Source: a virus
Lineage: Duplodnaviria > Heunggongvirae > Uroviricota > Caudoviricetes
Virus record (IMG/VR): IMGVR_UViG_2617270960_000003
Span: 1-45,189 of that record
Direction: 5' to 3' (one strand)
DNA: 45,189 nucleotides
Part shown: positions 1 through 45,189 of the stretch, piece by piece
How positions within the stretch are numbered: position 1 is the first letter of the stretch
How the letters are laid out: every line of letters starts with the position of its first letter
The notes under the pieces: generated by a model
Databases searched by the model: none
The model's input: the letters and a program-made list of their open reading frames with translations, nothing else
Told to the model about the DNA's origin: nothing
Position numbers and translations under genes: made by a program

Positions 1-37
1 TTATGGTCCGTGGTTGTTCACTCATTCTGAATGCCAT
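1..37 (-). CDS. tfa: tail fiber assembly protein Tfa, 5' end only (continues past left edge of window)
   Basis: Minus-strand ATG at 35-37 overlaps the stf stop (TAATG); translation [12 protein letters not shown] matches the lambda Tfa N-terminus as recalled; stf-tfa order as in lambda. Confidence 0.6.
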   Translation of the reverse strand, partial: MAFRMSEQPRTI

Positions 38-3000
38 TATGCAAGCCTCACAATATAGTTAAATGCGATGTTTTTGACGGTGTTTTCCGCGTTACCAGCA
101 GCGTTAACGGTGATGGTGTGTCCATGTGAGCCAATCGCAACGGAGTGCGTATGAGCACCAATACCGACAGTATGTGCGTGTGCACCTGCGCTTGCAGCAG
201 TACCCGATACAGAGTGCGTATGAGCGCCTGCAGAAGAAGTGTTAACACTGTATTTAGAATAATCAGGTGATCCACTTCCCGGAGCACCACTGGAACCACC
301 TGAAACAAATGTCATCGAATGGGTATGTGCACCGGCTGAAGCAGCCGTACCGCTAACACTATGGGTATGTGCACCAGTGTTATTCGTGGATTTAGTGCCG
401 TAATCAAACGATGATGTGGTTTTCGTCCCCAAATCCGTACTGGATGCGCTGGCGCTGTGGGTGTGCGATTTAATGCCGTCCTGTTCCTGAGACAATACGG
501 CACGACCACTGGCGGGCTTGCCCTTAATCGTCCAGCCACGCATATCAGGAATAACGCCTGACGGATAAGCCACTGCAAGTTTCGGGTATGCAGATTTGTC
601 AAAAGTCTGCCCCTGCATCAGGGCATAGCCAGACGGAACGGTATCTGATGGCCACGGGATTGGTGCGCCGACTGGGTAGCTTTCTGGTGGAAGATTTTTC
701 GAGGTATAAACTTCTGCCCAGTCTTCCTCAAAACCATAACCGTCTCTTGAAGAACGGTAGAACAGACCACCATTTCTGTAATGCGCCTTCATCTGCAAGG
801 TCCGGCAACTTCCGACTCCGGTATAGAAGTTAACCAGAATATAGCTGTCGCCAGAGCGGGTGACATTGTAAGCGCCTGATTCGGCATTCCAGGGAACGCC
901 ACCATCCGCATCGGCATATGTATCCGTTGCCCTTCTGGCAAAAGCAGCCACATGCGCGGCGGTTAAAGTGATATCAGTAGAACCATCAAATGGAACACCG
1001 GATATTTTTCTTGCAGTCTGAAGTTTTGTAGCAGTTGCAGCATTACCAGTGGTGTTCTGATTACCCGTAGTGTTTACACCTGGAAGGTTAATATTTGCAG
1101 AACCGTCGAAAACAACTCCACCGATAGATCTTGCCGTCTGCAATTTCGTGGCTGTACTTGCATTACCATTCAATGAACCAGTTAATCCACCTGTAACAGA
1201 CAACGGACCTGAAACTGTTCCTCCGGTTGTTGGCAGTGCTCCAATATCTGATGGTGTAGGTTTCTGATGTGAGCTATACATCGTATAAACAACACCATAG
1301 GTAACGCTGGAAGGCTTACTCGCTGAATATGTTGGCGAGGTATAAACAGAAACTGACGCATTTGCAGTACAATCCCAATGGATATTTACACTCGTCGCAT
1401 AATTGCCAATCTCAACGTAAATATCATATGTATCGCCGGATGTGTTGATCCAGGCGAAATTCGTTAATCCGACGGCTGTACGCTTCCACAAAGCCCCGGT
1501 AATTCCTTTGGGGTTTCCATTGCCTGCTCGTAGAACCAGTTCTGAAATGCCTGCCTGATGTGGGGAACCGACGTTGTAACCAGCGCCACCAATCAATGCG
1601 ATGTAAACGATGGAACTCGCCTGTGGCATGGTTACCGTTGCTAATTTGAACCAACCAGCACCACCGCTGAATGACATTGTTGTTGAGTTAAGCGTACCAA
1701 TATCTTTCGGCGTCAGTGTTATATCCGCTGAAAGCGCCTTACCATTCACCTTACGGGCAGAAGGTACCCGACCATTCGCATTATCATTAGCTGCTTTCAC
1801 TGCTTTCGGTGTCGCGGCAAGCGTTTCAGATGCGCTGTTGGTTGCACTACTGAGCTGGACAATTCCTTTTTGTGCTGTCGTAGCGTCCTGTGCGGTGTAT
1901 TTCCCGTTAGCCAGGTCATACGCGGCCTTAACGGCTTTTGGCGTTGCCGCCTGTGACTCGGAAGTGCTGTTAGTCGCACTGCTGAGCTGAACTATCCCTT
2001 TCTGTCCTGTCGTTGCATCCTGTGCGGTGTATTTCCCGTTAGCCAGGTCATACGCGGCCTTAACGGCTTTTGGCGTTGCCGCCTGTGACTCGGAAGTGCT
2101 GTTAGTCGCACTGCTGAGCTGAACTATCCCTTTCTGTCCTGTCGTTGCATCCTGTGCGGTGTATTTCCCGTTAGCCAGGTCATACGCGGCCTTAACGGCT
2201 TTTGGCGTTGCCGCCTGTGACTCGGAAGTGCTGTTAGTCGCACTGCTGAGCTGAACTATCCCTTTCTGTCCTGTCGTTGCATCCTGTGCGGTGTATTTCC
2301 CGTTAGCCAGGTCATACGCGGCCTTAACGGCTTTTGGCGTTGCCGCCTGTGACTCGGAAGTGCTGTTGGTCGCACTGCTGAGCTGTACTACCCCCTTTTT
2401 CGTCGTGCTCGCATCCTCAAGCGCCACGGCGGATGCAATATCCTCTGCACGTTTTGCCGCTGTCTCAGCGCGCGTTGCTGCGGATTCTGCCGTACTTTTG
2501 CTCTGTGCTGCCGCTGCCGCACTGCCAGCAGCCTCTGTCGCCTTCGTGGATGCCGTCGTGGCGCTGCCCCTCGCTGCTGACGCCTGTCTGGTCGCCTCAT
2601 CTTTTGAAGCAGACGCAGATGATGCCGATGACGCCGCCGAACTGGCGGACGATGCGGCAGCCGTTTTTGAGGATTCTGCGCTGGTTTCCGACGCTTTCGC
2701 GTTCGTTTCGGATGTCTTCGCTGCGGAAGCTGACCTCGCTGCTGCGCTGGCCTGTACAGCGGCTTCGCCAGCATTCGTTGTGGCTGTTGAAGCAGACGAT
2801 GCAGCACTTTCTGCCGACTTTCCGGCAGCGGTGGCACTGGCTGAGGCCTGCCCGGCACTTGTTGACGCGGCACTGGCTGATGATGCAGCCGCTGTTTTTG
2901 AGCCTGCCGCAGCTGAGGCACTCTGTCCCGCTGCCGTTTCAGAAGACCTGGCGTTCGTCTCGGACGTCTTTGCCGCCTTCGCGGAATTTCCTGCCGCCGT

Positions 3001-3498
3001 TGCCGAGGAAGCGGCACTACTGGCGCTTGATGATGCGTTCGTTTCTGATGATTTCGCTGCCTCTTTTGAGGCCGCCGCATCCCGGGCTGAGGTGCGGGCA
3101 TCGCTGGCTGACTTCTTCGCGGCTGCCGTGTTCTGTGCCACTGCGGACGCGTTACGCGCCACCTCTTCCACCATCAGTTCAAAACGGCGCAGTGCCTCTG
3201 GCCGGACATCATCCTCCGTCATTGCACCGAGGAAATCATTCAGTGTGCCCGGCTTTGAGTCCTCATATACGGTGATAATCCCGGCGTGTGACGGCGGGAA
3301 TCCCTCCACCAACAGACTGACGCTGTACTGACCATACTCGACGTCCATTGTGTAACGCCCGGCTTCATCCGGGTTTTCTGAGGCCACTGTGTTCACCACC
3401 ACCGTGGTGCTGTTGCGCCTGGCCTTTAGCTGAATGGTGCAGTTTTGTATCGGCTTACCTGCGCCATCTTTCAGTACACCTGAAATCCGTACTGCCAT
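37..3498 (-). CDS. stf: side tail fiber protein (Stf-like), 1153 aa
   Basis: ORF track; N-terminus [14 protein letters not shown]...[17 protein letters not shown] is lambda Stf-like; long Ala/Ser-rich region; five 44-aa tandem repeats ([44 protein letters not shown]); C-terminal GAHTHS His-box repeats typical of fiber tips. Confidence 0.85.
1790..2450 (-). repeat. tandem direct repeat, 132-bp period, about 5 copies (3 central copies identical) inside stf
   Basis: Motif ccgttagccaggtcatac recurs ending at 1921, 2053, 2185 and 2317 (exact 132-bp spacing); encodes the 44-aa fiber repeat. Confidence 0.85.
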
Positions 3499-3511
3499 AT
3501 TCCCCCCACAA

Positions 3512-3540
3512 AAAAGCCCGCCTGAACCGGCGGGCTGTCA
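3512..3540 (-). terminator. rho-independent terminator downstream of lom
   Basis: Minus-strand hairpin AGCCCGCC-GGTTC-AGGCGGGCT followed by TTTTTT. Confidence 0.5.
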
Positions 3541-3562
3541 TAACACTGTGTTACCTGGCTAA

Positions 3563-4159
3563 TCAGAATTTATAACCGACACCCACGATGAAACCGTCAG
3601 TGCGCCAGTCACCACTGCCGGAACCTTCATAAGCAACATCAACGGCCACGGATTCGGTCGGGTTAAACTGCACGCCAGCCCCCCACGCCAGAGACGTGTT
3701 GCTGTGGCGACCGTCATCACTTCCGGTCAGCACATCGTGCGTTTTCCCCGTATTGTCAGTCACCCGCAGATAATCCCCGGAGAAAGTCGACACACGGCTG
3801 TAAGCCACACCCACCATCGCATACGCGCTGAACCATTCATTCACGCGCACAGACGGCCCCGCCATCACGCTGAACCAGCGGTTACGCACGGAATCTTCAT
3901 ACCAGCGGGTATCGCTGTAACGCGTAAGCTGCGAATCTTCACCTGCATAACTGAATGACGTAACCAGCCCCAGCGTGTCCGTAAACTCATAACGGTATTT
4001 CACGTTAATCCCGTTCAGATCATCGCTGCCGGAAACGTTCGTACGGGCATGAAGATACCCCGCGCTCAGCGTGGACTGATGCTCAGACGCCCATGCAGGC
4101 GCACCGGATACGGCCAGACAAATGGCTGCGGACAAAATGGCGGCACAAACTTTACGCAT
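3563..4159 (-). CDS. lom: outer membrane protein Lom (Ail/Lom/PagC family), 198 aa
   Basis: ORF track; signal-peptide-like N-terminus, beta-barrel-like sequence ending GYKF; position between J and stf as in lambda; GAGAGG ribosome-binding site. Confidence 0.8.
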
Positions 4160-4386
4160 AATTACCTCTCGCTTTTCTGCAATAAAAAAGGCGCCATTTC
4201 TGACGCCCGTTATGGGTTATAAAATTCAGCTGATACTGATACCAGCGGTGGATTTCTTCATCACCACAACCAGCAAATCGCTGATACTGGCTGTGGGATC
4301 CAGTCATTACCACCCATGAAGACACCGAAAACGCCAGCGTCAGGTCCCCTGACCAGCAGGCATATCAATAACACACGAAAATAAGC

Positions 4387-7300
4387 CTAGCATCCAGCGC
4401 GGACGGTTAAAAATCTCAGACCATTGCGCGTCACTATCAACCGGCAGGACGAATAAATATCGTTATTCTCCCGCTCATGTTTAGCGCCGCAGAATGCCAC
4501 CGCTGGAATAACAATTTGCCTGTCAAAAGGCTGATCGTCATAAATCCTGACGGTGATGGTGCCACTGGCATAAGTGCCCGTCCGCGGGAAAGACTTACCC
4601 ACCGTTTTGACAATATCGCCTTCAATCTGATTGGCTGACAGTTTCCCCTTAATCTGACAGTTCTCATTAATCGTGACGTTGTTGAGCGTCCCGGAGTTCG
4701 CATTCACACTGCCACTGATATCCGCATTTTTAGCAGTCAGCTTTCCGTCCGGTGTCAGGGAAAATGCCGGTGGATTTCCACCGCTGGTAATGGTGGGGGC
4801 CGTCAGGCGTTTCAGGAACACGTCGTTCATGAATATCTGATCGCCCTGACCAACAAACATCGGTTTTGTGTTGCCATTCGCAGGATTAACCATCGCAATC
4901 CTGTCCGCCGCCAGCAGCACCTGACTCTGCATGCCGTCAGGGGTGTTCTCAATACCGACACCAATACCCGCGATATAAAGGCGTCCGTCCTGCATCTGCT
5001 GCAGCTTCACAGCCCACATGCTGTTCAGGTTATTATTTGTATCAACCTGAACCTTCTGTATCTGCTGAATTGCCGCACTCTGGTCTTCCAGTTTCTTATT
5101 GACGGTCTGCGTGATTTCATTGCTGACATCCGTAATGGACGTCCTGATTTCAGCCAGGTCAGGCGCAAGCTGACCGTTATCAATCTGCGTCCACAGCTCC
5201 TGAGCCAGATGGGTTTTCCCTATCTCGCCTTTGAAAAAATCCAGATAGCCGGATGCATCATCGCTCGCCCGACCGACGGCCTCCACAAATGCCGATTTGC
5301 CTACGGTGTTCACACTGCGGGTATAAAAGTAATAATCATGGCCCGGTTTGATATTGATACTGGCGGCTATCCAGTACAGCGCCGTACCAAGATAGCGGGC
5401 TGTGGTTTCAACCTGCCTGATATCCGCAATCCGCTTTTCCGAGAACCAGAACTCAAACTGTACCGTCGGATCATAAACCGCAAGATGCGGCGTGGCGGTT
5501 ATCTGAAAATAGCCCGGCGTCAGCTCAATCCGCGACGGCGCTGCCGGTGCGGCGATCCGGAACAATACCGATGCCGGATCGCCCTGCTGTCCCCATGCAT
5601 TTACCGCCCGGACTGTCAGCGTGTACCGCCCCAGCGCCAGCTGCGTGAAGCGATATGTGGTTTCCGTCGTCCGGGCCGTGCTGACCAACCGCTCACTGCC
5701 GTCGTCCGCTGCCACGGTCAGGCGCAGACTGAAGCGCACGCCCTTCACCACCCGCGGCGTGTCCCATTTAGCCTGCGCCAGATACTGGCCGTCAGCTGCG
5801 CTCACCTCCACCGTCAGGTGCTGTACTGCCGGTGGGATGACGCTGTTCAGGGAGCCTGACTGCGGCTCAAAGCGGGCACCGTTATCCACGATGGCTTCTT
5901 TTTCCGGTACGTGCTGCACCGCCGTGATGGCAAAGGTGCCGTCCGTGTTTTCCCGGATGGAGACACAGCGGAACAGGCGACGGCGCAGTGACGGCAGGGA
6001 GAGTCCCCACACCCCGTATGTCTCCACACCATCAGGCAGGGTACTGACCTGTATCCGGTCCGGCGCGGGGTGTTCGGTGATGTCCACACTCACCGGCTTA
6101 CCGCTGCCGTTAATCAGGTTCACCGTGGCGGCACCGGTCTCCGGCAGGGTAACCTCACGGTCCAGCGTCAGGGTGCGGGTGGCAGCATCAATGGACAGGA
6201 CACGTCCGCCGGTCAGGGTCCCGGCATAGTCATTATCACAGATTTCAATAATGTCACCGGGTGTGTGCCGCAGCCCCTGAGACCCGAGCGTGAAATCCAC
6301 CGTCTGCGTTTCCAGCAGTTCGGTCTTTATCACCCACAGTCCGGCACGGTGGGCCTGACCGCGGCTGGTACAGCCGAACGCGTCCATCTTCAGCAGATTG
6401 CGCCCGTAGCGCAGTATGGCTTCCGGGTCTTCCACCAGTTCCGTGGAGGTCTGCCAGCCGTTCTGCGGGTCGGTGTAATTCACCTCCACCGCCGTGTGCC
6501 GGTCCTTCAGGGCACTGAAGCTGTAGCGGAACCCCACGCCGTTATCATCCACCACCACATCGCTGTTGGTGTACGGCCACACCACATCCGACAGGCGGTC
6601 CTGAACAAACGTCAGCATCTGGCCGTTCCATACCGGCATACAGCGCATCGCCGAGCAGAAATCACTGAGAACATCCCACGCCTTACGCTGTTGTGCCAGG
6701 TACGCATTGAAGGTCATCCGCGGCTCGGTGCCCCCGAAGCCATCCGGCACCATCTGGTCGCAGTACTGCCCGATGGCATACAGCGCCCACTTGTCCACAT
6801 CCGCCGCCCCCAGACGTTTTCCCATGCCGTAGCGCGGGTGAGTCAGCATGTCCCACAGACACCAGGCCGGATTGTTGCTGTATGCCGGTTTCAGACTGCC
6901 GTCCCAGATACCACTGTACGTGCGTTTTTCCGGGTCATAGTTTGACGGCACCTGGATGATGCGACCGCGGATATGGTAGTTCACCGTCATCTGCTGACCA
7001 CCAAACTGCTCCGCATCCACCTGCATCCCCACAATGGCCGTGTTCGGGTAGCACTGTTTCACATCGATGATTTCGGTGTATGACGACCACAGCGTTCTGT
7101 TCTGCAGCTGGTCCGTGGTGCTGTCCGCCGTCTCCCTGACCATCCGGATGTTAAAGGGGCGGGGAGGCAGATTATCCAGAATCACCGAGGCCAGGAACTG
7201 TGAGGTGGTCTTGCCGTTAATGGTGACATCCTTTTCTGTCACCCAGTTACCGTTACGCTGTAACTGAATCAGCAGACGGACAGAGGACGGATTACGGTCA

Positions 7301-7683
7301 CCCTTTGACGTGGTCTCCACCAGTGACTGCACCCCGAAGGTCACCCGCAGGCGGTCAATGTTCGCTGACGTAATGGTGCGTGTTACCGGTTTTGCCCTGG
7401 TCACTTCGACACCCAGTACAGTTTCAGAGCCGGAGGACTCAAAGCCTTCCGGTGGTATCTGCTCCTGCTCCCCGGCACGCCAGACCGCGGTCACACCGTG
7501 TATCACGGGATTACCGTCCGTGTCCGTCAGCGGGGTTTTGTTCACCAGAATACTCTGCAGGCCTTTCACCGGGCCTTCTATCGGTCCCTCACCAATCGCA
7601 TCAATCACGCTCATCATCTGCGTGGATTTGAGATTGTCTTTCGCCTCACGCGGTGTGTGCGCCTTGCCGCCACCTTTGCCCAT
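4387..7683 (-). CDS. J: tail tip host-specificity protein J, 1098 aa; 3' end appears frameshifted or truncated
   Basis: ORF track; near-collinear with lambda J from [22 protein letters not shown] onward; ORF ends about 60 codons short, with J-like C-terminal peptides in the other two frames of 4160-4386. Confidence 0.85.
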
Positions 7684-7786
7684 TACATCACCTCTTACCT
7701 TGATAATTGTTCACTCACAAAAACAACAGGCACCTCACCGGGTGCCTGCGTCATGACGGAATAAAATTTCTGAATATCTTCACATT

Positions 7787-7814
7787 TTCACACACTGACT
7801 GTGGCGCGTATAAT
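7787..7814 (+). promoter_or_regulatory. candidate sigma70 promoter in the I-J gap (TTCACA-16-TATAAT), antisense to the tail operon
   Basis: -35 TTCACA at 7787-7792, 16-bp spacer, consensus -10 TATAAT at 7809-7814. Confidence 0.35.
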
Positions 7815-7885
7815 TTCGCTGCGTTAGTGTTTTTTTGCCCGAGTAACAAAAACAACTCCTTCACATTGATCTTCATTTGTCTGTC

Positions 7886-7918
7886 CCCGCAGCTCCGCGA
7901 TCACTGCGGGATTTTTTT
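7886..7918 (+). terminator. rho-independent terminator on plus strand in the I-J gap
   Basis: Hairpin CCCGCAG...CTGCGGG followed by ATTTTTTT on the plus strand. Confidence 0.45.
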
Positions 7919-7923
7919 ATGTT

Positions 7924-8604
7924 TTATCCCTGTCGCCCGATAACCACGACCTTTCCGCCCCCGCCTTCATCACGGGTGCTGATGTCCTGGGATATACGGC
8001 GGGAGCCAACCAGCATTTCCCCGTAAGGCACCGGCATCGGGTTCCCCTGGGCAATCATGTTATCCAGCGAGGAAAAGTACGTGTTCTGTCTGCCGTTATC
8101 CGTTGCGCGGTAATCCGGTGTTTTTGCCTTCGGGGCCAGCATCTGGGCCACACCGCCCAGAATCATGCTGGCTCCAAGTGAAAACAGCATCGTGGTGGCA
8201 GAAAAACCACCGGCTGCCAGGGCTGAACCCCATAACGCCATTGATGCCCCGGCAGTGAAGAAAGAGCCCACGATGGCTGCCGCCCCCAACACAATCTGCA
8301 GTCCACCCTTTCCGGCCCCGGCCAGTCGCGGCACAATGTGGATGACCGTTCCCTCACCCAGCTGTTCGTGAAGGCGGGCGTACACCACCTCCGGTGCCGT
8401 GTCTTCACCGGCAATACGTATCTGGTACCAGCCTTCGTTCATCTGACGGCGAAAGCCCGGCATCTGCATCGACAGGGCGCGGATGGCTTCCGCTGCCGTG
8501 TTCACATACAGGCTGAGGCGGCGGCCAAATCGTTGCAAATCCCCGTGAAGGCAGATGTGTGCCAGTGGCGGTGACGCCAGACAGAATGCGTTCGTCGTTG
8601 CCAT
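7924..8604 (-). CDS. I: tail assembly protein I, 226 aa
   Basis: ORF track; LASP...ICLHGDLQRFGRR...AIRAL...GWYQIRIAG and C-terminal NTYFSSLDNM match lambda gpI as recalled. Confidence 0.85.
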   Translation of the reverse strand: MATTNAFCLASPPLAHICLHGDLQRFGRRLSLYVNTAAEAIRALSMQMPGFRRQMNEGWYQIRIAGEDTAPEVVYARLHEQLGEGTVIHIVPRLAGAGKGGLQIVLGAAAIVGSFFTAGASMALWGSALAAGGFSATTMLFSLGASMILGGVAQMLAPKAKTPDYRATDNGRQNTYFSSLDNMIAQGNPMPVPYGEMLVGSRRISQDISTRDEGGGGKVVVIGRQG

Positions 8605-9245
8605 TTTTCGGAATACCTCTCCCGTTTACTCAGTTGTTCAGGAATATGGTGAAGCAGTTCACCGTTGCCGCAGTAAATGGCGGCATGATTAGCCACCGAT
8701 GCGCCGAAGCAGCACAGCAGGATATCGCCCGGCTGTGCAGAGGACAGGGGCACCCGGTAAAAGCCGGTGACCGCCATATTGTCCAGGTACAGGTTCTGGC
8801 CGTTGCGCCACCAGTCATCCTCGCGATGAAAATCCGGCATATCAATTCCCGCCAGATGGTATGCATCCCGGAACAGCGTGTAACAGTCCGTCACCCCGTG
8901 CTCAAAGCGCCGTCCTGTCAGATGTGGCACACAGCGGAATTTATGAATTTCCCCCCGGCAGACCAGCCACCAGGGTAGTGCGCTTTTTATCTGCAGCCGC
9001 CGGTCAGCCTCGCTCAGCCAGGGCAGCTCACCGGGATGACTGTGGACCAGTGCCACAATCTCCCCCTGCATCTCTGCCCGCAGCCAGTCTTCCGGTGCGA
9101 TACGAAAATACGCCTCCGGCTCTGCGGAAATATTCACACAAGGGATATACCGCTCCCCCTCCGGCGTGCTTATCACGAAGCCGCACGACTCCGCAGGCGC
9201 ACACCGCCGGGCATGCGCCAGAATCGCTGATTCAGTCTGTGTCAT
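8502..9245 (-). CDS. K: tail assembly protein K (MPN/JAB plus NlpC/P60-like), 247 aa
   Basis: Homology starts at internal ATG (9243-9245): MTQTESAILAHARRCAPAESCGF...HSHPG...; the upstream 87 codons of the 334-aa track ORF have no K homology; 3' end overlaps I. Confidence 0.8.
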   Translation of the reverse strand: MTQTESAILAHARRCAPAESCGFVISTPEGERYIPCVNISAEPEAYFRIAPEDWLRAEMQGEIVALVHSHPGELPWLSEADRRLQIKSALPWWLVCRGEIHKFRCVPHLTGRRFEHGVTDCYTLFRDAYHLAGIDMPDFHREDDWWRNGQNLYLDNMAVTGFYRVPLSSAQPGDILLCCFGASVANHAAIYCGNGELLHHIPEQLSKRERYSEKWQRRTHSVWRHRHWHTSAFTGICNDLAAASACM

Positions 9246-9255
9246 AAACCGGGAT

Positions 9256-9954
9256 TTACTGCGAAAGTTTATTAATGGAAAGGAAACCGCCAAAATTGCC
9301 GACATTCCTGCGCAGTTCACACCCGCGCATGCACTTGCTGCATCTGTCCTTACGGATATCCGTGGTGGGTTTATCGAACTCATCCGCCACAGCCCCGCCC
9401 GTGTAACCACACTCATCAGAGCGGTAGGTCCACATACAGGTGTTCGCCAGCATGATACGACCGGGAAACTGAGCTCCGTCCGTCTCGGTCGGTGTGGCCA
9501 GCACAAACGAGGCCGTCATGGCTGTCAGCTGCGACATCTGCTCCACCACTCAGCGGTCGCTCAGCTCCTGCTCCGGGTCCGCTTCCGGATTGCCCGCCAC
9601 AAAATTCACCGCATCCAGAAAACGGGCATACACCCGGCGGCGGACCACCGTGGCCCCCACCAGACTCTGCAGGTCTTCCGCCATCCCGGTGACAAGGCCG
9701 AACAGATTGGACACCGTCAGCGACGGTCTGGCACTGCTGCCTTTCCCGTTCATTTCAAAGCCGCTGCCATCAATCGGGTACGCCTCATACTTACGCCCCT
9801 GCCAGGTGACCGGCTCCCCTTTTTCATTCAGCTCATTACAGAAAAAATACCGCTCACCACCCTGTACCGTCAGGTCGATTTCCCAGAGTACCACCCGCGG
9901 TGACTGCTCTGACTTAACCGACTCGTTCAGACTTTCTTCGCGAATATCCTGCAT
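9256..9954 (-). pseudogene. L: minor tail protein L interrupted by in-frame opal stop (TGA at 9550-9552 in place of Trp)
   Basis: Track ORFs 9550..9954 and 9256..9549 are in the same frame and adjacent; together they read ...ADPEQELSDR*VVEQMSQLTAMTASFVL versus lambda L ...ADPEQEVISRWRIEQCSELSAVSASFVL. Confidence 0.8.
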
Positions 9955-10283
9955 CAGTTCACCACCTGCTTAAACTCCGCGCTGAACTCAACGCGCAACA
10001 TCCCGACCCGCGCAGACCACCCGGCACAGGTCACCTTTATCTGCCGGTATGCATAGGGTGGCTTCCACAAAAATGCCTTCCAGCCACCGTGCTCTGCCAG
10101 AAACGACTCCAGCGCCGTGGCCTCCTCACGGGAGACAGACAGCGTCACGCTGTACGTTTTCAGGTCAGCGTTCAGCCCGGCAGGCGCACGCTGGGAATAG
10201 CCATCACCAAAGCGCACCTCCCTGACGGAAGGAGCCGATGTCACATCCATCCCGGGTTTCACTTTCCAGCGGAAGGTTTTCAT
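9954..10283 (-). CDS. M: minor tail protein M, 109 aa
   Basis: ORF track; size and position between H and L as in lambda. Confidence 0.85.
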   Translation of the reverse strand: MKTFRWKVKPGMDVTSAPSVREVRFGDGYSQRAPAGLNADLKTYSVTLSVSREEATALESFLAEHGGWKAFLWKPPYAYRQIKVTCAGWSARVGMLRVEFSAEFKQVVN

Positions 10284-12853
10284 CGTCCACCTCCGGAGAA
10301 CAGACCACCATCGCGCATCTGTGCCTGGATTTCATCACGGGCACCCTTGCGGGCCATGTCATACACCGCCTTCATCATCTGTGGACCTGGCAGACCATTC
10401 GTACCGTCGTTCTGAATCACCACGTGATTGTTCTGATTAAAATTAATGCCTTCGGCCCGCCGCATTTGCGCCGGACTTCCGGTGCCACCGACATAACCGC
10501 CGGTGGCATAGCCGCGCATCAACCGGTAGAGATTTCCCACGCCAATCCGGCTGGTTGCCTCCTTCGTGAAGACAAATTCACCACGGTGAACAATCCCCGC
10601 TGGCTCATATTTGCCGCCGGTTCCCGTAAATCCTCCGGTTGCAAAATGGAATTTCGCCGCAGCGGCCTGAATGGCTGTACCGCCTGACGCGGATGCGCCG
10701 CCACCAACAGCCCCGCCAATAGCGCTGCCGATACTCCCGACAATCCCCACCATTGCCTGCTTAAGCAGAATTTCTGTCATCATGGACAGCACGGAACGGG
10801 TGAAGCTGCGCCAGTTCTGTTCACTGCCGGTCAGCATCGCCGCCATATTCTGTGCAATACCATCAAAGGTCTGCGTGGCCGCGTTTTTAACCTGCGAAAA
10901 ACTGTCCGTCGCACTTTCCGCCCACTCGCCCCAGCCGGACTTCATCCCGGCCATCCAGCTTCCACGAAGCTGCTCCTCCGCAGACCAGGTGTTCTTCAGT
11001 GCCGATGTGGCCTTCGCCAGCGCAGCCGGATTATCACCGTACACCTCACGAAGGCGCTGCTCTTCCGACTCCCGCTGCGCCTGACGGTCGGTGAGGCCGC
11101 GGGCTTTTGCTCTGATTGCCGCCTGCTTCGCGCTTTGCTGCTGTTCAAACCGCGCCGCCTGCTGTGCCAGCTCATTCAGCCGCTTCTGGTGTTCAATCTT
11201 GTCTCCCAGCTCAGCCAGCTGGCGTTTGTACTCCAGCGTCTCTTTCTCATGAGCCAGCAGGGATTTTTCCTGCTCAGATAACTGCCGTTTCGTGGCGGCC
11301 TCTTTCAGGACCACATACTGATTTTCCGCTTTCCATAAATCACGGCGCTGCTGGCTGATTTTTTCATTCGCACCGCTGTGCTTCTCCAGCGTCCTGAGCT
11401 CAGTTTCAAGCGCCAGCAGGGCTGCATGCGCCTGGTCTTCCTGGCGCTCACCGGCAGACACCTTCACACCGGACGGCTTTTTCTGCGTCGACTCATAATC
11501 CTTTTTTGCCGACGCCATCAGCGTGTTGTAATCCGCCTGCAGGATTTTCCCGTCTTTCAGGGCCTTATTCAGCTCTTCCTGCCGGGCGGTATATTTCTCC
11601 AGTGGCGTCAGCAGGCGCTCATACGCCTTCTGCGCCTCTCCGGTATACTTCAGCTTTGACGACTCACGCTCAGCCCTGTCCCTTGCCGCCAGTTCACCGG
11701 CTTTTTCCATATCCGACTGCAGCGTTACCGCTGCCAGACCCAGACGGGCATTTTCCCGGTCATCCCATGCGCCCTGAAGGTTGGCACGAAAAGAGGCGGT
11801 TTTTCCCCGGCGCTGGCTCCGGCTCTGGTACCACTGCCATTTTTTATCCGCCTCATCAAATGCCTTCTGTGCACTGGCGAGCATATCCGCTGAGGACTCA
11901 GGACGACCGATATCCAGAATGGCATCCCACATCGATTTGAATGCCTTCCCTGTTTTATCCGCCCAGGTCTCCAGTGTTCCCATGTTTTCTTTCAGGCGAC
12001 GGGTCTGCTCATCAAAGCCTTTCGTGGCGATATCGTTCGCCGCCTGCAATGCCCCGGCCTCGTCTCCGGAACGCTGCAGCTGTGCAACATACGCAATCTG
12101 CTCTGCCGTCACGTTACGGAACTGGCGCGCCATCGCCATCAGTCCCGACGTCGGGTCAGTGGTCAGCTTCCCGAAGGCTTCAGCGACTTTATCCACCTCC
12201 ACACCGGATGCAGACGCAAAACGCGCGACACTCTGGTTGATGGCATCAAACTGTTCACCACCACGCACACCGGCATTCACCAGGGCTGCCAGTGACTCTC
12301 TCGCCTGGTTAAACGTCAGCCCTGCTGCCTGCCCGGCTCTTGAGAGAGTCAGCATACGATCGGCAGTCAGTCCGGACTGATTACCGGAAAGAACCAGGGT
12401 TTTATTAAACGCTGAAAGCGTGGAATCTCCCTGGTACCAGGCGTACACCAGCGCACCTGTCGCCACCGCCAGCGAGGTGACCCCGACCATCGGCAGGGTG
12501 ATCGCACCGGCGAGCCCCCTGAACATGGGGATCATCCCGCCGAAGGAGTCCTTCACCTGACCGCCCTGTTGCAGCAGGATCAGCCAGGGATTCTGACCAC
12601 CGGCAAGCTGCGTGGCGATATCCGTAAACTGTGCGGGCAGGGTTCGCATGGCCGCTTTATACTGCCCGACGGAAATCCCGGCTTTTTGTGCAGCCAGCGC
12701 CTGGCGGCTCAGGCCCTGTTCAACAGCACTGGCGGTTTTTCTGGCGTCGGTATCCAGACCTGAAAAATGACGCCTTACCCGGCTCATCTGCTCATCGAAA
12801 CGGACAGCATCCAGACTCAGGTCAATAACAAGATCACCAACCGGCTGGGACAT
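10280..12853 (-). CDS. H: tail tape measure protein H, 857 aa
   Basis: ORF track; near-collinear with lambda gpH (MSQPVGDLVIDLSLDAVRFDEQM... to ...DGGLFSGGGR). Confidence 0.9.
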   Translation of the reverse strand: MSQPVGDLVIDLSLDAVRFDEQMSRVRRHFSGLDTDARKTASAVEQGLSRQALAAQKAGISVGQYKAAMRTLPAQFTDIATQLAGGQNPWLILLQQGGQVKDSFGGMIPMFRGLAGAITLPMVGVTSLAVATGALVYAWYQGDSTLSAFNKTLVLSGNQSGLTADRMLTLSRAGQAAGLTFNQARESLAALVNAGVRGGEQFDAINQSVARFASASGVEVDKVAEAFGKLTTDPTSGLMAMARQFRNVTAEQIAYVAQLQRSGDEAGALQAANDIATKGFDEQTRRLKENMGTLETWADKTGKAFKSMWDAILDIGRPESSADMLASAQKAFDEADKKWQWYQSRSQRRGKTASFRANLQGAWDDRENARLGLAAVTLQSDMEKAGELAARDRAERESSKLKYTGEAQKAYERLLTPLEKYTARQEELNKALKDGKILQADYNTLMASAKKDYESTQKKPSGVKVSAGERQEDQAHAALLALETELRTLEKHSGANEKISQQRRDLWKAENQYVVLKEAATKRQLSEQEKSLLAHEKETLEYKRQLAELGDKIEHQKRLNELAQQAARFEQQQSAKQAAIRAKARGLTDRQAQRESEEQRLREVYGDNPAALAKATSALKNTWSAEEQLRGSWMAGMKSGWGEWAESATDSFSQVKNAATQTFDGIAQNMAAMLTGSEQNWRSFTRSVLSMMTEILLKQAMVGIVGSIGSAIGGAVGGGASASGGTAIQAAAAKFHFATGGFTGTGGKYEPAGIVHRGEFVFTKEATSRIGVGNLYRLMRGYATGGYVGGTGSPAQMRRAEGINFNQNNHVVIQNDGTNGLPGPQMMKAVYDMARKGARDEIQAQMRDGGLFSGGGR

Positions 12854-13705
12854 ATCTCACACCTCCCGGAATCCCCGCTGAAGCCATCATTAATGCGGCA
12901 TCATCCACCATGACATCCGCCACATCCGCAGACGATAAAATATCGCGCCCTCCGTCCCCACCGAACCGGACGCCTCCGGCAAGTCCTGCCGCTTTCTGCA
13001 TCAGCATTTTGTCCTCATCCGGCCTCTCCACCTGCTCTTCCTCATGCCGGGGGACAAGCAGACTGAAATCAGAGGGATGCATATCCGGATCGCAAAAAAA
13101 CAGGCTGAGTACAGCGTACGTCAGCCCGGAAAAATGCATATCCAGCTGGGTATCCTGAAAATAATGCGTGCGGTAAAAACGGTGCCAGTCGGCATATTCG
13201 GTGGATGTCATCCCGGCAAGCATGGCGCGCCAGTCGGGTCTCCCCATCTCACGCGCCAGTCTGAGGGCAAAGTTCAGCTCGCCGTCGAAGACTTTCCCGC
13301 AGAAAAATCATCATCAGTCAGCGTGTTATTTTTCGCCACTTCAGTAATATCAGTATCCGGACGAACAGCTTCGATCATCCCGGACAGGCACAACACCACG
13401 TCTTCCGCCCGGGCAATGGCATCGGCAGGCCAGGTGGTGAGCACTTCCTGCTCTATCTTCATCACGGCCTCATTCATTGACGGTGACTGCGTTTTCTGTG
13501 GATGGTTATGCCACAGGGACATCGCCACCAGAAACGCGCCGGTTCTGACGAGATCTTCCACGCTTACCTGCAGGTTGCCGCAGGATTCTGCCTGTTCTGC
13601 ACGCCGTTTCAGGAGGGCAAGATGCTCGATACGCTGCAGCGCAGACAATTCGGAAAGCGTGACAGACACACCGTTATATTCAAATTGTTCTGTTTTCAGA
13701 AACAT
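12834..13705 (-). CDS. tail assembly chaperone G-T fusion made by -1 programmed ribosomal frameshift
   Basis: G frame (13274..13705) and T frame (track ORF 12834..13247) are linked by slippery heptamer GGGAAAG near the G 3' end; -1 reading gives GKVFDGELNFALRLAREMGRPDWRAM... continuing into the T ORF. Confidence 0.75.
13274..13705 (-). CDS. G: tail assembly chaperone G, 143 aa
   Basis: ORF track; MFLKTEQFEYNGVSVTLSELSALQRIEHLALLKRRAEQAE matches lambda gpG. Confidence 0.85.
   Translation of the reverse strand: MFLKTEQFEYNGVSVTLSELSALQRIEHLALLKRRAEQAESCGNLQVSVEDLVRTGAFLVAMSLWHNHPQKTQSPSMNEAVMKIEQEVLTTWPADAIARAEDVVLCLSGMIEAVRPDTDITEVAKNNTLTDDDFSAGKSSTAS
13292..13298 (-). promoter_or_regulatory. 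-1 frameshift slippery site GGGAAAG (G to G-T)
   Basis: Plus-strand ctttccc at 13292-13298 is the reverse complement of G GGA AAG in the G frame, 6 codons before the G stop. Confidence 0.7.
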
Positions 13706-13718
13706 GTATTACCTCCGT

Positions 13719-14471
13719 TTACCCTGCAGCGCCCGCTTCAGTAACGGTGACTTCAGCCACTGCGGCGAACTGACCATTTCCGCTCACCACAGGGATCTGC
13801 ACCTTACCTGTCGCCACGCCGTTTACCGTAATTGTCATATCTTTCACACTAATGGTGGCTTTCGACGGATCGGCGGAAACCGCTCTGAACGTCTTGTCGG
13901 TTGCACTTTCCGGCTCAAAAGAAACCGTCAGGGTGGTTGTTTTCCCTTTTGCCACCGTACCGGATGTCGGCGTCACCTTAATCGCACTGACCGGCGTAAT
14001 TTTGCTGCGTTCTTCCGCTACAGAAGGTTTACCCACGTTAGTGACTTTCACCGTGCGGGTGATCACTTCTTTCGCCGTCACGGCCTTACCGATACTGCTG
14101 ACCCAGCCACGAAACACATCCACCGTGCCATTCGGAAAACGGATTTTATAGGCCCGGACATCGCCGCTTTCAAACCAGCCTATAAGCCCTTTCTGGCCTT
14201 CCTCTCCCGGTTTCCAGGCCAGCGTAAAACTGGTATCACCTGCAGATTTCTGCCCCTGCCCGGTCGCGGTCCAGTCCGCGTCTTCATCATCCAGGTAGTT
14301 ATCATCGTAGGATTCTGCCGTCATCTCGCCCGGCGTCAGATCCTTCACCTTAGCCAGTCGCTGCCAGTCATCGTCTGACAACGGGTTTGCATAAGCATCA
14401 CCCTTGCCGTTGTAAACCCACAGAGTGGTACCGGCACCTTTTACCGGCTCAAGGGGATTTGGTGTTGCCAT
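13719..14471 (-). CDS. V: major tail tube protein V with C-terminal Ig-like domain, 250 aa
   Basis: ORF track; collinear with lambda gpV ([10 protein letters not shown]...[14 protein letters not shown]...[28 protein letters not shown]). Confidence 0.9.
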
Positions 14472-14478
14472 ATCGTCC

Positions 14479-14874
14479 TCACATCTCGTATGTAATGGAA
14501 TAAGTCAGATCTGCAGAACTCCATAACGCCATATCGTCATCACGACGATACTCATAGCCCTGCGTAACCATCGTGGTAATCAGTCCTGCCAGTGCCGGGA
14601 TCGCGGTCATCGCCGGGTAAATCCGGCTTTCCATCCACTGATCAAGCTCTGAATCCGGTACCTGTGCCGGTAAAAACACCTCAATATGCAGCGTGGCCCG
14701 CCAGGTATCTGCATCCAGCTCTTCACCGGTATACTCTGCATCCGTCAGATAAACCGCGATCGCAGGAAAATCCTCTTCGTCAAAAACAACGGGGCGACCA
14801 TCAAACAGCGTCGCCCCGTGTTCATGCTGCTCGAGTGCATCCAGCACTGCGGCACGAATGTCAGTGTGTTTCAT
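14479..14874 (-). CDS. U: tail terminator protein U, 131 aa
   Basis: ORF track; [17 protein letters not shown]...LTYSITYEM matches lambda gpU. Confidence 0.9.
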
Positions 14875-15404
14875 CGTTTTATTGCAATCCTCAGTTGTTG
14901 TTTCAGCGCGTATGCCAGTTCTTTAGGCAGGCGTTCACGCCGGATACGGTCAACATTCTCATCAAATGCCTGTTTCAGTGGGGCCGCCATCGGGATTTTC
15001 ACCACATCAATGGGGTAACGGTTTTTCCCGGCCACACGCTGCATGACATGCCAGCGACCATTTTTTAATCGCTGAATAAATGCCCGCTGATACCGATGCT
15101 GACCGGCTTTAAGTATGCTGTTCGGGCGACGCCCCAGCATCCTGATCCCCAGCTTAATCACAGGGAGATCACCGCGGTTAACGATAATTTTGGCATTCGG
15201 ATTTCTGACCGTCGCCCGTTTCAGTCTGGACCGTTCCTTAACCAGTTTCCGGCGAACCTTTGTCTCCCGGGCAACCTGTGATGAAGACTGATTAATCGCC
15301 GTTGTGGCCACGCGGTTAATGGCCATTGCTGAAGCCGCCGGAATGGCGTTTTTACGAACCCGGCTCAGATTGTCAATCGCCTGATCAAGCCCTTTTATCG
15401 CCAT
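14871..15404 (-). CDS. Z: tail completion protein Z, 177 aa
   Basis: ORF track; MAIKGLDQAIDNLSR...FIQRLKNGRWHVMQRVAGKNRYPIDVVKIPMA matches lambda gpZ; ATGA overlap with U. Confidence 0.85.
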   Translation of the reverse strand: MAIKGLDQAIDNLSRVRKNAIPAASAMAINRVATTAINQSSSQVARETKVRRKLVKERSRLKRATVRNPNAKIIVNRGDLPVIKLGIRMLGRRPNSILKAGQHRYQRAFIQRLKNGRWHVMQRVAGKNRYPIDVVKIPMAAPLKQAFDENVDRIRRERLPKELAYALKQQLRIAIKR

Positions 15405-15419
15405 AATTTCACCCTGCGT

Positions 15420-15773
15420 TTATCGTCGCCGGTTAACTGCGGGTGGTTGACCACGGTTGAGCCAGAGATAACAGCTGCCCCCGTCATCCGGAGAAACACG
15501 ATCCACCCAGAATATCTCACCATTAATGGTCAGCGTGTCACCACGCCGCACGGCACGAACCGTATCCGTCCGCACAAATAATGACGGGCTGCTTCCTTCA
15601 ATACGGACCCCGCCACCGGCAAACCCCAGCGACTCCGGATCGTCAAAAACCCCCTGAACTTCGCTGCCACACTGTGCCCCCGAGGTGAACTGCGCACAGA
15701 GCCCCATCACTTCAACGATCGTACTGTCTACCCCGGCGAGGGCAGCATCAAAGGCATTCTGAAAATCACGCAT
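15420..15773 (-). CDS. FII: head-tail connector protein FII, 117 aa
   Basis: ORF track; C-terminal ...FWVDRVSPDDGGSC.LWL.RG.PPAVNRRR matches lambda gpFII. Confidence 0.85.
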   Translation of the reverse strand: MRDFQNAFDAALAGVDSTIVEVMGLCAQFTSGAQCGSEVQGVFDDPESLGFAGGGVRIEGSSPSLFVRTDTVRAVRRGDTLTINGEIFWVDRVSPDDGGSCYLWLNRGQPPAVNRRR

Positions 15774-16149
15774 ATTCAGCCGTTCCGTGCTGTATCATGG
15801 CCGTTGCCAGTGATGATGGCACCAGAACACGCATACCCCGTAACGCCAGCTCAACGGGACGACCTGTCTCCGGGCAATACCCCATTACTTGCAGGCACTT
15901 CCGTACCCGGACGGCTTTAACATCATCCGGAGCATCCGTGTTGTTCAACTGCTCACCATCGTCTGTGTGATTTTGATCAGCCCCGCTCTCATCAGAGTGC
16001 ATAATGCCCTCCGGGGAAACAGCAAGCTCCTCTTCCCACTCAGACACACGTTGAGCAATATCCGCAGCACTCCCCGACATATCCGCCTCGCGCCCCAGCA
16101 GGCCAGCCAGTTGACGAAGACGATTCAGATTTTCTTCTTTTGTTGCCAT
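15766..16149 (-). CDS. FI: DNA packaging protein FI, 127 aa from internal ATG
   Basis: AGGAGG 7 nt upstream of ATG at 16147-16149 (MATKEENLNRLRQLAGLL...); track ORF extends 16 codons further without a ribosome-binding site; position between E and FII. Confidence 0.7.
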   Translation of the reverse strand: MATKEENLNRLRQLAGLLGREADMSGSAADIAQRVSEWEEELAVSPEGIMHSDESGADQNHTDDGEQLNNTDAPDDVKAVRVRKCLQVMGYCPETGRPVELALRGMRVLVPSSLATAMIQHGTAEYA

Positions 16150-16200
16150 CTCAGCCTCCTGTGAAAAAAGACACGGGGGCATTTCGCCCCCGCTCACGGA

Positions 16201-17229
16201 TTATTTCACCTGTACCACCACAAACTCATCCGGATCCGGCAGCACCATCAGCGGAGCGGACTGCGTCATGGTGAATTCACAGGACGGATCGCCCACGGTC
16301 AGCCAGTGTTTCGGGTAACGGGAAGAAGCCACCACTCCTTCAGACAACGCCTGTGCATCCTTAATGGCACCATAGCAACGAATCCCCTCTGCCGCCGTAT
16401 TCCCCAGCACCAGCATGCCCTCCGGCAGATAACGTTTTTCGGTACCGTCCTCTGCCACATAAGACGTTTTCGCCACCACAATGGCCAGATCGCCGTAATA
16501 CCCCTTGAAGGACACCACTGCGCCCAGATCTTTCACTGCCGTTTCGAGTTGTGAATTTGAGCCGCGACGGGTATCCAGTTTTTCGCGGAACAGCTTAAAG
16601 CCATTCAGCAGACGCCAGACCGTACCGTCCATAATGGCGATATTCACAAGGCCGCTGGCCTGATCGCAGTAGAGGTCAATATCATGCGTCGGATCAAACG
16701 TATCACGGTCCTGCTCAGACCATTTTTTACCGTCAGCCTGCTCAATGTTATTTCCTTCAGAGCGCCCGAAATCCACCTCGACAGTATCAAACTGATCCCC
16801 TTCCATGGTGTATTTGCCATACAGCACGGCATTCACCGCCTGCATTTCTTCCACCTGGACAATGGCGTGCTCTTCCTGTTTGAGGTTATCGGTAATGATA
16901 CGCAGACGACGGTAGGCCGGGTCGTTCAGCTGAGCCGGATCTTCACCAGGAAGGCGCTCAACCGCCTGCTGGTAATTAAATTCGTGTTTCGGCTTGACGT
17001 AGCCCGGACGCAACACGCGGGTTTCACCACCACGATGGCGCAGCACTTTTCCTTCAACGATCGGGGAGACATAGGCCGCCACCGGCGTTTTTCCGGTAAT
17101 TTTGTCCAGCATCACCTCTTCGGTGTGGAAATTCACCGTACGGCGGAAAAACAGCTCCAGAAATAGCGCACGGAATTTAACTTTTTGTTCGGTATAACCG
17201 AGTAACTGGCGGGTCGTAAACAATCCCAT
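16201..17229 (-). CDS. E: major capsid protein E, 342 aa
   Basis: ORF track; collinear with lambda gpE (...YVSPIVEGKVLRHRGGETRV...KLDTRRGSNS.LETAVKDLG...). Confidence 0.9.
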   Translation of the reverse strand: MGLFTTRQLLGYTEQKVKFRALFLELFFRRTVNFHTEEVMLDKITGKTPVAAYVSPIVEGKVLRHRGGETRVLRPGYVKPKHEFNYQQAVERLPGEDPAQLNDPAYRRLRIITDNLKQEEHAIVQVEEMQAVNAVLYGKYTMEGDQFDTVEVDFGRSEGNNIEQADGKKWSEQDRDTFDPTHDIDLYCDQASGLVNIAIMDGTVWRLLNGFKLFREKLDTRRGSNSQLETAVKDLGAVVSFKGYYGDLAIVVAKTSYVAEDGTEKRYLPEGMLVLGNTAAEGIRCYGAIKDAQALSEGVVASSRYPKHWLTVGDPSCEFTMTQSAPLMVLPDPDEFVVVQVK

Positions 17230-17286
17230 AAATCAGTTCCTTTCATTCAGAAATCAGTCAGGCCACCATGGTGGCCTGATAACGTG

Positions 17287-17634
17287 TTACGGCAGAGCCG
17301 CGTGACTCAGGGCTGTGCCGGCAAAGGCATTTGCCTTTTTGTGTTCATCCACACTGTCAGGCCAGCGGATTGCCTCCGTCGCAAAGGTCCCCGACTTGTA
17401 ATAGGTCAGCACCGTCTCTGTGCCTTCAAGCGGCAGTACCAGTATGCCAACCGCACTACCGGCTTTCTGTCCATCCCAGACCACCAGTTTCCCGGTGGCT
17501 TCATCCAGCATCAGGGGCGTCAGAGCCGGTGTTGCAGAAGAAATCCCGCTGCTGCCTGTGGCGGTATGAGCCGGATCATTACCAGCAAAAATACGTACTT
17601 CCGCACGCTGTTCAGTGATGGTTTTCGTCACCAT
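17287..17634 (-). CDS. D: head decoration protein D, 115 aa
   Basis: ORF track; ...GNDPAHTATGSSG...PLMLD...KLV.WDG...AVGIL... matches lambda gpD. Confidence 0.85.
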   Translation of the reverse strand: MVTKTITEQRAEVRIFAGNDPAHTATGSSGISSATPALTPLMLDEATGKLVVWDGQKAGSAVGILVLPLEGTETVLTYYKSGTFATEAIRWPDSVDEHKKANAFAGTALSHAALP

Positions 17635-17670
17635 TTTGTTAAAACCTCATATTGATGGTCAGCACTGACT

Positions 17671-19176
17671 TCATGGCATGGCCATGAGCATTTTCACGTC
17701 CGCATCACCGTCTGCTGACGTCTGTGACACGCCACCCCGCACCGCTGCCGGTGAATGATTCGCCATGAAATGTTCAAACAGGGCGGTTGTGGATGCAGAG
17801 ACCGGTTCGGCCTTACCTGATCCCGCAGCCAGCACAGCCCGGGCGTTCTCCACGGTCATTCCCGGGCAGGCCGCCAGTTTTTCAGCCTGCGCTTCTGCCC
17901 CTTTTGCCTCATCCAGGGCCATGATCTGATCACGAAGTGAGGGCCCGGCATTCGCCTGCGGTGAGGCAGCCAAGATCGGGCGGGCTTTTTCCACCGTCAT
18001 CTCCGGCATCGCCGCCAGCGTTGCCGCCAGTTGTTCACGACCTTTCGCTTCTTCACACGCCATAATGCGATCGGCTTCACTCTGCGCGGATGCCACCGGC
18101 TGCTGTGGTGCCGCCGCGGCCAGAATCGCCCGGGCCTGTTCAATGCTCATGCCCTGTTGTCCTGCCAGCATCGTGGCAAGCTGTTCACGTCCTTTCGCTT
18201 CCTGACACGTCAGGATCCCCATCACTCGCTGGTTCTCCTGCGCGGCAGCTTCCGTTGCAGTTAATTGCGGCATAGTGCCTCCTGTATCATGAGTTTTCAG
18301 CGCCGCAGCCATCACGCTGATGGCATCCGACGCATTGATTAATTCATCCGCCAGTCCGGCCTTAATAGCGGACTGACCTTCAAAAACGGCAGCCTCTGTC
18401 CCCGTGACAGCTTCCACAGACAGCCCCGTATACATCGCCACTTTTTCGGCAAACATCCGGTGCGCCGCATCAACCCGCTGCTGCATGTCCTGACGCACCT
18501 CTGCCGGTAAGGCTTCAAACTGATTGCCATCCACCTTGTGCGCCCCGGCATAAATCAGCGTGATATCCACCCCGGCCTGCGCCAGATGACCGGCATAGCT
18601 GACATGGCTCATCATCACGCCAATGGAGCCGATACGGGATGTCTGGGTAACCAGCCGTCGGGAGCAGGCCGACGCCAGCAGCATGGCTGCAGAACAGGCC
18701 GTGTCATTGCACAGTGCCCAGACCGGCTTCTGCTGACGGAGGCGGTAAATCATGTCAGCGCAGTCAAACGCGCCGGCGGCCTGCCCGCCCGGACTGTCAA
18801 TGTCCAGCAGTACGCCCCGCACCTGGCTATCTGCCATTGCCTGCTGAAGACAGGCGACAATGCCGTCATAGCCTGTCATTCCGGAAAATGGCCGCATACC
18901 GCCCAGCCGGTGCACCAGCGTGCCGGTCACCGGCAGTACAGCAATACCGTTCACCACCCGGTAAACACGGGCCGGTCGTTTACCTCCGGCCATGTACTCG
19001 TCCGTTTCAGCCAGCATTCCGGGAGCATCAAGCTGTACCTGTTGTTGTGGTACCGAAAGACTTGCTGCCCCCATCTCGCGCCCGAGCGCGCAAAAGAAAA
19101 CCCGCGCATAGGCGGGCTCCAGAAGCAGCGGTTCATTGAATGCTGCGGCAATAATGTGTGAAAGATTACGTCTCAC
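17671..19176 (-). CDS. C: head maturation protease C (S49/ClpP-like), with nested scaffold (Nu3-like) C-terminal region, 501 aa
   Basis: ORF track; ...AFNEPLLLEPAYARVFFCAL... and ...GIAVLPV.GTLV...SGMTGY.GI...PGG...GAFDCAD.I matches lambda gpC; C-terminal region holds three ~35-aa repeats. Confidence 0.85.
   Translation of the reverse strand: MRRNLSHIIAAAFNEPLLLEPAYARVFFCALGREMGAASLSVPQQQVQLDAPGMLAETDEYMAGGKRPARVYRVVNGIAVLPVTGTLVHRLGGMRPFSGMTGYDGIVACLQQAMADSQVRGVLLDIDSPGGQAAGAFDCADMIYRLRQQKPVWALCNDTACSAAMLLASACSRRLVTQTSRIGSIGVMMSHVSYAGHLAQAGVDITLIYAGAHKVDGNQFEALPAEVRQDMQQRVDAAHRMFAEKVAMYTGLSVEAVTGTEAAVFEGQSAIKAGLADELINASDAISVMAAALKTHDTGGTMPQLTATEAAAQENQRVMGILTCQEAKGREQLATMLAGQQGMSIEQARAILAAAAPQQPVASAQSEADRIMACEEAKGREQLAATLAAMPEMTVEKARPILAASPQANAGPSLRDQIMALDEAKGAEAQAEKLAACPGMTVENARAVLAAGSGKAEPVSASTTALFEHFMANHSPAAVRGGVSQTSADGDADVKMLMAMP
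17820..18225 (-). repeat. three in-frame ~100-bp repeat modules in the C/Nu3 scaffold region
   Basis: Protein repeats QEAKGREQLATMLAGQQGMSIEQARAILAAA / EEAKGREQLAATLAAMPEMTVEKARPILAAS / DEAKGAEAQAEKLAACPGMTVENARAVLAAG; coordinates derived from residue positions. Confidence 0.6.
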
Positions 19177-20758
19177 GTGGTGTTGTCTCCTCTTCCGGCC
19201 TGCGACTCTCCGCTATCTGCTGCTGATACGCCTGCGCTATCCACACCGGGCGTGAGAGTCCGGCTTTTTCCCGCTCTGCAGATTCCCTGACCTGCTGGCG
19301 GAAAATGTCCTGATAATCCTCGCCCATCAGCGCCAGCTCTTTCTCATACGTGCTCAGTCCGGCCTCAATGCGCATCACTGATTCCTGAACCTCCTTGAGC
19401 CCGTCAATGGCCATTCTTCCGGCTCCAATCCACTCAGCCCGTGACCAGGCTGATCGCGCCTGATAAAAATCAAACCGTGCCCGTGGCGGACGAATAATCC
19501 CCCGAAGAAGTGCCTCTTCCAGCCAGCAGGAAAACATCTGCGTGGCCAGCCGGGACGCAATAAATTTTCGCCGCCCCATAAAATAGCGCCACGACTCATT
19601 GGCGGATGCGCGGGCACTTGAGTAACTGACCTTCGAGTAATCACGGGACAACTGTTCGTAGGAAACGCCAAGACCGGCGGCGATATACCGCAGCAGCGCC
19701 TGTTCAAGCGCCGAAAATCCATTGTCTGAATCCTGCGCGGTCTGAAGTTTCAGATCATCACCGGGGAAAAGGTGCGGAATTTTGACACCGCCCAGCGTCA
19801 CGCTATTCGTGTCATACCAGGTGGAGAACTTATCCAGAATATTAATAAGCGGATTATCCTTCTGCCCCTGCGGCGCACCGGCGATATATTCAAAGGCCTT
19901 TTCGGTATCAAGGTCACTTTCAATCGTCGCTGCATACATCGCCTTCACTATGGCCGACTGAAGCTGTGTTGCCTGCAGGGAATCCAGCATCTTCAGCCGT
20001 TCCATAACGCTGTAAAACTGATTGGCTCCACGGGTCTGCCCGTCCTCCACCGGCTCGAAAATATGCAGCATGGCCGGACGCCCGGTGGGTAGTTCACGCG
20101 GGATCCGTTCCCATCGTCCACTCCCGGAGCGAGGAAAATCATCCTCACAGATATGGTACGCAACGGCACGGCCATATCGATCAACCTCCACACCGGCCCG
20201 CAGAAAACGGTTCCCGATACCGTGTCCTGGCGTGTCCACCCGTTTCGGACTCACGGCTTTAAAACGCGTACGAAACAGTTGCGTACTCTCCGTATCCCAG
20301 ACCGGCTGCACAAAGATTTCGCCGTTAAACGCATGAACGCCCACACCTTCACGGATAAATTCCGTAAACGTGCGTTTCCCTTCCACGTCGATCTCACCAA
20401 ACATCCCTTCTGCGTATTCTGACCAGGCCGCCTCCACCTCATCGACAAAACTTTTTGCCGCGGTCTCCCGCATCCCCAGCCAGCGCCAGTTCGGACGGTA
20501 GCTAATCAGAAACATATGCCCGACAATGTGATCCTTATGCAGGGCCACCGCATTGGCCGCTATTCCGTTATTGCGCACCAGATCATCTGCACGGGCATTC
20601 CCCAGACGCAACGCGGGCAGCAGGGCCGCATCGGCACTCTGCGAGGGTGGCAACCACTCTGCCATTTGCCCGCCAAATCCTGCACCGCCACCGTTGTAGC
20701 TGAGGCTCTCCCGAAGCGGAACGCCGTTCACATCAATCAGGACAGGCGTTCGTTTCAT
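19166..20758 (-). CDS. B: portal protein B, 530 aa
   Basis: ORF track; long collinear identity to lambda gpB (...FEPVEDGQTRGANQFYSVMERLKMLD...LQSAIVKAMYAATIES...). Confidence 0.9.
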   Translation of the reverse strand: MKRTPVLIDVNGVPLRESLSYNGGGAGFGGQMAEWLPPSQSADAALLPALRLGNARADDLVRNNGIAANAVALHKDHIVGHMFLISYRPNWRWLGMRETAAKSFVDEVEAAWSEYAEGMFGEIDVEGKRTFTEFIREGVGVHAFNGEIFVQPVWDTESTQLFRTRFKAVSPKRVDTPGHGIGNRFLRAGVEVDRYGRAVAYHICEDDFPRSGSGRWERIPRELPTGRPAMLHIFEPVEDGQTRGANQFYSVMERLKMLDSLQATQLQSAIVKAMYAATIESDLDTEKAFEYIAGAPQGQKDNPLINILDKFSTWYDTNSVTLGGVKIPHLFPGDDLKLQTAQDSDNGFSALEQALLRYIAAGLGVSYEQLSRDYSKVSYSSARASANESWRYFMGRRKFIASRLATQMFSCWLEEALLRGIIRPPRARFDFYQARSAWSRAEWIGAGRMAIDGLKEVQESVMRIEAGLSTYEKELALMGEDYQDIFRQQVRESAEREKAGLSRPVWIAQAYQQQIAESRRPEEETTPRET

Positions 20759-20961
20759 AACCTCACTCCCAGCGGACGACGGCGACGGCGGGTTGTCCCC
20801 AGTACCGACTCCGCATCATTGATCGCCCGGTTAAGCTCATCCAGAGAAGCTGCCGTATATTCAATTCTGCGACCATCTTTCTGGACAGACACCACCCGTT
20901 TACCGGTTAATAAATCAAGGCGCGCCTGACGCAGCGCCTGCAGTTCAGCGACTGTAACCAT
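20755..20961 (-). CDS. W: head-tail joining protein W, 68 aa
   Basis: ORF track; ...LTGKRV..VQKDGRR.E.TA... matches lambda gpW; ATGA overlap with B. Confidence 0.85.
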   Translation of the reverse strand: MVTVAELQALRQARLDLLTGKRVVSVQKDGRRIEYTAASLDELNRAINDAESVLGTTRRRRRPLGVRL

Positions 20962-22873
20962 TCACTCCTCCGGACAGCTTCGCTGCCAGTTCTTTAAGGG
21001 TTGGCCGGGTCGTCTCTTCTTCCCGGGATTTTGCCAGTACAGCCAGATCAAGCTGCCAGCGTTGCACGGACACACGTAATGCCGCGTAGGCATACACCAG
21101 GCAGTCCAGCGCTTCGTTACGCCGCTTTTTGTTATCCCACAGCAGACGCATCTTTCCTTTTTCCCACTTCTCCACAAGCTCTTCCGCGACCAGTTGCTGC
21201 GCCTCTGTCTGCGAAAAAATCTCCGGATCATCAGGAAAACGGATGGCATACGACGTGGCTTCATCCGCAGGCGTGGGCTCGGCTTTCATACGGGCATAGA
21301 GAATTTCTTTTGCGGTGTCCGTCCCCACTTCACACAGATAAACGCCCCGCTGATTGCGGGTTTTCGGCATGGTGATCACCGGCTTGCCATAGACAGACGC
21401 GCCTTTTACCGGCAGCACACGGAAAACACCGTGTTTTTTTGACCTCTGGTAGACGATTTCACCATCGATCCCCCCGGTGTCCCAGCAGACACGGGAAATG
21501 GTCATTTCGGTGCCATCCGCATGGCGGTATTTTTTGTTGATCGCCGCATCCACACGTAACAGCGTCTCTTCCTCATCGGGACGTCCCATAATGATGATTT
21601 TATCCACCAGAAAGGCTTCCTCTCCCGGAGCCCATCCCCAGACATACATCTCAAAACGGTTTCGCTGCGAGTCAATGCCCGCCGTCAGATAAACCACCCG
21701 GGCAGGCACCGCCGCCGTGTAATGAACAACCTTATCCATCAGTACCTGGTGATCGAGTTTTTCGCCCACGGCCTCTTCCCAGGTCTCGCCCAGCGTGGTG
21801 TTCACAAAGGTTTTCAGGCCGTTGGGATCTTTCAGTGCATCCAGCCAGTCATAGACAATCTGTACCCAGGTGGTGAACGGACTGTACGCCGTCCAGATAT
21901 GGAATGTGATGGAGCGCGGCGGCGGAATTTCATTATCCGCGGCGCTGAAAAACGTCAGACCGTCGCGGGTCCACATCCCCGTGTTTTCGCAGATCCACCG
22001 CCCGTTGCTCTGGTCAAGCTCAGACTGATGGATCACGCAGCCATGATGTTCACAGAGGTAGAAAACGCTTTCGGGGCTGTCCTTCTCCCATTTAAGGCCA
22101 AAAGGCGTGGACTCATCGCCAAATTTCAGATACTGCGCCTCCCCACAGTGCGGGCAGGGCACATAAAAACGCATGAAATGCGCCGACTCGTTGGCCGCTT
22201 TTTCGATCTGGCAGGAGCCTTTTATTTTAGGCGTCGAGCCGCGAATGGATTTTGGCCATACCGAGCCCTCAATACGCTTATCCCCCAGCAGGGTTGGCGA
22301 GCCCTCTTTTTCGACATCCGGCTCGAACGAGGAAAGTTCGTCATAGCAGACCACGTCCACGGATTTTTCACGGTAGTTTTTTGCTGCCGCACCACCCAGG
22401 CACCAGAAGCCCACCCCCGATGAAAAGCGTTTCAGCGTGAGAGTATTGTCACGATGTTTACGACCCAGCCACGGGGAAAGATCTTTCAGGCATGGCACGT
22501 CCCGAATCGTCGCCTCCACGTGAGACTTCATAAAATCTTCAGCGGCAGAATCCGTGGGCTGAAAAAGCAGACTGTTTCGGGATTTATGCTCAATAAAATA
22601 CCCGGCGACTCCCAGCAACATCTTTGTATAGCCAACACGGGCAGATTTAATCAGATTAACAGTGCGGATCTGATCATTCCCCATACTGTTCATGATGGCG
22701 ATCTGGAACGGCAGCGTTTTCCATTCGCCGTCACCGTATGAGGATTCTTTCGGCAGATAATAATACTGGTCAGCCCATTCAACTGCCGTCATCGGTACAA
22801 CCCTGACCAGAGGCTGCAGCGCAACCGAAACGGCGGCCACCATATTATTCAGTTGTTGCTCTGATATATTCAT
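20945..22873 (-). CDS. A: terminase large subunit A, 642 aa from internal ATG
   Basis: Homology to lambda gpA starts at MNISEQQ (ATG 22871-22873); strongly collinear (TAVEWAD.YYYLPKES...); the 19 upstream codons of the track ORF lie inside Nu1. Confidence 0.9.
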   Translation of the reverse strand: MNISEQQLNNMVAAVSVALQPLVRVVPMTAVEWADQYYYLPKESSYGDGEWKTLPFQIAIMNSMGNDQIRTVNLIKSARVGYTKMLLGVAGYFIEHKSRNSLLFQPTDSAAEDFMKSHVEATIRDVPCLKDLSPWLGRKHRDNTLTLKRFSSGVGFWCLGGAAAKNYREKSVDVVCYDELSSFEPDVEKEGSPTLLGDKRIEGSVWPKSIRGSTPKIKGSCQIEKAANESAHFMRFYVPCPHCGEAQYLKFGDESTPFGLKWEKDSPESVFYLCEHHGCVIHQSELDQSNGRWICENTGMWTRDGLTFFSAADNEIPPPRSITFHIWTAYSPFTTWVQIVYDWLDALKDPNGLKTFVNTTLGETWEEAVGEKLDHQVLMDKVVHYTAAVPARVVYLTAGIDSQRNRFEMYVWGWAPGEEAFLVDKIIIMGRPDEEETLLRVDAAINKKYRHADGTEMTISRVCWDTGGIDGEIVYQRSKKHGVFRVLPVKGASVYGKPVITMPKTRNQRGVYLCEVGTDTAKEILYARMKAEPTPADEATSYAIRFPDDPEIFSQTEAQQLVAEELVEKWEKGKMRLLWDNKKRRNEALDCLVYAYAALRVSVQRWQLDLAVLAKSREEETTRPTLKELAAKLSGGVNGYSR

Positions 22874-23351
22874 CCAGCAAATCCGGTAATTTATCCCCTG
22901 CCCGCGCACACTGATTTGCGCCCTTTGCAATAAGGGTTTTCAGATGGTCAATATGACGTGGCGTTAAATCCGGGAACTGTCGCTGCATGGATAACGGAAT
23001 GGAATCAAGCGTACTGGACAATGCCATCGCCAGTTTGCTGAGGGCGAAAACGCAGAAGTCTGAATCGATGAGCTTACCTTCGGTTACCTGATTTTTAAGT
23101 TTTTGAGCTACAGCCTGTTCTTCTGTCAGTTCAGCTCTGGCCCGAAGCAGCCTTTCCTCCAGTTCTCCCCCGTCATCAGGTGTTCTCTGATTGTGTTGTC
23201 GCCGCTCGCGATCTATCTCCAGTACAGTTTTAACGTCATATAAAACTTCCCTCCCCCGACGTTCAACAGGAGGAACGCCCCATTTATCAAATGCCTGAAC
23301 AGAGATACCGATGGAGGAGGCCATATCACTTTTATTCAATAAAAAGGCCAT
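22845..23351 (-). CDS. nu1: terminase small subunit Nu1, 168 aa from internal ATG
   Basis: GGAGAGGAG upstream of ATG at 23349-23351; ...GREVLYD...FCVFALSKLA...LDS.PLSMQRQFPDL..RHID.LK matches lambda Nu1; overlaps A start as in lambda. Confidence 0.8.
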   Translation of the reverse strand: MAFLLNKSDMASSIGISVQAFDKWGVPPVERRGREVLYDVKTVLEIDRERRQHNQRTPDDGGELEERLLRARAELTEEQAVAQKLKNQVTEGKLIDSDFCVFALSKLAMALSSTLDSIPLSMQRQFPDLTPRHIDHLKTLIAKGANQCARAGDKLPDLLDEYIRATTE

Positions 23352-23567
23352 CTCCTCTCCATAAGTCATCGATAAAAAGCGAAACAACAACCATGTGTTT
23401 TTGCAAAACCATTTGATATCATTGACATTTTTCGCATTGACGACATCAAAACACATCGTAAGGTTGTTGTATTTATTTTATTTTCACCTTACTTATCAAT
23501 TAGATATACCAAACAATTAAACAACAACCACCCCCTCAAAAAATCTCATAAATAGTGAAAACGCGCG

Positions 23568-23579
23568 AGGTCGCCGCCC
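23568..23579 (-). other. cos: cosN cohesive-end site (lambda-type 12-nt sequence)
   Basis: Plus strand aggtcgccgccc is the exact reverse complement of the lambda cohesive end GGGCGGCGACCT, about 217 bp upstream of Nu1. Confidence 0.8.
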
Positions 23580-23802
23580 CGTAACGATCTGGATCACCGG
23601 AAAGGACCCGCCAACGACTTTCGCGTGCAGGCATTAAAAATTTTGCAGTTCCATGCCTAGTTGAAACCTCGATTTCTATAACATCCAATTTTGTAAATTT
23701 AGATATAGCTCAACTTTTCCCAATGTTTTCAAGTGTATAAAAACAATTGGCGTTACGCCATAACACTATACTTAGGATAAGTAAAGATTTTAAGGAGTTT
23801 TA

Positions 23803-24870
23803 ATGAGTCAACATCAATATTATCCACAGCTGAAATGGAAGCCTGCTGAATATGAATCTCTGATGCTTTTAGATCAAACTACGCTCTCTGGTTTTACTCC
23901 GATCATTACCATTCCAGACATAGACTGGGATTATGAAAACGAATGCTACAAGAAGAGTTTGAGTTCTTACTTATCTGACTTCGGTATTAACCTTGCGGCA
24001 TCCTGGAAAGCCAATCGTCCTGTTTTGCTGGATGTTAAATATTTAGATAAACATGGTTCGAGCCGCCATCATCCTCTAGATATGTGTATCCAAGATGCTA
24101 GAGTAAATGGTAAGGAAATTATCCCTGTTGTTTCTCCCGCATATTCAACAAACTATATACATGCTGTTCAACGCAACTTAATCAATGGGCTCGCTATATC
24201 TATCACCCCCCAGACATGGCACCAATTCACAAGTCTGGTTAACCACTTAAATATTCATCCTAGTTTAATTGATGTAATCATTGATTTTGGAGATATTCAA
24301 AACGCAACTGATAGTTTAAAACAACAAGCATTAAGCATGGTCAACACATTATCAGGCCAAGCTCCGTGGAGAAACTTGATTTTATCTTCAACCGCATACC
24401 CGGCATCACAGGCAGGGATACCGCAACATCAAGTTCATCATATTCCGCGCCATGAATACGATCTTTGGATGTACGTAGTACAGAATTTTAGCAATGGAAG
24501 AACGCCAAGTTTTAGTGATTATCCCACCGCTAGCTCTACCATTACGAGCGTAGACCCACGCTTCATGTCTCAGTATGTCTCAGTGAGATATTCGAACGAT
24601 ACCTCATGGATCTTTGTAAAAGGTACCGCAGTTAAAGGAAATGGATGGGGCCAAACTAAAAACTTATGTACTACCCTTGTTAGTTCGCCAGAGTATCAAG
24701 TCTTTGGCTCCAAATTTAGTTGGGGGGATGATTACATTTACCAAAGATCATTAGGCGCTAACAAATCTGGCGGCTCTAAAGAATGGCGTAAAGTTGCACA
24801 TACGCACCATATTACGTTAGTCGTGAGACAGCTTTATTGGTTGGCGCAGACTCAGCCTGCCAAGCCTTAA
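23803..24870 (+). CDS. hypothetical protein, 355 aa; AT-rich cargo gene at the bor-equivalent locus
   Basis: ORF track; AAGGAG 7 nt upstream of ATG; low GC unlike the flanking phage genes; no confident homolog recalled. Confidence 0.6.
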   Translation: MSQHQYYPQLKWKPAEYESLMLLDQTTLSGFTPIITIPDIDWDYENECYKKSLSSYLSDFGINLAASWKANRPVLLDVKYLDKHGSSRHHPLDMCIQDARVNGKEIIPVVSPAYSTNYIHAVQRNLINGLAISITPQTWHQFTSLVNHLNIHPSLIDVIIDFGDIQNATDSLKQQALSMVNTLSGQAPWRNLILSSTAYPASQAGIPQHQVHHIPRHEYDLWMYVVQNFSNGRTPSFSDYPTASSTITSVDPRFMSQYVSVRYSNDTSWIFVKGTAVKGNGWGQTKNLCTTLVSSPEYQVFGSKFSWGDDYIYQRSLGANKSGGSKEWRKVAHTHHITLVVRQLYWLAQTQPAKP

Positions 24871-25432
24871 CTTTCCAGCCTACGCGTTTCTTTAAGGCTG
24901 TTCTGACTTCAGGCCTGAGATTCGCTATTGGAATATTTTCCGCAATAATATTCCATAACTCAAATCGGGGCTTGCTTTTGATTCCTTTGGAATAGCCCCA
25001 TCGTTCAAGTACGTCGATACATTCATCTTTCCAAAGCAATTGAGCGAGCATCAATGTGTCATGGTTTCGATTAAGCTTTTCTCCACGCATGTGCTTTATA
25101 AGAATGGCGCCTTTTGGCCCAACAGAAACCGTTTTAACGCCCCACCAACCTGGGATTAACTTTAATGCTCCCTCAAGGTGTTTCTCAGCTACGACAAGAG
25201 TAACCTTGTCCATTACAGAAGAATAATGCTTGATTTGAAGAGGCAAACGCTCCAAAGAGTCATATTCACTTTTGAGCTCGTACCCGTGTATAACACCATT
25301 TATTACAGCAATGTCTGCTCTACTGGCGCCAAGGGATATGGAAAATTCATCGACCACAAGGCAGTCTGGATCTAAATGCGATTCTTTCAAAAGCTTATGA
25401 TGCACCGCGAACCTAACATCTTGATCTTTCAT
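24812..25432 (-). CDS. hypothetical protein, 206 aa; possible PD-(D/E)xK-type nuclease fold; cargo partner
   Basis: ORF track; AAGGAGA 4 nt upstream of ATG; D...E.K pattern in VVDEFSISLGASRADIAVINGVIHGYELKSEYD; 3' end overlaps the convergent 355-aa gene by 59 bp. Confidence 0.55.
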   Translation of the reverse strand: MKDQDVRFAVHHKLLKESHLDPDCLVVDEFSISLGASRADIAVINGVIHGYELKSEYDSLERLPLQIKHYSSVMDKVTLVVAEKHLEGALKLIPGWWGVKTVSVGPKGAILIKHMRGEKLNRNHDTLMLAQLLWKDECIDVLERWGYSKGIKSKPRFELWNIIAENIPIANLRPEVRTALKKRVGWKVKAWQAESAPTNKAVSRLT

Positions 25433-25782
25433 GACTTCTCCTTACTCCCTCCGTTATTGAATTATAGCGCACTGCATTTTACTGCATTTGAGAGATTTGA
25501 CCACTTCAATCACAAAATGCTTATCTGCAGCAACAAGATTCATAGCCATACGACTATGGTGATTACCTTTTGTCTGGAAAACTGACCATTCCACGAAGAT
25601 CAGATAGGTCTATAGAATCTTGGTTTGTCATAGCGTTCGTCTTACTTTGAGATGAACCTTTGCTGCATAGGAGATCAGCCCGTCAAGGCTCACCAGCACT
25701 AACTGACTACTCAAAGGCTCATTCCAAAGGGTTTGGTTCGACGTGGTTGAGTGCGCTGCGGTGCGCGGTGAAATACCTGTAC

Positions 25783-25812
25783 AAAAATGCCCCGCATCTG
25801 CGAGGCATTTTC
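25783..25812 (-). terminator. rho-independent terminator downstream of Rz/Rz1
   Basis: Hairpin AAAATGCCTCGCAGATGCGGGGCATTTTT (minus sense) followed by a T-run. Confidence 0.5.
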
Positions 25813-25848
25813 CTGAAAGTCACGTATTAAATTTCAGTGAAATTAAAA

Positions 25849-26307
25849 TTATTTTAAGCACTGCGTCCTGATGTACTCCTGCAGGTAGTTGACCTGAGCG
25901 GTTATCTTGTCGATTCCACTTCGGAGACGGTAATAATTGAGTTCAGCATCTGCTGTAAGTCTTGGGCTTTCTCCATCGCCCATGCTGCTGGCTCCGGTCG
26001 TTGACTTTGCACAGGTGGCGGCGACTTGCAGGCGCTTACGCCCAGCAGAAACATCAGCACGAAGACTTTCGATAGTCGCGTTAGCATCAGCAAGCTCCTT
26101 TGTGTATCTGGCGTCGAGTTCTGCTACATCACGCTGACGCATCTGCATGTCAGTAATTGCCACGTTCGCCAGCTTCAGTTCTCTGGCATTTTTGTCGCGC
26201 TGGGCTTTGTAGGTAATGGCGTTATCGCGGTAATGATTAACAGCCCATGACAGGCAGACGATGGTGCAGATAACCAGAGTATAAATAATCGCTGCGACTC
26301 TGCTCAC
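25849..26307 (-). CDS. Rz: i-spanin Rz, 152 aa (GTG start overlapping R stop)
   Basis: [48 protein letters not shown]... is near-identical to lambda Rz as recalled; GTGA start/stop overlap with R. Confidence 0.85.
25902..26087 (-). CDS. Rz1: o-spanin Rz1 lipoprotein, embedded in the +1 frame of Rz, 61 aa
   Basis: AAGGAG upstream of ATG at 26085-26087; lipobox LLGVSAC then Pro-rich KSPPPVQ; fully nested in Rz as in lambda. Confidence 0.75.
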
Positions 26308-26837
26308 TGATCTATCCCCCAACAGGCTAATGCGCTTTCCTGGTCACGACGAATAACCTGTCCATAGCAGTTATTTGAACGTATGCGGCAATCGCGCCCA
26401 CCATCTTTTATCCACCAGCGAATCGCCTCGCATGCGCCCTTACGATCACCGGCATTCAGCCGCTTATAAAACGTCGACGGGAAACACTTACCGGGGCCAA
26501 TGTTATAGGGACAGAATGACGCTATACCCGCTTTCTGTGGTTCGGTCAGTGGTACTTTAATATTGCGCTCCACCCATGCCAGCGCCTTATCACGTTCAAT
26601 AGCGTTAACCTGGTCGCATTTTTCCTTCGACAGCTTCATTCCCGGTATGACGGGCTTACCATCCACCATTGTGGCACCACGACAGATGGTCCATATACCG
26701 GAACCATCGCGGTATGCCGTAGTGTGGTTACCCTCTTTTTCATCCAGAAACTGGTCAAGTATTTGAGGAGCAGACGCGCCTGCAGCAATCAGCGCCAGAA
26801 CAGCAGCTGACAGGCCGTATTTGATTTTTGCGCTCAT
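26304..26837 (-). CDS. R: SAR endolysin (phage-21 R-type lysozyme, GH24), 177 aa
   Basis: ORF track; N-terminal weakly hydrophobic Gly/Ala-rich signal-anchor-release segment ([16 protein letters not shown]) then lysozyme motifs (EG...AY.D..G.WTICRG). Confidence 0.85.
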
Positions 26838-26892
26838 GGATATTTATCAGGATGCTACCAATGAAAGATACTGGAAAGCCAACTGCAAAAAG

Positions 26893-27207
26893 CTAACAAC
26901 CCGTAATCGAGTTATCAGAACTGTTAATTTTTATGGTATACCGCGCCTCTGAACAGGGGCGCGTTTCTGGCAACAGCTCGTCCCCTTCACATAACCCGGC
27001 AGCAACATCCATGAAGACCTGTCTGATGCTCCTTCTGGCTGCTGCCTCATAAAACTCCAGCGCGGCACCTTCAACACGGTCCAGCGAGATGTCCAGGTCA
27101 AAAATTTCACCGTCAAAGCGTTTTTTGTCCCGTAACGCTAAAGTTACCGTAACTTTATTCTCAAAATTGCGGATCCCTTTCACAATCAGTTCATAGTTTT
27201 GAGTCAT
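26893..27207 (-). CDS. DUF1327-type protein (YdfR-like) between holin and endolysin, 104 aa
   Basis: ORF track; MTQNYELIVKGIRNFENKVTVT...FDGEIFDLD...VEGAALEFYEAAARRS resembles Qin-prophage YdfR as recalled; same essQ-ydfR-rrrQ arrangement. Confidence 0.6.
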   Translation of the reverse strand: MTQNYELIVKGIRNFENKVTVTLALRDKKRFDGEIFDLDISLDRVEGAALEFYEAAARRSIRQVFMDVAAGLCEGDELLPETRPCSEARYTIKINSSDNSITGC

Positions 27208-27211
27208 TGAA

Positions 27212-27427
27212 TTACTCTCCCCGTGCCGCCTTACGACGGTCCTCTCTGATTTTGAAATACAGGTTAGTCAGATATGTCAGCAGCCCAAACAGCAGACTCC
27301 CCAGCACGCCTATTGCCGCCCACTGAGACGGGGAAACCCTGTCCAGCAACTGCAGGAACCAGTAGCCCGTTCCCACCGCTGACGTGGTGTATGACACACC
27401 TGTTGTGATTTTTTCCATCTGGTACAT
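27212..27427 (-). CDS. S: class II holin / pinholin (S21-like) with dual-start motif, 71 aa
   Basis: ATG TAC CAG ATG dual start (M-Y-Q-M-EKI...); ...[46 protein letters not shown] matches phage 21 S (71 aa); paired with a SAR endolysin. Confidence 0.85.
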
Positions 27428-27577
27428 ACCCCGTCTCCCGTTATCCGGAAGCTGACAACAATAAAAAAAGCCACCAGTTAAGTACTGATGGCTCTGATAA
27501 CTCATGCAGGCATCTCAGACGACCCACTGACACTACCGGTGAGTTTAACGATACCTTCCATTTGACTGGCTCACTTT

Positions 27578-29431
27578 TTATGATGATGCTGGTGCATTTA
27601 TCTCCAGCACCAGACTTTCTATCTCAACGCCATACGCTGCATTTTTTGTAACATCCGTCAGCGTCAGCGCATTCAGCCCCAGTGTCAGACTGTCTTTTAT
27701 GACCTGGAATGCCGGGCCAGCCACTCCATTCAGTTTCGGAGTAACCGTGGCACTGCCGGCGGTGAACACCAGCTCCAGCGTCTGCCAGTCGTTACCGTAA
27801 TCGCCGAACTCCCCCAGCTTCGTGTTTCCGGCTTTCCTGTGATGCATCAGATTCACTCTGCCGTCAATGGTCTGAGTGAAGTAAGACATCAGGAACGGAT
27901 TACCAGTACCCGTCATCGCCACATCATCAGGAACGGGAGCGTCCGTATACAGATAAATCCCCAGCCCGAACTGATTGTTGGTCAGTGCGCCTGAGAGGCG
28001 GAACTTACAGGTCAGTCTGCCGCCCTGTGTCAGCAGGGTAATTGCGTCATCCACCGGATGCATCAGGTACCAGGTTTTATTGCTCTGCTTGGTGATCTTA
28101 AATACACCCTCTGACAACTGAATTCCGCCATTCTTAATGCTCCAGCCCTGCGCAGCAGCATCTCCGGCTGTCGGCAACAGGGAGATTGTGCGTACGGATG
28201 CATCTTCAGACGGCCCCGATGGCGTGTCGCCGCCGGGCGAGGGTTTGATTTCCGGTGCCTTACCACTAATGAAGGCTAAGGTGCGACCGGCTACGTTCAG
28301 AATAGCAGTTGCCATACGATCGGGAATAATGCCACGACGCGCCCATGAGCTGAAATGCGTCGGGCGATTTGATGATACCCAGTTTTTGTTCGTTCGGGAT
28401 GCCGAACCGTAATAACCAGACCCGACAATATCAGGATCTTCTGACGGGTTGTTTGTCGGTGTATTAACTCCGCTACCATCGGTCATAAAGGGAACAAAAT
28501 AAATCTGCTGGGATTCTTTACCTTTATATGCACCATATACCACTTCATATTGCGTACCGTGTTCTTGTTTCCACGCGTATGTCGTGTCGCCACAAATCCA
28601 GGGGACTGATGCCGGACTTCCACCGTGACACTGCGCCGCCAGCCCGGCAAGGTCAGCACGGAACTGCTGTACCATTGCAAGAAATGCTGCTGGCTGCTGG
28701 GCGTAACTGGCATTCGTCATATCGAATTCCCCCTGCATCCAGCATATCGCCAGCAAAACGTTTTTCGGGTTTTTCTGCAATGCTGCCTTCGTGCGGAAAA
28801 GCAGATCCTGATATAACGGCTTACCCACTCCCCAGCGAGCCGAATCCTGACTGGCCCCCGTGGACTCGCTGAATGTCCCCTCCGTGCCCTTGGTGAATGC
28901 CGAACCACCACGACAGCATGGTACCAGCAGGATCCCCGCATTATTAGGGATATACGGAAGCAGTTTTTTGGCAATATGTAAGCCCTGTCCGACACAACCG
29001 TACTGCCCTTTGCTCAGGTCAGCCCGGGGATGGTTAATCGTACTCATATCCTGAACATCATGCAGACAATGGTCAGCAGGAATGATGTCGTTAAATACGC
29101 ATACTTCGCCACCGGGAGTCACTGTGTTACGACGGGCCAGTTGCTTAATGCGCGGATGGGGCGCATCGTATGAATCCGGAAGCGGAAGCCCTTCACCGTA
29201 AGCCATGGCATTGGACTGCCCGGCCAGTACGATGACGTAGTACCACTCCGGCTCAGTTGCACCACTGACGACCACATCACCTTCTGCTGCAATCGCCTGC
29301 ATCAGGGTATAAGGGGTTATGGCCACCGGACTACCAAACGGCTGCCAGCCCTCTTTCAGTTTATGTGTCAGCTTTTCCGCAAGATCTGACGGCGACGCCG
29401 CCCTGACAACATCATAGTGTTTAAATGCCAT
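27578..29431 (-). CDS. nanS: prophage 9-O-acetyl sialic acid esterase NanS-p (DUF1737 N-terminus plus SGNH/SASA esterase domain), about 617 aa
   Basis: N-terminus MAFKHYDVVRAASPSDLAEKLT.KLKEGWQPFGSPVA matches NanS-p of Stx/lambdoid prophages as recalled; lies upstream of the lysis cassette. Confidence 0.8.
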   Translation of the reverse strand: MAFKHYDVVRAASPSDLAEKLTHKLKEGWQPFGSPVAITPYTLMQAIAAEGDVVVSGATEPEWYYVIVLAGQSNAMAYGEGLPLPDSYDAPHPRIKQLARRNTVTPGGEVCVFNDIIPADHCLHDVQDMSTINHPRADLSKGQYGCVGQGLHIAKKLLPYIPNNAGILLVPCCRGGSAFTKGTEGTFSESTGASQDSARWGVGKPLYQDLLFRTKAALQKNPKNVLLAICWMQGEFDMTNASYAQQPAAFLAMVQQFRADLAGLAAQCHGGSPASVPWICGDTTYAWKQEHGTQYEVVYGAYKGKESQQIYFVPFMTDGSGVNTPTNNPSEDPDIVGSGYYGSASRTNKNWVSSNRPTHFSSWARRGIIPDRMATAILNVAGRTLAFISGKAPEIKPSPGGDTPSGPSEDASVRTISLLPTAGDAAAQGWSIKNGGIQLSEGVFKITKQSNKTWYLMHPVDDAITLLTQGGRLTCKFRLSGALTNNQFGLGIYLYTDAPVPDDVAMTGTGNPFLMSYFTQTIDGRVNLMHHRKAGNTKLGEFGDYGNDWQTLELVFTAGSATVTPKLNGVAGPAFQVIKDSLTLGLNALTLTDVTKNAAYGVEIESLVLEINAPASS

Positions 29432-29691
29432 GGTTCTTTCCACCATCTGAAAAATGATTCTTTAAAATACCTGACATGTAATACAGAAAAAAAACAAAAC
29501 CATACCTTAAATAAAAACCTCATCATCAAGCAGATATGCATGGATAAACTACAAGACGAGATATAAACCACCCTGCATTTAAATAAACAATAAACAACAT
29601 CAGAAAAATAATTCTGCTCTATGGTTTACAATCAAAAATATCATTTATACTTTTCAGAACATCACCAGCAAGGCATAAACAAGGAAACTAA

Positions 29692-30027
29692 ATGAAGTGG
29701 ATTGTGATTGATACAGTTATCCAGCCATCATGCGGAATATCTTTTTCAGTCATATGGAGTAAAATAAAATTAATAATCTGGTATCAATCGGATGCTTTCT
29801 TACCTCCTGAAAGTATATTTACACTGACTCACACAGGCATCATGCTCAATAACAAAGTGCTACCTGTAACCATTTACAACGTAGTGCCATTCAATAAAAC
29901 ATTCTGGAATTTAATCAAAAACAGCCAGGAATGCCCTACAAATACAGATAACGTATTGAATGAATGCTTTAATAACCGTTGCACTCTGCAAATATGTCCT
30001 TATGGACTAAAACAACAAAGTCCATAA
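29692..30027 (+). CDS. hypothetical small Cys-rich protein, 111 aa; AT-rich moron at the stx-equivalent position
   Basis: ORF track; AAGGAA upstream of ATG; very AT-rich; opposite strand to the late operon; no homolog recalled. Confidence 0.4.
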
Positions 30028-30060
30028 GGAGTTTACTCACATCTGACAAAATCAATATAA

Positions 30061-30300
30061 ACAGCCCCTCCGGAGAGGGGCTGGAGAGTGGCGCTATGTG
30101 CCATTGCATGGTGCCGGGTGCCTCCCGGTGAATTCAGTACCAGCACCTGAATCCGCGATTATCCCATATACCTACTCGCTGATTGCCCCTCCGCACAGGG
30201 GGATTCACCATGCGAAATTTTTTAACAAACTTCCCGCTGGCCAGACAATAATCGCCAGCCTGAATTATGAGCAACGTAGCATTTTACGGGAAAACTGTTT
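30061..30300. repeat. copy 1 of a diverged ~240-bp direct repeat beginning with hairpin AGCCCCTCCGGAGAGGGGCT
   Basis: Shared blocks with copy 2: agcccctccggagaggggctg, gcatggtgcc.ggtgcctcccggt.aattcag, gggggattcaccatgcga, ttttaacaaa, cagacaat. Confidence 0.6.
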
Positions 30301-30520
30301 TCTGCAGTAAAAAGGCCCGCCGGAGCGAGCCTGGAAGGATAGCGGTCATGTGATGCCGGTTTCCCGGTAACTCAGCATCGGTATCTGAGTCAACGTTTTC
30401 TCTACTGGGTCATTTCCGATACGTTCCGCCTTCCGGCAGACTTTCATCACGTCAGAAAATATAGCACCCTGAGTAACAGGACAGTACTCAGAATTCAGGA
30501 AACTGTGACACATCCTGCAC

Positions 30521-30760
30521 AGAAAAGCCCCTCCGGAGAGGGGCTGAAGTATAGCCTAATTTCTGTCTGTCGCATGGTGCCAGGTGCCTCCCGGTAAATT
30601 CAGCCTGTCTACTGAATTTGCATGTTCTCTGGATCATACACTTTGCCAGATGCCCCGCCGCTGAGGGGGATTCACCATGCGATGTAATTTTTAACAAATT
30701 CTCCGGCAGCCAGACAATCATCAAGCTGTGGAATTGTGAGGTATTTAAAAATTTCAACGG
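30521..30760. repeat. copy 2 of the diverged ~240-bp direct repeat
   Basis: Same shared blocks as copy 1; on the minus strand each hairpin is followed by a T-rich run (terminator-like). Confidence 0.6.
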
Positions 30761-30915
30761 GTAACTGATACCCTGCTAATCGCCTGATGCTTTCTTTTTC
30801 AGCAACGGGAAAGCAACAACCACCACACCCGCCACCAAAACATCATCAGACAGCACCGACATTATCCGGCTGCTGAAGTCCACCATCACCACCAGAAACA
30901 ACAGGAGTGCAACCA

Positions 30916-30961
30916 CAGCTGCTTAGAAGGCAATTGCTCTGTCCGGCTGAGCTAACAACGC
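30916..30961 (-). pseudogene. tRNA-Arg(UCU)-like 5' fragment (acceptor, D and anticodon arms only)
   Basis: Minus-sense GCGTTGTTAGCTCAGCCGGACAGAGCAATTGCCTTCTAAGCAGCTG resembles the 5' half of argU-type tRNA; no T-arm or complementary 3' acceptor strand downstream. Confidence 0.3.
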
Positions 30962-30975
30962 AGAATACCGATAAA

Positions 30976-31052
30976 TGGACCGCCATCGAGAACTCGAACC
31001 CCGCGCAACCAGCTTCGAAGGCTGGCGCTCTATCCCGATGAGCTAATGGCGG
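30976..31052 (-). tRNA. tRNA-Arg (anticodon UCG)
   Basis: Hand-folded cloverleaf: acceptor CCGCCAT/ATGGCGG, D-stem GCTC/GAGC, anticodon stem CCAGC/GCTGG with loop CTTCGAA, T-loop TTCGAGT (T-stem has two G-U pairs), 3' CCA. Confidence 0.6.
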
Positions 31053-31059
31053 TATGTGA

Positions 31060-31135
31060 TGGTGGCCCTTGCTGGATTTGAACCAGCGACCTGGCGATTA
31101 TGAGTCGCTCGCTCTCACCACTGAGCTAAAGGGCC
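31060..31135 (-). tRNA. ileZ: tRNA with CAU anticodon, ileX/ileZ-like (tRNA-Ile2 or Met)
   Basis: Minus-sense GGCCCTTTAGCTCAGTGGTGAGAGCGAGCGACTCATAATCGCCAGGTCGCTGGTTCAAATCCAGCAAGGGCCACCA; canonical cloverleaf; near-identical to E. coli ileX as recalled. Confidence 0.8.
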
Positions 31136-31175
31136 GGGAGCCGCATAATAACGACGCGTAATTAATTCTTCAATA

Positions 31176-32234
31176 TCATCCGCTCTGGCTGACTAAATCC
31201 TGTACTTCCCGAACCGTCTGCTCAAAACGTTCAGTCTCCAGCTCAACGCCAATTGCACGACGCCCGAGCGCCAGTGCCGCTTTCACTGTCGAACCCGACC
31301 CCATGAAAAAATCTGCAATCAGGTCACCCGGACGACTGCTAGCGCTGATTATCTGCTGCAGCATTTCTGCCGGTTTTTCGCACGGATGTTTCCCGGGATA
31401 GAACTGCACCGGTTTATGCGTCCACACATCGGTATACGGCACCTGCACCGTCACGCCAAAATACCGCCGCAGATGTTTATATTCACTCAGCAGCTCCGCA
31501 TACTGCCGGTTCAGTGAGGTATACGTATCCACCAGCTGGTGGTGGAGCTTTTCCAGTTCACCACGCCGATGCTTCTCTTCTGCCACCCGGGCAAACAGCG
31601 CCTGTAATTTCAGATAATCGCTTTCATTCGGTAGCTGCCACTGACTGGCACTGAACCAGTGCGACACCATGTTTTTCTTTCCTGTGGCATCTGCAATCTG
31701 TTTTGCCGTTATCCCCAGGGCCGCGCGCGCATCACGAAAGTAAGAAATCAGCGGGGCCATCACATGCTGTTTCAGTGCACTGCCCTTCGCCGCATACCCG
31801 GCATCTTTCGGACGATACGGCCCCTGATAATGTTCCGCGAACAGAATGCGCTCTGTGGCGGGGAAATACGCCCGCAGGCTTTCCTTGTTGCACCCGTTCC
31901 AGCGTCCGGACGGCTTCGCCCAGATAATATGGTTCAGCACACTGAAGCGTTCACGCATCATGATTTCGATATCAGATGCCCGGCGATGACCACAGAACAG
32001 GTAAAGACTTCCGGCAGGTTTCAGCCCCCGCCAGAACTGCGCCAGACACTGGTCCAGCCACTTCAGGTAATCATCGTCGCCCTTCCACTGGTTATCCCAG
32101 CCCTCAGGCTTCACTTTAAAGTACGGCGGGTCCGTAACTATCAGGTCAACAGAATTTTCGGGTAACGACCGGATAAATTCCAGGCAGTCGGCGTTGATTA
32201 ACTCACAACTGGATATTTTTACAGTATTAAGCAT
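31176..32234 (-). CDS. DNA methyltransferase (orphan N6-adenine/N4-cytosine class; DPPY motif then C-terminal FxGxG), 352 aa
   Basis: ORF track; LIVTDPPYF catalytic motif and FFMGSGST SAM-binding motif. Confidence 0.8.
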   Translation of the reverse strand: MLNTVKISSCELINADCLEFIRSLPENSVDLIVTDPPYFKVKPEGWDNQWKGDDDYLKWLDQCLAQFWRGLKPAGSLYLFCGHRRASDIEIMMRERFSVLNHIIWAKPSGRWNGCNKESLRAYFPATERILFAEHYQGPYRPKDAGYAAKGSALKQHVMAPLISYFRDARAALGITAKQIADATGKKNMVSHWFSASQWQLPNESDYLKLQALFARVAEEKHRRGELEKLHHQLVDTYTSLNRQYAELLSEYKHLRRYFGVTVQVPYTDVWTHKPVQFYPGKHPCEKPAEMLQQIISASSRPGDLIADFFMGSGSTVKAALALGRRAIGVELETERFEQTVREVQDLVSQSG

Positions 32235-32384
32235 GGATCATTAAGCCTGTCTCTGATAGGCTCATTCTGCTTTTGCGCAAAGCAGTGGGCCTGAGGTTTG
32301 CTTGTGAACCCAACGCATGAGCAGATGGCTGGTGGGTGCCCCTAACACCCACCAGCCGCCCATTTACCATAAATAAAAAAGCCT

Positions 32385-32582
32385 TCACTGCGGAAGGCGT
32401 CTGTAACAACCGAACTGATAGTCTGCCAGACCCGCCATAACCAGCTGAGTCAGTATTAACTGGCAGCGTTCGCGTGAAAGGTAAGTATTCTGCGCTATCT
32501 CCCCGACTGTCGCCGGGTCGGTAACGCTTAATTCATTAAACACCACTCTGGCGGTTTCTGTCATATCCTGCTGTTTTAGCAT
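32385..32582 (-). CDS. hypothetical small protein, 65 aa, first gene after the late terminator
   Basis: ORF track; AAGGAAAAG upstream of ATG; possible helix-turn-helix. Confidence 0.45.
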   Translation of the reverse strand: MLKQQDMTETARVVFNELSVTDPATVGEIAQNTYLSRERCQLILTQLVMAGLADYQFGCYRRLPQ

Positions 32583-32702
32583 GTCTTTTCCTTTTCCGGT
32601 TAACGTGACACACCAATAACTCTTGTCGAAAAAGCCAGCAAGCTGAAAGACAGGTATTCACCGCCACCAGCGCGTTTACTGTACTGACGCGATTTCAGTC
32701 AT

Positions 32703-32726
32703 AAAAAACCCGCCAGGCGGCGGGGT
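32703..32726 (-). terminator. tR'-like rho-independent terminator downstream of the late promoter
   Basis: Minus-sense CCCGCC-GCCT-GGCGGG followed by TTTTTTAT, about 45 bp downstream of the predicted start site. Confidence 0.65.
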
Positions 32727-32773
32727 GTAAAAAATCTTCTAACGTCAGGCATAAAACGCCCATCGTTAGAGCA

Positions 32774-32801
32774 AATTTACCACAGATTCGGGAAAAATCA
32801 A
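32774..32801 (-). promoter_or_regulatory. late promoter pR'-like (TTGATT-16-TGgTAAATT) just downstream of Q
   Basis: Minus-sense -35 TTGATT (32796-32801), 16-bp spacer, extended -10 TGGTAAATT (32774-32782); position after Q as in lambda. Confidence 0.55.
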
Positions 32802-32806
32802 CAACA

Positions 32807-33628
32807 CTATCGCGTTACCCTCTTTAACTGCCGCTCCGCCCATGCCTCTTCAATGTCAAACCGAACCACCAACGTATCGTAAAAGCGTTTCACTGATTTT
32901 TTCCACGTATCAAGCGTGATAGCACTCGTCACTTTGCATATGGCATTAAATGCCTCCGTTGATGGCAGCCTTTCACAGCCACGACCACCACAACGCTGGC
33001 AATCTCTGATAACAGGCATACCACGTTTTACCGACTCTTCACGATGAATGGCGACACCACGCCCACGGCAATCCTTACAGGCGGTGGAAACCTCACCCTT
33101 TCCGCCACACTCCGGACAGGCAACTTTTACCACCTCCCTGACTTTTTTCCATTCTTCCCAGTAAGACGGATACACACCTTTCGTACACTTTGCCCATACT
33201 GGCGGCTTGCCATCCGGATACTGAACCTTGTTTGTAAAAACTTCGCTTTCAATAAATTTTTCCCCTCGGCAACAGGGGCACTGCTTTTTACTCGCTGCGC
33301 TGCGGGCATAATCCTCAAAAGCGTACGAAGCCATAATGCGCATCACTACCGGTTTTATTTCTGCCGGAAGTTTTCTCAACGCCGCCACACGATCGCACCG
33401 ACTGAGTGCATATTCTGTCAGCAATTCTGTTGCCCGCTCTCTGTCATTCATACTAATGCCCATTTTCCCAAGGAACGCAGAAAACCCCATCTCAGCCCGA
33501 TTCTGTGTCATGCCCTGCGCGGCCATCACATCAGTGATACTCAGCGCATCTTTCGACGTTGAGGCCGATGCATCAGTCAGGCCGGGGGATTTTGGGGAGT
33601 AGTATTTCGGTAAATCTTCCAGTTTCAT
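32807..33628 (-). CDS. putative late antiterminator Q (QuuQ-like, multiple CxxC zinc-binding motifs), 273 aa
   Basis: ORF track; sits between rusA and pR'/tR'; several CxxC pairs; assignment is mainly positional. Confidence 0.55.
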   Translation of the reverse strand: MKLEDLPKYYSPKSPGLTDASASTSKDALSITDVMAAQGMTQNRAEMGFSAFLGKMGISMNDRERATELLTEYALSRCDRVAALRKLPAEIKPVVMRIMASYAFEDYARSAASKKQCPCCRGEKFIESEVFTNKVQYPDGKPPVWAKCTKGVYPSYWEEWKKVREVVKVACPECGGKGEVSTACKDCRGRGVAIHREESVKRGMPVIRDCQRCGGRGCERLPSTEAFNAICKVTSAITLDTWKKSVKRFYDTLVVRFDIEEAWAERQLKRVTR

Positions 33629-33999
33629 TTTTTGACCTGCCCTTCAAGCATTATGGGGTAAATCTTCACCCCCAGACGTCCACCAGATACTGGCTGACCA
33701 CGAACGATATTGATTTCATCAAACTGCTCATCGTCCATTAACACTCCCGCATGCGTCAGCGCATCCAGCGGTGCTTTCAGGATATTGTCCAGGTCGCGAC
33801 GACGCTTATCCGGTAGCTCTGCAATCACCTTTATCGCCAGCCTTCCGGACAGGTTTAATTTCAGCCGCTGCTGGCGGACAATAAGTGCCACATCCCGGCG
33901 ATAACGCTCACCGGCTTTTGATACAAAATATGTGCTGCCACGACGACGCCAGTAGGTGTTCACCGTCGGCGGGTAAGGCAAAACAAACTCTATACGCAT
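33625..33999 (-). CDS. rusA: Holliday junction resolvase RusA, 124 aa
   Basis: ORF track; ...PPTVNTYWRRRG...KRRRDLDNILKAPLDALTHAGVLMDDEQ... matches the RusA family signature (DLDN); ATGA overlap with Q. Confidence 0.85.
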   Translation of the reverse strand: MRIEFVLPYPPTVNTYWRRRGSTYFVSKAGERYRRDVALIVRQQRLKLNLSGRLAIKVIAELPDKRRRDLDNILKAPLDALTHAGVLMDDEQFDEINIVRGQPVSGGRLGVKIYPIMLEGQVKK

Positions 34000-34011
34000 C
34001 AGTAATCTCTT

Positions 34012-35061
34012 TTACCCGAGCACGCCGGTTGCAAAGGCGCGATCAAGAAAACGAAAAATTAAATCAACCTGGGAACCATGCTTTTCTTCAAATGCCAGCG
34101 GATCAGCATGAAGTTCGTTGTGATGCTCCCGGCACAACGGTAGCGTGAAAATATCGTGGGCTTTTGTCCCTATTCCGCCCTGACCATGACCAATCAGGTG
34201 ATGGGGATCGTCGGCTGGCTTACCACAACACGCACACGGCTGTGTCTTTACCCAGCGTGTGTATTTCTCGTTAACCCAGCGGCGACGTTTAGGTCGTTTC
34301 ATGAAAGATTCCGGAGACTCAGGATCAACGGCAATGCTGACCACCGTCTTTTCCTGTGGTGGGTTCTGTTGCTGGTGGGCGTGAGGCAGCGGCGCAAGAT
34401 TTTTTGTGCGCTGTTTCAGTATGCTGGTGGCGGTCTGCTCTCCCGGTACGATGTCGCTTTCACGGTACATTGAGCGGATTTTTTCCGCACGCAACCCCAG
34501 CGAACGACGTAATACCGCTTCCGGTAGCGCGTCCGCCACCTGATTGCGGACCGCCCACCAGGATAATTCAGCCAGAGATAATTCACGCTCCTGCGTACCG
34601 CTTATTGCGTGACCGATGACGTCAATCATCCATGCTGACAGGTTTTGATGAGCAAGTTGCTCGAGTGATTCGGATGTCTGGTCACGCAGCTGGTTGTCGC
34701 AGTGCCAGCACAACACCATTGCGCCGGTACCATAACGGTGAATGACGGTTTCGCTGTGATGATAATCGCCGTGTGGCCACTGGCAGGATTTAATATGGCG
34801 CAACAGCCAGTCAGACAATGTACCAGCACCACCAGCAGCACGAATCACCCGTGCGTTACTGAAAAACGGCAGCAATGTTTTGTCTTCCACCAGCGGCTGG
34901 CGAGCGGCAGGAACGACCCCGGACGGCAGATTACGCATGCTTTTCGGTTCCGGCTCCACCAGTAACCGGGTATTGTGGAATACCGGCATGGATTCACGGC
35001 CCGGCTTAACGATCACCAGCCCGAGTTCCGGTACCAGAACAGGTCGAAGTAATACCCGCAC
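34012..35061 (-). CDS. DUF968 family protein (YdfU-like) with C-terminal HNH-like motif, 349 aa; start uncertain (GTG)
   Basis: ORF track; C-terminal CACCGKPADDPHHL...CREHHNELH; same size and position as Qin ydfU as recalled. Confidence 0.6.
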   Translation of the reverse strand: MRVLLRPVLVPELGLVIVKPGRESMPVFHNTRLLVEPEPKSMRNLPSGVVPAARQPLVEDKTLLPFFSNARVIRAAGGAGTLSDWLLRHIKSCQWPHGDYHHSETVIHRYGTGAMVLCWHCDNQLRDQTSESLEQLAHQNLSAWMIDVIGHAISGTQERELSLAELSWWAVRNQVADALPEAVLRRSLGLRAEKIRSMYRESDIVPGEQTATSILKQRTKNLAPLPHAHQQQNPPQEKTVVSIAVDPESPESFMKRPKRRRWVNEKYTRWVKTQPCACCGKPADDPHHLIGHGQGGIGTKAHDIFTLPLCREHHNELHADPLAFEEKHGSQVDLIFRFLDRAFATGVLG

Positions 35062-35062
35062 G

Positions 35063-35341
35063 TTACCTCCAGATGCGTTGCTGGAATGTGCGGGACGGAC
35101 GCGGTGGGCGTTCGGAGTAAGGAAGCCTGACGGAGATTATCCAGTGACGATAATCGAGGCTGAGGGCTTTCTTAATCTCGTATCCGTGTCTGCGGTAGCA
35201 CTGAATTAGCCACTCGGCCTGTTCTTCAGTGCATGGGGGATGCTGGAACCAGTCAGATTTGAAAGTGCGGGAACGCCGCCCGTGCCTGCTGGCAAAGACG
35301 GCAGAATCATCAGAATTGTGTAATTTGGTATCGTGCGCCAT
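35063..35341 (-). CDS. hypothetical nin-region protein (rem-like by position), 92 aa from internal ATG
   Basis: Track ORF 35063..35470 starts at GTG without a ribosome-binding site; ATG at 35339-35341 chosen; lies between hok and the DUF968 gene like Qin rem. Confidence 0.4.
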   Translation of the reverse strand: MAHDTKLHNSDDSAVFASRHGRRSRTFKSDWFQHPPCTEEQAEWLIQCYRRHGYEIKKALSLDYRHWIISVRLPYSERPPRPSRTFQQRIWR

Positions 35342-35507
35342 CGGTTGTCTCTGCTGGCGCAGCAGGTGCCAGTTGTTCAGGCTGGTGTGCGAATTGTAAA
35401 CCAGAATGCTAGGAAAAAACAAACCCCGCCGAAGCGGGTTAAGTGCGGGTGAGTTGAGGATGCCTGACACATCAGAGGTGGCGAGGGATTCTCCCCCGCC
35501 TGGTCTC

Positions 35508-35663
35508 TTACTCCTCAGGTTCGTAAACTGTGAAGACAGCGACCTCCGTCTGGCCGGTTCGGATTCGTACCTCGCAGAGGTCTTTCCTCGTTACCAGTAC
35601 AGTCACAATGACGGTTAAACAGATGACGATCAGGGCGATTAACATCGCCTTTTGCTGCTTCAT
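35508..35663 (-). CDS. hok: Hok/Gef family type I toxin, 51 aa
   Basis: MKQQKAMLIALIVICLTVIVTVLVTRKDLCEVRIRTGQTEVAVFTVYEPEE is near-identical to HokD/RelF as recalled. Confidence 0.85.
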   Translation of the reverse strand: MKQQKAMLIALIVICLTVIVTVLVTRKDLCEVRIRTGQTEVAVFTVYEPEE

Positions 35664-35899
35664 AGCCTGCTTCTCCTTGCCTTTCGGCACGTAAGAGGCT
35701 AACCTAGATTTGCCGTTCATAGATTGAGCCTCAGATTAATGTTAAGCGTCTTGCAGGACGCATAATGTTAACTGTGGCTTTTCTCTATCTGCCTTTGGTG
35801 TTCATGCTTGAGGCAGATAGCCTCAAGCACCCGCAGCAATTTTACTTAACTCCCCTTTTCCCACAAATCGTTTTTATCCCTATTGGTAATGTTCTCCCG

Positions 35900-35916
35900 A
35901 TGTGGGATTCCCACAT
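35900..35916. promoter_or_regulatory. perfect 17-bp palindrome ATGTGGGATTCCCACAT upstream of the kinase operon (candidate operator)
   Basis: Read directly; about 160 bp upstream of the kinase start in the AT-rich intergenic region. Confidence 0.4.
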
Positions 35917-36072
35917 TGGAACGAATTCAATCAGTTAAAGACTCATCAGAATCTCACCTTTCTAAGTGCCCACAGGTGAGGCATTGCAATAAAAATAGCA
36001 AACGTGTATAAAAGGAGGTAATGCATGTTTTTCCAGTCTTATCAATCCATTACTGAGAGTTAAGGGGGCGCC

Positions 36073-36867
36073 GTGGATCGGTGCGGTAATTATTTACTTA
36101 AAGATGGTCGCAGTTTAGGACAAGGGAGTTTTGGCGAAGTATTTAAGGTTGATGTCTATAACTTAACCCAGACCCACATGACCACATATGCTCGCAAATA
36201 CTTTTCACCTTGCCCGGACTTTGACAAGACCGCTATAAAAGAGTTGACTGATTTAAGACAGCGTTTTTTAGTTGAGATCAAAACACAATGCACTCTCAAT
36301 AGAATAAACTATGATTCAATAGCGCCAATAGTTTTATTTAATACAAATGGTGATAAACCTTATTTTGTTATGGAATTGGCAGAGTGTAACTTATATGAAG
36401 CCATCCGCAATGGTATGAATTACGCGGAGAGGAAGTCTGCTGTTACTCAGATTTTAAAAGGAATTATCACCATACATGAAAACAACTATATACATCGTGA
36501 TTTAAAACCAGGAAACATACTTTATTATGCCGATGGAAAGTATAAAATATCTGATTTTGGTCTAGTAAAAGACAGAGATACCTTACGGGCCGAAATCAAA
36601 ACAAAATTTAAGCCTAATCACATGGGCACAGATGGATATCGAGCACCCGAAATACATGATAGCGGTCTTTTTTCTTTTCAAAGCGACATATTTGCAGCAG
36701 GTAAAATTATCACTGATATATATCCCACAGAAAGAAGTGAAAAATTAAAAAGATTGATTGCAAAATGTTGCGCACATTGGCCTGAAGAACGATATCAAAG
36801 CACACGGGAGTTACTGGAAGATTTTTTAAAAGTGACGGGGGAGGTAAATCATGAAGAACATAATTGA
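36073..36867 (+). CDS. Hanks-type (eukaryotic-like) Ser/Thr protein kinase, 264 aa, GTG start
   Basis: ORF track; Gly-rich loop LGQGSFGEV, catalytic loop HRDLKPGNIL, DFG (ISDFGLV), APE (YRAPEI); AAGGGGG 4 nt upstream of GTG; AT-rich. Confidence 0.85.
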   Translation: MDRCGNYLLKDGRSLGQGSFGEVFKVDVYNLTQTHMTTYARKYFSPCPDFDKTAIKELTDLRQRFLVEIKTQCTLNRINYDSIAPIVLFNTNGDKPYFVMELAECNLYEAIRNGMNYAERKSAVTQILKGIITIHENNYIHRDLKPGNILYYADGKYKISDFGLVKDRDTLRAEIKTKFKPNHMGTDGYRAPEIHDSGLFSFQSDIFAAGKIITDIYPTERSEKLKRLIAKCCAHWPEERYQSTRELLEDFLKVTGEVNHEEHN

Positions 36868-37567
36868 AATGGCATGTTTTAGCCTAAAACAACCCCAAAA
36901 AAAAGAAAATGAAGACTTTTATTTACCGCCATCTTTTGATAGCGATTTTAACATTGTCTTTGCAGTAGCTGATGGGGTTGGTTCCTCTGAACATTCAATG
37001 CTTGCATCTCATGCAGCCATTCGTGGCATTAGACACACGCTAGGCACTTCCTTTTTCTCAATTGAAAGTGCATTTCATTCAGCTAAAAAAGAAATTGACA
37101 ATTTAGATATTAGCACTGCCACAACCTTAACAATTGTTCAGATCAAAAAAAATGAAGTGTTAATTGGTCATTCCGGTGATTGCCGAGTATACTTCAATAA
37201 AAACAATAAACTAAATCAGTTAACCACTGATCAAACGAGATATCAAGAACTCCTTGATTCTGGTGAACATAAATTACGTAATTTAAGAAATCATAAAGAA
37301 CGGCTATCTTCAGTCCTAACGAATGCTTTATCAAATACAACGGATTTGAATTTTGAGTTAATGTCTTTTCCGATTAGCCAGCTAATTTATAATGGCTATC
37401 TTCAACTCTATGCAATGACTGATGGTGCCTATAAGCATTGGGATGTCAGACCAAGGTTTTCTGAGAAGACAATGCTCTCACCAACAGCTTTTGCGAGTAG
37501 TTTAAGAAAAAGGATTGAGAAAAATATAATGGATGATTACACCTTTATAGGCGTAAAAGTAACCTAA
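36851..37567 (+). CDS. PP2C-family Ser/Thr phosphatase, 238 aa
   Basis: ORF track; FAVADGVGSSE, GHSGDCRVY and MTDGAY motifs; GGGGGAGG upstream; start overlaps kinase 3' end by 17 nt. Confidence 0.8.
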   Translation: MKNIIEMACFSLKQPQKKENEDFYLPPSFDSDFNIVFAVADGVGSSEHSMLASHAAIRGIRHTLGTSFFSIESAFHSAKKEIDNLDISTATTLTIVQIKKNEVLIGHSGDCRVYFNKNNKLNQLTTDQTRYQELLDSGEHKLRNLRNHKERLSSVLTNALSNTTDLNFELMSFPISQLIYNGYLQLYAMTDGAYKHWDVRPRFSEKTMLSPTAFASSLRKRIEKNIMDDYTFIGVKVT

Positions 37568-37826
37568 TTTTAGATATCCAAGATATTTACTCTAATTTAA
37601 CCATAGTATTCCCAACCTCTTTTTATTGGGGGTTGGGTTCATTAAAGTCACCATTTTCTATTTCTTTCCCGTTAGAGGATATATTATTTCCAGATAAAGA
37701 AAGCAACTTCTTATGCAACTTCATATCACGCCATGCTTCCACCGCGGTAACTCTACATAGTCCATTAACAGTTCATGCCATTCTTCAAAACTGGCGTTAT
37801 ATTTAGTTGAAGCAAAATCAGCCATT

Positions 37827-38000
37827 TTATTCTTCCTCTTCGTCTTTTATTTCGTGATATGAGTAATTGCAGTAGTTAAAGAAAATATCTTTTGCTTCGT
37901 CATGTATTTCATCAGGCGTCGCATCATCATCCACTTCGAATTCATCCTCGAAATCTCCACCGGCTATTCCCGTTTCAATAATTATTTTGAACTTTCGCAT
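37827..38000 (-). CDS. possible small acidic protein, 57 aa (below track length cut-off)
   Basis: Hand translation MRKFKIIIETGIAGGDFEDEFEVDDDATPDEIHDEAKDIFFNYCNYSYHEIKDEEEE; weak ribosome-binding site. Confidence 0.25.
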   Translation of the reverse strand: MRKFKIIIETGIAGGDFEDEFEVDDDATPDEIHDEAKDIFFNYCNYSYHEIKDEEEE

Positions 38001-38202
38001 TTAACTACCGCCCTGCCGGACAGCCTCCTGATGTTCTGAGGGCGCCCCCCTCCGGTTAAGGATTAAATTTTTAACAGTGCTAAATTTAATTATTCAGTTC
38101 TTGATTTTGTCGCCCTGCGTATCCGCGCTTTCGCGTTACGCTCAATCTGAATTAGCTTTTCTATATTTTTCCGCCTTTCCTGTTCCTCCTGGAGCAATAA
38201 CC

Positions 38203-38445
38203 TTACATCATCTGCCAGTCTGGTTTCTCTTTTCGCCACAGAGAGCATCCAGTCAAATGGCTCCACAACTGCACCGCAGATTTTACAGCGGACCTGACGC
38301 TCTTTTTCTCAACCCGGACAGAGGCGTGATGGCAATATGGTCTTTCCGATGGCTCATAAAGAAAATTAACCTGATTACGAGGGTCATCCTCTTTTGCCGG
38401 AAATAAAACGATATTGCTTAACTCATCTTCTGGTTTTATTTCCAT
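38203..38445 (-). CDS. hypothetical protein, 80 aa from internal ATG
   Basis: AAAGGAGA 5 nt upstream of ATG at 38443-38445; track ORF extends 27 codons further. Confidence 0.5.
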   Translation of the reverse strand: MEIKPEDELSNIVLFPAKEDDPRNQVNFLYEPSERPYCHHASVRVEKKSVRSAVKSAVQLWSHLTGCSLWRKEKPDWQMM

Positions 38446-39142
38446 GCTCCTCTCCTTTGATGCGAATGCCAGCGGCGCGTGGCACATTAACTTCCACGAT
38501 GCGCACAGTTGGTTTGTACATCTCAATCGCTGTCAGCCAGTCAGCTCCTGTCATGCGTTTTTCCGCATCGCCATTAGTCCACTGAACCGGCACACCAATA
38601 GCCTTCATCGCGATTTCTATTTCCCCGGCAATGGCGCTTTTTCCGCAACCAGTAAAACCAGATACAACGACAAGAACTTCGCCTTTGGCTGGTTTTATTT
38701 CCCGTGCTTCCAGTTCTGCTATGCGCTTACTTCCATCCGCGATTACTCCCTCGTAATACTCACGCTGCTCGTTGAGTTTTGATTTTGCTGCTTCAAGCTC
38801 AACGCGCAGCTTCCCTACCGTTAGCGCAATCTCCTCGTTCTCCTGGTCGCGGCGTTTTATGTATTGCTGGTTTCTTTCCCGTTCATCCAGCAGTGCCAGT
38901 ACGGTAGCCGGGTTAGCCTCTGCTATAAATGCTGCGTTTGCATAAGCCTGAGCATCTGTTTCAACCAGGCAGTTAGCATGACATTCTGCAATCACGCCAC
39001 CGGGTTCTCCTTTCCATTTTTGACAAACAAAAACTCCTGTTAAATTGCCGTACTGGTTAACAGATGTATGCCCTACGATGTAGCTTCCTTTAGTTGCTTT
39101 TTCTGCCTTGGCACGCAGTACCTGATAGTCAATCTTGCTCAC
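38423..39142 (-). CDS. hypothetical early-region protein with C-terminal P-loop (GFTGCGKS), 239 aa
   Basis: ORF track; Walker A-like SGFTGCGKS; coiled-coil-like middle; possibly Ead/Ea22-like (uncertain recollection). Confidence 0.5.
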   Translation of the reverse strand: MSKIDYQVLRAKAEKATKGSYIVGHTSVNQYGNLTGVFVCQKWKGEPGGVIAECHANCLVETDAQAYANAAFIAEANPATVLALLDERERNQQYIKRRDQENEEIALTVGKLRVELEAAKSKLNEQREYYEGVIADGSKRIAELEAREIKPAKGEVLVVVSGFTGCGKSAIAGEIEIAMKAIGVPVQWTNGDAEKRMTGADWLTAIEMYKPTVRIVEVNVPRAAGIRIKGEEHGNKTRR

Positions 39143-39623
39143 TGGTTGCCTCCTTCACAAAAATAATCCAATGTGTTTTATCGTTCTTGCCGGTGCGCTG
39201 GCTGATGATTGGTTTCGCGTCGGTTAGTGCCAATATCTGGCGGACAGGCACTTGCGTTTCATTCCATTTAAAAATCAGAATGCCGTGTGGCCACAACACA
39301 CGAAAGGCTTCTTTAAATCCCTGCCTCAAATCATCACGCCAGGTATCTTTATTCAGCCGCCCATATTTCTTTCCCATCCAGGCGTTATCACCAACACGCT
39401 CAAGATGCGGAGGGTCGAATACAACAACCGGAAACGATGCGTCTGCAAATGGTAATGCACGAAAATCTGCTATCAGATCAGGGCTAATTATCAGTCGTCG
39501 TCCATCACATAATGTGTGCTCTTCCTTTCTGATATCGCTAAATATCGCCCGGTCGTCATTCTTATCGAACCAGAACATGCGGCTGCCACAGCACATATCA
39601 AGAATGGTTGCCGGTGCACTCAC
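39129..39623 (-). CDS. small SAM-dependent DNA methyltransferase (DPPH motif), 164 aa
   Basis: ORF track; SAM-binding-like ILDMCCGSRMFWFD and catalytic VVFDPPH. Confidence 0.6.
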   Translation of the reverse strand: MSAPATILDMCCGSRMFWFDKNDDRAIFSDIRKEEHTLCDGRRLIISPDLIADFRALPFADASFPVVVFDPPHLERVGDNAWMGKKYGRLNKDTWRDDLRQGFKEAFRVLWPHGILIFKWNETQVPVRQILALTDAKPIISQRTGKNDKTHWIIFVKEATSEQD

Positions 39624-40042
39624 TGCGCTACCTCCTGAAAATTACCCTGATAAAACGACAATATGCGCTGCATAACTTCGCTTTTACGACACTCAGTACA
39701 AATCATATTATGACGCCTGTCGTAACGACGTATTTCTCCATCAGGTAATGACCAGATAAGGTCCGGATCAACCGCAGATGGTTTCTTCAGCTTTGCCCTT
39801 GAGAGCTTTTTACGGGCATTTTGCCAGTCCTTACGCGCCTGTTCAGACGGGAATAACCCGTAACCAGAGTTGTATACATCGCCGCTGGCAACCAGCTCTC
39901 TGGCCAGAACGTTCATCAGATATCTTGTTGCCCCAGTTTTAGTTTCCAGTTGTCGTAACGTCTCGCGCCCACTCTGGCGTACGAGTTCAACAACCTGCCC
40001 TTTAATTTTCTCCCGCTCTTCTTGTGTAAAAACTTTTGCCAC
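39620..40042 (-). CDS. hypothetical protein, 140 aa
   Basis: ORF track; operon position downstream of the O-like gene; C-terminal CxxC. Confidence 0.45.
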   Translation of the reverse strand: MAKVFTQEEREKIKGQVVELVRQSGRETLRQLETKTGATRYLMNVLARELVASGDVYNSGYGLFPSEQARKDWQNARKKLSRAKLKKPSAVDPDLIWSLPDGEIRRYDRRHNMICTECRKSEVMQRILSFYQGNFQEVAQ

Positions 40043-40082
40043 AAGCCCTCCTGAAAATTACCTCATGACCAGAAATTAACAC

Positions 40083-41045
40083 TTACCCCCTGAAGCCCGG
40101 CGGAATTTCAGTGTCCGGTTCAGAAATGTGATTCACGCAACGCTGCGCAGGCGAACGCCCCAGGCGGATAACCAGTTCATCCCATTTTTCCCGGAGTTTT
40201 GCCGGACTCATGATGTTTTTTACCCAGAACGAATCCCGCTGGAGACGCCCAAACATTTCACAAATTTGTCTGTGAGTTCTGCCATCCAGCATCCGCATTG
40301 TGCGAACGTCATTGGCCCATGCTGTCCAGTTGGGTTCTTTCGGTCTAGTGATCTCGCCATCATCGCTGGCCGCCTGCTCGTAAAGACTCACGATTCGTCC
40401 CCAGATCCACTGTGCGCACACCAAATCTTCCTGACTTCCCCACTGGCGTTTTTTCGCACTGAACACAACCGCGTCAGGGTGTCGGGTTAAAAAATCCTGT
40501 TCAGCCGTCTGCGGGTCCGGTTGCGAAGCGTCCGGACAAGAAGATCTTTTATCTGACGGATCAGGTTTTAATACTGACGGATCGGGGTCAATCATCGCCC
40601 CCCTAATCGGCAGTTTTTTATCAACAGTTGATCCATCAAAATTTGACGGGTCAACCGTTGAGGGGTCAATATTTGACGGGTCAACTGTTAACGGGTCATT
40701 TTTTGCCGGGCTAATTTTTCTTTTCGGTTTATATGACTCACGCGCCGCCGCCGCAGCTGCTTCGAGTTTTTCCACATTAAGCCGATAGATATTGCTTACA
40801 TTACGCCCACCGACCTTACGCTCTTCCTTCGTCAGCCAGCCCTCTTTCGCCAGTTCTGCAATAGCCGATTTCACTGTGGATTCACTTCTTGCACCGATCT
40901 GACGCCGGATAGTTTCAATGGCAGGCCATGACACGCCCTCGTCATTGCTGTAGTCTGCAAGACGGGCCATAACCGCCACCCTGGATAAGATCATGCCGGT
41001 GAAGGCGCACCCTTCCCAGACAAGACCATGAAGCTTGCTGCTCAT
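40083..41045 (-). CDS. replication initiator (lambda O-like; N-terminal winged-helix), about 320 aa
   Basis: ORF track (ATG at 41043-41045 preferred over upstream GTG); HTH-like N-terminus; gene contains iteron repeats, as lambda O contains ori. Confidence 0.65.
   Translation of the reverse strand: MSSKLHGLVWEGCAFTGMILSRVAVMARLADYSNDEGVSWPAIETIRRQIGARSESTVKSAIAELAKEGWLTKEERKVGGRNVSNIYRLNVEKLEAAAAAARESYKPKRKISPAKNDPLTVDPSNIDPSTVDPSNFDGSTVDKKLPIRGAMIDPDPSVLKPDPSDKRSSCPDASQPDPQTAEQDFLTRHPDAVVFSAKKRQWGSQEDLVCAQWIWGRIVSLYEQAASDDGEITRPKEPNWTAWANDVRTMRMLDGRTHRQICEMFGRLQRDSFWVKNIMSPAKLREKWDELVIRLGRSPAQRCVNHISEPDTEIPPGFRG
40630..40740. repeat. origin-like iterons (4-5 copies of TTGACGGGTCAAC-like motif) then AT-rich tract, inside the O-like gene
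   Basis: atcaacagttgatccatcaaa / atttgacgggtcaaccg / ttgaggggtcaata / tttgacgggtcaactg / ttaacgggtcatttttt, followed by ttttgccgggctaatttttcttttcgg. Confidence 0.65.
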
Positions 41046-41067
41046 AAAACCCCCGAACACCGTGCTT

Positions 41068-41493
41068 TTAGTGCATCACCACAGCATTCCCTGCCGGGCC
41101 GCCGCGATTCATCTGGTCATACAAAACAACCGCTGACGCAACAAAATCATCGACATCCTTCACCAGCCGATCCCTCCGTTCGACGATCTCACGGTAATAT
41201 TCAGAACTGTGGCTGCGCATACGGGCCACCAGCAAAGGCGGCATCGCCTTTTCGATCGCCGGTAACAGAGCCTGCATTTTTTCAACAGCATCAGGGGTGT
41301 CTTTATCCAGCCAACGGAAAATTTTCTGGGTATTACGGGCCAGGGCTTCCGGATGGCTGTCGTCGTACAGTTCAGGGAACGTCATCCCCAGTTCGAAATA
41401 AGTCCGGGCTATTTCAGCTGCAGGAACTTTCTCACCATCAGGGTATGCCCAGGCATTCATCGCCATGCGGATGTGCTCATGTTTGATTTTCAT
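41068..41493 (-). CDS. YdaT-like protein (cII position), 141 aa
   Basis: ORF track; N-terminus MKIKHEHI as recalled for Rac YdaT; position after the Cro-like gene. Confidence 0.5.
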   Translation of the reverse strand: MKIKHEHIRMAMNAWAYPDGEKVPAAEIARTYFELGMTFPELYDDSHPEALARNTQKIFRWLDKDTPDAVEKMQALLPAIEKAMPPLLVARMRSHSSEYYREIVERRDRLVKDVDDFVASAVVLYDQMNRGGPAGNAVVMH

Positions 41494-41800
41494 GAATCAT
41501 TTGCCTCTTGATGCTTCGGGTATGATCGTTTTCGTCATTTGGTTGCTTCATCGACATATTCTGCGAATAACATGACGAGCGTCGTAAGTATGTCCAATCA
41601 ACATCAGGACGAAGTTCTTCACACAGGACACCACCTTTTGTTGCTCGTTCAATCGCAGGACATCTCTCAGCAGGTAACTGACGTACACCTTTGATCCATT
41701 GATTTACGCTTGGAGGAGATACACCTAAAAGCCTAGCCATTGCTGATTGCCCACCGACAACAGCACAAGCTCGTTTGAATGAATAGTTATCTTTTTTCAT
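41477..41800 (-). CDS. Cro-like HTH regulator (YdaS-like), 107 aa from internal ATG
   Basis: GGAG upstream of ATG at 41798-41800; HTH-like AMARLLGVSPPSVNQWIKG; divergent from the repressor gene. Confidence 0.6.
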   Translation of the reverse strand: MKKDNYSFKRACAVVGGQSAMARLLGVSPPSVNQWIKGVRQLPAERCPAIERATKGGVLCEELRPDVDWTYLRRSSCYSQNMSMKQPNDENDHTRSIKRQMIHENQT

Positions 41801-41829
41801 CGAATGAACTCCAAAAAACACGCAACAAT

Positions 41830-41872
41830 ATTAGGCTTAGCCTAATGAAATTGTCAATAGGCTATGCCTAAT
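41830..41872. promoter_or_regulatory. right operator/promoter region between repressor and cro-like genes
   Basis: Perfect 17-bp palindrome ATTAGGCTTAGCCTAAT (41830-41846) plus 22-bp site TTGTCAATAGGCTATGCCTAAT (41851-41872), repeated inverted at 42495-42516. Confidence 0.55.
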
Positions 41873-41924
41873 ACATCGAGAGTAGGGATTGCCTAACGCG
41901 ATGCGCATAGGAGACTATTAAGCA

Positions 41925-42401
41925 ATGCTTAGTGGTAAAGACTTAGGCCGAGCGATAGAGCAGGCCATTAACAAAAAAATTGCATCAGGAGCCGTCAAAT
42001 CAAAGGCGGAAATCGCACGTCATTTCAAAGTCCAACCACCATCAATCCATGACTGGATTAAGAAAGGTTCGATAAGTAAAGACAAACTTCCAGAACTATG
42101 GCGTTTCTTTTCTGATGTGGTTGGTCCAGAGCATTGGGGGCTTAACGAATACCCCATACCAACCCCATCCACTTCAGATACAAAAAGTGAACTTTTAGAC
42201 ATAAACAGCCTTTATCAAGCCGCCTCTGATGAAAAAAGAGCAATTGTGGCTTTCATCTTATCTGGAAATGCTACGGAGCCTAGTTGGGTTGATCATGACG
42301 TTCGCGCCTACATTGCCGCAATGGAAATGAAGGTAGCTAACTATCTGAAAAATCAAGAATCAAAACGGAAAAGCCAGAACATCACCAAGACAGGAACTTA
42401 A
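41925..42401 (+). CDS. prophage repressor (RacR-like HTH), 158 aa
   Basis: ORF track; HTH-like SKAEIARHFKVQPPSIHDWIKKG; divergent from cro-like gene and flanked by operator repeats; same size as Rac RacR as recalled. Confidence 0.65.
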   Translation: MLSGKDLGRAIEQAINKKIASGAVKSKAEIARHFKVQPPSIHDWIKKGSISKDKLPELWRFFSDVVGPEHWGLNEYPIPTPSTSDTKSELLDINSLYQAASDEKRAIVAFILSGNATEPSWVDHDVRAYIAAMEMKVANYLKNQESKRKSQNITKTGT

Positions 42402-42464
42402 ACTTATATGGTCCGACGGGAAATTCCTAGTTCCCGTTAGTTAACTCCTACTACCTCTCCCACA

Positions 42465-42530
42465 AACCATCACCTATTAGGTTGCGCCCAAATTATTAGG
42501 CATAGCCTATTGACAAGTAATTAGGCATTT
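42465..42530. promoter_or_regulatory. left operator region (inverted copy of the 22-bp site plus extra TTAGGC half-sites)
   Basis: ATTAGGCATAGCCTATTGACAA at 42495-42516 is the exact reverse complement of 41851-41872; extra ttaggc at 42521-42526 and attagg at 42471-42476. Confidence 0.5.
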
Positions 42531-42714
42531 CCTATAGTTTTCCCATACCAACCCATCCCACACAATACAGGGCAATACCTCGAGTTACCAGGCAGTGGTC
42601 AGGGGTTAAGTAGCCAGCCCGAGGCGTAAGAACATGACGGCAGGGTTCAACTTTAATAACTATGCAGCAGGTTTTTGTTCCGCTACCCCGGCGTTAAGGG
42701 GAAATGAGGTCAGC

Positions 42715-42870
42715 ATGGATACTATCGATCTTGGCAACAACGAATCTCTGGTGTACGGCGTGTTTCCAAACCAGGACGGCACGTTCACCGCAATGACGTA
42801 TACCAAAAGCAAAACGTTTAAAACCGAAAATGGTGCCCGTCGCTGGCTGGAAAGAAACTCAGGTGAGTGA
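42715..42870 (+). CDS. small early-left protein, 51 aa
   Basis: GAGG 5 nt upstream of ATG at 42715; track ORF 42634..42870 starts earlier without a ribosome-binding site. Confidence 0.4.
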   Translation: MDTIDLGNNESLVYGVFPNQDGTFTAMTYTKSKTFKTENGARRWLERNSGE

Positions 42871-42871
42871 T

Positions 42872-43000
42872 ATGGATTTCGACACAATCATGGAAAAGGC
42901 TTACGAAGAATACTTCGAAGGCCTTGCCGAAGGCGAAGAAGCTCTCAGCTTCAGTGAGTTTAAACAGGCGCTTTCCAGCTCGGCAAAATCTAACGGCTGA
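42872..43000 (+). CDS. small acidic early-left protein, 42 aa (below track length cut-off)
   Basis: Hand translation MDFDTIMEKAYEEYFEGLAEGEEALSFSEFKQALSSSAKSNG; starts 1 nt after the previous stop. Confidence 0.35.
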   Translation: MDFDTIMEKAYEEYFEGLAEGEEALSFSEFKQALSSSAKSNG

Positions 43001-43029
43001 TAAGCGAAGCAGCACCGCGAGGAATCAGT

Positions 43030-43248
43030 ATGCAGAAACGAGAACCCGTCATCATCGCGCCAGACTATACCGATGATGAACTTTATGAGTGGATGCACCA
43101 GAAAATTAATGCAGCGCAGGATCTGAAATGGGCCAATGAAGCCAGGGCTAAGCAGGCTGAAAATCTGTCCGCTCTGGAGCAGGATATCACTAATCTGGAA
43201 AAAGCAGCGGCATTAAGCATTGCCAGAATGATTACATACCCGCGTTAA
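43030..43248 (+). CDS. hypothetical early-left protein, 72 aa
   Basis: ORF track; GAGGAA upstream of ATG. Confidence 0.5.
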   Translation: MQKREPVIIAPDYTDDELYEWMHQKINAAQDLKWANEARAKQAENLSALEQDITNLEKAAALSIARMITYPR

Positions 43249-43816
43249 TAGCTAACCAACGAAGCTAAGGTTGGTAATTAAGGAGTTCTCCACGGGTGAG
43301 GTGGAGTGCGTGCGCCGGACACGGGTGAGCATCCGGCACTGACAGTTTACTGAAAGGATATTTCCCTGAAAAGTCAGACCATAACGCGAAAGCGCACGGC
43401 GAGGTAGCTGGTTCATAGATAGCCTGTCGTTAAATTTTCGTCGACCGTGCGCTTCCGGTTGTGGCAATCCGCGAAATGGCGCGGCGGTAAGTATGGCGGG
43501 GTTATTCCTTCCACCGTTGAGGACACTGGGTTGTCAGGTTGACCATACGCTTAAGTGACAACCCCGCTGCAACGCCCTCTGTTATCAATTTTCTGGTGAC
43601 GTTTGGCGGTATCAGTTTTACTCCGTGACTGCTCTGCCGCCCTTTTTAAAGTGAATTTTGTGATGTGGTGAATGCGGCTGAGCGCACGCGGAACAGTTAA
43701 AACCAAAAACAGTGTTATGGGTGGATTCTCTGTATCCGGCGTTAATTGTTAACTGGTTAACGTCACCTGGAGGCACCAGGCACTGCATCACAAAATTCAT
43801 TGTTGAGGACGCGATA

Positions 43817-44005
43817 ATGAAAACGTTATTACCAAACGTTAATACGTCTGAAGGTTGTTTTGAAATTGGTGTCACTATCAGTAACCCAGCATTTACTGAA
43901 GATGCCATTAACAAGAGAAAACAAGAACGGGAGCTATTAAATAAAATATGCATTGTTTCAATGCTGGCTCGTTTACGTCTGATGCCAAAAGGATGTGCAC
44001 AATGA
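43817..44005 (+). CDS. hypothetical small protein, 62 aa
   Basis: GAGGA 7 nt upstream of ATG at 43817 (internal start of track ORF 43712..44005); ATGA coupling to next ORF. Confidence 0.4.
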   Translation: MKTLLPNVNTSEGCFEIGVTISNPAFTEDAINKRKQERELLNKICIVSMLARLRLMPKGCAQ

Positions 44006-44193
44006 ATTCAGCATTTGTGCTTGTTCTGACAGTTTTTCTTGTTTCCGGAGAGCCAGTTGATATTGCAGTCAGTGTTCACAGGACAATGCAGGAGTGTATG
44101 ACTGCAGCAACCGAACAGAAAATTCCCGGTAACTGTTACCCGGTCGATAAAGTTATTCACCAGGATAATATCGAAATCCCGGCAGGTCTTTAA
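44002..44193 (+). CDS. hypothetical small protein with signal-peptide-like N-terminus, 63 aa
   Basis: AAGGA upstream of ATG at 44002 (internal start of track ORF 43948..44193); hydrophobic MNSAFVLVLTVFLVSG. Confidence 0.4.
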   Translation: MNSAFVLVLTVFLVSGEPVDIAVSVHRTMQECMTAATEQKIPGNCYPVDKVIHQDNIEIPAGL

Positions 44194-44286
44194 AACAGTT
44201 CCGTAATAAATATCCGGTTTCATTCTTATATGCCAGCAATGGCAGGGATTTGTTCATCCTTAAATCTGTCATGAGGTTAAAACAAA

Positions 44287-45189
44287 ATGAGTAAAGTCTT
44301 TATTTGCGCCGCTATTCCTGACGAACTGGCAACAAGGGAAGAAGGCGCTGTGGCTGTAGCCACAGCCATTGAAGCTGGCGACGAACGCCGTGCTCGAGCA
44401 AAATTTCACTGGCAATTCCTGGAACATTATCCGGCTGCTCAGGACTGCGCTTATAAATTTATTGTCTGCGAGGATAAACCTGGCATACCCCGCCCTGCCC
44501 TCGATTCATGGGATGCTGAATATATGCAGGAAAACCGCTGGGATGAGGAGTCTGCTTCTTTTGTCCCGGTTGAGACTGAATCCGATCCGATGAACGTCAC
44601 TTTTGACAAGCTGGCCCCTGAAGTACAGAACGCTGTCATGGTTAAGTTCGACACATGTGAAAACATCACCGTTGATATGGTTATTAGCGCACAGGAATTG
44701 TTGCAGGAAGACATGGCAACATTCGACGGACATATCGTTGAAGCGTTGATGAAAATGCCAGAAGTTAACGCCATGTATCCGGAGCTTAAGTTGCACGCCA
44801 TTGGGTGGGTTAAGCATAAATGTATTCCTGGTGCTAAATGGCCCGAAATTCAGGCAGAGATGCGCATCTGGAAAAAACGTCGTGAAGGTGAACGCAAGGA
44901 AACCGGAAAATACACGTCTGTTGTTGATCTCGCCCGCGCCAGAGCCAATCAACAGTACACTGAAAATTCAACAGGAAAAATCAGCCCGGTCATTGCTGCC
45001 ATTCATCGCGAATACAAGCAGACATGGAAAACACTGGATGACGAACTGGCCTACGCTCTCTGGCCTGGTGATGTGGATGCCGGAAACATTGACGGCAGCA
45101 TCCATCGCTGGGCAAAAAAAGAAGTTATCGACAACGACCGCGAAGACTGGAAGCGTATCTCGGCATCAATGCGCAAACAGCCTGATGCC
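44287..45189 (+). CDS. hypothetical early-left protein, at least 301 aa, 3' end beyond window
   Basis: Reading frame open from ATG 44287 to the window end; absent from the track because no stop is reached. Confidence 0.55.
   Translation, partial: MSKVFICAAIPDELATREEGAVAVATAIEAGDERRARAKFHWQFLEHYPAAQDCAYKFIVCEDKPGIPRPALDSWDAEYMQENRWDEESASFVPVETESDPMNVTFDKLAPEVQNAVMVKFDTCENITVDMVISAQELLQEDMATFDGHIVEALMKMPEVNAMYPELKLHAIGWVKHKCIPGAKWPEIQAEMRIWKKRREGERKETGKYTSVVDLARARANQQYTENSTGKISPVIAAIHREYKQTWKTLDDELAYALWPGDVDAGNIDGSIHRWAKKEVIDNDREDWKRISASMRKQPDA

Follow-up and report, generated by a model that had tools for sequence, protein, structure and literature searches.

The frameshifted 3' end of J in a draft E. 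coli prophage contig is probably a consensus artefact

The 3' end of the gene J, which encodes the tail tip or host specificity protein, is frameshifted in the window analysed here, and sequence comparisons suggest that this lesion is very probably a consensus artefact of a draft assembly, generated at a collapsed repeat. The window is the whole contig JNRP01000032.1 (45,189 bp) of the assembly GCA_000704745.1 of E. coli 3-020-07_S1_C2, and all features described below lie on its minus strand. Four features that characterize such an artefact were found: the sequence is private to one assembly, it alternates between two alleles, its indels fall at conflicts between these alleles and a clonal sibling is intact. 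The loss of the J frame most likely does not affect the true genome, in which the prophage most likely carries an intact J, namely the 1158-aa allele of a sister colony. The biological weight of the lesion is accordingly small.

J reading frame and its deletions

J of the window is an ordinary homologue of lambda gpJ and stands in the gene order I-J-lom-stf, as in lambdoid prophages. As deposited, its ORF (4387..7683) encodes a protein of 1098 aa (GenBank KDZ22507.1) with the Pfam domains of gpJ, the precomputed set for this product being FNIII-A_GpJ, Phage-tail_3, Ig_J, Phage_Tail_Tip and Ig_GpJ_C. It resembles lambda gpJ in being a full-length homologue with all gpJ Pfam domains and, after repair, a C-terminus that aligns at 75–81% identity; it differs in that the deposited form loses its frame over the last ~66 codons, while the form of the sibling is intact with 1158 aa. 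The shift, 66 codons ahead of the canonical J stop, leaves the C-terminal receptor-binding domain out of frame, and the end '...KK(S/A)TAGI(S/T)IS' is not reached in frame. The premature stop (TAG, 4389-4387) is preceded by 10 out-of-frame codons and lies 227 nt from lom (3563..4159).

The remaining J coding sequence (4226..4386) is readable solely via frame hops. An alternative frame carries LTLAFSVSSWVV, and one more shift leads to DPTASISDLLVVVMKKSTAGISIS, which terminates at the canonical stop (TGA, 4228-4226). The preliminary description of this DNA had placed the J stop at 4387, 227 nt short of lom, and had read the missing C-terminus in the other two frames; the same ORF coordinates and the same peptide pieces, including LTLAFSVSSWVV, were found here. 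A spurious ORF of 57 aa (4152..4325; KDZ22506.1), which overlaps the start of lom, is a product of the frame shifts. J had also been described as ~60 codons short of lambda J. The size of the shortfall is right (57–61 codons), but the reference has to be the true homologues of 1155–1159 aa and not lambda J, which is 1132 aa long.

Alignment to the intact J of E. coli ATCC 8739 (1159 aa) gave the map of the deletions. Six frameshifting deletions, amounting to 7 nt, form a cluster at 4299..4420, with junctions at 4420/4419, 4403/4402, 4376/4375 (2 nt), 4350/4349, 4309/4308 and 4300/4299, all within 125 nt. The preliminary description had counted at least two indels; indels are indeed present, but this alignment puts the number of frameshifts at six. 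The 7-nt shortfall is also seen against strain 90-9281 and against 120 IMG/VR J loci. There is in addition an in-frame length difference of 12 nt to ATCC 8739 at 4566-4581, and the J-lom spacer has a 1-nt gap at 4210..4211. The clustering of the indels is pronounced, with seven events in ~210 nt and zero over the other ~15 kb that the window has in common with its sibling. A homopolymer sequencing error, considered earlier as a source of the indels, is ruled out: the reads come from an Illumina platform, and just one of the seven lost bases belongs to a homopolymer run (AAA to AA).

When the gaps were filled, the resulting 133-aa C-terminus aligned to J C-terminal domains with 75–81% identity and E-values down to 2e-58, which bears out the significance of the alternate-frame similarity noticed at the outset. 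The repaired frame has no stop through to the canonical end, and its changes are all allele-derived; it therefore gives no indication of long-term decay.

A functional short or recoded J, either as a natural variant or through read-through by programmed frameshifting, is hardly credible. Only the existence of the ORF can be cited for it. Read-through would require six shifts in mixed frame directions, and a repeated slippery-site pattern was not evident by eye at the six junctions. As for a natural variant, no short or intermediate J allele was found in 5,426 complete E. coli genomes, in phage records or by exact-oligomer scans, so that the short C-terminus is not one that related functional phages in these records share.

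Mosaic of two alleles in the J 3' end and lom

The first hint of the origin of this sequence came from the protein alignment of the repaired C-terminus, which appeared as a mix of two known alleles. Allele A is the ATCC 8739-like form, whose protein ends in ...KKNGAEIYNRTALDNTLIYSGVIDMPAGHGHMTLEFSVSAWLVNDWYPTA...KKATAG. Allele B is the form of Stx1a phages, phage Lys8385Vzw and strain 90-9281 and ends in ...KKSTAG; B2 is a relative of B. In the main part of the mosaic (patch 2, 4241..4447), A and B alternate at the level of single bases; over 4230-4460, a stretch that includes this patch, the informative sites show 31 switches. Both alleles are in frame and of equal length over patch 2, with a divergence of ~30% (about 32% of the columns).

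The substitutions and the deletions are both related to these alleles. Among the 28 substitutions that depart from A, 23 are equal to B or B2, against an expectation of ~10% under random mutation, and random decay is ruled out on this ground. A diversity-generating or hypermutation mechanism is also unlikely: no base specificity is seen among the changes, which are templated by allele B. Each of the seven deleted columns is one in which A and B disagree (chance ~0.32^7 = 3e-4), and every deletion coincides with a gap when A is aligned with B at unit cost. At one of the sites, for example, the sequence is CCGTACC in A and TCAGTCC in B; the alignment places CC-GTACC above TCAGT-CC, and the window has CCGTCC. 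Because the alleles are equal in length and both in frame there, such indels are not expected from recombination between A and B.

A smaller patch further into J (patch 1, 4555..4605) is in frame and mixes A and B bases; its length is that of B, which is 12 nt less than that of A. The segment 4552-4445 (~100 nt), inside the mosaic zone, is pure A. In the J-lom spacer, the gap at 4210..4211 is a B-type state amid A-type context. None of the four reference alleles accounts for the base at 4958 or for those at five sites in 3750-3767. Like the pure-A segment, these bases count against a consensus artefact. A map of 21-mer deserts against ~135 natural loci was also drawn, which for the window marks 4375-4447, 4289-4349, 4578-4600 and 3923-3962. 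Against the same A-biased panel, deserts of 16–40 nt are likewise seen in the natural allele of the sister colony (allele S), and the map was therefore given no weight.

The signature of the J patch recurs in lom. The variable loop at 3915-3945 is an A/B mix with a deletion of 3 nt, and lom remains open (198 aa) because the loss there is 3 nt. The protein is unique to this contig, and the best match of the gene is 96.4% among about 15,000 copies.

The mosaic bears directly on the view that the tail module has decayed, as the preliminary description had proposed. Under genuine pseudogenisation, J of colony C2 would have recombined at its 3' end with other resident prophages and, later or in the same event, lost 7 nt, and the receptor-binding domain would be gone. 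The deposited sequence reads in this way, lambdoid J 3' ends are mosaic by nature and allele S has some sites in common with B; moreover, a nonsense codon in the minor tail protein L (W135*) indicates that the prophage was already under relaxed selection, so that further real decay is not implausible in principle. This course of events would nevertheless need ~30 conversion tracts of 1–5 nt between alleles that diverge by 30%, together with six deletions that all fell on allele-conflict columns within 125 nt, while no other indel arose over about 15 kb. The lack of any indication of long-term decay in the repaired frame, the intact J of a sister colony of the same clone from the same stool, with a protein found on two contigs, and the lack of anything similar in any other sequence searched also speak against it. 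We consider genuine pseudogenisation unlikely. Biological decay of J is not what a ~200-nt patch that alternates between two intact alleles suggests, with deletions all at allele conflicts, a sequence unique to one draft contig and an intact J in the sibling. The proposed decay of the tail module therefore rests on one real lesion, in L, and one probable artefact, in J.

The mosaic itself could have been real and formed in vivo, for instance by template switching or heteroduplex repair among three resident lambdoid prophages of colony C2, across J alleles ~30% divergent, within a few generations of the siblings, with small deletions at misaligned sites and destruction of the receptor-binding domain. 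We regard this as very unlikely. If the mosaic were true, it would be a record of an unusual micro-patchwork recombination among resident prophages.

Source assembly, sister colony and uniqueness of the sequence

The contig comes from a study in which 100-bp Illumina HiSeq 2000 reads were assembled with MaSuRCA 2.3.2 (Richter et al. 2018, mSphere, PMC6222053). Table S1 of that paper traces the colonies C1 (JNRO), C2 (JNRP, 121 contigs) and C3 (JNRQ) to a single baseline stool from one infant, assigns each of them to ST1139, phylogroup A and O8:H9, and gives SRS568201 as the SRA sample of C2.

Between the portal gene and J codon ~975, a distance of about 15.2 kb, the contig JNRQ01000006.1 of the sister colony C3 (210 kb) and the window have a single difference, at 4958. 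Near-identity to the sibling prophage ends at 4741..4744, past which the J 3' end, lom and the side tail fibre gene are different. The C3 prophage has an intact J of 1158 aa, a Lom of 199 aa and a side tail fibre of 923 aa. The exact 1158-aa J is found under two GenBank identifiers (KDZ20454.1 and KDZ33409.1) on 2 contigs, which suggests its presence in two of the three colony assemblies, and the Lom allele of C3 is present on 452 contigs. In the window, the last 2 kb of the side tail fibre gene downstream of lom are 98.95% identical to the counterpart in strain 90-9281, and the contig ends 36 nt beyond this gene.

Searches for the sequence elsewhere gave consistent results. Among 153 billion indexed gene positions, neither the truncated J nor the 57-aa ORF nor the Lom protein was on any contig besides this one, and the first two are singleton protein clusters. 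A patch-specific 29-mer had no exact match in genome, viral and metagenome collections and a 26-mer from the patch had none in viral contigs; at least 120 viral contigs contain the homologous 29-mer of allele A (ATCC 8739), used as a control. Across the 5,426 complete E. coli genomes, the closest DNA match to the 246-nt patch had 87.4% identity. In an index of 5.8 billion proteins, from which the matches listed were all short proteins, the best identity among them was 81%.

The position at which the window leaves its sibling raises the question of a chimeric join without any consensus error, that is, a misjoin at conserved J which attached a true old pseudogene of a second prophage. The divergence at ~4744 falls in a stretch common to the alleles, as for a repeat-mediated join, and the similarity of the side tail fibre gene to that of 90-9281 is in line with such a join. 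However, the base-level alternation of A and B and the deletions at conflict sites would still have to be explained, and an old pseudogene predicts random substitutions and not 23 of 28 matching allele B or B2. A sibling genome with the same pseudogene should also encode the 57-aa ORF and the truncated J, neither of which is on other contigs in the index, an argument that is weaker for draft assemblies, in which genes are often cut at contig ends. A chimeric join as the sole event is thus highly improbable.

Proposed origin of the consensus, and a nonsense codon in L

The consensus artefact, which we favor, would have arisen as follows. The O8:H9 ST1139 clone would hold several lambdoid prophages whose J genes have long identical stretches in common. 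In the C2 assembly, for which MaSuRCA combines super-reads with Celera Assembler, the contig would exit the prophage within conserved J, near 4744, and enter a pile that superimposes two other prophage copies, one A-like and one B-like, over their J 3' ends and lom genes. A column-wise consensus of this mixed pile may have taken A in some columns and B in others and discarded the columns with an aligner gap in either allele. The outcome would be a chimera that lacks 7 nt in J, which breaks the frame, and 3 nt in lom, which preserves it. MaSuRCA hands super-reads of low redundancy to the Celera Assembler consensus, and two conflicting super-reads at one position could yield a coin-flip consensus. 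The merge would require a relaxed, forced consensus at the contig level, the ~30% divergence of A and B exceeding normal overlap thresholds. We infer both the presence of A-like and B-like copies in the C2 genome and the exact step at which the assembler merged them. The evidence for the copies is indirect and consists of the pure-A segment at 4552-4445 and the B context of the side tail fibre gene downstream.

Collapsed-repeat or mixed-haplotype consensus errors of overlap-layout-consensus assemblers offer a close parallel. As in these errors, the window has a chimera that alternates between two paralogous copies, with small indels at gap sites; the affected prophage gene exists in multiple copies and lies close to the end of a contig, and the sequence is confined to one draft assembly. 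The case differs in the source alleles, which are unusually divergent here (~30%), and in that the assembler step is deduced from its product. In lambdoid prophages, J 3' ends and lom genes occur in multiple copies and are conserved in part, and a chimeric, frameshifted consensus can emerge from them in draft assembly. Pseudogene calls, receptor-binding-domain typing and unique protein clusters in draft J/lom regions can therefore be artefacts, and KDZ22507.1, KDZ22506.1 and the Lom of the window are examples of possible artefact proteins.

The lesion in L is of another kind. The gene for minor tail protein L (9256..9954) has a nonsense codon, W135*, through a change of TGG to TGA at 9552-9550. 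The L stop mentioned in the preliminary description is real: the N-terminal fragment of the broken gene is also on other contigs, among them the sister contig JNRQ01000006.1 and two read-level Logan contigs, and because W135* is identical in all of these, it is an inherited mutation. L thus fits what is expected of a genuine decaying pseudogene, whereas the lesions in J do not. The prophage resembles cryptic or defective lambdoid prophages in W135*, a clean single substitution that independent assemblies have in common and that is seen in all assemblies of the clone; the lesions in J differ in being clustered, allele-templated and private to one contig. The L nonsense mutation is real but unremarkable.

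Mixed and unmatched bases in lom and J

Besides J, the tail tip gene, the neighbouring lom gene (3563-4159, minus strand; 198 aa) also carries bases of more than one allele. In its variable loop (3915-3945), bases of the ATCC 8739-like allele (A) and of B2, a relative of the Stx1a phage/Lys8385Vzw/90-9281-like allele (B), alternate one by one, and 3 nt are deleted. This chimeric A/B2 loop and the deletion indicate that the zone of chimeric consensus reaches through lom. Among about 15,000 lom copies, the closest DNA match was 96.4%, and the 198-aa Lom protein was seen on the window contig alone. At two places the window departs from all four reference alleles (A, B, B2 and that of the sister colony): lom 3750-3767, where five substitutions fall within 18 nt, and J position 4958 (Ala to Val). 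Such bases could have entered the pile from a third paralogue, or they could be true private SNPs.

The J C-terminal domain was also found in many deposited "proteins" in which it is joined to unrelated phage N-termini. Examples among the database proteins matched by the gap-filled 133-aa J C-terminus are P0001, P0021, P0023, P0096, P0098, P0101 and P0103. The N-terminus of P0001 was seen in the alignment to be foreign to J, and those of the remaining fused proteins are HTH, L, Nu1, Lom, DUF1737 or I, according to Pfam domains or source names. The abundance of such fusions suggests that, in draft assemblies, chimeric contigs or deletions frequently arise at the J 3' end.

Minor tail protein L and the side tail fibre

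The minor tail protein L gene (9256-9954, minus strand) contains a nonsense codon, W135* (TGG to TGA, 9552-9550). The identical change is carried by the sister colony contig and by two Logan read-level contigs (SRR1186460 and SRR1186795), and the stop is therefore real. Partial readthrough of this UGA as Trp could in principle occur, although this is speculation.

The side tail fibre (37-3498, minus strand; 1153 aa) comprises phage_tail_N, five Phage_fiber_2 and Collar domains, and 36 nt separate its gene from the contig end. Read from the first ATG, its sequence had no exact match in the protein collection. Two adjacent segments of about 218 nt each (2265-2048 and 2133-1916) both match one 90-9281 fibre segment at 85%. 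Assembly may be a further influence on repeat copy number.

Putative cargo and other genes

A 355-aa "Beta_protein" (PF14350; 23803-24870, plus strand), a putative moron-like cargo, is encoded between the terminase module and the lysis module, and its gene runs opposite to the neighbouring ones. A gene for a 206-aa protein (24812-25432, minus strand) converges on it; in other genomes, the corresponding proteins carry the annotation P4 cII-like. Both genes are found together at this location in many E. coli prophages (7358 index blocks). A 622-aa protein with DUF1737, SASA (sialate O-acetylesterase) and DUF6645 domains is encoded downstream of the Q antiterminator (27578-29446, minus strand). 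A 352-aa N6/N4 DNA methylase is encoded at 31176-32234 (minus strand). In the early region, a eukaryotic-like Ser/Thr protein kinase gene (36073-36867, plus strand) overlaps a PP2C-family phosphatase gene (36851-37567, plus strand); this pair may be phage-exclusion or signalling cargo.

What the first reader, a model, noticed from the sequence alone, without database searches (positions are those of the whole stretch)
7787..7918. Orphan promoter-terminator unit antisense between I and J (sRNA candidate)
The ~240-bp I-J gap has a near-consensus promoter (TTCACA-16-TATAAT) on the plus strand, opposite to the tail operon. About 70 nt downstream is a strong hairpin plus T7 terminator, with no ORF between. 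This predicts a ~100-nt transcript; prophage-encoded regulatory sRNAs are known in E. coli.
Basis: partly seen in the sequence, partly recalled or inferred. Interest (0 to 1): 0.5.

Follow-up and report, generated by a model that had tools for sequence, protein, structure and literature searches.

The report
Known prophage small RNA PasB

Summary
The 240-bp gap between tail genes I and J has a TTCACA-16-TATAAT promoter match at 7787-7814 (+). A hairpin plus seven T ends at 7918, and the stretch between has no ATG-started reading frame.

The unit is pasB. The gap is 99.2% identical to prophage PP6 of E. coli E2348/69, and 7836-7918 is 100% identical to the published 83-nt PasB (Pearl Mizrahi et al. 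2021, Table S6). The published northern probe matches 7891-7913 exactly. PasB is northern-validated, depends on Hfq and has about 37 RIL-seq partners. A 2026 preprint (Zhu, Shabalina, Storz) maps its distribution.

My own additions:
- **Seed:** six of ten RIL-seq partner fragments have 9-11-nt perfect complementarity, all within 7857-7879. Four of these sites lie on translation start regions.
- **Hfq motif:** four A-A-N triplets sit just upstream of the seed.
- **Rival ORF:** the 41-codon minus-strand reading frame is not conserved.
- **Promoter:** An invariant TCTGA-N6-TCACA box (CRP-like) lies upstream; its role is untested.
- **5' end:** unresolved, 7821 predicted against 7836 published.

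Verdict: already known, low interest.

The parts
7761..7787 (+). Conserved upstream box ATAAAA-W-TTCTGAA-NN-TCTTCACATTT. It contains the dyad TCTGA-N6-TCACA (7769-7784, centre 7776.5), which resembles a CRP site.
   Evidence: The box is invariant in the BLAST-selected set. In a set chosen only by the 3' half of the RNA, 48 of 48 unique units that keep the upstream region have both half-sites invariant, while 4 of 6 spacer positions vary. The pattern alone is not significant in the window: 1 found against 0.44 expected. Its function is inferred and was not tested.
   Evidence: Found by the promoter scan. Across 53 unique related units only the leading T's are conserved; the rest varies (TTCTGT, CCGGCA, TTTGCA, TTGAAA and others).
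7809..7814 (+). -10 hexamer TATAAT (promoter P1). It predicts a start near G7821.
   Evidence: Found by the promoter scan. Family conservation has the pattern expected of a working -10: A7810 100%, T7811 96%, A7813 96%, T7814 98%.
7825..7830 (+). Alternative weak -10, TAGTGT (P2). It would start transcription at 7836/7837, which is the published 5' end.
   Evidence: T7825 and A7826 are 100% conserved. The published RNA-seq 5' end maps to 7836. The matching -35 is poor. Which start is real remains unresolved.
7821..7918 (+). Primary transcript predicted from P1 (98 nt).
   Evidence: Based on promoter geometry. GCGTTA at 7821-7826 is at least 94% conserved. The fold is given.
7836..7918 (+). PasB as published (83 nt).
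   Evidence: This stretch is 100% identical to E2348/69. Coordinates come from Table S6 of PMC8550237, mapped through L001.
7845..7856 (+). Four A-A-N triplets (AAC AAA AAC AAC), a likely contact for the distal face of Hfq.
   Evidence: Read directly from the sequence. The A positions are 83-100% conserved in the family. The Hfq role is inferred from the known A-R-N rule (abstract of PMC4104026).
7857..7879 (+). Seed region UCCUUCACAUUGAUCUUCAUUUG. It is single-stranded and includes the PasB/PasB-2 SNP at 7862.
   Evidence: Six of ten RIL-seq partner fragments have 9-11-nt perfect complementarity, all inside this stretch. Controls gave a mean of 0.42-0.47 fragments and a maximum of 3-4 in 1000 trials. 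The stretch is unpaired in the predicted folds.
7886..7918 (+). Intrinsic terminator: stem 7886-7892 with 7904-7910, an 11-nt loop, then A and seven U (7912-7918).
   Evidence: Supported. The helix is 97% paired across 21 diverse units, with two compensatory pairs. The published northern probe matches 7891-7913 exactly. The published 3' end maps to 7918.

Best explanation
The unit is pasB, a self-contained sRNA gene of about 165 bp. It sits between the stop codon of tail gene I and the hairpin that precedes J, and it points against the late operon.

In lysogens host RNA polymerase transcribes it from its own sigma-70 promoter and stops at the intrinsic terminator ending at 7918. This gives an 83-98-nt RNA that Hfq binds and stabilises.

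The RNA acts in trans by base pairing. Its single-stranded stretch 7857-7879 pairs with mRNAs, often at or next to the start codon or Shine-Dalgarno sequence (napF, tolC, caiF, yijD). It also pairs inside coding regions (rpoS, ler). The most likely outcome is blocked translation initiation, changed mRNA decay, or both.

**Shown by others on identical sequence:** the transcript, its size, its Hfq dependence and its Hfq-linked partners.

**Shown here:** identity with PasB, conservation of the -10 and the terminator, and complementarity between the seed and the partners.

**Inferred:** the direction of regulation (repression), the A-A-N/Hfq distal-face contact, and control of the promoter by a host dimeric regulator (the best match is cAMP-CRP) through the invariant TCTGA-N6-TCACA box.
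For: **Identity**
- The gap is 99.2% identical to E2348/69 PP6, and 7836-7918 is 100% identical.
- Table S6 of PMC8550237 gives PasB at NC_011601.1 minus strand 1466343-1466261, 83 nt, between E2348C_1436 and E2348C_1437. Its probe is the reverse complement of window 7891-7913.

**Published function**
- log2 fold change in the hfq deletion strain is -6.8 (activating condition) and -2.4 (non-activating condition).
- The RNA was confirmed by northern blot and has 37 RIL-seq interactions.

**Distribution**
- It occurs in 1116 of 5426 complete E. coli genomes, usually as one copy. The preprint reports 1,158 PasB hits.

**Family analysis**
- The -10 and the terminator are conserved and the body is mostly unstructured.

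**Seed**
- Six of ten partner fragments carry 9-11-nt perfect matches to 7857-7879.
- Four of the six cover start-codon or Shine-Dalgarno regions.
- The preprint independently proposes a seed just upstream of the terminator.

**Phage lambda comparison**
- The lambda I-J gap is 60 bp. It has the pre-J hairpin but no such unit.
Against: - No experiment was done on this window's strain. Expression is inferred from a 99.2% identical locus, and one of the two differences (G7808, T in E2348/69) lies directly upstream of the -10.
- The published 5' end (7836) is 15 nt downstream of the start predicted from TATAAT, so the promoter assignment or a processing step is unresolved.
- The original authors found no common target motif for PasB by MEME.
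- No target has been validated by reporter fusions or compensatory mutation, and no phenotype is known.
- The CRP-like box lies at -44.5 from the P1 start, 3 bp off the canonical class II position. It fits a class I position (about -60.5) only if the weak P2 is the real promoter.
Confidence: 0.9

Rival explanations
1. The RNA works mainly in cis. Being fully complementary to the late tail-operon mRNA just downstream of I, it would pair with that transcript or collide with late transcription during lytic growth, and so tune J expression or mRNA processing. Conversely, the abundant late mRNA could act as a sponge for PasB.
For: The position between I and J and the antisense orientation are kept in every related unit examined, including very divergent ones and tandem pairs. 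Complementarity to the late mRNA follows from the arrangement.
Against: - The RNA does not overlap the J ribosome-binding site (J starts at 7683) or the I coding region (stop codon at 7924-7926).
- The late operon is silent in lysogens, the state of the E2348/69 cultures in which PasB was abundant and Hfq-bound with trans partners.
- The listed RIL-seq partners are other genes, not the I-J region.
- The two modes are not mutually exclusive.
Confidence: 0.12
2. The gap encodes a small protein on the minus strand (41 codons, 7876..7751, MKINVKELF...), followed by the minus-strand terminator at 7749..7726. The plus-strand signals would then be incidental.
For: The reading frame and a downstream terminator-like hairpin exist. 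One phage record annotates a 32-codon hypothetical protein in the equivalent place.
Against: - The frame is broken by a stop codon in E2348/69 and in the commonest O157-type alleles.
- In other variants the frame loses its ATG or shifts.
- Unit lengths differ by non-multiples of three.
- The published transcript is on the plus strand.
Confidence: 0.02
3. The promoter and terminator matches are chance signals in an AT-rich spacer and have no function.
For: One 11/12 promoter match in 45 kb is not far from chance (0.49 expected). The region has no Rfam family. Fold energies are not unusual (z = -0.7).
Against: There is direct published detection of the RNA from identical sequence. The -10 and the terminator are conserved across diverged units. 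The complementarity to partners is non-random.
Confidence: 0.02

Closest known systems
PasB (E2348CN_0006), prophage PP6 of EPEC E2348/69. Sources: Pearl Mizrahi et al. 2021, Sci Adv (PMC8550237); Zhu, Shabalina and Storz 2026, bioRxiv 10.64898/2026.05.13.724894.
   Same: The RNA sequence is identical over the 83 published nucleotides. The flanking genes (I and J), the orientation and the terminator are the same. The whole 240-bp gap is 99.2% identical.
   Different: There are two substitutions outside the RNA: T7700 (G in E2348/69) near the J ribosome-binding site, and G7808 (T in E2348/69) directly upstream of the -10. The host strain is different and was not studied.
PasB-2 and other PasB variants in O157:H7, O26, O111, ST131 and Stx-converting phages
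   Same: They share the unit architecture, upstream box, -10, A-A-N stretch, AAYUCC and AAUCUUC motifs, and the terminator.
   Different: The commonest allele has A instead of C at 7862 ('position 27' in the preprint), which lies inside the seed defined here. Stx-phage versions are only about 77% identical and have different central seed bases and 5' hairpins. Target sets probably differ.
Other prophage-encoded Hfq sRNAs of pathogenic E. coli: PasA/PasC, PasD/STnc100, HnrS (EcOnc10-12), AgvB/AsxR, DicF
   Same: All are carried on lambdoid prophages, expressed in lysogens, Hfq-associated, and act in trans on core and virulence genes.
   Different: There is no sequence relationship. Those RNAs lie near Q, lysis or late-leader regions, or in the dicB operon, and several are processed from longer transcripts. 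PasB lies inside the tail operon in antisense orientation, with its own promoter, and is usually single-copy.
CyaR (cAMP-CRP-activated core sRNA), offered as a functional analogy only
   Same: If the upstream box is a CRP site, PasB would likewise be a catabolite-responsive Hfq sRNA that pairs with ribosome-binding sites through a C/U-rich seed.
   Different: CRP control of PasB is untested, there is no sequence homology, and the CyaR comparison rests on my own background knowledge.

Membership tests
PasB sRNA | Sequence identity with the PasB RNA defined in E2348/69 (NC_011601.1 1466343-1466261, minus strand) | tested here: met
   Window 7836-7918 is identical in all 83 positions, and the gap is 238/240 identical. 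The published probe matches 7891-7913 with no mismatch.
PasB sRNA | Location between tail assembly gene I and tail tip gene J of a lambdoid prophage, antisense to them | tested here: met
   Pfam Lambda_tail_I matches 7924-8604 (-) and the J domains match 4387-7683 (-). [quoted passage not shown]
PasB sRNA | [quoted passage not shown] | tested here: met
   The stem is 7886-7892 with 7904-7910, followed by seven U. It is 97% paired across 21 units.
PasB sRNA | A transcript of about 83 nt detectable by northern blot or RNA-seq | not testable with these tools
   Published for the identical sequence in E2348/69. No expression data exist for this window's strain.
Hfq-dependent base-pairing sRNA | Abundance depends on Hfq, and the RNA is physically associated with Hfq and with mRNA partners | not testable with these tools
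   Published values: log2 fold change of -6.8 and -2.4 in the hfq deletion strain, and RIL-seq chimeras with about 37 partners.
Hfq-dependent base-pairing sRNA | An accessible seed complementary to its partners | tested here: met
   Six of ten partner fragments have 9-11-nt perfect matches to the unpaired stretch 7857-7879. Controls reached at most 3-4 such fragments in 1000 trials.
Hfq-dependent base-pairing sRNA | Regulatory effect on a target shown with compensatory mutations | not tested
   No such experiment was found in the two papers that mention PasB.
CRP-activated promoter (considered, not claimed) | A 22-bp site with TGTGA-N6-TCACA core, centred near -41.5 (class II) or -61.5, -71.5 and so on (class I) | tested here: inconclusive
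   The core TCTGA-N6-TCACA matches 9 of 10 positions and has A/T flanks. The centre is at -44.5 from the P1 start and -60.5 from the P2/published start. Canonical positions are taken from my own background knowledge. The pattern alone is not significant; the support comes from its invariance.
CRP-activated promoter (considered, not claimed) | Transcription depends on crp/cya and responds to glucose | not testable with these tools
   There is only circumstantial evidence. PasB is higher in overnight LB than in DMEM mid-log culture. Spf, which I know from the literature as CRP-repressed, goes the other way. Stationary phase or low oxygen would explain this equally well.

The most novel reading that the evidence does not exclude
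The PasB family, including the diverged copies in Stx phages and the tandem pairs, is switched by a host carbon-status regulator. The best match is cAMP-CRP, acting through the invariant TCTGA-N6-TCACA box. The RNA would then be a class II-type Hfq sRNA: A-A-N repeats plus a U tail. It would let a tail-operon-embedded prophage gene reprogramme host genes such as napF, tolC, caiF, yijD and rpoS when glucose runs out. Allelic differences in the seed (for example C/A at 7862) would give different prophages different target sets. None of this is in the two published PasB papers, which do not discuss the promoter.
Probability: 0.3. Interest if true: 0.4.

Novelty: already known. Interest (0 to 1): 0.15.

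Why it matters
That is a useful check on the scan, but it adds no new biology.

PasB still has no assigned function, validated target, mapped promoter or known regulator. Three leads from this analysis can be tested directly:
- a 23-nt seed supported by the published interaction data;
- likely start-codon targets (napF, tolC, caiF, yijD);
- an invariant regulator-like box upstream of the promoter.

These could help explain why about a fifth of complete E. coli genomes keep this small gene inside a prophage tail operon.

Tried and rejected
- **Rfam.** A gathering-threshold search of the whole window and an E-value search of 7600-8050 found no family for the gap. The weak hits (Ref84, Hrs1, Trp_leader; E = 0.6-2) only reflect the terminator.
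- **Minus-strand 41-codon reading frame.** Rejected because it is not conserved.
- **Conserved RNA structure beyond the terminator.** RNAalifold on 21 diverse units keeps only the terminator helix. The 5' hairpin differs between variants. Single-sequence fold energies are unremarkable.
- **RNAduplex on partner fragments.** It gave long, loop-ridden duplexes and uninformative z-scores for most targets. I replaced it with a longest-perfect-match test with controls.
- **Scan of species-representative genomes for the upstream box.** Nearly all 42 hits were chance matches in unrelated phyla. Only a hit in an E. albertii contig is taxonomically plausible, and its sequence could not be examined because it lies at a contig end.
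- **Looking for a mapped transcription start of the O157 homologue.** The supplements of the EHEC dRNA-seq/Term-seq paper (PMC7547250) are not held, so the question of P1 versus P2 stays open.
- **HnrS (EcOnc10-12).** I checked it as a possible identity. It is a different, 66-nt, multicopy sRNA.
- **Other regulator motifs for the upstream box.** FNR matches only 6 of 10 core positions. A Cra-like TGAA-N4-TTCA dyad is embedded, but its centre is variable. IHF, RcsB and sigma-54 do not fit. These comparisons used consensus sequences from memory and are leads only.

Full report
**1. What is in the sequence**

The window is a lambdoid prophage of E. coli. The minus-strand frame 4387-7683 carries the full set of Pfam domains of tail tip protein J. 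The minus-strand frame 7924-8604 matches Lambda_tail_I. Between them lies a 240-bp gap, 7684-7923.

On the plus strand, against the tail operon, the consensus scan finds TTCACA-16-TATAAT at 7787-7814, an 11/12 match. It also finds a terminator-like hairpin. Folding gives the stem 7886-7892 with 7904-7910, followed by A and seven U ending at 7918.

Only two promoter matches of 11/12 or better exist in the whole window, against 0.49 expected by chance. The predicted transcript has no ATG. The only plus-strand frame across it (7707-7943, TTG start) begins upstream of the promoter and ends beyond the terminator.

- a terminator-like hairpin with a U-run at 7749..7726, just upstream of J;
- a 41-codon reading frame at 7876..7751.

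**2. What it is**

The gap occurs in 1116 of 5426 complete E. coli genomes, almost always once, and PGAP annotates nothing there. One of the best matches is E. coli O127:H6 E2348/69, at 99.2% identity, again between the tail assembly gene and gpJ.

A literature search led to the 'Pas' sRNAs of that strain. Table S6 of Pearl Mizrahi et al. 2021 (PMC8550237) lists PasB as follows:
- locus tag E2348CN_0006;
- NC_011601.1, minus strand, 1466343 to 1466261, 83 nt;
- prophage PP6, between E2348C_1436 and E2348C_1437;
- northern probe AATCCCGCAGTGATCGCGGAGCT.

The alignment shows that 7836-7918 is identical to PasB. The whole gap differs at two positions only, 7700 and 7808. The reverse complement of the probe matches 7891-7913 without mismatch and nowhere else in the window.

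Rfam has no family for this RNA. HnrS, another recently described prophage sRNA, is a different molecule.

**3. What is already known about PasB**

These points come from the papers, not from my own tests.
- PasB was found by Hfq RIL-seq and confirmed by northern blot.
- Its level falls strongly in an hfq deletion strain (log2 fold change -6.8 and -2.4).
- It ranks 15th by number of interactions, with 37.
- It is more abundant in overnight static LB than in mid-log DMEM.
- Its partners include ler, bfpB, bfpI, perB, map, ftsZ, galE, napF, tolC, caiF, fabR, hflX and the rpoS 5' region.
- The 2026 preprint by Zhu, Shabalina and Storz reports 1,158 PasB hits, often as the only Pas sRNA in a genome. 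It places PasB inside an operon of phage structural genes.
- Neither paper discusses the promoter.
- No target has been validated and no phenotype is reported.

**4. The family and what is conserved**

BLAST against phage records and two pattern scans of IMG/VR gave 53 unique related units. All those checked lie between I and J. They include copies only about 77% identical, in Stx1-, Stx2- and Stx2c-converting phages and in BP-4795.

Phage lambda has only a 60-bp I-J gap. That gap holds a hairpin plus T-run before J and no such unit. PasB therefore looks like an insertion of about 165 bp between the I stop codon and that hairpin.

Conserved features across the family:
- **The -10 hexamer.** It shows the signature of a working element: A7810 100%, T7811 96%, A7813 96%, T7814 98%.
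It keeps only its leading T's.
- **GCGTTA at 7821-7826.** This is the start predicted from TATAAT, and it is at least 94% conserved.
- **Structure.** Only the terminator helix is structurally conserved: 97% of cells paired, with two compensatory pairs. The body is A/U-rich and mostly open.
- **A-A-N triplets.** Four lie at 7845-7856 and their A's are conserved.
- **Body motifs.** AAYUCCnU (7854-7861) and UUAAUCUUC (7866-7874) are conserved.

The minus-strand 41-codon frame is not conserved. It has a stop codon in the E2348/69 and O157 alleles, and a lost ATG or shifted frame elsewhere. I reject it as a gene.

**5. Seed and targets (my analysis of published partners)**

I fetched ten RIL-seq partner fragments, with 30 nt added on each side, from NC_011601.1. 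I then looked for the longest perfect complementarity to the 98-nt RNA. Six of the ten have 9-11-nt matches, and all six fall within 7857-7879 (UCCUUCACAUUGAUCUUCAUUUG):

| Partner | Match length | Window position | Position on target |
|---|---|---|---|
| napF | 11 nt | 7859-7869 | -5 to +6 of the start codon |
| fabR/yijD | 11 nt | 7857-7867 | -17 to -7 of the yijD start (Shine-Dalgarno region) |
| tolC | 10 nt | 7870-7879 | -3 to +7 of the start codon |
| rpoS | 10 nt | 7869-7878 | +33 to +42 |
| caiF | 9 nt | 7857-7865 | +4 to +12 |
| ler | 9 nt | 7857-7865 | near the 3' end of the coding region |

In controls:
- Shuffled PasB gave a mean of 0.42 fragments with a match of 9 nt or more (maximum 3 in 1000 trials).
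- Random fragments from the window gave a mean of 0.47 (maximum 4 in 1000 trials).
- The antisense strands of the same ten fragments gave none.

This supports the preprint's seed proposal. It also suggests that PasB often occludes translation start regions.

The SNP that separates PasB from the commonest allele PasB-2 ('position 27', window 7862; C here, A in O157-type copies) lies inside this seed. The window carries the E2348/69-type allele.

**6. Open points**

*The 5' end.* TATAAT predicts a start near 7821 and a 98-nt RNA. The published end, taken from RNA-seq coverage and approximate northern size, is 7836 (83 nt). A second, weak -10 (TAGTGT, 7825-7830, with T7825 and A7826 invariant) would start at 7836/7837 but has a poor -35. 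Processing of a 98-nt primary transcript is the alternative. I could not resolve this, because the EHEC end-mapping supplements are not held.

*The regulator.* Directly upstream of the -35 lies a block (7761-7787) that is invariant except for its central bases. I built a set chosen only by the 3' half of the RNA. In it, all 48 unique units that keep the upstream region have TCTGA-N6-TCACA with both half-sites unchanged, and four of the six spacer positions vary. This pattern suggests the operator of a dimeric regulator.
- It matches the CRP core at 9 of 10 positions and has A/T-rich flanks.
- Its centre (7776.5) is at -44.5 from the P1 start, 3 bp off the class II position. It is at about -60.5 from the published 5' end, close to the class I position. 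The canonical positions are from my own background knowledge.
- Higher PasB in LB than in DMEM fits CRP activation. Stationary phase or low oxygen would explain it equally well.
- The pattern by itself is not statistically unusual in the window.

I rate CRP control at about 0.3.

*A cis role.* Action against the late I-J mRNA during lytic growth is possible, but nothing yet supports it.

**7. Verdict**

The element is the already described and validated sRNA PasB, so novelty is 'already known' and interest is low. The seed-target analysis, the A-A-N motif, the non-conserved -35 and the invariant upstream box are modest additions that make PasB's unknown function and regulation testable.

Noticed in passing
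window 7726-7749 (minus strand): A terminator-like hairpin with a U-run lies just upstream of the J start, in the direction of the tail operon (fold z = -3.2). Related phages keep it through compensatory changes (GGCACC..GGTGCC against GGCATC..GGATGC). Phage lambda has an analogous hairpin plus T-run in its 60-bp I-J gap. It seems to be an old feature of the I-J junction, separate from PasB.
   Followed up: partly
window 42510-42538 (+): This is the only other sigma-70 match of 11/12 or better in the window (TTGACA-17-TATAGT). It lies about 1 kb upstream of the DicF match at 43591-43642 and is possibly the dicB operon promoter.
   Followed up: no
window 30053-30241, 30517-30710, 30979-31135 (all minus strand): Two STnc100 copies lie next to two tRNA genes. 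The 2026 preprint argues that STnc100 and PasD share an ancestor. This prophage may therefore carry several sRNA genes besides PasB.
   Followed up: no
window 35658-35832 (minus strand): A full-length match to the sok antitoxin RNA suggests a hok/sok-type toxin-antitoxin locus in the prophage.
   Followed up: no
L011 9949-10147; also L066 and L086: Some IMG/VR phages carry two PasB-like units in tandem, 179 bp apart. The first unit is very diverged in its body and terminator. It still keeps the upstream TCTGA-N6-TCACA box and the AACUCCUU motif.
   Followed up: partly
L171, L175, L181-L185, L188, L189, L191, L192: About a dozen IMG/VR loci keep the PasB body and terminator, but everything left of about window position 7818 (box, -35 and TATAAT) is replaced by unrelated sequence. 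These copies may be promoterless or driven differently.
   Followed up: no
IMG/VR unit u44: In one copy the homology breaks off right after the -35 region and unrelated sequence follows, interrupting the promoter. The inserted sequence looks like an insertion element but was not identified.
   Followed up: no
L210 (NC_011601.1 3102386-3102495): RefSeq annotates rpoS of E2348/69 as frameshifted. The RIL-seq partner named 'nlpD.E2348C_3010.IGR' is in fact the 5' coding region of rpoS, and it carries a 10-nt perfect match to PasB 7869-7878.
   Followed up: partly
L007-L009, left 180 bp of the I-J gap (O157:H7 and others): In most genomes only window 7758-7923 is shared. The J-proximal part of the gap is replaced by a longer, unrelated segment with its own GC-rich hairpin (GAAACCCCGGTATC...GATACCGGGGTTTTC), giving a 342-bp gap.
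   Followed up: no

What the first reader, a model, noticed from the sequence alone, without database searches (positions are those of the whole stretch)
9550..9552. In-frame opal stop splits tail gene L
The two track ORFs covering L are adjacent and in the same frame, separated only by TGA where lambda L has Trp (TGG). A single transition would inactivate L unless opal read-through occurs, so the prophage is probably tail-defective.
Basis: partly seen in the sequence, partly recalled or inferred. Interest (0 to 1): 0.5.

Follow-up and report, generated by a model that had tools for sequence, protein, structure and literature searches.

The report
Nonsense-mutated prophage tail gene L
A lambda-like prophage in an E. 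coli gut isolate carries a real, recent single-base change that turns a conserved tryptophan codon of the essential tail-tip gene L into a stop codon; this is ordinary prophage decay, not a new mechanism.

Summary
On the minus strand, gene L (window 9256-9954, a homologue of lambda gpL) has TGA at codon 135 (window 9550-9552). Lambda and every other L homologue I examined have TGG (Trp) there. The closest intact allele differs by only this base and one synonymous base.

The change is not an assembly error. The identical TGA allele is in two NCBI assemblies, which are two colonies from one stool sample (E. coli 3-020-07_S1_C1 and _C3). It is also in two independent Logan re-assemblies of SRA runs.

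The allele is private to these isolates. It has no exact match in 5,426 complete E. coli genomes, IMG/VR or JGI metagenomes. The TGG version of the same 39-mer occurs in at least 120 IMG/VR contigs.

The stop removes about 30 residues of the hub (HDI) domain and the whole 4Fe-4S domain with its four Cys ligands. There is no suppressor tRNA, no SECIS element and no unusual RNA structure nearby.

Best reading: a recent loss-of-function mutation that leaves the prophage unable to build tails by itself. At most, a trace of wild-type gpL could arise from Trp-tRNA read-through of UGA. In this contig the 3' end of J also looks frameshifted, but that is unconfirmed.

Interest is low.

The parts
9256..9954 (-). 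Gene L, a lambda gpL homologue (tail-tip hub protein). It has 232 codons and is interrupted at codon 135, so it is a pseudogene as written.
   Evidence: It is 77% identical and colinear to lambda gpL (PDB 8iyk_L, E=3e-125). It is 99.7% nt identical to intact alleles annotated 'phage minor tail protein L'.
9550..9552 (-). Premature opal stop TGA at codon 135. Relatives have TGG (Trp). The mutated base is window 9550 (+ strand T, relatives C).
9553..9954 (-). 5' fragment of L, codons 1-134. It encodes most of the N-terminal HDI beta-sandwich domain.
   Evidence: PF05100 profile positions 3-103. Domain limits come from PMC10721106.
9256..9549 (-). 3' fragment of L, codons 136-232 plus the native TAA. 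It encodes the end of the HDI domain and the 4Fe-4S domain, with Cys173, Cys182, Cys205 and Cys212 all still intact in the DNA.
   Evidence: PF05100 profile positions 109-206. Cys ligands are from PMC10721106.
9535..9537 (-). In-frame ATG (codon 140) preceded by GGAG three nt upstream. Gene callers start the 93-aa C-terminal ORF here. It is a possible but untested re-initiation site.
   Evidence: sequence GTGGTGGAGCAGATG.
9472..9472 (-). The only other difference from the nearest intact L allele (nt 483). It is synonymous.
9954..10283 (-). Gene M (distal tail protein), intact.
8502..9245 (-). Gene K (JAB/NlpC-P60 tail assembly protein), intact. Its ATG lies 10 nt after the L stop and has no obvious Shine-Dalgarno sequence.
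7924..8505 (-). Gene I (tail assembly/insertion protein), intact.
4226..7683 (-). Gene J (central tail fibre). The ORF stops early at 4387 (1098 aa; relatives have 1157-1158 aa). The last ~65 codons are scrambled by six 1-2-nt deletions at about 4420, 4403, 4375, 4350, 4309 and 4300. A remnant of the normal stop sits at 4226-4228. This lesion is seen only in this contig.

Best explanation
This is a real, recent, lineage-private nonsense mutation in the essential tail-tip gene L of a lambda-like prophage of E. coli 3-020-07_S1 isolates. It is a G->A transition, TGG(Trp135)->TGA. Translation by RF2 ends after residue 134. The product lacks the last ~30 residues of the HDI hub domain and the entire C-terminal 4Fe-4S domain, so it cannot form the gpL/gpJ ring that caps the tail. 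On its own the prophage should make heads but few or no functional tails, which makes it a defective prophage at an early stage of decay. Shown: the mutation, its reality, its rarity, and the intactness of 21 other head and tail genes. Inferred: loss of function and tail-less particles.
For: (1) The mutation and its identity.
(2) It is not an artefact. The identical allele is in 2 NCBI assemblies and 2 Logan re-assemblies of SRA reads. It is a substitution, not a homopolymer indel.
(3) It is private and recent. There are 0 exact matches among 1,760 places for this 55-mer in 5,426 complete E. coli genomes; the best are 1 mismatch away. There are 0 matches in IMG/VR and JGI metagenomes, against >=120 IMG/VR contigs for the TGG version. 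Only one other, synonymous, difference separates it from the nearest intact allele. The strain names show two colonies of one sample.
(4) Trp135/TGG is present in all other homologues checked, at 77-100% identity and including lambda.
(5) What is lost: HDI domain residues 1-166, Fe-S domain residues 154-232, and ligands Cys173/182/205/212. gpL is a trimeric structural hub in the virion (PMC10721106; PMC11101478).
(6) Nothing rescues it in cis. The only tRNAs are Arg(UCG) and a CAT-anticodon tRNA. No Rfam recoding element lies near the stop. The downstream RNA is no more structured than shuffled sequence (z=+0.69).
(7) Interrupted L genes are a common background. About 8 of ~109 complete L loci in IMG/VR are internally disrupted, and other split L calls carry different lesions.
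(8) Established knowledge, not tested here: lambda L sus mutants make no active tails (Katsura, tail assembly pathway).
Against: No expression or virion data exist. UGA is the leakiest stop codon. Its natural read-through uses Trp-tRNATrp (PMC10570021), which would restore the exact wild-type protein. Only 3 gpL copies are needed per virion, so the phenotype may be leaky rather than null. All other structural genes are intact, and the part of L downstream of the stop carries no further damage. That fits a very young pseudogene, but it equally fits a gene still under some selection. gpL from another resident lambdoid prophage could complement in trans; the median is 2 L copies per E. coli genome that has any.
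Confidence: 0.8

Rival explanations
1. Leaky opal. Near-cognate Trp-tRNATrp reads UGA often enough to make a little wild-type gpL, because Trp is the original residue. Only three copies are needed per tail, so the prophage would still release infectious virions at a much reduced burst.
For: UGA read-through arises from competition between Trp-tRNATrp and RF2, and stop-codon read-through runs at about 1e-3 to 1e-2 (PMC10570021). gpL is present at 3 copies per virion. Sequence downstream of the stop is undamaged and all four Cys ligands are retained. The allele is shared by two colonies whose distal tail regions differ.
Against: Natural, non-K-12 E. coli carry RF2 with Ala246. This terminates better, and read-through products were undetectable in that background (PMC5373646). 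The stop is not conserved in any relative. There is no stimulatory structure. At 0.1-1% read-through only a few gpL molecules per cell are expected; this is my inference.
Confidence: 0.12
2. Sequencing or assembly error. The true sequence would be TGG and L would be intact.
For: The allele is unique to one set of draft assemblies from 2014. Another part of the same contig, the J 3' end, looks like a possible consensus artefact.
Against: The identical TGA is in two separately sequenced colonies and in two assemblies made by a different pipeline directly from SRA reads. The change is a clean substitution. The surrounding 15 kb is identical between the two assemblies.
Confidence: 0.03
3. Split gene. 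Ribosomes terminate at UGA and re-initiate at the adjacent GUG (codon 136) or at AUG140, which has a GGAG three nt upstream. The 134-aa and 93-97-aa fragments would then assemble non-covalently into a working gpL.
For: A start codon lies immediately after the stop, and an SD-like GGAG precedes AUG140. Gene callers annotate both halves as proteins.
Against: The break lies inside the HDI beta-sandwich (residues 1-166), not at a domain boundary. No relative is organised as two genes; all others have TGG. Other 'split' L calls in the databases are frameshifts, N-gaps or a different nonsense mutation, not a recurring architecture. The SD spacing of 3 nt is poor.
Confidence: 0.03
4. Programmed recoding, with UGA read as selenocysteine or as a regulated read-through signal.
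For: None beyond the presence of an in-frame UGA.
Against: There is no SECIS or other Rfam element. No structure is more stable than shuffled sequence. The homologous residue is Trp, not Cys or Sec, in all relatives. The stop is not conserved.
Confidence: 0.01

Closest known systems
Bacteriophage lambda gpL (tail tip/hub protein L; PDB 8IYK, 8K35, 8XCG; Pfam PF05100)
   Same: Same length (232 codons), colinear and 77% identical. Same gene order H-M-L-K-I-J. All four Fe-S cysteine ligands are conserved in the DNA.
   Different: Codon 135 is TGA instead of TGG, so only residues 1-134 are expected to be made.
Classical lambda L nonsense (sus/amber) mutants
   Same: A premature stop in L. The expected phenotype is heads without active tails in a non-suppressing host. 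This is established phage genetics and my own knowledge; it was not re-tested here.
   Different: This is a spontaneous opal allele in a wild prophage, not a laboratory amber. Opal is intrinsically leakier, and read-through inserts the original Trp.
Defective or cryptic lambdoid prophages of E. coli (e.g. Rac, Qin, DLP12; the many defective prophages of O157)
   Same: A prophage carrying point lesions in morphogenetic genes while keeping immunity and accessory genes. The window has a RacR/YdaS/YdaT-type immunity region, dicB/DicF and hokD/sok.
   Different: Decay is at a much earlier stage. Twenty-one other head and tail genes are full length, and there are only one or two lesions.
Lambda PaPa stf frameshift
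   Same: A tail-gene lesion fixed in a propagated lineage (mentioned in PMC10721106).
   Different: stf is dispensable for plaque formation. L is a core structural component.
Programmed UGA read-through (e.g. Qbeta A1 protein)
   Same: UGA decoded by Trp-tRNATrp at a low percentage is the same chemistry that could leak here. The Qbeta example is from my own knowledge; the tRNATrp/RF2 competition is.
   Different: There the stop is conserved and the extension is functional by design. Here the stop is private to one lineage and interrupts a conserved domain.

Membership tests
Phage_tail_L / lambda gpL family (PF05100) | Sequence match to the family profile across the whole domain | tested here: met
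   The N fragment matches profile positions 3-103 (E=1.7e-48). The C fragment matches positions 109-206 (E=1.4e-36). The intact relative matches positions 3-206. Against PDB 8iyk_L the match covers 1-232, E=3e-125.
Phage_tail_L / lambda gpL family (PF05100) | Four conserved Cys ligands of the C-terminal [4Fe-4S] cluster (lambda C173, C182, C205, C212) | tested here: met
   All four are invariant in the alignment. The ligand list comes from PMC10721106. They lie downstream of the stop, so they are encoded but not expected to be translated.
Phage_tail_L / lambda gpL family (PF05100) | Synteny within the tail-tip module (H, M, L, K, I, J) | tested here: met
Phage_tail_L / lambda gpL family (PF05100) | Uninterrupted reading frame giving a ~232-aa protein (a functional member) | tested here: not met
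   There is an internal TGA at codon 135. The locus is a member by descent but a pseudogene as written.
Prophage pseudogene (mutational decay) | A disabling change relative to otherwise near-identical intact orthologues | tested here: met
   2 of 699 nt differ from the intact allele, and one of them creates the stop.
Prophage pseudogene (mutational decay) | The allele is confined to a narrow lineage and not conserved | tested here: met
   It is found only in the two 3-020-07_S1 colonies and two SRA runs. It is absent from 5,426 complete genomes, IMG/VR and JGI metagenomes. The TGG control gives >=120 hits.
Prophage pseudogene (mutational decay) | Further lesions in the same element | tested here: inconclusive
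   The J 3' end is frameshifted in this contig. This is not seen in the sister assembly (J is 1158 aa) or in any other assembly. All other structural genes are intact.
Programmed stop-codon read-through | The stop codon is conserved at that position among relatives | tested here: not met
   All other homologues have TGG.
Programmed stop-codon read-through | A stimulatory sequence or structure downstream | tested here: not met
   The fold z-score is +0.69 against shuffles. No Rfam family comes near its threshold.
Programmed stop-codon read-through | A measurable full-length product | not testable with these tools
   This needs a reporter assay, Western blot or MS.
Selenocysteine recoding | A bacterial SECIS hairpin just 3' of the UGA, and Cys/Sec at the homologous site in relatives | tested here: not met
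   (the residue is Trp everywhere).
Phage-encoded nonsense suppression | A suppressor tRNA (anticodon UCA) in the element | tested here: not met
   The only tRNAs in the window are tRNA-Arg(UCG) and a CAT-anticodon tRNA. The rest of the host genome was not available.

The most novel reading that the evidence does not exclude
The opal allele is not dead but is a tolerated 'attenuated' state. Natural Trp-tRNATrp read-through would regenerate wild-type gpL in trace amounts. Because only three copies are needed per virion, the prophage would remain transmissible at very low burst. This would explain why the same allele sits in two co-resident colonies whose distal tail modules differ.
Probability: 0.1. 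Interest if true: 0.3.

Novelty: already known. Interest (0 to 1): 0.1.

Why it matters
It matters little beyond annotation. The two ORFs, deposited as separate 'phage minor tail protein L' proteins, should be annotated as one pseudogene. This prophage should be scored as probably defective in prophage-inducibility or transduction predictions for these isolates. It is a clean example of the earliest step of prophage domestication: one point mutation in an otherwise intact 20-kb morphogenesis module. It is also a textbook case in which opal leakiness would restore the wild-type residue. Neither point opens a new question.

Tried and rejected
**Assembly error.** Rejected. The allele is present in two NCBI assemblies and two Logan re-assemblies.

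**A recurrent 'split L' architecture.** I looked up the exact 134-aa and 93-aa products in 153 billion gene positions.
- Apart from the two 3-020-07 isolates and their SRA runs, every other hit was something else.
- These were a contig-end partial (L005, L007, L014, L015), a 1-nt deletion (L009, L012), an N-gap (L011) or a different nonsense codon (L013).
- Every one of these that covers codon 135 has TGG there.

**Contigs L005/L007 ending exactly after 'TG' of codon 135.** I considered this as a hint of a G/A fork in other genomes. It is equally explained by a k=33 offset from the variable sites at nt 371-372, so it does not count as evidence.

**Selenocysteine, recoding RNA or suppressor tRNA.** Nothing was found.

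**Are colonies C1 and C3 one clone or two strains sharing a phage?** I tried to settle this in two ways.
- The portal look-up returned only unrelated complete genomes, because the protein is in >3,000 blocks.
- Look-ups of the window's lom, J and 57-aa ORF returned only this contig.
- The question is therefore unresolved.

**Literature on the isolates.** Searches by accession and by strain name found nothing. The Tam et al. 2013 gpL Fe-S paper is not held, so it is cited only through PMC10721106. A search for E. coli fourth-base context data for UGAG gave nothing usable, so I make no quantitative claim about context strength.

Full report
**What is in the sequence**

The window is NCBI contig JNRP01000032.1 (45,189 bp, assembly GCA_000704745.1). 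It is a lambda-like prophage read from the side tail fibre (left end) to the early-left operon (right end), with the morphogenesis genes on the minus strand.

Window 9550-9552 is 'tca' on the plus strand, which is TGA on the minus strand. Translating 9256-9954 (-) gives 232 codons with a single internal stop at codon 135...PEQELSDR*VVEQMSQL....

**Identity of the gene**

The two fragments hit complementary halves of one Pfam domain, PF05100 Phage_tail_L: profile positions 3-103 with E=1.7e-48 and positions 109-206 with E=1.4e-36. An intact relative hits positions 3-206 in one piece.

With the stop read through, the protein is colinear with lambda gpL over all 232 residues at 77% identity. It matches the solved lambda 'Tail tip protein L' (8iyk_L and four further entries) at E=3e-125. 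Flanking genes are in the lambda order H, M, L, K, I, J.

**The mutation**

The closest intact allele is in E. coli 120899 and a dozen other mostly ETEC-type genomes, annotated 'phage minor tail protein L' (WP_001355911.1). It differs at just two of 699 positions:
- nt 405, G in relatives and A here (window 9550), which turns TGG (Trp135) into TGA;
- nt 483 (window 9472), which is synonymous.

Lambda itself has TGG at this codon, as do all other homologues I could extract, spanning 77-100% identity.

**Is it real?**

The exact 134-aa product and the exact 93-aa downstream product were looked up in the public assembly index. The full L gene with TGA is identical in four places:
- this contig;
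- JNRQ01000006.1 (GCA_000704765.1, a 210-kb contig);
- a Logan assembly made independently from SRA run SRR1186460;
- a Logan assembly made independently from SRA run SRR1186795.

The source names of the deposited proteins are E. coli 3-020-07_S1_C1 and 3-020-07_S1_C3, which are two colonies from one sample. A clean substitution seen in two sequenced colonies and by two assembly pipelines is not an assembly artefact. Only a read pile-up, which I cannot make, would be more direct.

**How widespread is it?**

It is not widespread.
- A 55-mer centred on the TGA has no exact match among 1,760 matching places in 5,426 complete E. coli genomes. The best matches are one mismatch away.
- A 39-mer with TGA has zero matches in IMG/VR and in the JGI metagenome collection.

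Other database entries in which L is called as two pieces have unrelated causes: 1-nt deletions, an N-gap, a different nonsense codon or contig ends. Wherever codon 135 is present in them, it is TGG.

The allele is therefore private to this lineage. With only one additional synonymous difference from the nearest intact allele, it is also recent.

**What the stop removes**

In the lambda virion gpL is a trimeric hub protein. [quoted passage not shown] Its C-terminal domain (154-232) holds a [4Fe-4S] cluster ligated by Cys173, Cys182, Cys205 and Cys212 (PMC10721106; PMC11101478).

All four cysteines are conserved in this gene but lie downstream of the stop. Termination at codon 135 would therefore delete part of HDI and the whole Fe-S domain. 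From classical lambda genetics, L nonsense mutants make no active tails; this is my own knowledge and was not re-tested here.

**Is there anything that would rescue it?**

Nothing in cis was found.
- The window encodes only tRNA-Arg(UCG) and a CAT-anticodon tRNA, so there is no opal suppressor.
- Rfam finds no SECIS or recoding element near the stop.
- The 80 nt around and after the UGA fold no better than shuffled sequence (z=+0.69).

What remains is ordinary leakiness. UGA read-through in E. coli results from competition between Trp-tRNATrp and RF2, and stop-codon read-through runs at about 1e-3 to 1e-2 (PMC10570021). Because the original residue is Trp, any read-through recreates wild-type gpL, and only three copies are needed per virion.

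Against this, non-K-12 E. coli carry the more active RF2 (Ala246). In that background, read-through products were undetectable (PMC5373646). I therefore expect a severe defect that may not be absolute.

A second possibility is termination followed by re-initiation at the adjacent GTG, or at ATG140, which has a GGAG three nt upstream. This could yield a C-terminal fragment. However, the break is inside a beta-sandwich and no relative is organised that way, so a functional split protein is unlikely.

Trans-complementation by another resident lambdoid prophage cannot be assessed from this contig. Among genomes that carry L, the median is two copies.

**State of the rest of the module**

I compared 23 reference proteins from a close relative (STLEFF_47) with the window. 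Twenty-one head and tail genes other than L and J give uninterrupted matches: 19 over essentially their full length, plus A from residue 6 and the side tail fibre as collinear pieces. Nu1 is a divergent type (30% identity). The relative's tail fibre assembly gene gave no match. L has its one stop.

J aligns in frame for residues 1-1091 and then falls apart. Six deletions of 1-2 nt at about window 4420, 4403, 4375, 4350, 4309 and 4300 scramble the last ~65 codons, and a remnant of the normal stop sits at 4226-4228. The C-terminus of J is the receptor-binding part (PMC11101478), so if this lesion is real it is a second, independent tail lesion.

Caution is needed. The broken J, the adjacent 57-aa ORF and this lom variant occur in no other assembly, including the Logan ones. 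The indels are not homopolymer-type and are tightly clustered. That pattern could be a consensus artefact of collapsed paralogous prophage sequences.

The sister assembly is identical to the window over 14,996 nt (portal to most of J, zero differences). It then diverges from about window 4955 leftwards, and it has an intact 1158-aa J and a different tail fibre. In that assembly the L stop is the only interrupted gene called within the ~20 kb retrieved.

**How ordinary is this?**

Very ordinary. Of 120 IMG/VR loci carrying this L allele family, 100 have an uninterrupted L. About 11 are cut by contig ends and about 8 are internally disrupted by frameshifts or stops. The protein clusters around the two fragments contain hundreds of partial L entries. 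Point-inactivated morphogenesis genes are the expected first step of prophage decay.

**Verdict**

- The interpretation, a single transition that inactivates L and leaves the prophage probably tail-defective, is supported.
- The allele is real, recent and private.
- No recoding mechanism is indicated.
- The only mildly interesting open point is whether natural opal leakiness, which would restore the native Trp, leaves residual infectivity. I give that about 10%.

Interest is low (0.1). The phenomenon is already known.

Noticed in passing
window 4226-4600 (minus strand, 3' end of J): The J ORF ends at 4387 (1098 aa; relatives have 1157-1158 aa). Six clustered 1-2-nt deletions at ~4420-4300 scramble the receptor-binding C-terminus, and there is a 12-nt in-frame loss at ~4581/4566. 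This is seen only in this contig, so it may be real decay or a consensus artefact.
   Followed up: partly
window ~4955 leftwards vs L003 (JNRQ01000006.1): The sister colony's prophage is 100% identical over 14,996 nt (portal to most of J, including the TGA). It then switches to a different J C-terminus, lom and tail fibre (923 aa + tfa). This is either recombination of the host-range module or assemblers joining different resident prophages.
   Followed up: partly
window 23803-24870 (+) and 24812-25432 (-): A convergent gene pair is inserted between the small terminase and the lysis genes. One is a 'beta family protein' (PF14350) that hits PADLOC PD-Lambda-2_C/beta models (E=4e-32). The other is an sce7726/P4-cII-like protein that hits PADLOC 'cll' (E=4e-31). 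This is a candidate anti-phage defence moron.
   Followed up: partly
window 30053-30241, 30517-30710, 35658-35832, 43591-43642: Rfam finds two copies of sRNA STnc100, a sok antitoxin RNA (next to a hokD-type toxin in relatives) and DicF. These are typical Qin/Rac-like accessory RNAs.
   Followed up: no
window 30976-31135 (minus strand): There are two phage-borne tRNAs upstream of the late region: tRNA-Arg(UCG) and a CAT-anticodon tRNA. ARAGORN calls the second one Met, but a close relative annotates it as tRNA-Ile. Neither is a suppressor.
   Followed up: no
window 22857-23456 (minus strand): The small terminase subunit (Nu1) is only ~30% identical to that of the relatives whose other head genes are 93-100% identical. 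M (9954-10283) is only 89% identical. Both are local mosaic replacements.
   Followed up: no
L005 (ABIDTK010000093.1) and L007 (DBFGNT010000244.1), contig ends: Several unrelated assemblies have contigs that end exactly after 'TG' of L codon 135. This could reflect an assembly-graph fork at nt 405. It could equally be a k=33 offset from the variable sites at nt 371-372. It was not used as evidence.
   Followed up: partly
window 8502-9245 / 9246-9258: The K start codon lies 10 nt after the L stop and has no recognisable Shine-Dalgarno sequence (…CAGTAAATCCCGGTTTATG). K translation may therefore depend on ribosomes arriving through L. If so, the premature stop could also lower K expression. This is inference only.
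   Followed up: no

Follow-up and report, generated by a model that had tools for sequence, protein, structure and literature searches.

A convergent beta/sce7726 gene pair between Rz and cos: a possible toxin-less core of two phage defence systems

What do two genes that face each other between the lysis cassette and the cos site contribute to the lambdoid element that carries them? We asked this of a Caudoviricetes record (IMG/VR IMGVR_UViG_2617270960_000003), of which we analysed positions 1 to 45,189, a stretch of 45,189 nt hereafter called the window. A preliminary description made from the letters alone had proposed that a 355-aa protein (plus strand) and a 206-aa protein (minus strand) form a convergent AT-rich cargo module at the position of bor in lambda.

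A cargo module in the bor slot

The ORFs of the window agree with this proposal, including the 59 bp common to the two 3' ends, which lie tail-to-tail. The same holds for the strong ribosome-binding sites attributed to the two genes: both start with ATG, and AAGGAG stands 5 nt before each of them (CTCCTT on the plus strand for the 206-aa gene; Table 1). The GC content of the module (23600-25630) is 40.8%, against 52.0% in the rest of the window, and the flanks towards the terminase and the lysis genes have 53.7% and 51.3%, respectively. With cosN and Rz placed on its two sides, the position of the AT-rich cargo was confirmed. In lambda, bor lies in this place, between Rz and cos. The module has in common with bor its slot, a GC content lower than that of the flanks, and one gene transcribed against the late operon (bor in lambda, beta in the window), while the nuclease-like gene is on the same strand as Rz. 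However, Bor is a small lipoprotein, whereas the window encodes an unrelated, cytoplasmic and enzyme-like pair. Searches of Pfam and NCBIfam matched the two proteins to the beta and sce7726 families and to no other, leaving no likeness to Bor in these libraries. The module is carried by 126 of 5,426 E. coli genomes (about 2% of complete genomes), on lambdoid prophages, which points to accessory cargo.

Table 1. Coordinates of the beta/sce7726 module and of the features that flank it in the window.
Feature	Position	Strand	Basis or remark
Terminase small subunit (Nu1-like), beyond cos	22845-23456	-	So annotated in near-identical prophages
cosN and adjoining bases, GTTACG/GGGCGGCGACCTCGCG	23564-23585	-	Cos-side limit; exact 22-nt match to lambda cos junction, 0 expected by chance
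AT-rich leader, presumed beta promoter region; Shine-Dalgarno 23792-23797	23600-23802	+	GC 0.36-0.37
Small hairpin GGCGT-t-ACGCC, then minus-strand T-run	23748-23760	-	Terminator scan; weak fold, -7.8 kcal/mol, z = -1.3
355-aa member of the beta family with a predicted TIM barrel	23803-24870	+	ORF listing and HMM
Antisense overlap of 59 bp; beta residues 337-355 opposite nuclease-like residues 188-206	24812-24870	both	ORF coordinates
sce7726 / Phage_P4_cII protein, 206 aa; predicted N-terminal PD-(D/E)xK domain and C-terminal helical domain	24812-25432	-	ORF listing
Codons of putative catalytic residues E29, D40, E52, K54	25271-25348	-	Invariant alignment columns
Leader/promoter region of nuclease-like gene; Shine-Dalgarno at plus-strand 25438-25443	25433-25627	-	
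Promoter-like TGGTCA-16-TAAAAT	25503..25476	-	Scan; site number no higher than in shuffled sequence
P22-like segment downstream of Rz, lysis-side cargo limit	25628-25848	-	87% identity to P22/BTP1 rha-Rz junction
Strong hairpin terminator within P22-like segment	25784-25811	-	-22.6 kcal/mol, z = -5.4
Rz spanin, Rz1 embedded at 25902-26093; end of lysis cassette	25849-26322	-	Near-identical E. coli prophages have it as 'lysis protein'
Lysozyme gene	26304-26837	-	ORF listing

In the beta leader, no plus-strand match to the sigma-70 consensus passed the promoter scan, so the promoter of beta is presumed only. The sigma-70 scan of the module returned fewer sites than shuffled sequence, and for this reason we claim no promoter. 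The small hairpin in the beta leader is terminator-like and could act on transcripts that read antisense through beta. We rejected an RNA element or a terminator within the overlap: a search of Rfam found no RNA element in the module, and neither strand of the region 24790-24910 folds better than its shuffled versions (z = -0.35 and -0.04) or has an intrinsic terminator.

Two conserved families on shared DNA

The smaller protein belongs to the 'sce7726 family' of NCBIfam (NF033832; 184.1 bits for a cutoff of 70, E = 2e-54), its residues 1-183 spanning profile positions 1-182 of 184. Homologues carry PF26915 (Phage_P4_cII); the protein itself had no match in the copy of Pfam that was searched, and the PADLOC 'cll' model matches it at 3.8e-31. 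A D...E.K signature and a PD-(D/E)xK fold had been suspected in this protein, and both were borne out. The acidic residues E29, D40 and E52 and the lysine K54 (E52-L-K54 in the window) do not vary among 55 homologues and P4 cII (56 sequences). The predicted model has the alpha-beta-beta-beta-alpha-beta core of the PD-(D/E)xK superfamily, with the putative catalytic residues on strands 25-32, 37-44 and 48-54. This core fold and the E...D...ExK metal-binding/catalytic constellation are common to the PD-(D/E)xK nucleases SPO1766 (MmcB-like, 3dnx), Can2 (nuclease domain) and NucS. Judging from alignment and model, the 206-aa protein is PD-(D/E)xK nuclease-like, with E29...D40...E52-x-K54 as catalytic-type residues. 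The last residues (188-206) are not conserved, and nearly all have a pLDDT below 50.

The larger protein is a full-length member of the Pfam family Beta_protein (PF14350; 190.4 bits for a cutoff of 27, E = 8e-56), with residues 6-342 covering profile positions 1-342 of 342. Structure prediction gives a TIM barrel, and the invariant polar residues of the protein are E16, K51, D77, R216, D239, R262, H335 and H336. Comparison with the sequences of solved proteins gave no match. The barrel had no specific structural relative, so that a role of beta as a sensor or an enzyme is a guess. Within NF033832/PF26915 and PF14350, nothing distinguishes the pair from other members: both proteins are full-length and score highly. 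These families are annotation labels only, and PGAP gives identical E. coli proteins the names sce7726 family and beta family. In the literature searched we found no mention of PF14350, and the six papers that name sce7726, judged by title and abstract, appear to be genome or omics reports.

The preliminary description had also loosely likened the pair to the paired families sce7725 and sce7726. The second stood (184 bits, NF033832), whereas no sce7725 model in NCBIfam release 20 matched the beta of the window, that of P4 or one from Sorangium. In a Sorangium locus the partner of sce7726 is a beta-family protein, and the sce7725 half of the comparison is confirmed only through the pairing, not through an HMM of that name.

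We analysed the linkage of the two genes across genomes. Of 78 genome loci that could be evaluated, which span more than ten phyla, 77 have the same convergent pair, as have 40 of 40 viral loci seeded with beta (roughly 12 distinct ones); the evidence for sce7726 as the constant partner of beta comes from these 40 viral loci and two look-ups. Convergence of the two genes held in all loci examined, none of which had them in a co-directional operon. Most homologous loci are on bacterial chromosomes, in many phyla, without recognisable phage genes at that position, and in 32 of 77 dereplicated loci beta is not directly preceded by an ORF on its own strand, an indication that the core stands alone. 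The shared DNA is itself conserved: the spacing between the conserved C-terminal motifs is 25 nt in 69 of 83 dereplicated loci, i.e. in one exact register, and in these register-locked loci the motifs of both proteins are truly dual-coded. In the clade of the window, a 39-nt insertion relaxes the register, and the overlap pairs the end of beta with the non-conserved tail of the nuclease-like protein. In the sister genera it is just 11 bp. Tail-to-tail overlap is a family-wide, register-locked and ancient feature.

Both genes are under strong purifying selection (dN/dS of 0.02-0.08 against orthologues in other genera), and both ORFs are full length in all 29 E. coli prophage copies where both genes are readable.

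Relation to Gop-beta-cII and PD-lambda-2

Two defence systems validated in E. coli, Gop-beta-cII and PD-lambda-2, each contain a protein of the beta family. Scanning the module with defence-system HMMs matched the PADLOC models 'beta', 'cll' and PD-Lambda-2_C. PADLOC was the one such library scanned, and it holds no model for the pair alone. Gop-beta-cII, known from the three-gene loci of P4 and ECOR59, protects against lambda and P1 (PMC9122126), and its killing is triggered by the phage gene orf184 (bioRxiv 10.1101/2023.04.06.535777). The P4 proteins are homologous to those of the window, at 22% identity for beta (BLASTP 3e-07; both 355 aa) and 27% for cII (BLASTP 3e-19), P4 cII being the longer (264 versus 206 aa). 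The layout is also alike: in P4, beta (651-1718, plus strand) and cII (1746-2540, minus strand) converge beside cos. In P4, 27 nt with an annotated terminator separate beta and cII, so that the overlap has been lost there.

Gop is present in P4 and absent from the window, where the 225 bp from cosN to the start of beta are too short to hold it. No ORF of the module or its flanks matched the PADLOC gop model, and among 124 loci and the window phmmer found P4 Gop only in P4. A hidden gop or other third gene was rejected, as the small ORFs at 23536-23688, 25376-25585, 25454-25594 and 25660-25830 have no PADLOC match. For P4, it is Gop and not cII that has been demonstrated to be the toxin.

PD-lambda-2 is defined as a system of three genes, a HigB-like A, an Xre-peptidase B and a beta-like C, with no sce7726 (PMC9519451). 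The beta of the window matches component C: the PADLOC PD-Lambda-2_C models find it at 4.4e-32 and 2.2e-25, and the P4 'beta' model at 3.5e-10, a far lower score. The window lacks components A and B. Elsewhere, 14 loci of diverse bacteria have an Xre-peptidase (B-type) gene directly upstream of beta and the same convergent sce7726 gene downstream, and 12 of the 14 also have a HigB-like (A-type) gene. The PADLOC models of A and B confirmed both loci that were tested (L036 and L055; 1e-41, 1e-150). The comparative results suggest that current models of PD-lambda-2 omit a conserved fourth gene. Past the beta-like gene, the published PD-lambda-2 clone has no more than 396 bp, so that any sce7726 gene in it would be truncated. 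Since this clone defends nonetheless, defence does not always require the nuclease-like protein. This point, like the toxin of P4 being Gop, speaks against the reading proposed below.

The preliminary description had mentioned neither the place of beta and cII in the Gop-beta-cII system of P4, nor the match to PD-lambda-2C, nor the family-wide, register-locked overlap.

Defence and its alternatives

Comparison with these systems leads us to a reading that we hold with moderate confidence as a whole: the module would be cargo of an E. coli lambdoid prophage, a 'moron' cassette of roughly 2 kb, and its two genes the toxin-less core common to Gop-beta-cII and PD-lambda-2, acting as stand-alone prophage defence. 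In a lysogen, the pair may work alone against other phages, by defence or abortive infection. Its effector would be the sce7726 protein, a Mg-dependent DNase whose C-terminal helical domain probably binds DNA. Beta would serve as the sensor or as a regulator, and might be an enzyme; it would license this effector or hold it back, without being a classical antitoxin. The genes are convergent with no terminator between them, and their transcripts are therefore expected to overlap. Such transcripts would couple the expression of beta to that of the nuclease gene, and the DNA common to both would make the two genes hard to separate. Late transcription antiterminated by Q reads the nuclease gene in its sense direction and beta in antisense, so induction would be expected to raise the proportion of nuclease to beta.

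The orientation of the nuclease gene also fits a part in the life cycle of the phage itself, either in the control of lysogeny or as a late nuclease acting on host or phage DNA near packaging. The gene is oriented like the lysis genes and lies just 3' of Rz, as it does in prophages of Photorhabdus and Xenorhabdus, and the module adjoins cos in both the window and P4. Ghisotti and colleagues are said to have described in 1990 a lysogeny phenotype for P4 cII, which reportedly owes its name to clear plaques. Yet most of the homologous loci are chromosomal and lack phage genes, as described above, and locations vary: the pair is in the nin region in Rac-SA53, and has GmrSD as a neighbour in Elizabethkingia. 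In addition, a strong terminator stands between the pair and Rz, and few E. coli genomes have the module. We consider a life-cycle function unlikely.

Related loci have been called toxin-antitoxin-like by Rousset et al. (PMC9122126) and Vassallo et al. (PMC9519451). The pair could accordingly be an addiction module, with a nuclease-like toxin and beta as its antitoxin, that mainly stabilises the prophage or mobile element. That the two genes are almost never apart agrees with this, and the pair of Rac-SA53 adjoins hok/mok. However, they are convergent instead of forming an operon, known antitoxins do not resemble beta, a TIM barrel of 355 aa whose invariant residues are enzyme-like, and PD-lambda-2C is not needed to neutralise the toxin of PD-lambda-2 (PMC9519451). 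A natural mutant also speaks against addiction. In E. coli 2013C-3181, a viable strain, beta is interrupted at codon 95 by an IS3 element, and the 206-aa gene is intact. This single natural mutant indicates that beta is not an essential antitoxin. Its nuclease gene has a weaker Shine-Dalgarno sequence (AAGGTG) and the changes P106S and P174L, which might have compensated for the loss of beta. We rejected this explanation, because all three occur next to an intact beta at another locus (L086), whose nuclease allele is near-identical (one further substitution, same weakened Shine-Dalgarno). On balance, addiction appears rather improbable.

Another possibility is a mechanism akin to restriction-modification, where beta would modify DNA by a base exchange of the DpdA/TGT type and the PD-(D/E)xK protein would cut unmodified DNA. 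The DpdA/TGT-type matches of the barrel are outranked by many unrelated TIM barrels and reach at most 9% identity, and beta has no sequence match to any solved protein. Moreover, the intact nuclease of 2013C-3181 is tolerated next to a disrupted beta, whereas restriction enzymes are seldom tolerated in the absence of the modifying partner, and the known relatives behave as abortive-infection systems. This makes such a mechanism very unlikely. Finally, a decaying, functionless remnant whose overlap arose by accidental drift of a stop codon is barely credible and largely refuted by the selection data, for although all that the overlap covers in the clade of the window is a disordered tail without conservation, and in sister genera 11 bp, the low dN/dS, the intact E. 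coli copies, the full set of invariant residues and the strong ribosome-binding sites of both genes all contradict it.

Our preferred reading, a defence core carried as prophage cargo, has a bolder version that we regard as possible but doubtful. The pair would then be an autonomous two-gene immune system and the ancestral core, to which Gop, or the HigB-like and Xre-peptidase proteins, were added later as effectors, and the overlap would be functional. If this is true, convergent transcription without a terminator sets the ratio of sensor to nuclease, late transcription of the prophage flips it, the DNA common to both genes makes them inseparable, and PD-lambda-2 has four genes, the last of them overlooked so far. 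The locus of the window provides the simplest natural context for the roles of beta and the nuclease, because beta is there with only its near-universal partner and neither toxin. As it is present in about 2% of complete E. coli genomes, the pair could affect the phage susceptibility of clinical and STEC-type strains. Defence-type neighbours of the pair elsewhere agree with such a role in a qualitative, anecdotal way: they include GmrSD and, as family totals of a PADLOC scan of 121 neighbouring ORFs, type I restriction-modification components, methyltransferases and components of MADS. Beyond defence, the antisense dual coding of conserved residues in this family is an unusually old and widespread case.

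A convergent gene pair beside cos

In this E. coli lambdoid prophage the locus next to cos is a moron, and is the toxin-less two-gene core of the P4 defence locus Gop-beta-cII and of the three-gene defence system PD-lambda-2. Both proteins belong to already-named families, so the locus itself is no surprise. What the analysis adds is the recognition of this core, the family-wide register-locked antisense overlap between its genes and a likely missing fourth gene of PD-lambda-2.

The preliminary description had proposed two AT-rich ORFs with strong ribosome-binding sites, whose 3' ends overlap by 59 bp, and the ORF list agrees (see table). AAGGAG with a 5-nt spacer precedes both start codons, and GC content is 40.8% in the module (23600-25630) vs 52.0% in the remaining window. 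The proposed bor-equivalent position between cos and Rz was upheld by an exact match to the lambda-type cos junction, and by the flanking gene order, with the minus-strand genes for Nu1 and terminase to one side and those for Rz/Rz1, lysozyme and holin to the other. The module occupies the slot held by bor in lambda. The earlier observation is thus confirmed and its interpretation supported. A stretch covering at least 80% of the 2.39-kb region occurs in 126 of 5,426 complete E. coli genomes, and its annotation there is invariably 'beta family protein / sce7726 family protein / lysis protein'. No nucleotide-level match was found among sequenced phage isolates.

Coordinates of the features discussed (L-numbers are fetched homologous loci)
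Feature	Location	Strand
beta ORF, 355 aa	window 23803-24870	+
sce7726 ORF, 206 aa	window 24812-25432	-
Lambda-type cos junction	window 23564-23585	-
Segment with the extra 39 nt of the window clade	window 24834-24875	
Region 3' of Rz, matching the rha-Rz junction of P22 and BTP1-like Salmonella phages at ~87% identity	window 25628-25850	
Hairpin terminator 3' of Rz	window 25784-25811	
STnc100 copies (RF02076; 133 and 140 bits)	window 30053-30241, 30517-30710	-
Two prophage tRNA genes	window 30976-31135	-
sok antisense RNA of a hok/sok-type locus (103 bits)	window 35658-35832	-
DicF sRNA (77 bits)	window 43591-43642	+
PD-lambda-2-type loci with sce7726	L036:6001-9122, L055:5968-9129	
Further 12 such loci	L044, L053, L057, L060, L062, L063, L065, L070-L073, L079	
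Pair in Rac-SA53 (KU052037.1)	L083:5001-7349	
sce7726 homologue in DumpsterDude (MT024859.1)	L084:3956-4633	+
Xenorhabdus koppenhoeferi locus	L009:6001-7810	
E. coli 2013C-3181 (NZ_CP027312.1) locus	L125:1845-4823	
Elizabethkingia anophelis locus	L127:4001-7991	

The 206-aa protein is a full-length member of the sce7726 family (NF033832, 2e-54), which comprises ~3,600 clusters (50% identity, E <= 1e-10) among 1.84 billion representative proteins. It also matches the PADLOC model 'cll' (3.8e-31) and phrog_984, and its homologues carry PF26915 (Phage_P4_cII). The D...E.K signature noticed earlier held up: all 56 sequences compared, P4 cII among them, have E29, D40, E52 and K54, and at the sequence level a nuclease-type active site is conserved. 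In the model, residues 126-187 form a C-terminal four-helix domain, and disorder is predicted for almost all of the final 19 residues. Beta is a full-length Beta_protein member (PF14350, 8e-56) that matches the PADLOC models PD-Lambda-2_C (4e-32) and P4 'beta' (3.5e-10), as well as phrog_9159. A confident AlphaFold model (pLDDT 94.4, 48-sequence alignment) predicts this conserved partner to be a TIM barrel. Sequence searches detected no related solved structure, and the only viral structural match was a Gordonia phage homologue. Its invariant residues (Y6, P8, E16, P33, K51, D77 and P108 in the first half; P200, R216, D239, P252, R262, Y263, W269, Q284, G323, W328, H335 and H336 in the second) may form an active or ligand-binding site. 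Both genes have dN/dS of 0.02-0.08 against Edwardsiella, Klebsiella, Pantoea and Pectobacterium orthologues, with saturated dS, and by this measure are under strong purifying selection.

Relation to Gop-beta-cII and PD-lambda-2

In satellite phage P4, gop (247-648, +) and beta (651-1718, +, 355 aa) face cII (1746-2540, -), which is annotated 'sce7726 family protein', and the locus directly adjoins the cos end. It confers protection from lambda and P1, and in the absence of beta Gop is toxic (PMC9122126); the phage gene orf184 triggers killing of the cell by the system (bioRxiv 10.1101/2023.04.06.535777). PD-lambda-2 consists of a HigB-like A, a toxic Xre-peptidase B and a beta-like C that is needed for defence, not for toxin neutralisation (PMC9519451). 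The window has the beta component of both systems and shares cII with P4, at 22% (beta) and 27% (cII) identity to the P4 proteins, but it lacks gop as well as the A and B genes and hence belongs to neither named system. P4 also differs in having no overlap and a terminator between beta and cII. In a phmmer search of 124 loci and the window with P4 Gop, P4 was the sole hit.

An Xre-peptidase gene of the PD-Lambda-2_B type lies directly upstream of beta in 14 loci, accompanied in 12 by a HigB-like (A-type) gene; PADLOC A/B models confirmed the type in the two loci tested, L036 and L055 (1e-41 and 1e-150). All 14 have a fourth gene, a convergent and overlapping sce7726. The published three-gene definition omits this gene, and the published clone, which leaves at most 396 bp past the beta-like gene, would truncate it. 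sce7726 is likely the missing fourth gene of PD-lambda-2.

A pattern scan seeded with sce7726, with one genome per species, gave 381 confirmed loci, of which the best 80 were fetched. These span Enterobacterales, Vibrionales, other Gamma-, Alpha- and Betaproteobacteria, Myxococcota, Desulfobacterota, Firmicutes, Bacteroidota, Acidobacteriota, Elusimicrobiota, Armatimonadota, Chloroflexota, Gemmatimonadota, Melainabacteria-like lineages and several CPR phyla. A beta-family gene is convergent to sce7726 in 77 of these best 80. Two of the exceptions stop at a contig edge and the third is a Xenorhabdus prophage, the only evaluable locus with sce7726 but no beta partner. There, sce7726 sits downstream of an Rz-like gene and is followed by co-directional ORFs, the first of which is kinase-like (Ser/Thr-kinase-like HRDLKPANIL motif). 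Convergent sce7726 was also found in 40/40 beta-seeded IMG/VR loci (~12 distinct; beta identity to the window down to 23%), and two further look-ups gave the same arrangement. A same-strand ORF just upstream of beta is missing in 32 of 77 dereplicated loci, including the window and nearly all its enterobacterial relatives. Since linkage is near-universal and the upstream genes differ, the pair is the core that stays the same, and the toxins added to it vary.

Among sequenced phages, homologues of sce7726 occur in those infecting E. coli (Rac-SA53), Gordonia, Mycolicibacterium, Myxococcus and Bacillus. Inspection of two, Rac-SA53 and Gordonia phage DumpsterDude, showed that each carries both genes. 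The Rac-SA53 pair (54% identical, 25-nt register as defined below, 41-bp overlap) lies in the nin region, adjoining hok/mok, and not at cos, which indicates that the module moves between hotspots in lambdoid phages. The DumpsterDude homologue (2e-68) is unannotated in its record, where a small gene 32 is annotated instead, inside it on the opposite strand. The gene under the corresponding match in Gordonia phage Powerball is labelled 'exonuclease'.

Register of the antisense overlap

The two genes overlap by 11-158 bp in 75 of 77 genome loci, lengths that are exact because stop codons fix the 3' ends. Taking the codons of beta H336 and sce7726 W186 as anchors in 83 dereplicated loci, we found a spacing of exactly 25 nt in 69 and congruent to 1 modulo 3 in 81. 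In the 25-nt class, the W186 TGG lies opposite the last two bases of beta codon 345 and the first of codon 346, as their reverse complement, and this limits beta there to A or S, then mostly N, S or T. The same nucleotides of this class encode beta Q343-L344-[A/S]-[N/S/T]-L347 and sce7726 L180-K181-x-R183-x-x-W186-R187. The beta ORF crosses the W186 codon in 71/71 unique pairs and reaches that of K181 in 54.

In the clade of the window (E. coli, Edwardsiella, Klebsiella, Pantoea, Pectobacterium) the spacing is 64 nt (25 + 39) and the conserved motifs no longer overlap. Sister genera overlap by just 11 bp; the E. coli copy gained a 20-residue tail, mostly disordered by prediction, that brings the overlap back to 59 bp. 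The overlap noted earlier is thus real, and in the window it derives, in relaxed form, from a dual-coding arrangement that is ancient and frozen. The extra 39 nt, seen against L011, L083 and others, have flanks (CAGCTT ... TAACTT TCCAGC) that hint at a small duplication uncoupling the dual-coded segment, although they are too short to prove it. Folding analysis of the window overlap revealed neither an intrinsic terminator nor any significant RNA structure, and the convergent transcripts would therefore be expected to overlap.

Possible function and prophage setting

Defence activity is known for two related beta-containing systems, and linkage of beta and sce7726 is near-obligate across loci. 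On the most likely reading, the pair is a prophage-borne anti-phage or abortive-infection module in which the sce7726 protein would act as a DNase effector, licensed by beta as a sensor or regulator. Such a role would fit PD-lambda-2C, which defence requires but toxin neutralisation does not. Against this reading, the known toxin in P4 is Gop, and the short stretch retained in the PD-lambda-2 clone suggests that the nuclease-like gene is probably dispensable there, if ECOR42 carries one. In E. coli 2013C-3181, an IS3-family element splits beta at codon 95 and leaves sce7726 intact; this natural knockout, a single case, argues that beta is not an indispensable antitoxin. In another strain, intact beta accompanies an almost identical nuclease allele whose Shine-Dalgarno is weakened in the same way.

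The terminator 3' of Rz is strong (-22.6 kcal/mol, z = -5.4), so a lysogen would transcribe the module from its own promoters; a promoter scan identified none for the module. Under Q antitermination, late transcripts would run through the nuclease gene in the sense direction and through beta in antisense.

In Elizabethkingia anophelis, a chromosomal pair and a type IV restriction gene (GmrSD) are ~420 bp apart, in a defence island-like setting. Besides this GmrSD, neighbours in other genomes include type I R-M and MADS components, a qualitative observation. In the window, the presence of sok and DicF marks the prophage early region as Qin/Rac-like. The two STnc100 sRNA copies, ~460 bp apart, sit upstream of the prophage tRNA genes, which ARAGORN assigns to Arg(TCG) and Met(CAT); at the corresponding position in related prophages, PGAP annotates tRNA-Arg and tRNA-Ile genes.

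Follow-up and report, generated by a model that had tools for sequence, protein, structure and literature searches.

iraL, the gene of an IraM-family RssB anti-adaptor, beside nanS-p and STnc100 in the late region of a lambdoid prophage

RssB is a response-regulator-like adaptor that delivers RpoS (sigma-S) to the ClpXP protease, and PmrD is a PhoP-activated connector that protects phospho-PmrA. Anti-adaptors of the IraM family act on RssB. The closest described member is IraL of uropathogenic Escherichia coli CFT073 (formerly ycgW), an IraM homologue encoded on the potB island and reported by Hryckowian et al. in 2014 (PMC4045071). [quoted passage not shown] The published amino acid identity between IraL and IraM is 58.9% (PMC4045071). 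In the structure of IraM with RssB, a PmrD-like beta-barrel covers the receiver domain of RssB on its 4-5-5 face, with further contacts to the C-terminal domain and the linker, and occupancy of RssB by IraM excludes RpoS (PMC10844676). PmrD and IraM superpose with an r.m.s.d. of 1 Å (PMC10844676). Like the IraM family, PmrD binds receiver domains; it differs from IraL in having no four-cysteine tail and in targeting PmrA instead of RssB. RssC of Salmonella was also published as an IraL/IraM-like anti-adaptor. RssC and other distant members share about 20–40% identity; neither the full length nor the four-cysteine motif has been lost in the distant relatives.

The DNA analysed here, called the window, is a stretch of 45,189 nucleotides covering positions 1 to 45,189 of the IMG/VR record IMGVR_UViG_2617270960_000003, a virus of the Caudoviricetes. 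Its late region was found to be laid out as in Stx-converting phages such as 933W and phage 1717, with Q, tRNA genes, nanS-p, holin, lysozyme and Rz, in agreement with the original prediction for this locus. The slot between the tRNA genes and nanS-p does hold the ORF described in that prediction, which had overlooked the STnc100 genes and the DUF3927 ORF that lie there as well. The features are the following.

27578–29446, minus strand: nanS-p-type sialate O-acetylesterase with DUF1737, SASA and DUF6645 domains (Pfam)
29447–29658, no strand: AT-rich divergent spacer from the nanS-p start to the iraL start site, 29% G+C
29625–29651, plus strand: probable sigma-70 promoter of iraL, hexamers read here relative to the RACE-mapped start
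29659–29691, plus strand: iraL 5' UTR of 33 nt, start placed by homology to the CFT073 5'-RACE end
29681–29686, plus strand: ribosome-binding site AAGGAA, 5 nt ahead of the ATG, read from the sequence
29692–30027, plus strand: iraL coding sequence, IraM-family RssB anti-adaptor (identity to CFT073 IraL, NF007393, 8TWD, dN/dS)
30053–30241, minus strand: first full copy of the STnc100 sRNA gene, convergent with iraL (RF02076 at 132.8 bits, gathering score 47)
30306–30481, minus strand: degenerate STnc100 copy (RF02076 with E = 3e-4 and a sub-gathering score of 30 bits)
30517–30710, minus strand: STnc100 sRNA gene, copy 2 (RF02076, 140.5 bits)
30776–30916, minus strand: DUF3927 ORF, 46 aa, hydrophobic (PF13064, 65.6 bits; annotated in relatives)
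30976–31052, minus strand: tRNA-Arg(TCG) (ARAGORN and Rfam; low score of 50 bits)
31060–31135, minus strand: tRNA-Ile2(CAT) (called Met by ARAGORN and tRNA-Ile by RefSeq)
31176–32234, minus strand: N6/N4 DNA methyltransferase (PF01555, 146 bits)
32807–33628, minus strand: late antiterminator Q (PF03589, 165.8 bits)

Relatives of the esterase are named 'SASA family carbohydrate esterase' in RefSeq. The esterase is followed by holin, lysozyme and Rz, and all flanking late genes lie on the minus strand, so that iraL is the sole gene in a 7-kb stretch oriented against the late operon. The region 30053–30710 is a tandem array of STnc100, with two full copies and one degenerate copy, each carrying a terminator hairpin. 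Direct repeats D1–D4 put the copies about 467 nt apart; the degenerate copy falls in repeat family D1 and has a terminator-like hairpin at 30313–30332. Two tRNA genes are present in the window, versus three in phages 933W and 1717 and in the CFT073 prophage.

The ORF starts with ATG, has 111 codons and ends on TAA. At 34.8%, its G+C content is below that of nanS-p (53.2%) and of the window (51.5%), and the claim of an AT-rich 111-aa ORF with its own ribosome-binding site (AAGGAA) on the strand opposite to the late genes was confirmed. The product had also been called Cys-rich; cysteines are indeed present, four of them within the final 31 residues, although the enrichment is modest (5/111, 4.5%). 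A stop-free run of at least this length arose in 94 of 5000 simulations of the same composition (about 2%), so length alone is weak evidence for coding. Nei-Gojobori dN/dS of the ORF was 0.10–0.14 against two paralogous clades (iraM and a clade from Stx phages) and the protein was conserved exactly across 80 IMG/VR viral contigs, which together establish the ORF as a real gene. It is under purifying selection.

The original prediction held the ORF to be an orphan with no nameable homolog. This has to be abandoned: the protein is 100% identical to CFT073 IraL (WP_000871291.1) and the coding sequences agree at 335/336 nucleotides; in RefSeq, copies of this gene on E. coli chromosomes are labelled 'anti-adapter protein IraM'. 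Protein and structure searches, which had been proposed as checks, gave a match of 162 bits to NCBIfam NF007393 (PRK09919) over residues 1–110 of 111, above the curated cutoff of 121, and a phmmer match to chain A of PDB entry 8TWD (IraM 1–78 bound to RssB) with E = 9e-32 over residues 1–78, of which 51/78 were identical by our count. Identity to K-12 IraM extends to 66 residues, and 66/112 gives 58.9%, exactly the published IraL/IraM figure (PMC4045071). Hryckowian et al. assign an iraL allele at an identity of at least 95% to CFT073 iraL, together with its promoter. Besides the 335/336 nucleotides of the coding sequence, 237/245 (96.7%) are identical upstream, where the threshold is at least 96%, and 31/32 at the RACE end. 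We therefore identify the ORF, with high confidence, as the iraL gene of a lambdoid prophage, a 'moron' for lysogenic conversion. The identification is of an already known, experimentally characterised prophage gene.

No match was found in a PADLOC scan of the ORF, which is thus no known defence protein by that scan, and a local Pfam scan gave no match even at E = 10. The negative Pfam result depends on the version of the PmrD model: the local PF11183.13 finds E. coli PmrD and misses IraL at E = 10, while the precomputed PF11183.15 lists all family members. By hhalign, residues 1–74 of IraL align with PmrD with a probability of 82% (E = 1e-5).

The mRNA end of CFT073 iraL was published from 5'-RACE as ACATCACCAGCAAGGCATAAACAAGGAAACCA (PMC4045071). 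This sequence matches the window at 29659–29690 in 31/32 bases, which places the start of transcription at 29659 and gives a leader of 33 nt; at the one mismatch the CFT073 genome has the published C. A −10 hexamer, TATACT, is located at 29646–29651, 7 nt before the start site, and aligns with TATAAT in the gene of the Stx2c phage. The best −35-like hexamer is TTTACA at 29625–29630, with a short spacer of 15 nt. The iraL promoter is stated to be of the sigma-70 type, with the published hexamers given in a figure (PMC4045071). A consensus promoter scan with spacers of 16–18 nt did not return this RACE-supported promoter because of its 15-nt spacer, and the remaining promoter-like matches of the scan were about as frequent as expected by chance (5 versus 3.6). 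Spacer and 5' UTR together (29447–29691, 245 bp) have a G+C content of 29.0%, and the eight differences from CFT073 include the base 3'-adjacent to the −35-like hexamer and position −1. The spacer is homologous in Stx2c phage 1717 and is not alignable upstream of K-12 iraM. On the other side of the gene, the hairpin at 30062–30083 is the terminator of STnc100 and lies 35 nt beyond the iraL stop; it has no U-tract on the plus strand, and it may also end the iraL transcript.

In the potB prophage of CFT073, iraL shares its promoter and leader with the window gene and likewise has tRNAs, DUF3927, STnc100 and nanS-p as neighbours. In CFT073, nanS-p is a DUF1737 stub, there are three tRNA genes and one STnc100, and IS200C follows Q; in the window the esterase is intact, a methylase is present, and there are two tRNA genes and two and a half copies of STnc100. 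K-12 IraM belongs to the same family and length class as IraL and has the PmrD-like core and the C-terminal four-cysteine motif. It differs from IraL in sequence (62% identical amino acids, 70% identical nucleotides), in its published regulation and RssB-binding mode and in the position of its gene, which adjoins e14/icdC and not nanS-p.

A gene of the same family occupies the same place and orientation in Stx2c, Stx2a and Stx2k phages (gp43 of phage 1717; phage 2851), diverging from nanS-p across about 245 bp and running towards STnc100. Its promoter region is homologous to that of iraL, and its product has identities of 75% with IraL and 65% with IraM. This clade is distinct in that its product has 107 aa and stx2AB lies beyond STnc100, and it is found in some Stx2a phages. 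In the loci of phage 1717 (Stx2c; gene at 5001–5324) and O157:H7 Z1815 (gene at 6115–6438), the order is Q, three tRNAs, stx2A, stx2B, STnc100, the IraM-family gene on the opposite strand and nanS-p. In a search of the literature with incomplete coverage, no functional study of the Stx2-phage clade was found, a weak negative.

Stx2 A or B was not found anywhere in the window by tblastn with Stx2c A and B (best E = 0.06, over a stretch of 18 aa), as had been predicted for the slot between the tRNAs and nanS-p. Homology to the Stx2c locus starts inside nanS-p and continues without a break across the spacer and the ira gene into STnc100 (28298–30229, 68%) and that to Stx2c prophages resumes at the tRNAs (30920–31166, 90%). 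Since the homology breaks after STnc100 and resumes at the tRNAs, the interval that corresponds to stx is 30242–30975. It holds the degenerate STnc100, the second full STnc100 and the DUF3927 ORF; this ORF and the extra STnc100 copies sit where Stx2c phages have stx2AB. In phage 933W, stx2 and nanS-p are 486 bp apart with no ira gene between them. Stx2c loci thus have both genes, 933W has stx2 only and the window has ira only, so that the presence of ira and that of stx are independent. All four combinations of presence are seen or implied.

Among 50,697 phage records searched by tblastn, 46 have an IraM-family gene. They include at least 32 that bear names of Stx2-, Stx2a- or Stx2c-converting phages and one Stx2k phage, making at least 33 Stx2 phages; iraL itself, at 98% identity, is present in four non-Stx phages. 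Of 5,426 complete genomes of E. coli, about 1,400 have the iraL region at an identity of at least 95% and 236 have the Stx-phage clade; most of these 236 are O157:H7 or other STEC. When 1.84 billion representative proteins were searched with a profile, 95 relatives were obtained, with full-length members down to 20% identity.

Of the 78 viral contigs long enough to show it, 77 have the start of a divergent nanS-p about 260 bp upstream of iraL, and the STnc100 match begins 29 nt beyond the final codon of iraL in 74/74. The arrangement of nanS-p, iraL and STnc100 is a fixed module, as far as concerns this allele: all 80 viral contigs carry the identical iraL and are uninformative on other clades. 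STnc100 is present once in 67 contigs and twice in seven, and E. coli AF58 has one copy compared with the two and a half of the window; this variation is consistent with unequal recombination between copies. Other clades of the IraM family also lie in the interval between Q and the lysis genes, always against the late genes, with a varying insertion point. A 60%-identical clade is located between a methylase and nanS-p, and the clade of E. albertii between an ORF6N gene and DUF3927/STnc100/nanS-p. The exception is K-12 iraM next to the end of e14 (icdC), with no flanking homology. In the E. albertii prophage, isrK and a C4 antisense RNA with a1/b1 targets were observed at 6072–6272, downstream of Q and before the ORF6N gene and the IraM-like gene, a late-region leader unlike that of the window.

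The contacts of IraM with RssB were compared with the sequence of IraL. Out of 14 RssB-contacting residues of IraM (PMC10844676 and its preprint), ten are identical in IraL and four are replaced conservatively, and the contacts to the RssB N-terminal domain (cluster I) are identical in 5/5 cases. The four substitutions T13S, L75I, H63N and I64V all fall in clusters placed at the interface with the RssB C-terminal domain or, on our reading, the linker (PMC10844676). Judged from the sequence, this pattern fits the reported binding of IraL to the N-terminal domain only. An AlphaFold2 model from a shallow alignment of 11 sequences was of poor quality (mean pLDDT 48) and contributes no more than an order of strands and helices that fits a barrel followed by a helix at 69–76.

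From these data, iraL would be read from its own sigma-70-type promoter, against the Q-dependent late operon. Because of this opposite orientation, it could be expressed in a lysogen in which the late genes are silent, and it is probably expressed in the present host. The core of IraL (about residues 1–78, the PmrD-like beta-barrel) would bind RssB, the gene of which lies in the host and outside the window; the block of RssB would stabilise RpoS, in the case of IraL during exponential growth without stress. After induction, Q-antiterminated late transcription would be expected to cross iraL antisense.

Other explanations were weighed against the identification as iraL. The ORF might be the functional equivalent of K-12 IraM, which is controlled by PhoP/PhoQ and induced by Mg2+ starvation and is not of the log-phase IraL type; family membership, the RefSeq label and the 62% amino acid identity would be in line with this. 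However, homology to K-12 iraM is limited to the coding region (window 29690–30011) and the regions upstream cannot be aligned; the values of 70% (nucleotides) and 62% (amino acids) lie below the identity of at least 95% that, together with the same upstream region, defines a K-12 iraM allele. Gene and promoter are instead those of CFT073 iraL, for which activity in log phase without stress and a binding of RssB unlike that of IraM were reported, and an IraM-type function is very unlikely. The original prediction saw the ORF as standing in for the toxin genes, as alternative cargo in one slot that holds either this gene or stx. The window, which has the gene and no stx, and the 80 iraL-bearing viral contigs, none of which has stx within 4 kb of iraL, would suit such a slot. 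Against it stand the Stx2 phages that make up at least 33 of the 46 records with an IraM-family gene, the gene adjoining stx2B/STnc100 on the nanS-p side in phage 1717 and Z1815, stx2 without the gene in 933W and the stx insertion point in 30242–30975, away from the ORF. The comparison across related prophages, proposed to see whether the ORF alternates with stx, therefore showed no alternation in one slot; the Stx2c loci, which carry both, already refute the proposal at the level of the family, and we regard it as highly improbable for the window. That the ORF is a chance or decayed reading frame in a non-coding AT-rich spacer would agree with the frequency of such open runs in the simulations and with the low confidence of the AlphaFold model. 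It is contradicted by the dN/dS values, the occurrence in 80 viral contigs and the full-length conservation, with invariant residues, down to 20% identity over 41 members, as well as by the 5' RACE, the complementation and the RssB interaction published for the identical protein (PMC4045071). Conservation and published experiments have thus already refuted this reading, to which we give practically no chance; the ORF is conserved, and the region is not the non-coding spacer that the original prediction had allowed for.

A different question is whether the phage itself is the main beneficiary of the gene, either through RpoS tuning the stability or induction of the lysogen or through the PmrD-like core targeting a response regulator other than RssB. 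The recurrence of the family in the Q-to-lysis interval of lambdoid prophages, in several clades and arrangements, the fixed module with nanS-p and STnc100 and the remote homology of the core to PmrD, which binds PmrA, point in this direction; RssB, however, is the only demonstrated partner of IraL, and we consider the idea rather doubtful. It is compatible with the explanation by iraL and does not exclude it.

The C-terminal part of IraL, outside the barrel, contains the motif C81-x10-C92-x4-C97-x4-C102-P-Y-G at residues 81–105 (window 29932–30006). For the family, the motif C-x10-C-x4/5-C-x4-C-P-[YF]-G was derived here. In an alignment of 41 full-length members, 20–76% identical to IraL, only the columns of W72, C81, C97 and C102 were invariant, and C92 and P103 were kept at 90% or more. 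The pattern C-x(8-14)-C-x(3-6)-C-x(4-5)-C occurred in all 41 members, in 27 of them with a spacing of 10/5/4. The tail residues 79–107 were cut from the construct behind the only crystal structure, that of IraM, because the full-length protein was unstable, and were called less conserved and flexible (PMC10844676). In the literature searched, again with incomplete coverage, no mention of a cysteine motif in the IraM family was found, a weak negative. By these alignments, the four-cysteine tail appears to be the most conserved feature of the family and is missing from the structural models; a metal or redox role is plausible. As a tentative proposal, the nanS-p/ira/STnc100 module would be mobile with or without stx, and the four-cysteine motif would act as a metal-binding or redox-sensing gate on the inhibition of RssB.

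Further accessory genes were observed in the window. A convergent pair at 23803–25432, between the lysis genes and the terminase, consists of an ORF at 23803–24870 (plus strand) with a PADLOC 'beta'/PD-Lambda-2_C match, a beta family protein in RefSeq, and an ORF at 24812–25432 (minus strand) with a PADLOC 'cll' match, an sce7726 family protein in RefSeq. This pair is a candidate anti-phage defence moron. At 36073–36867 (plus strand), a Ser/Thr-kinase-like protein is encoded with PADLOC matches to mad6, PD-T4-6 and Stk2 (E down to 1e-37), possibly an early-region defence or exclusion kinase; the overlapping downstream ORF at 36851–37567 gave no PADLOC match. Matches at the gathering level of Rfam were obtained for the sok antitoxin RNA (35658–35832; hokD in relatives) and the DicF sRNA (43591–43642), both of which are typical of Qin/Rac-like lambdoid prophages.

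The leads of some novelty in this analysis are confined to the cysteine motif and the Stx2-phage clade. The comparison adds three points to the published picture: the fixed association of iraL, a moron of the Q-to-lysis interval, with nanS-p and STnc100, a sister clade beside stx2 in the Stx2c/Stx2a phages of O157:H7, and a conserved cysteine tail in the family. Assays specific for the iraL and iraM alleles would miss the Stx2-phage clade, which is a candidate to explain the high log-phase RpoS in EHEC lacking iraL. Uropathogenic E. coli and Shigella are enriched for iraL itself (PMC4045071), a prophage gene that resets the general stress response of its host by stabilising RpoS during growth.

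Follow-up and report, generated by a model that had tools for sequence, protein, structure and literature searches.

The segment at positions 30053-30741 of the 45,189-nucleotide stretch of Caudoviricetes DNA analysed here (the window) very probably consists of three paralogous small RNA (sRNA) genes of the STnc100 family that lie head to tail on the same strand. The locus is real but ordinary. STnc100 (RF02076, 'Gammaproteobacterial sRNA STnc100') has been known since the Salmonella sRNA screens and is curated in Rfam, so the element itself is already known; synonyms of the family are EcOnc27 in O157:H7 Sakai and sRNA103 in EDL933. The additions made by this work are minor. They are the tandem layout of three genes, a diverged middle paralogue that would be missed by standard annotation, and evidence that copy number changes through recombination. 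The assignment is directly supported by the family membership of the two outer units, their fold, its covariation, three terminators, synteny with stx2-phage and PasD loci, and the recurrence of such arrays in other viral loci.

The repeat units

The preliminary description of this DNA, which was made by reading the sequence, had drawn attention to two diverged repeats of ~240 bp that are headed by the same perfect GC hairpin. The observation of paired hairpin repeats is confirmed and the preferred interpretation, small RNAs with terminators, was largely right. The hairpin sequence AGCCCCTCCGGAGAGGGGCT occurs exactly twice in the window (30063-30082 and 30526-30545), and no match with up to 3 mismatches was found in 100 dinucleotide-preserving shuffles. 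Both hairpins have the 8-bp stem and 4-nt loop that had been described, with the stem extending to 9 bp in the first copy (unit 3). The T-rich runs that were said to follow on the minus strand are also present, and with the tail TTTATATT or TTTTCTGT both hairpins were scored as terminator-like in a terminator scan. The hairpin heads the repeat on the plus strand only; on the minus strand, which is the functional one, it forms the 3' end. Similarity reaches ~190-220 nt past each hairpin with a constant block offset of 466-469 nt, and it includes recurring blocks of 32-35 nt with 80-94% identity. The repeats are thus extended and diverged as claimed, but a length of ~240 bp is slightly generous and 219 and 225 nt are closer.

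The word 'paired' did not survive. A third, more diverged copy is found at 30306-30510 with its own terminator at 30313-30332, and because this copy sits in the middle of the pair the real period is ~230 nt and not ~465. Units 1 and 3 are 78.7% identical over the aligned positions, and unit 2 is 65-67% identical to either of them. The terminator calls on the minus strand number three, at the three unit ends. The units are numbered 5' to 3' along the minus strand and their parts are as follows. In unit 1 the order is leader (CUCACAAUUCC...), A-rich block, core, linker and terminator.

30517..30741, minus strand: unit 1 (the second copy of the preliminary description), a full STnc100 gene with a leader to ~30741
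30681..30698, minus strand: A/U-rich block of unit 1, UUUGUUAAAAAUUACAUC, conserved family-wide
30572..30680, minus strand: core of unit 1, in which the helix GCAUGGUG/CACCAUGC encloses the hairpins, including the invariant ACCGGGAGGCACCUGG
30546..30571, minus strand: linker of unit 1, GACAGACAGAAAUUAGGCUAUACUUC, a putative seed that resembles the EcOnc27 linker AGUAUACAGAGAUUAGGCAUAUACCAA
30526..30545, minus strand: intrinsic terminator of unit 1, followed by UUUUCUGUG; -17.3 kcal/mol
30306..30510, minus strand: unit 2, the diverged middle copy, which scores below the Rfam gathering score
30453-30469, minus strand: equivalent of the A/U-rich block in unit 2, UGCUAUAUU
30333-30347, minus strand: linker of unit 2, GACCGCUAUCCUUCC, a putative seed
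30313..30332, minus strand: intrinsic terminator of unit 2, AGGCUCGCUCCGGCGGGCCU followed by UUUUUA (in DNA, AGGCTCGCTCCGGCGGGCCT then TTTTTA); -15.6 kcal/mol
30053..30271, minus strand: unit 3 (the first copy of the preliminary description), a full STnc100 gene
30214-30229, minus strand: equivalent of the A/U-rich block in unit 3
30106..30213, minus strand: core of unit 3, from fold and covariation
30083..30105, minus strand: linker of unit 3, AAUGGCACAUAGCGCCACUCUCC, a putative seed and the commonest linker type in the sampled relatives
30062..30083, minus strand: intrinsic terminator of unit 3 with a 9-bp stem, followed by UUUAUAUUG; -20.3 kcal/mol

The three units share one plan of ~205-225 nt. 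A leader that begins near CUCACAAUUC is followed by the A/U-rich stretch and by a core of ~110 nt, in which an 8-bp closing helix has three or four hairpins inside. The 3' end consists of a hypervariable single-stranded linker of 15-26 nt and a GC-rich intrinsic terminator with a U tail.

Family assignment

A scan of the whole window with Rfam models matched RF02076 to unit 1 (140.5 bits, 30517-30710, minus strand) and to unit 3 (132.8 bits, 30053-30241, minus strand), in both cases over model positions 1-206. These two units pass the gathering score of the family, which is 47 bits. Unit 2 does not pass it alone; it surfaced only with permissive filters, as a match to the full model at 30306-30481 with 30.0 bits and an E value of 2.9e-4. 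A covariance model of our own was built from units 1 and 3 and was searched against the window, three E. coli loci and 96 viral loci that had been retrieved via a 17-mer from the core. It scores unit 2 at 28.4 bits, and in a three-way alignment units 1, 2 and 3 are all in register. A genome-contig scan with the 17-mer CGCATGGTGAATCCYCC yielded no taxonomic information; nearly all of the matches listed are chance matches (Streptomyces and assorted MAGs).

Other identities were searched for in the same region. AgvB and AsxR (RF02702 and RF02703) gave no match in 29400-31000 at E values up to 10, and the Sakai AsxR locus, used as a positive control, scores 88.1 bits. ARAGORN and Rfam found no tRNA-like element in 30053-30741, the tRNAs being confined to 30976-31135. 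The units do not belong with PasD either: when they are aligned with PasD1 and PasD2, the similarity is confined to the 5' core block, and the linkers in the window do not contain UGUGAG. The preliminary description had stated that its reading would fall if the repeats were fragments of a known IS or gene. They are copies of a known gene family, but the family is an sRNA and not an IS, so this outcome is benign. The ORFs that overlap the units contain no Pfam domain of any kind. In annotated genomes the matches never lie under an IS annotation; they are labelled 'hypothetical protein' or have no feature. The inverted repeats that were found are the RNA helices.

Elsewhere in the window, an STnc100-like core without the GC terminator was observed in the dicF-dicB spacer (43640-43849, plus strand), flanked by DicF (43591-43642) and by the start codon of dicB at ~43818. 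It scores 34.4 bits with the Rfam STnc100 model (E 8e-6 locally, below gathering) and 32 bits with our own model. Its fold has a 16-bp closing helix and the hairpin CCUGG-AGGCA-CCAGG, with a z-score of -4.0. The element is also present in another locus (L207), and no mention of an STnc100-like element between dicF and dicB was found in the papers searched. A hok/sok-type antitoxin RNA is located at 35658-35832 on the minus strand (Rfam sok, 103.3 bits), and strain 10 has an annotated hokD gene at the corresponding site.

Structure and conservation of the RNAs

Folding of the minus-strand transcripts, one of the checks proposed in the preliminary description, gave a clear answer for the outer units. 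When folded independently, with the closing helix at the very 5' end, units 1 and 3 have the same minimum free energy (MFE) architecture, with z-scores of -3.03 and -2.96, respectively. Inside the 8-bp helix GCAUGGUG/CACCAUGC, hairpin 1 (CCCCC...GGGG) comes first and is separated by a variable segment from another hairpin, which has 8-9 bp. The next hairpin is CCGGG-AGGCA-CCCGG, with CCUGG on the 3' side in unit 1, and it is followed by the single-stranded linker and the terminator. The closing helix, multi-hairpin core and 3' terminator of STnc100 are therefore all present in the MFE folds of these two units. The closing helix of unit 2, ACGUGAUG/CAUCACAU, keeps 7 of the 8 pairs when it is read from the alignment, three of them via two-sided changes relative to units 1 and 3. 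The MFE fold of unit 2 does not recover this helix, and the structure of this unit is seen in the model alignment only. For the leader, RNAalifold gave no consensus hairpin between CUCACAAUUC and the A-rich block; the z-scores of this segment average -1.05, and several units have inverted repeats with differing arms.

The structure is also reflected in the pattern of substitutions. Standard pairs make up 98.1% of the cells in an alignment of 150 hits (66 distinct relatives), which was fitted to the model and in which the columns of the closing helix and hairpin 1 are biased toward conservation by the retrieval 17-mer that lies in them. Among the 66 distinct relatives, 22 of the 31 pairs have changed on both sides. 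No shuffle matched these values for pairing and covariation, and when the 3' partners were slid by 1-3 columns as a control the paired fraction fell to 41-50%. The option in the preliminary description that the hairpins are terminators or 3' ends of small RNAs is largely borne out in that units 1 and 3 are full-length STnc100 members; they are more than terminators, as a covarying core of ~110 nt precedes the hairpin.

By column entropy over the 66 distinct sequences, four parts are conserved. The A/U-rich block UUUGUUAAAAA is the first. The second is made up of the closing helix and hairpin 1, the third of the 3' arm of hairpin 3, hairpin 4 and the closing helix, and the terminator is the fourth. 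The sequence is hypervariable in two places, namely between hairpins 1 and 3 and in the linker that joins the closing helix to the terminator. The linkers in the window differ from one another (GACAGACAGAAAUUAGGCUAUACUUC in unit 1, GACCGCUAUCCUUCC in unit 2 and AAUGGCACAUAGCGCCACUCUCC in unit 3).

This pattern bears on whether the repeats could be duplicated coding sequence for small proteins, such as the 89-aa ORF at 30488-30757 (minus strand) and the 70-aa ORF at 30098-30310 (plus strand). ORFs of 46-89 aa do overlap the units, and the region is called a 'hypothetical protein' in some phage records and a partial pseudogene in RefSeq. However, the overlapping ORFs have 0 Pfam matches and are out of register between the copies, conservation tracks the RNA helices with compensatory changes, and in RefSeq most of the region has no annotation or is marked as a pseudogene. 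A coding origin of the repeats is hardly credible on this evidence, and the units are better read as sRNA genes.

Location in the prophage

The genes and RNA elements around the array, from the Q gene towards the lysis genes, are listed below.

32807-33628, minus strand: Q antiterminator homologue (PF03589)
32709-32724, minus strand: GC-rich hairpin and T6, 85-100 nt downstream of the Q stop codon
31176-32234, minus strand: DNA methylase
30976-31135, minus strand: tRNA-Met(CAT) and tRNA-Arg(TCG), found by ARAGORN and Rfam
~30935-30975, minus strand: truncated third tRNA, equal to the 5' half of Sakai argO (Arg-UCU) as far as the anticodon loop
30776..30916, minus strand: DUF3927 ORF (PF13064, E 3.8e-18), directly upstream of the array
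29692..30027, plus strand: iraM-like ORF of 111 aa, convergent on unit 3
27578-29446, minus strand: DUF1737/SASA (NanS-type) esterase, followed by lysis and morphogenesis genes

The array has the location that is typical of STnc100, in the lambdoid late region after Q and the moron cargo, before the lysis genes and on the strand of the late transcript. From the gene order, it fills the classic lambdoid 'moron' slot, which has the Q-dependent late promoter on one side and the lysis genes on the other. In Sakai Sp5 the order is ileZ-argN-argO, stx2A, stx2B, STnc100 (207.7 bits), convergent AsxR and esterase, with the STnc100 copy starting 75 nt after stx2B. The position of the array is that of stx2 together with the downstream STnc100 copy in Sp5, and the iraM-like ORF occupies the place of AsxR. 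The corresponding ORF in strain 10 is named 'anti-adapter protein IraM' in RefSeq, and the ORF at 29692-30027 has no Pfam match. Its stop codon is overlapped by a 12-bp perfect hairpin (29997-30030). In E2348/69, PasD1 and PasD2 likewise have this DUF3927 ORF directly upstream.

Two further features of this neighbourhood were observed. The truncated argO-like tRNA, which is uncalled by ARAGORN, diverges after the anticodon loop into the DUF3927 ORF, and it marks a recombination junction inside a tRNA. In Sakai, the terminator that separates argO from stx2A, GGCTCGC-TTTT-GCGGGCC-TTTTT (L244:1030-1055), has the same stem as the unit 2 terminator, GGCTCGC-TCCG-GCGGGCC-TTTTT.

The hairpin at 32709-32724 is probably tR' of the short PR' transcript, where lambda 6S RNA or StxS sits. 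Do the hairpins of the array act only in cis, as a threefold barrier between the tRNA/DUF3927 module and the lysis genes in the lysogen, with the flanking sequences hitch-hiking? There are three strong sites on the strand of the late transcript between the moron site and the lysis genes, and as a tR'-like terminator follows Q, terminators that are overridden by Q are to be expected here. Such a stop has no need of a conserved core of ~110 nt with compensatory changes, and homologues of the units accumulate as stable Hfq-bound RNAs with RIL-seq partners. It is quite unlikely that termination is all that the repeats are for. A terminator role can coexist with that of sRNA genes, but it does not suffice by itself.

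The array can be compared with several known systems. STnc100, EcOnc27 and sRNA103 have the core fold and the terminator in common with units 1 and 3, are on the same strand with respect to the late operon, and likewise lie between the Q/moron site and the NanS-type esterase. The EcOnc27 locus has one unit and a convergent anti-sRNA, whereas the window has three tandem units, and the terminator is AGCCCCUCUCCGGAGGGGCU in the window and GGCCUCUCAUAGCAGGGGCC in EcOnc27. Unlike the STnc100 locus of Sakai Sp5, the array in the window has no stx cargo. PasD1 and PasD2 from EPEC E2348/69 resemble the window in having DUF3927 upstream and esterase or lysis genes downstream, in the 5' core block CGCAUGGUGAAUCC and in overall architecture. 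They score 37.7 (PasD1) and 41.4 bits (PasD2) against STnc100, but the PasD seed UGUGAG and the PasD 3' half are absent from the units in the window. AgvB and AsxR share the same moron-site neighbourhood; Sakai AsxR is convergent and lies 2 nt from the end of the STnc100 copy, where the window has the iraM-like gene instead. Tandem same-strand sRNA paralogues are also found at core-genome loci with defined regulators, namely OmrA/OmrB and PrrF1/PrrF2. Like the units described here, these pairs have a conserved scaffold and terminator with diverged pairing regions. However, their sequences are unrelated, and the units in the window are phage-borne with a copy number that varies between prophages.

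Transcript ends and promoters

Two starts have been placed on homologues of the units. An RNA-seq estimate puts the 5' end of PasD2 (NC_011601:741157) at the G of GCAUGGUG, immediately 3' of the A/U-rich block. With a start at the closing helix, the conserved TGnTAAAAA would be an extended -10 element as read by eye, and unit 2 has a better one by eye, TGCTATATT. For EcOnc27, the Hfq-crosslinked interval in Sakai is 1268411-1268490 (PMC4104026 supplement). This interval corresponds to L244:2412-2491 and covers the A-rich block. The Hfq peak and the band sizes place the 5' end of EcOnc27 55-70 nt further upstream, near the conserved CUCACAAUUCAG; most units have kept this motif, as well as a second element that is TGTTAAAT-like. 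Both starts, the one at the closing helix and the one upstream of it, may exist.

A scan for sigma-70 consensus promoters was negative on the minus strand of the array. Two conserved 'promoters' on the plus strand (TTAACA-16-GACAAT) were rejected as by-products, since the A-rich block and the TTGTCT motif give rise to them when read on the opposite strand. Studies in EDL933 detected RNA-seq reads for 11 of 11 copies without prophage induction, and one copy was confirmed by northern blot (PMC5331693). Binding of RpoD at Salmonella STnc100 copies has been reported from ChIP-exo. The RpoD binding and the expression in uninduced EDL933 point to units that have their own promoters rather than being cut from the late transcript.

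Homologues and possible function

Homologues of the units have been characterized in several strains. EcOnc27 was crosslinked to Hfq (CRAC) and gave northern bands of ~235 and 247 nt, the longer of which is destabilised without hfq (PMC4104026 supplement). PasD1 and PasD2 are abundant, Hfq-dependent RNAs that form RIL-seq chimeras with core and virulence mRNAs, and their seed UGUGAG pairs with CUCACA in the targets (PMC8550237). PasD and STnc100 have been judged to have a common ancestor. Overexpression of sRNA103 raises the fimZ and espA transcripts by a mechanism that is undefined, and a direct target has been established for none of the canonical STnc100 copies. PasD2 has also been reported as the most abundant CsrA-bound chimera partner. 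With regard to a role of the units as a CsrA sponge, the GGA motifs counted by eye (3 in unit 1 and 6 in unit 3) are not clearly above expectation.

The PasD seed maps onto the segment that is equivalent to the linker of the units in the window. The linker of unit 1 resembles that of EcOnc27, whose northern probe is complementary to ...AGUAUACAGAGAUUAGGCAUAUACCAAGGCC. We infer that the linkers are putative seed regions and that specificity lies mainly there. At the other end of the RNA, most units begin with a conserved CTCACAATTCAG (CTCATAATTCAG in unit 3), for example at 30730-30740 and 30260-30271 on the minus strand. The CUCACA at these unit starts is the published target motif of the PasD seed. 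This may be a coincidence, or it may be a hint of cross-talk among members of the family.

Judging from the homologues, each unit would give rise to an Hfq-dependent trans-acting sRNA. In the lysogen, each unit would be transcribed and would end at its own terminator, the RNA would bind Hfq via the A/U-rich stretch and the U tail, and the variable linker would pair with host or prophage mRNAs. Since different linkers are presented on one conserved scaffold, the three units would carry different specificities. In lambda, RNA polymerase that has been modified by Q reads through terminators. If the same general biology applies during lytic growth of this phage, Q-modified polymerase would pass all three terminators, and the array would thus be no block to late gene expression. 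The size of the array would shift via homologous recombination between the conserved core blocks.

Array size and recombination

A search of related prophages had been recommended in the preliminary description, and it revealed that same-strand arrays recur. With our own model, arrays of three to five adjacent units on the same strand were found in ~1/3 of the 96 viral loci, and array size over all of these loci ranges from 1 to 5 units. The array types include that of the window and two other three-unit types with a middle copy like unit 2; runs of four units occur in L175, L185 and L124. Among 5426 complete E. coli genomes, the unit 2 type is present in 673, as two alleles that are 91.5% identical; NCTC86 and strain 10 have a middle unit that is 100% identical to that of the window. 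Of the complete genomes, 657 have 80% or more of the array, and 2868 have some match to the region, at up to 12 places per genome. The region also matches 351 phage records, mostly of Stx-converting phages. A recent preprint describes PasA and PasD copies as dispersed and not tandem, and no description of STnc100 arrays was found in the papers searched.

Two viral loci, L148 (4046-4300) and L192 (10700-10954), have a single chimeric unit whose 5' part is identical to unit 1 and whose 3' part is identical to unit 3. The switch lies inside a shared 19-nt core block, TCGCATGGTGAATCCCCCT. Such a unit is expected either as a recombination product of the outer units or as their single-copy ancestor. 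A different arrangement was observed in L175 (4984-7937; also in L185), where one unit is followed by an AraC-family ORF (241 aa, HTH_18), a 92-aa ORF, four tandem units and the esterase, so that units lie on both sides of the moron.

Could the repeats be nothing but recombination scars or linkers that are kept as homology for swaps of lambdoid cargo and have no RNA product? Crossover within TCGCATGGTGAATCCCCCT in the L148 and L192 chimeras, the units on both sides of the AraC-like moron in L175, the adjacent argO-like tRNA broken after the anticodon and the variation of arrays from 1 to 5 units are all in keeping with this. Homology, however, needs neither covariation nor terminators of fixed orientation, nor hypervariable linkers on a conserved scaffold, and the expression and Hfq binding of homologues are documented. 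We regard a purely recombinational origin as very improbable. The suggestion of recombination scars in the preliminary description is thus not supported as an account of what the units are, but it is correct in so far as the units serve as substrates for homologous recombination, as in the L148 and L192 chimeras. There is limited support for the units as recombination substrates, and this role does not account for the conserved RNA structure. Recombination accounts for the dynamics of copy number among these sRNA genes and not for the existence of the element.

Significance

STnc100 is among the most frequently annotated bacterial sRNA families and its function is still listed as unknown. Sequence variants of the STnc100 copy directly behind stx2 have recently been linked to the clinical outcome of O157:H7 infection. 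Non-Stx lambdoid prophages in ~1/8 of the complete E. coli genomes carry three tandem STnc100 genes with differing linkers. It is tentatively suggested, as a possibility that we consider rather unlikely, that the STnc100 unit is a modular cassette in which a conserved and probably protein-binding scaffold presents an exchangeable pairing segment. Arrays of such cassettes would be expanded, collapsed and shuffled by recombination in the scaffold and would yield new host-directed regulators, much like spacer or variable-region systems, and the terminator-less scaffold between dicF and dicB would suggest an older cis role in mRNA processing or stability. For annotation, caution is needed because the middle copy escapes the Rfam threshold; the current view of the family is unchanged. 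The array is a natural set of paralogues, matched in scaffold and diverged in seed, with which the function of the family may be probed.

Follow-up and report, generated by a model that had tools for sequence, protein, structure and literature searches.

A kinase–PP2C gene pair carried as an AT-rich cassette by an Escherichia coli lambdoid prophage

Introduction

The concept of a kinase–PP2C phospho-module in prophages has already been established by the KKP system (PfpC-PfkA-PfkB) of Pf, P2, P4 and Mu-like prophages, in which Hanks-type kinases and a PP2C phosphatase are encoded in one operon (Guo et al. 2024, PMC11341870). KKP modules are phospho-toxin/antitoxin (TA) systems: a phage replication protein inhibits the PP2C and thereby unleashes the toxic kinases. 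The module also controls Pf lysogeny by phosphorylating the H-NS-family protein MvaU (PMC11341870). It has three genes in the order PP2C-kinase-kinase, and its toxicity needs two kinases with C-terminal CSD (GFI/A motif) and FHA domains (a PfkA-type CSD and a PfkB-type FHA).

Other phage-related kinases act as single genes. Stk of prophage 933W excludes HK97 (Friedman et al. 2011, as cited in PMC9122126). It is a 348-aa protein encoded at 10104-11150, downstream of cI in the cI/pM operon, and has no phosphatase partner. Staphylococcal Stk2 and E. coli PD-T4-6 are kinase-based abortive-infection systems that likewise consist of one gene, with extra C-terminal regions and no partner phosphatase. 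In type VII TA systems, such as HepT/MntA and TglT/TakA, the antitoxin is an enzyme that neutralises its toxin by modifying it chemically.

Here we analyse a kinase–PP2C gene pair in a window of 45,189 nucleotides (the whole stretch of DNA examined). A sequence-only reading of this DNA, made without knowledge of KKP, had implied a novelty that is overstated in view of the KKP module (PMC11341870). Our literature search found no publication on the pair itself.

Results

The cargo segment and its neighbourhood

The kinase–PP2C pair is an AT-rich two-gene cassette carried by an E. coli lambdoid prophage (Table 1). Homology with a related E. coli prophage that lacks the pair (strain H106, L171) ends at 35879 and restarts at 37736. 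In the composition profile the GC content between these points is 0.33-0.42, compared with about 0.50 in the flanks. The ORFs on either side of the pair are hok and DUF7167, and the hok/sok locus is at 35508-35832. These facts support the earlier view that the segment is horizontally acquired AT-rich cargo beside hok. In Qin, as that reading had stated, relB-relE directly adjoins hokD, which is the slot occupied here by the pair.

Both ORFs were found where they had been placed, on the strand opposite to the neighbouring long ORFs, which are on the minus strand. This opposite-strand placement is confined to the present E. coli lineage; in most relatives the pair points the same way as the late genes and directly follows Q or the lysis genes. 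The post-lysis slot of the same prophage is filled by another candidate defence moron, a Beta protein / cII-like one that matches the PADLOC PD-Lambda-2_C and Gop-beta-cII models.

Table 1. Coordinates in the window of the cargo segment and of the genes and signals read within it.
Feature	Coordinates	Strand	Remarks
Cargo segment	35880..37735	+	about 1.86 kb; hok/sok on one side, DUF7167/nin-region genes on the other
Palindrome ATGTGGGATTCCCACAT	35900..35916		perfect, 8+1+8; 21 nt inside the left cargo boundary; read in the sequence
Candidate sigma-70-like promoter	35984..36012	+	TTGCAA-17 nt-TATAAA; putative, read in the sequence
Predicted minimal Hanks-type (RD-class) Ser/Thr protein kinase	36073..36867	+	264 aa; GTG start; AAGGGGG Shine-Dalgarno
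Predicted minimal PP2C/PPM Ser/Thr phosphatase	36851..37567	+	238 aa; ATG start; GGAGG at 36840-36844
GC-rich hairpin	37611..37637	+	10 bp; 44 nt past the PP2C stop; from RNA folding

Signals around the operon

The segment is best explained as a self-contained moron composed of a candidate promoter, a short leader, the kinase gene, the PP2C gene and a hairpin. The promoter candidate was missed by our consensus promoter scan, which accepts a -10 hexamer only if its sixth base is T. Both of its hexamers are kept in L098, a 92% relative with the same flank, and in the P4-borne 82% relative L091, and the DNA further upstream is unrelated; the candidate marks the start of an upstream block that moves together with the module. 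A mini-ORF at 36025-36063 is unsupported as a conserved leader peptide, its start and stop being shifted in L098 and L091. A start-codon hairpin or other special constraint at the 5' end of the kinase gene was also rejected (fold z-score -0.7); the identity of this end to 82% relatives, 0.82-0.84, equals the gene average. The hairpin behind the PP2C gene is kept in L098 with both arms changed. Its T-run is weak and the terminator scan did not call it. We tentatively regard it as a candidate operon terminator, or as an insulator against the convergent phage early transcript.

The palindrome to which the sequence-only reading drew attention is indeed perfect, but it is one of six perfect 17-bp palindromes in the window, where 1.5 are expected. 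It is degraded in L098 and absent from L091 and from all other relatives compared. We rejected it as the operator of the module; as judged from this comparison, it is probably not functional in that capacity.

The two predicted enzymes

The kinase matches Pfam Pkinase (PF00069) over residues 11-215 with E=1.4e-31 (110.3 bits against a cut-off of 31.7). Its motifs are LGQGSFGEV (15-23), K42, E68, HRDLKPGN (141-148, a Ser/Thr-type catalytic loop), DFG (161-163) and APE (191-193). Conservation across 56 homologues is complete, or at least 90%, at G16/G18/G21/V23, K42, E68, H141-R142-D143 with N148, D161-F162-G163 and A191-P192-E193; in a smaller set of 20 homologues the motifs were likewise invariant or nearly so. 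The AF2 model (pLDDT 89.5, pTM 0.88) has the bilobal protein-kinase fold, with Foldseek TM values of 0.7-0.79 to many kinase domains. No accessory domain was found: the Pfam matches are to kinase-domain families only, and the model contains only the kinase core. To judge by these residues, the kinase has the complete Hanks catalytic machinery.

The PP2C ORF overlaps the 3' end of the kinase gene by 17 nt. Translational coupling from the kinase to the PP2C gene, as had been proposed, is plausible, although the PP2C gene has its own GGAGG 6 nt 5' of its ATG. The protein reaches 41.5 bits against the PP2C_2 profile (cut-off 24) and carries the metal-ligand motifs NED (D22), ADGVG (D41/G42), GDCR (D110), TDG (D191) and DD (D228/D229). 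Residues D22, D41-G42, D110, D127, D191-G192 and D228-D229, which cover the metal-coordinating motifs 1, 2, 8 and 11, are invariant in 66 homologues and align to the PstP motifs. The AF2 model (pLDDT 94.1) gives TM values of 0.75-0.78 to PstP (1txo), tPphA (2j86) and Stp1 (5f1m). The second protein is thus predicted to possess the complete PP2C catalytic machinery. Both motif sets recognised by eye in the first reading, G-loop, HRDLKPGN, DFG and APE in the one gene and PP2C motifs in the other, were borne out by the profile searches and structure predictions it had suggested, with both families above cut-off and matching folds.

Profile searches revealed no HTH, RHH or AbrB domain in either protein, and neither has a sensor or DNA-binding domain. 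A classical type II TA operon, in which a small labile DNA-binding antitoxin acts on an operator, was considered and set aside, as there is no DNA-binding domain and the palindrome is not conserved.

Pairing, decay and distribution

The kinase and PP2C genes form an obligate, mobile two-gene unit. In 81 of the 81 loci found through the kinase, the kinase gene is followed in the same orientation, at no more than 300 nt, by a PP2C homologue; the gap is -13 to +27 nt with both frames intact in 78 of them, and one gene is interrupted in the remaining three. Among loci found through PP2C, 71 of 79 have intact pairs; in the others the kinase has decayed or the contig breaks off. The identity of the pair among relatives ranges from 100% down to about 33%. 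A fused kinase-PP2C form, hinted at by phrog_5650 (a 565-position profile with PP2C on positions 273-517), was not found among the close relatives in an exhaustive profile search. A kinase-profile scan of genome contigs was swamped by generic Hanks kinases (HRDLKPxNI pattern) and recovered one true relative, from Pseudomonas koreensis (L004).

A truncated or frameshifted kinase accompanies an intact PP2C in five cases (L226, L227/228, L184, L189 and L154). There is one possible case of the reverse, L087 from IMG taxon 2529292906, where the PP2C gene has two -1 frameshifts, both in A8 tracts, beside an intact kinase. If these frameshifts are not sequencing errors, the kinase alone is tolerated. 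Every clade-1 kinase starts with GTG, and the PP2Cs start with ATG behind a GGAGG-type Shine-Dalgarno sequence.

The pair is widespread: prophages, P4 satellites and small islets carry it in Enterobacterales, Vibrionaceae, Aeromonas, Acinetobacter and Pseudomonas. It is present in 33 of 5426 complete E. coli genomes, and in 29 genomes of different serotypes both frames are intact and at least 99% identical. It is common in the polylysogenic STEC lineages O145:H28, O103:H2, O157:H7, O45:H2 and O121, and the exact kinase sequence was found on at least 1000 public contigs. No near-identical DNA was found in the phage collection.

The unit lives in cargo slots and defence hotspots of prophages and satellites. 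In relatives it lies directly after the antiterminator Q, directly after Rz and before the small terminase, or in the nin region as here. It was also observed in a Vibrio islet with an integrase and Mob, in an integrase island of Kosakonia, next to TacA/TacT in Enterobacter and next to YafN/YafO in Dickeya. A version of E. coli, Klebsiella and Salmonella, 82-84% identical, lies between psu and int of P4-like satellites, a locus experimentally defined as an antiviral hotspot (PMC9122126). The pair does not appear by accession among the entries listed in the hotspot tables of Rousset et al.; the kinase+PP2C combination listed there for the P2 hotspot, WP_029392161/WP_029392160, is a different one.

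Discussion

We consider the chances about even that the pair forms an abortive-infection or exclusion switch, with the kinase as effector and PP2C as its brake. In this scheme we infer that the operon is expressed in the lysogen, that the kinase is toxic and restrained by the phosphatase, that a trigger lifts the restraint, and that phages are stopped as a result. In the lysogen, the operon would be transcribed from its own candidate sigma-70-type promoter, antisense to the phage early-right operon. The kinase, being of the RD type, would require phosphorylation of its activation loop, and PP2C, co-expressed from a gene whose translation signals are the better of the two, would hold the kinase and its substrates dephosphorylated and growth normal. 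Upon infection by a heterologous phage, a phage product might inhibit or titrate PP2C, or host shut-off might shift the kinase:phosphatase ratio. The runaway kinase would then phosphorylate many host and/or phage proteins, and both growth and phage development would be arrested; the outcome would be superinfection exclusion or abortive infection. Seen as a TA system, the pair would have the kinase as its toxin-like effector and PP2C as an enzymatic, type-VII-like antitoxin.

A TA-like or abortive-infection function has real, if circumstantial, support, because relatives are found in the P4 psu-int hotspot and beside TacAT and YafNO, because relBE occupies the same slot in Qin, and because the kinase is lost beside a retained PP2C in five cases against one possible reverse. 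Since the pair moves between prophage cargo, satellite cargo and defence hotspots, it is probably a phosphorylation-based, TA-like anti-phage switch. The second candidate defence moron of the prophage, the GTG starts of the kinases as against the ATG and GGAGG-type starts of the PP2Cs, and the phospho-TA precedent of KKP were also counted in favour of the switch. Other observations speak against a switch. The kinase hits PADLOC models only by its generic domain and PP2C hits none, neither protein has a sensor or DNA-binding domain with which infection might be sensed, the likeness to KKP is at the superfamily level only, and L087 has an intact kinase beside a frameshifted PP2C. Most relatives, moreover, are co-directional with the late genes and would there be expressed in lytic growth, and a role benefiting the phage fits that arrangement equally well.

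The pair could instead serve lysogenic-conversion signalling, setting the phosphorylation of host regulators, for example nucleoid-associated or stress proteins, and so tuning physiology or the induction of resident prophages including Stx phages, with no role in immunity. Such a role would accord with the candidate promoter antisense to lytic transcription, with the abundance of the pair in polylysogenic STEC lineages and its presence also outside phages, and with the setting of Pf lysogeny by KKP through MvaU (PMC11341870). We consider it rather unlikely, however. No specific target can be predicted, and the free movement of the pair among elements and hosts that are not related to one another, with Vibrio, Acinetobacter and Pseudomonas among the hosts, argues against reliance on one host regulator; the P4 psu-int hotspot and the TA-adjacent sites point to conflict functions.

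The position of most relatives, immediately past Q or the lysis genes and in the same direction, suggests reading from the late promoter. The kinase of phage T7 is also reported to disarm bacterial defences by pervasive phosphorylation (PMC13645617). It might therefore be imagined that the pair is a lytic-cycle accessory or anti-defence device, the kinase phosphorylating host proteins for takeover or for disarming defences and the phosphatase limiting self-damage or reversing host defence kinases. This is unlikely, since the operon here is antisense to the phage transcription units and has its own candidate promoter, since family members also reside in non-phage islets and P4 satellites, and since the slots near Q and behind the lysis genes often hold morons that are expressed in the lysogen.

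Pure addiction, in which post-segregational killing would stabilise the prophage or satellite with no role against other phages, is suggested by the adjoining hok/sok, by the use of this slot for relBE in Qin and by the asymmetric decay favouring retention of PP2C. It is nonetheless quite improbable: many TA systems in such slots prove to be defensive, and antiviral systems are over-represented at the P4 psu-int locus (PMC9122126). Addiction would also need an antitoxin that is short-lived, and there is no sign of lability in a 238-aa PP2C modelled as a confidently folded globular protein.

Low GC in a higher-GC background, here 0.33-0.37 against 0.50, is typical of xenogeneically silenced DNA and few complete E. 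coli genomes carry the pair, but silent hitch-hiking under H-NS repression with no phenotype in E. coli is very improbable for two frames kept intact and nearly identical across serotypes, with catalytic residues invariant across the family and so many contigs bearing the exact kinase sequence.

Returning to the switch of kinase effector and PP2C brake, a more specific version may be put forward as a speculation that we think improbable. The pair may be a minimal, sensor-less two-enzyme immune switch in which PP2C acts as the guard, so that its binding or inhibition by a phage would free the kinase; in polylysogenic STEC it could also set the phosphorylation of nucleoid- or SOS-related proteins and thereby modulate induction of, and toxin output from, co-resident Stx prophages. 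If this were true, the pair would represent a new compact defence family distinct from KKP, linking prophage-prophage competition to virulence. Working as a phospho-switch of whatever kind, the pair would be the smallest known kinase/phosphatase conflict module, made of two catalytic domains and dispensing with the CSD/FHA adaptors that KKP needs, and a clean system for studying the restraint of a Hanks kinase and its release in infection. Interference between prophages matters for Stx phage biology in the major STEC lineages in which the pair is found. In current defence catalogues the kinase would at best receive a wrong name, PD-T4-6 or mad6, and the phosphatase would receive none. Should the pair prove to be without a phenotype, it would simply add to the annotated kinase/PP2C morons.

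Comparison with known systems

The best sequence and structure matches of both proteins are to the Gram-positive Stk1/Stp1 housekeeping pairs (PknB/PstP, PrkC/PrpC): NCBIfam PknB_PASTA_kin, PDB 4eqm and StkP for the kinase, and NCBIfam Stp1_PP2C, PstP, tPphA and Stp1 for PP2C. The NCBIfam scores are, however, far below the equivalog cut-offs (88.9 versus 450 for the kinase and 68 versus 230 for PP2C). The housekeeping operons share adjacency and co-transcription, but their order is phosphatase then kinase, their kinase is a PASTA membrane receptor, and they are core chromosomal genes.

933W Stk resembles our kinase in being a eukaryotic-type enzyme from a lambdoid prophage of STEC, and it is expressed from the prophage. 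The two align with 27% identity over residues 104-258 (the C-lobe) only, Stk has HFD in place of HRD, and Stk was absent from the tblastn matches at E<1e-5. Given these differences and the cI-operon position of Stk, orthology was rejected. Stk2 and PD-T4-6 share with the pair a Hanks-type kinase as presumed effector. The kinase matches the PADLOC models of Stk2 (E 2.6e-25, positions 162-360 of 500), PD-T4-6 (E 1.2e-32, 16-202 of 327) and mad6 (54-246 of 659) through the kinase domain only, and PP2C matches no PADLOC model at all; a search of defence catalogues, as had been advised, thus finds generic-domain hits for one half of the pair and nothing for the other. On sequence grounds the kinase is thus not orthologous to 933W Stk and probably not to Stk2 or PD-T4-6, although automated annotation may give it the latter name; this agrees with the sequence-only reading, which had separated the pair from 933W Stk and Stk2.

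Type VII TA systems share the logic of a two-gene operon in which a protective enzyme acts on the toxic partner or its products. There is no homology, and the chemistry proposed here would be different: PP2C would remove phosphate from a Hanks kinase and from the proteins that the kinase modifies.

Among characterised systems KKP comes nearest, with a similarity that, as far as the sequences tell, is at the superfamily level only. Like the pair, KKP combines Hanks kinase and PP2C genes in one operon and is cargo of temperate phages and satellites; the pair is in a lambdoid prophage here, and its relatives are in the P4 psu-int locus, after Q and after the lysis genes. KKP and relatives of the pair occur in the same P4 and P2 hotspots. 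Here, however, there are two genes in the order kinase-PP2C, as in all 81 related loci, and the proteins are bare catalytic domains with neither CSD nor FHA, PP2C being shorter than the PfpC of KKP (about 390 aa). Compared with a KKP from an E. coli P4 hotspot, the kinases are 22-29% identical and the PP2Cs barely alignable (pairwise E=0.009). The earlier reading had named a match to a characterised system as grounds for giving up its proposal; the nearest such system differs in its defining architecture, and homology to KKP as a module was rejected on these sequence comparisons. As a mechanistic template, KKP provides a toxic kinase braked by PP2C and a phage protein that inhibits the PP2C.

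The kinase/PP2C pair and its prophage setting

The two plus-strand ORFs noticed in the sequence-only reading were found in the window, where they share a 17-nt overlap (Table). The product of the first is a Hanks-type kinase domain with nothing attached, matching Pfam Pkinase at E=1.4e-31 and phrog_2361 ('serine-threonine kinase') at E=2.6e-51. The second encodes a bare PP2C/PPM domain, for which the PP2C_2 score exceeds the gathering threshold and NCBIfam Stp1_PP2C matches with E=8.6e-19. The RefSeq names (O103:H2 12009) are 'serine/threonine protein kinase' (WP_000373318.1) and 'PP2C family protein-serine/threonine phosphatase' (WP_000789359.1). Both enzymes are catalytically complete: in 56 kinase homologues, the G-loop, K42, E68, HRDLKPGN, DFG, APE, D205 and R240 vary hardly or not at all, and the metal-binding aspartates of the PP2C are all invariant in 66 homologues. 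The kinase belongs to the RD class, whose members are normally switched on through activation-loop phosphorylation. The activation loop is the sole low-confidence internal part of its AF2 model (pLDDT 89.5). The AF2 model of the PP2C (pLDDT 94) superposes on PstP, tPphA and Stp1 with TM 0.75-0.78. Transmembrane, sensor, FHA, CSD, PASTA and DNA-binding domains are absent from both proteins.

The window is a Qin/lambda-like E. coli prophage. Almost all of its genes lie on the minus strand, including those for tail, head, terminase Nu1, the lysis cassette, a NanS-p-like esterase, tRNAs, DNA methylase, Q, RusA, DUF968, hok/sok, the nin region, replication and a YdaS/Cro-like protein. The DicF antisense sRNA marks the Qin/dicB-type immunity and early-left region. 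The GC content across the pair is 0.33-0.37, against about 0.50 on either flank. A prophage of E. coli strain H106 has the same flanks without the pair; homology to it stops at 35879 and restarts at 37736, so that the foreign segment spans 35880-37735. On its left, this cargo borders a hok/sok locus that is complete (Pfam HOK_GEF; Rfam sok). Qin does carry relBE beside hokD, as the sequence-only reading stated: relE-relB adjoins hokD on that side in K-12 Qin.

Two tandem STnc100 sRNA copies and two tRNA genes occupy the region of the window that bears stx in Stx phages. The stx genes are absent from this post-Q region, and the sialate esterase gene comes next. A Beta protein gene and a cII-like gene, convergently oriented, separate the lysis cassette from terminase Nu1 and form a candidate second anti-phage moron of the prophage. 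They fill the post-lysis slot, where other phages hold relatives of the kinase/PP2C pair.

Coordinates of features in the window and, where a locus or accession is named, in related sequences
Feature	Coordinates	Strand	Details
22-bp palindrome TCAGGCCACCATGGTGGCCTGA	17258-17279		between two head-region genes
Beta protein gene	23803-24870	+	Pfam PF14350, E=8e-56; PADLOC PD-Lambda-2_C, 4e-32, and beta, 3.5e-10
cII-like gene	24812-25432	-	PADLOC Gop-beta-cII 'cll', 3.8e-31
Perfect palindrome	27139-27157		
NanS-p-like sialate esterase gene	27578-29446	-	SASA/DUF6645
STnc100 sRNA, two copies	30053-30241; 30517-30710	-	downstream of Q and methylase
Two tRNA genes	30979-31135	-	downstream of Q and methylase
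sok	35658-35832		Rfam
17-bp palindrome	35900-35916		21 nt inside cargo boundary; 157-173 nt upstream of kinase start
Candidate sigma-70-type promoter	35984-36012		TTGCAA-17-TATAAA; inside travelling block
Mini-ORF MFFQSYQSITES	36025-36063	+	12 codons; behind strong AGGAGG; ends 9 nt before kinase GTG
Kinase ORF	36073-36867	+	GTG start, 264 aa
PP2C ORF	36851-37567	+	ATG start, 238 aa
A8 tracts in PP2C gene	36897-36904; 37145-37152		
10-bp hairpin	37611-37637		after PP2C stop
YdaS/Cro-like gene	41477-41821	-	
Perfect palindrome ATTAGGCTTAGCCTAAT	41830-41846		candidate operator
Divergent ORF	41925-42401	+	158 aa
DicF antisense sRNA	43591-43642	+	Rfam, 76.7 bits
A7 tracts in PP2C gene, locus L087	4507-4513; 4754-4760		
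DUF4760 gene, Aeromonas loci L256/L257	8590-9237		7 nt after pair
P4-borne pair	L253-L255: 7001-8494; NZ_CP148277.1: 3400233-3402832		82-84% identity

Regulatory anatomy

A block of about 95 nt from near 35980 travels with the two genes. The 17-bp palindrome remarked on earlier is present upstream of the pair, but it does not appear to be part of the module. Its copy is degraded in the 92%-identical relative with the same flank, nothing comparable was found in the 82% relative or in 30 other relatives, and perfect palindromes of this class number six in the window, where the expectation is 1.5; two of the six lie within the PP2C gene. Elsewhere in the window, the perfect palindrome between the YdaS/Cro-like gene and the divergent ORF is a plausible repressor operator, and two further perfect palindromes are listed in the Table.

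The kinase is initiated from a GTG with a G-rich Shine-Dalgarno sequence and the PP2C from an ATG with GGAGG. The GTG recurs in 7/7 distinct clade-1 kinases and the ATG in 35 of 36 PP2Cs, and the better initiation signals are consistently on the PP2C side throughout the family. This pattern would fit a design with the phosphatase in excess. Neither the start nor the stop of the mini-ORF before the kinase is preserved in the 92% relative or the 82% relative, and its Shine-Dalgarno sequence would coincide with or contain the predicted transcription start.

Distribution, pairing and genomic context

Of 5426 complete E. coli genomes, 33 carry the segment, mostly STEC and porcine ETEC lineages; it is chromosomal in every one and reaches 99% identity or more in 29. 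The exact kinase sequence recurs in no fewer than 1000 public contigs. Protein searches revealed a compact gammaproteobacterial family of about 85 kinase and about 100 PP2C clusters at 90% identity. At 50% identity, the PP2C clusters number about 25, counted up to the point where scores merge with those of generic PP2Cs.

The two genes behave as one obligate, mobile unit. In all 81 loci reached through the kinase (80 IMG/VR viral contigs and one Pseudomonas genome), a same-strand PP2C of the same family lies downstream, with a gap of -13 to +27 nt where both genes are intact. A search started from the PP2C instead recovered intact pairs in 71 of 79 loci. The kinase is truncated or frameshifted beside an intact PP2C in five independent cases (L226, L227/228, L184=L100, L189=L097 and L154). 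The opposite was seen once (L087=L182), where the PP2C has two -1 frameshifts, which may be sequencing errors since both fall in A8 homopolymers. Both tracts are A7 in L087, for which either a sequencing error or slipped-strand inactivation could account. The 5:1 asymmetry, on small numbers, is what a toxin-like kinase with a protective phosphatase would produce.

Lambdoid relatives occupy two slots. One directly follows the Q antiterminator; there, RusA and an HNH/DUF968 gene lie upstream of the pair, and downstream come methylase or lysis genes. The other is directly after the Rz spanin, ahead of the small terminase (Escherichia phage Flotzy, Cronobacter phage phiES15, a Xenorhabdus prophage). 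In both, the pair runs co-directionally with the late genes. The opposite-strand arrangement is therefore real in the window but specific to its E. coli lineage, and is not a family feature. Outside lambdoid phages, the pair lies in a Vibrio islet with integrase and Mob_Pre, adjoins TacA/TacT in Enterobacter asburiae and YafN/YafO in Dickeya dadantii, and occurs in an integrase island beside mutS in Kosakonia and in small variable islets in Acinetobacter and Aeromonas. In the Aeromonas lineage, a DUF4760 gene may be an accessory third gene; Rousset et al. (PMC9122126) also list DUF4760 in cassettes of the P2 hotspot.

The most telling context is provided by P4-like satellites of E. coli, Klebsiella, Enterobacter and Salmonella, in which an 82-84% identical pair lies between psu and int. 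This locus was shown experimentally to be a reservoir of antiviral systems (Rousset et al., PMC9122126). The protein cluster of the P4-borne pair includes numerous fragmentary ('partial') Salmonella entries, for which contig breaks or decay may be responsible. For an E. coli P2 prophage hotspot, the supplementary table of Rousset et al. 2022 lists a kinase (WP_029392161) followed by a PP2C (WP_029392160), with DUF3850/ASCH and a hypothetical gene ahead of them.

Possible function

We consider it about an even call that the pair is a phosphorylation-based, TA-like anti-phage switch acting by abortive infection or exclusion. The pair would be expressed in the lysogen, with the kinase as a toxic effector and the PP2C as its enzymatic brake, and an infecting phage would tip the balance between them. 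The earlier TA-like or abortive-infection interpretation is supported in part. The analysis established that the enzymes are catalytically complete, that their pairing is obligate, and that the pair is mobile and resides at hotspots for cargo, TA and antiviral systems.

It is possible, if rather improbable, that the pair is instead a moron for signalling in lysogeny or host physiology. An accessory of the lytic cycle or of anti-defence is unlikely; the late-operon position of most relatives speaks for it, as does the precedent of the T7 kinase. We doubt somewhat more that the pair serves purely for addiction, and silent cargo is very improbable.

Comparison with known systems

No paper on the two-gene pair was found in the full text of open-access papers and preprints, where absence is not proof. 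Identity with 933W Stk, which is one 348-aa gene within the cI operon, was rejected (27% identity over the C-lobe, HFD for HRD). The pair also appears distinct from Stk2, mad6 and PD-T4-6, whose PADLOC models match the kinase domain only; the PP2C has no PADLOC match. The sequence-only reading had likewise held that the pair is neither 933W Stk nor Stk2.

The nearest characterised system is KKP, a module of Pf, P2, P4 and Mu-like prophages composed of the PP2C PfpC followed by the Hanks kinases PfkA (cold-shock domain) and PfkB (FHA domain) (PMC11341870). Its kinases are toxic together and neutralised by phosphatase catalysis; T4 Gp59, a phage replication protein, inhibits the phosphatase, which leads to growth arrest, and Pseudomonas KKP also governs Pf lysogeny through the phosphorylation of MvaU (PMC11341870). 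The present pair has two genes rather than three, in reversed order, and lacks the CSD and FHA domains. When compared with an E. coli P4-hotspot KKP listed in the Rousset tables, the kinases are only 22-29% identical, and the PP2C can scarcely be aligned. From these differences we concluded that the pair is not a member of KKP. By analogy, the KKP precedent shows that such kinase/phosphatase logic can work. The pair is a new architectural variant of the kind recently established by KKP and is not categorically new; it represents a compact, widespread, uncatalogued candidate defence module in important pathogens, and one that is experimentally very tractable.
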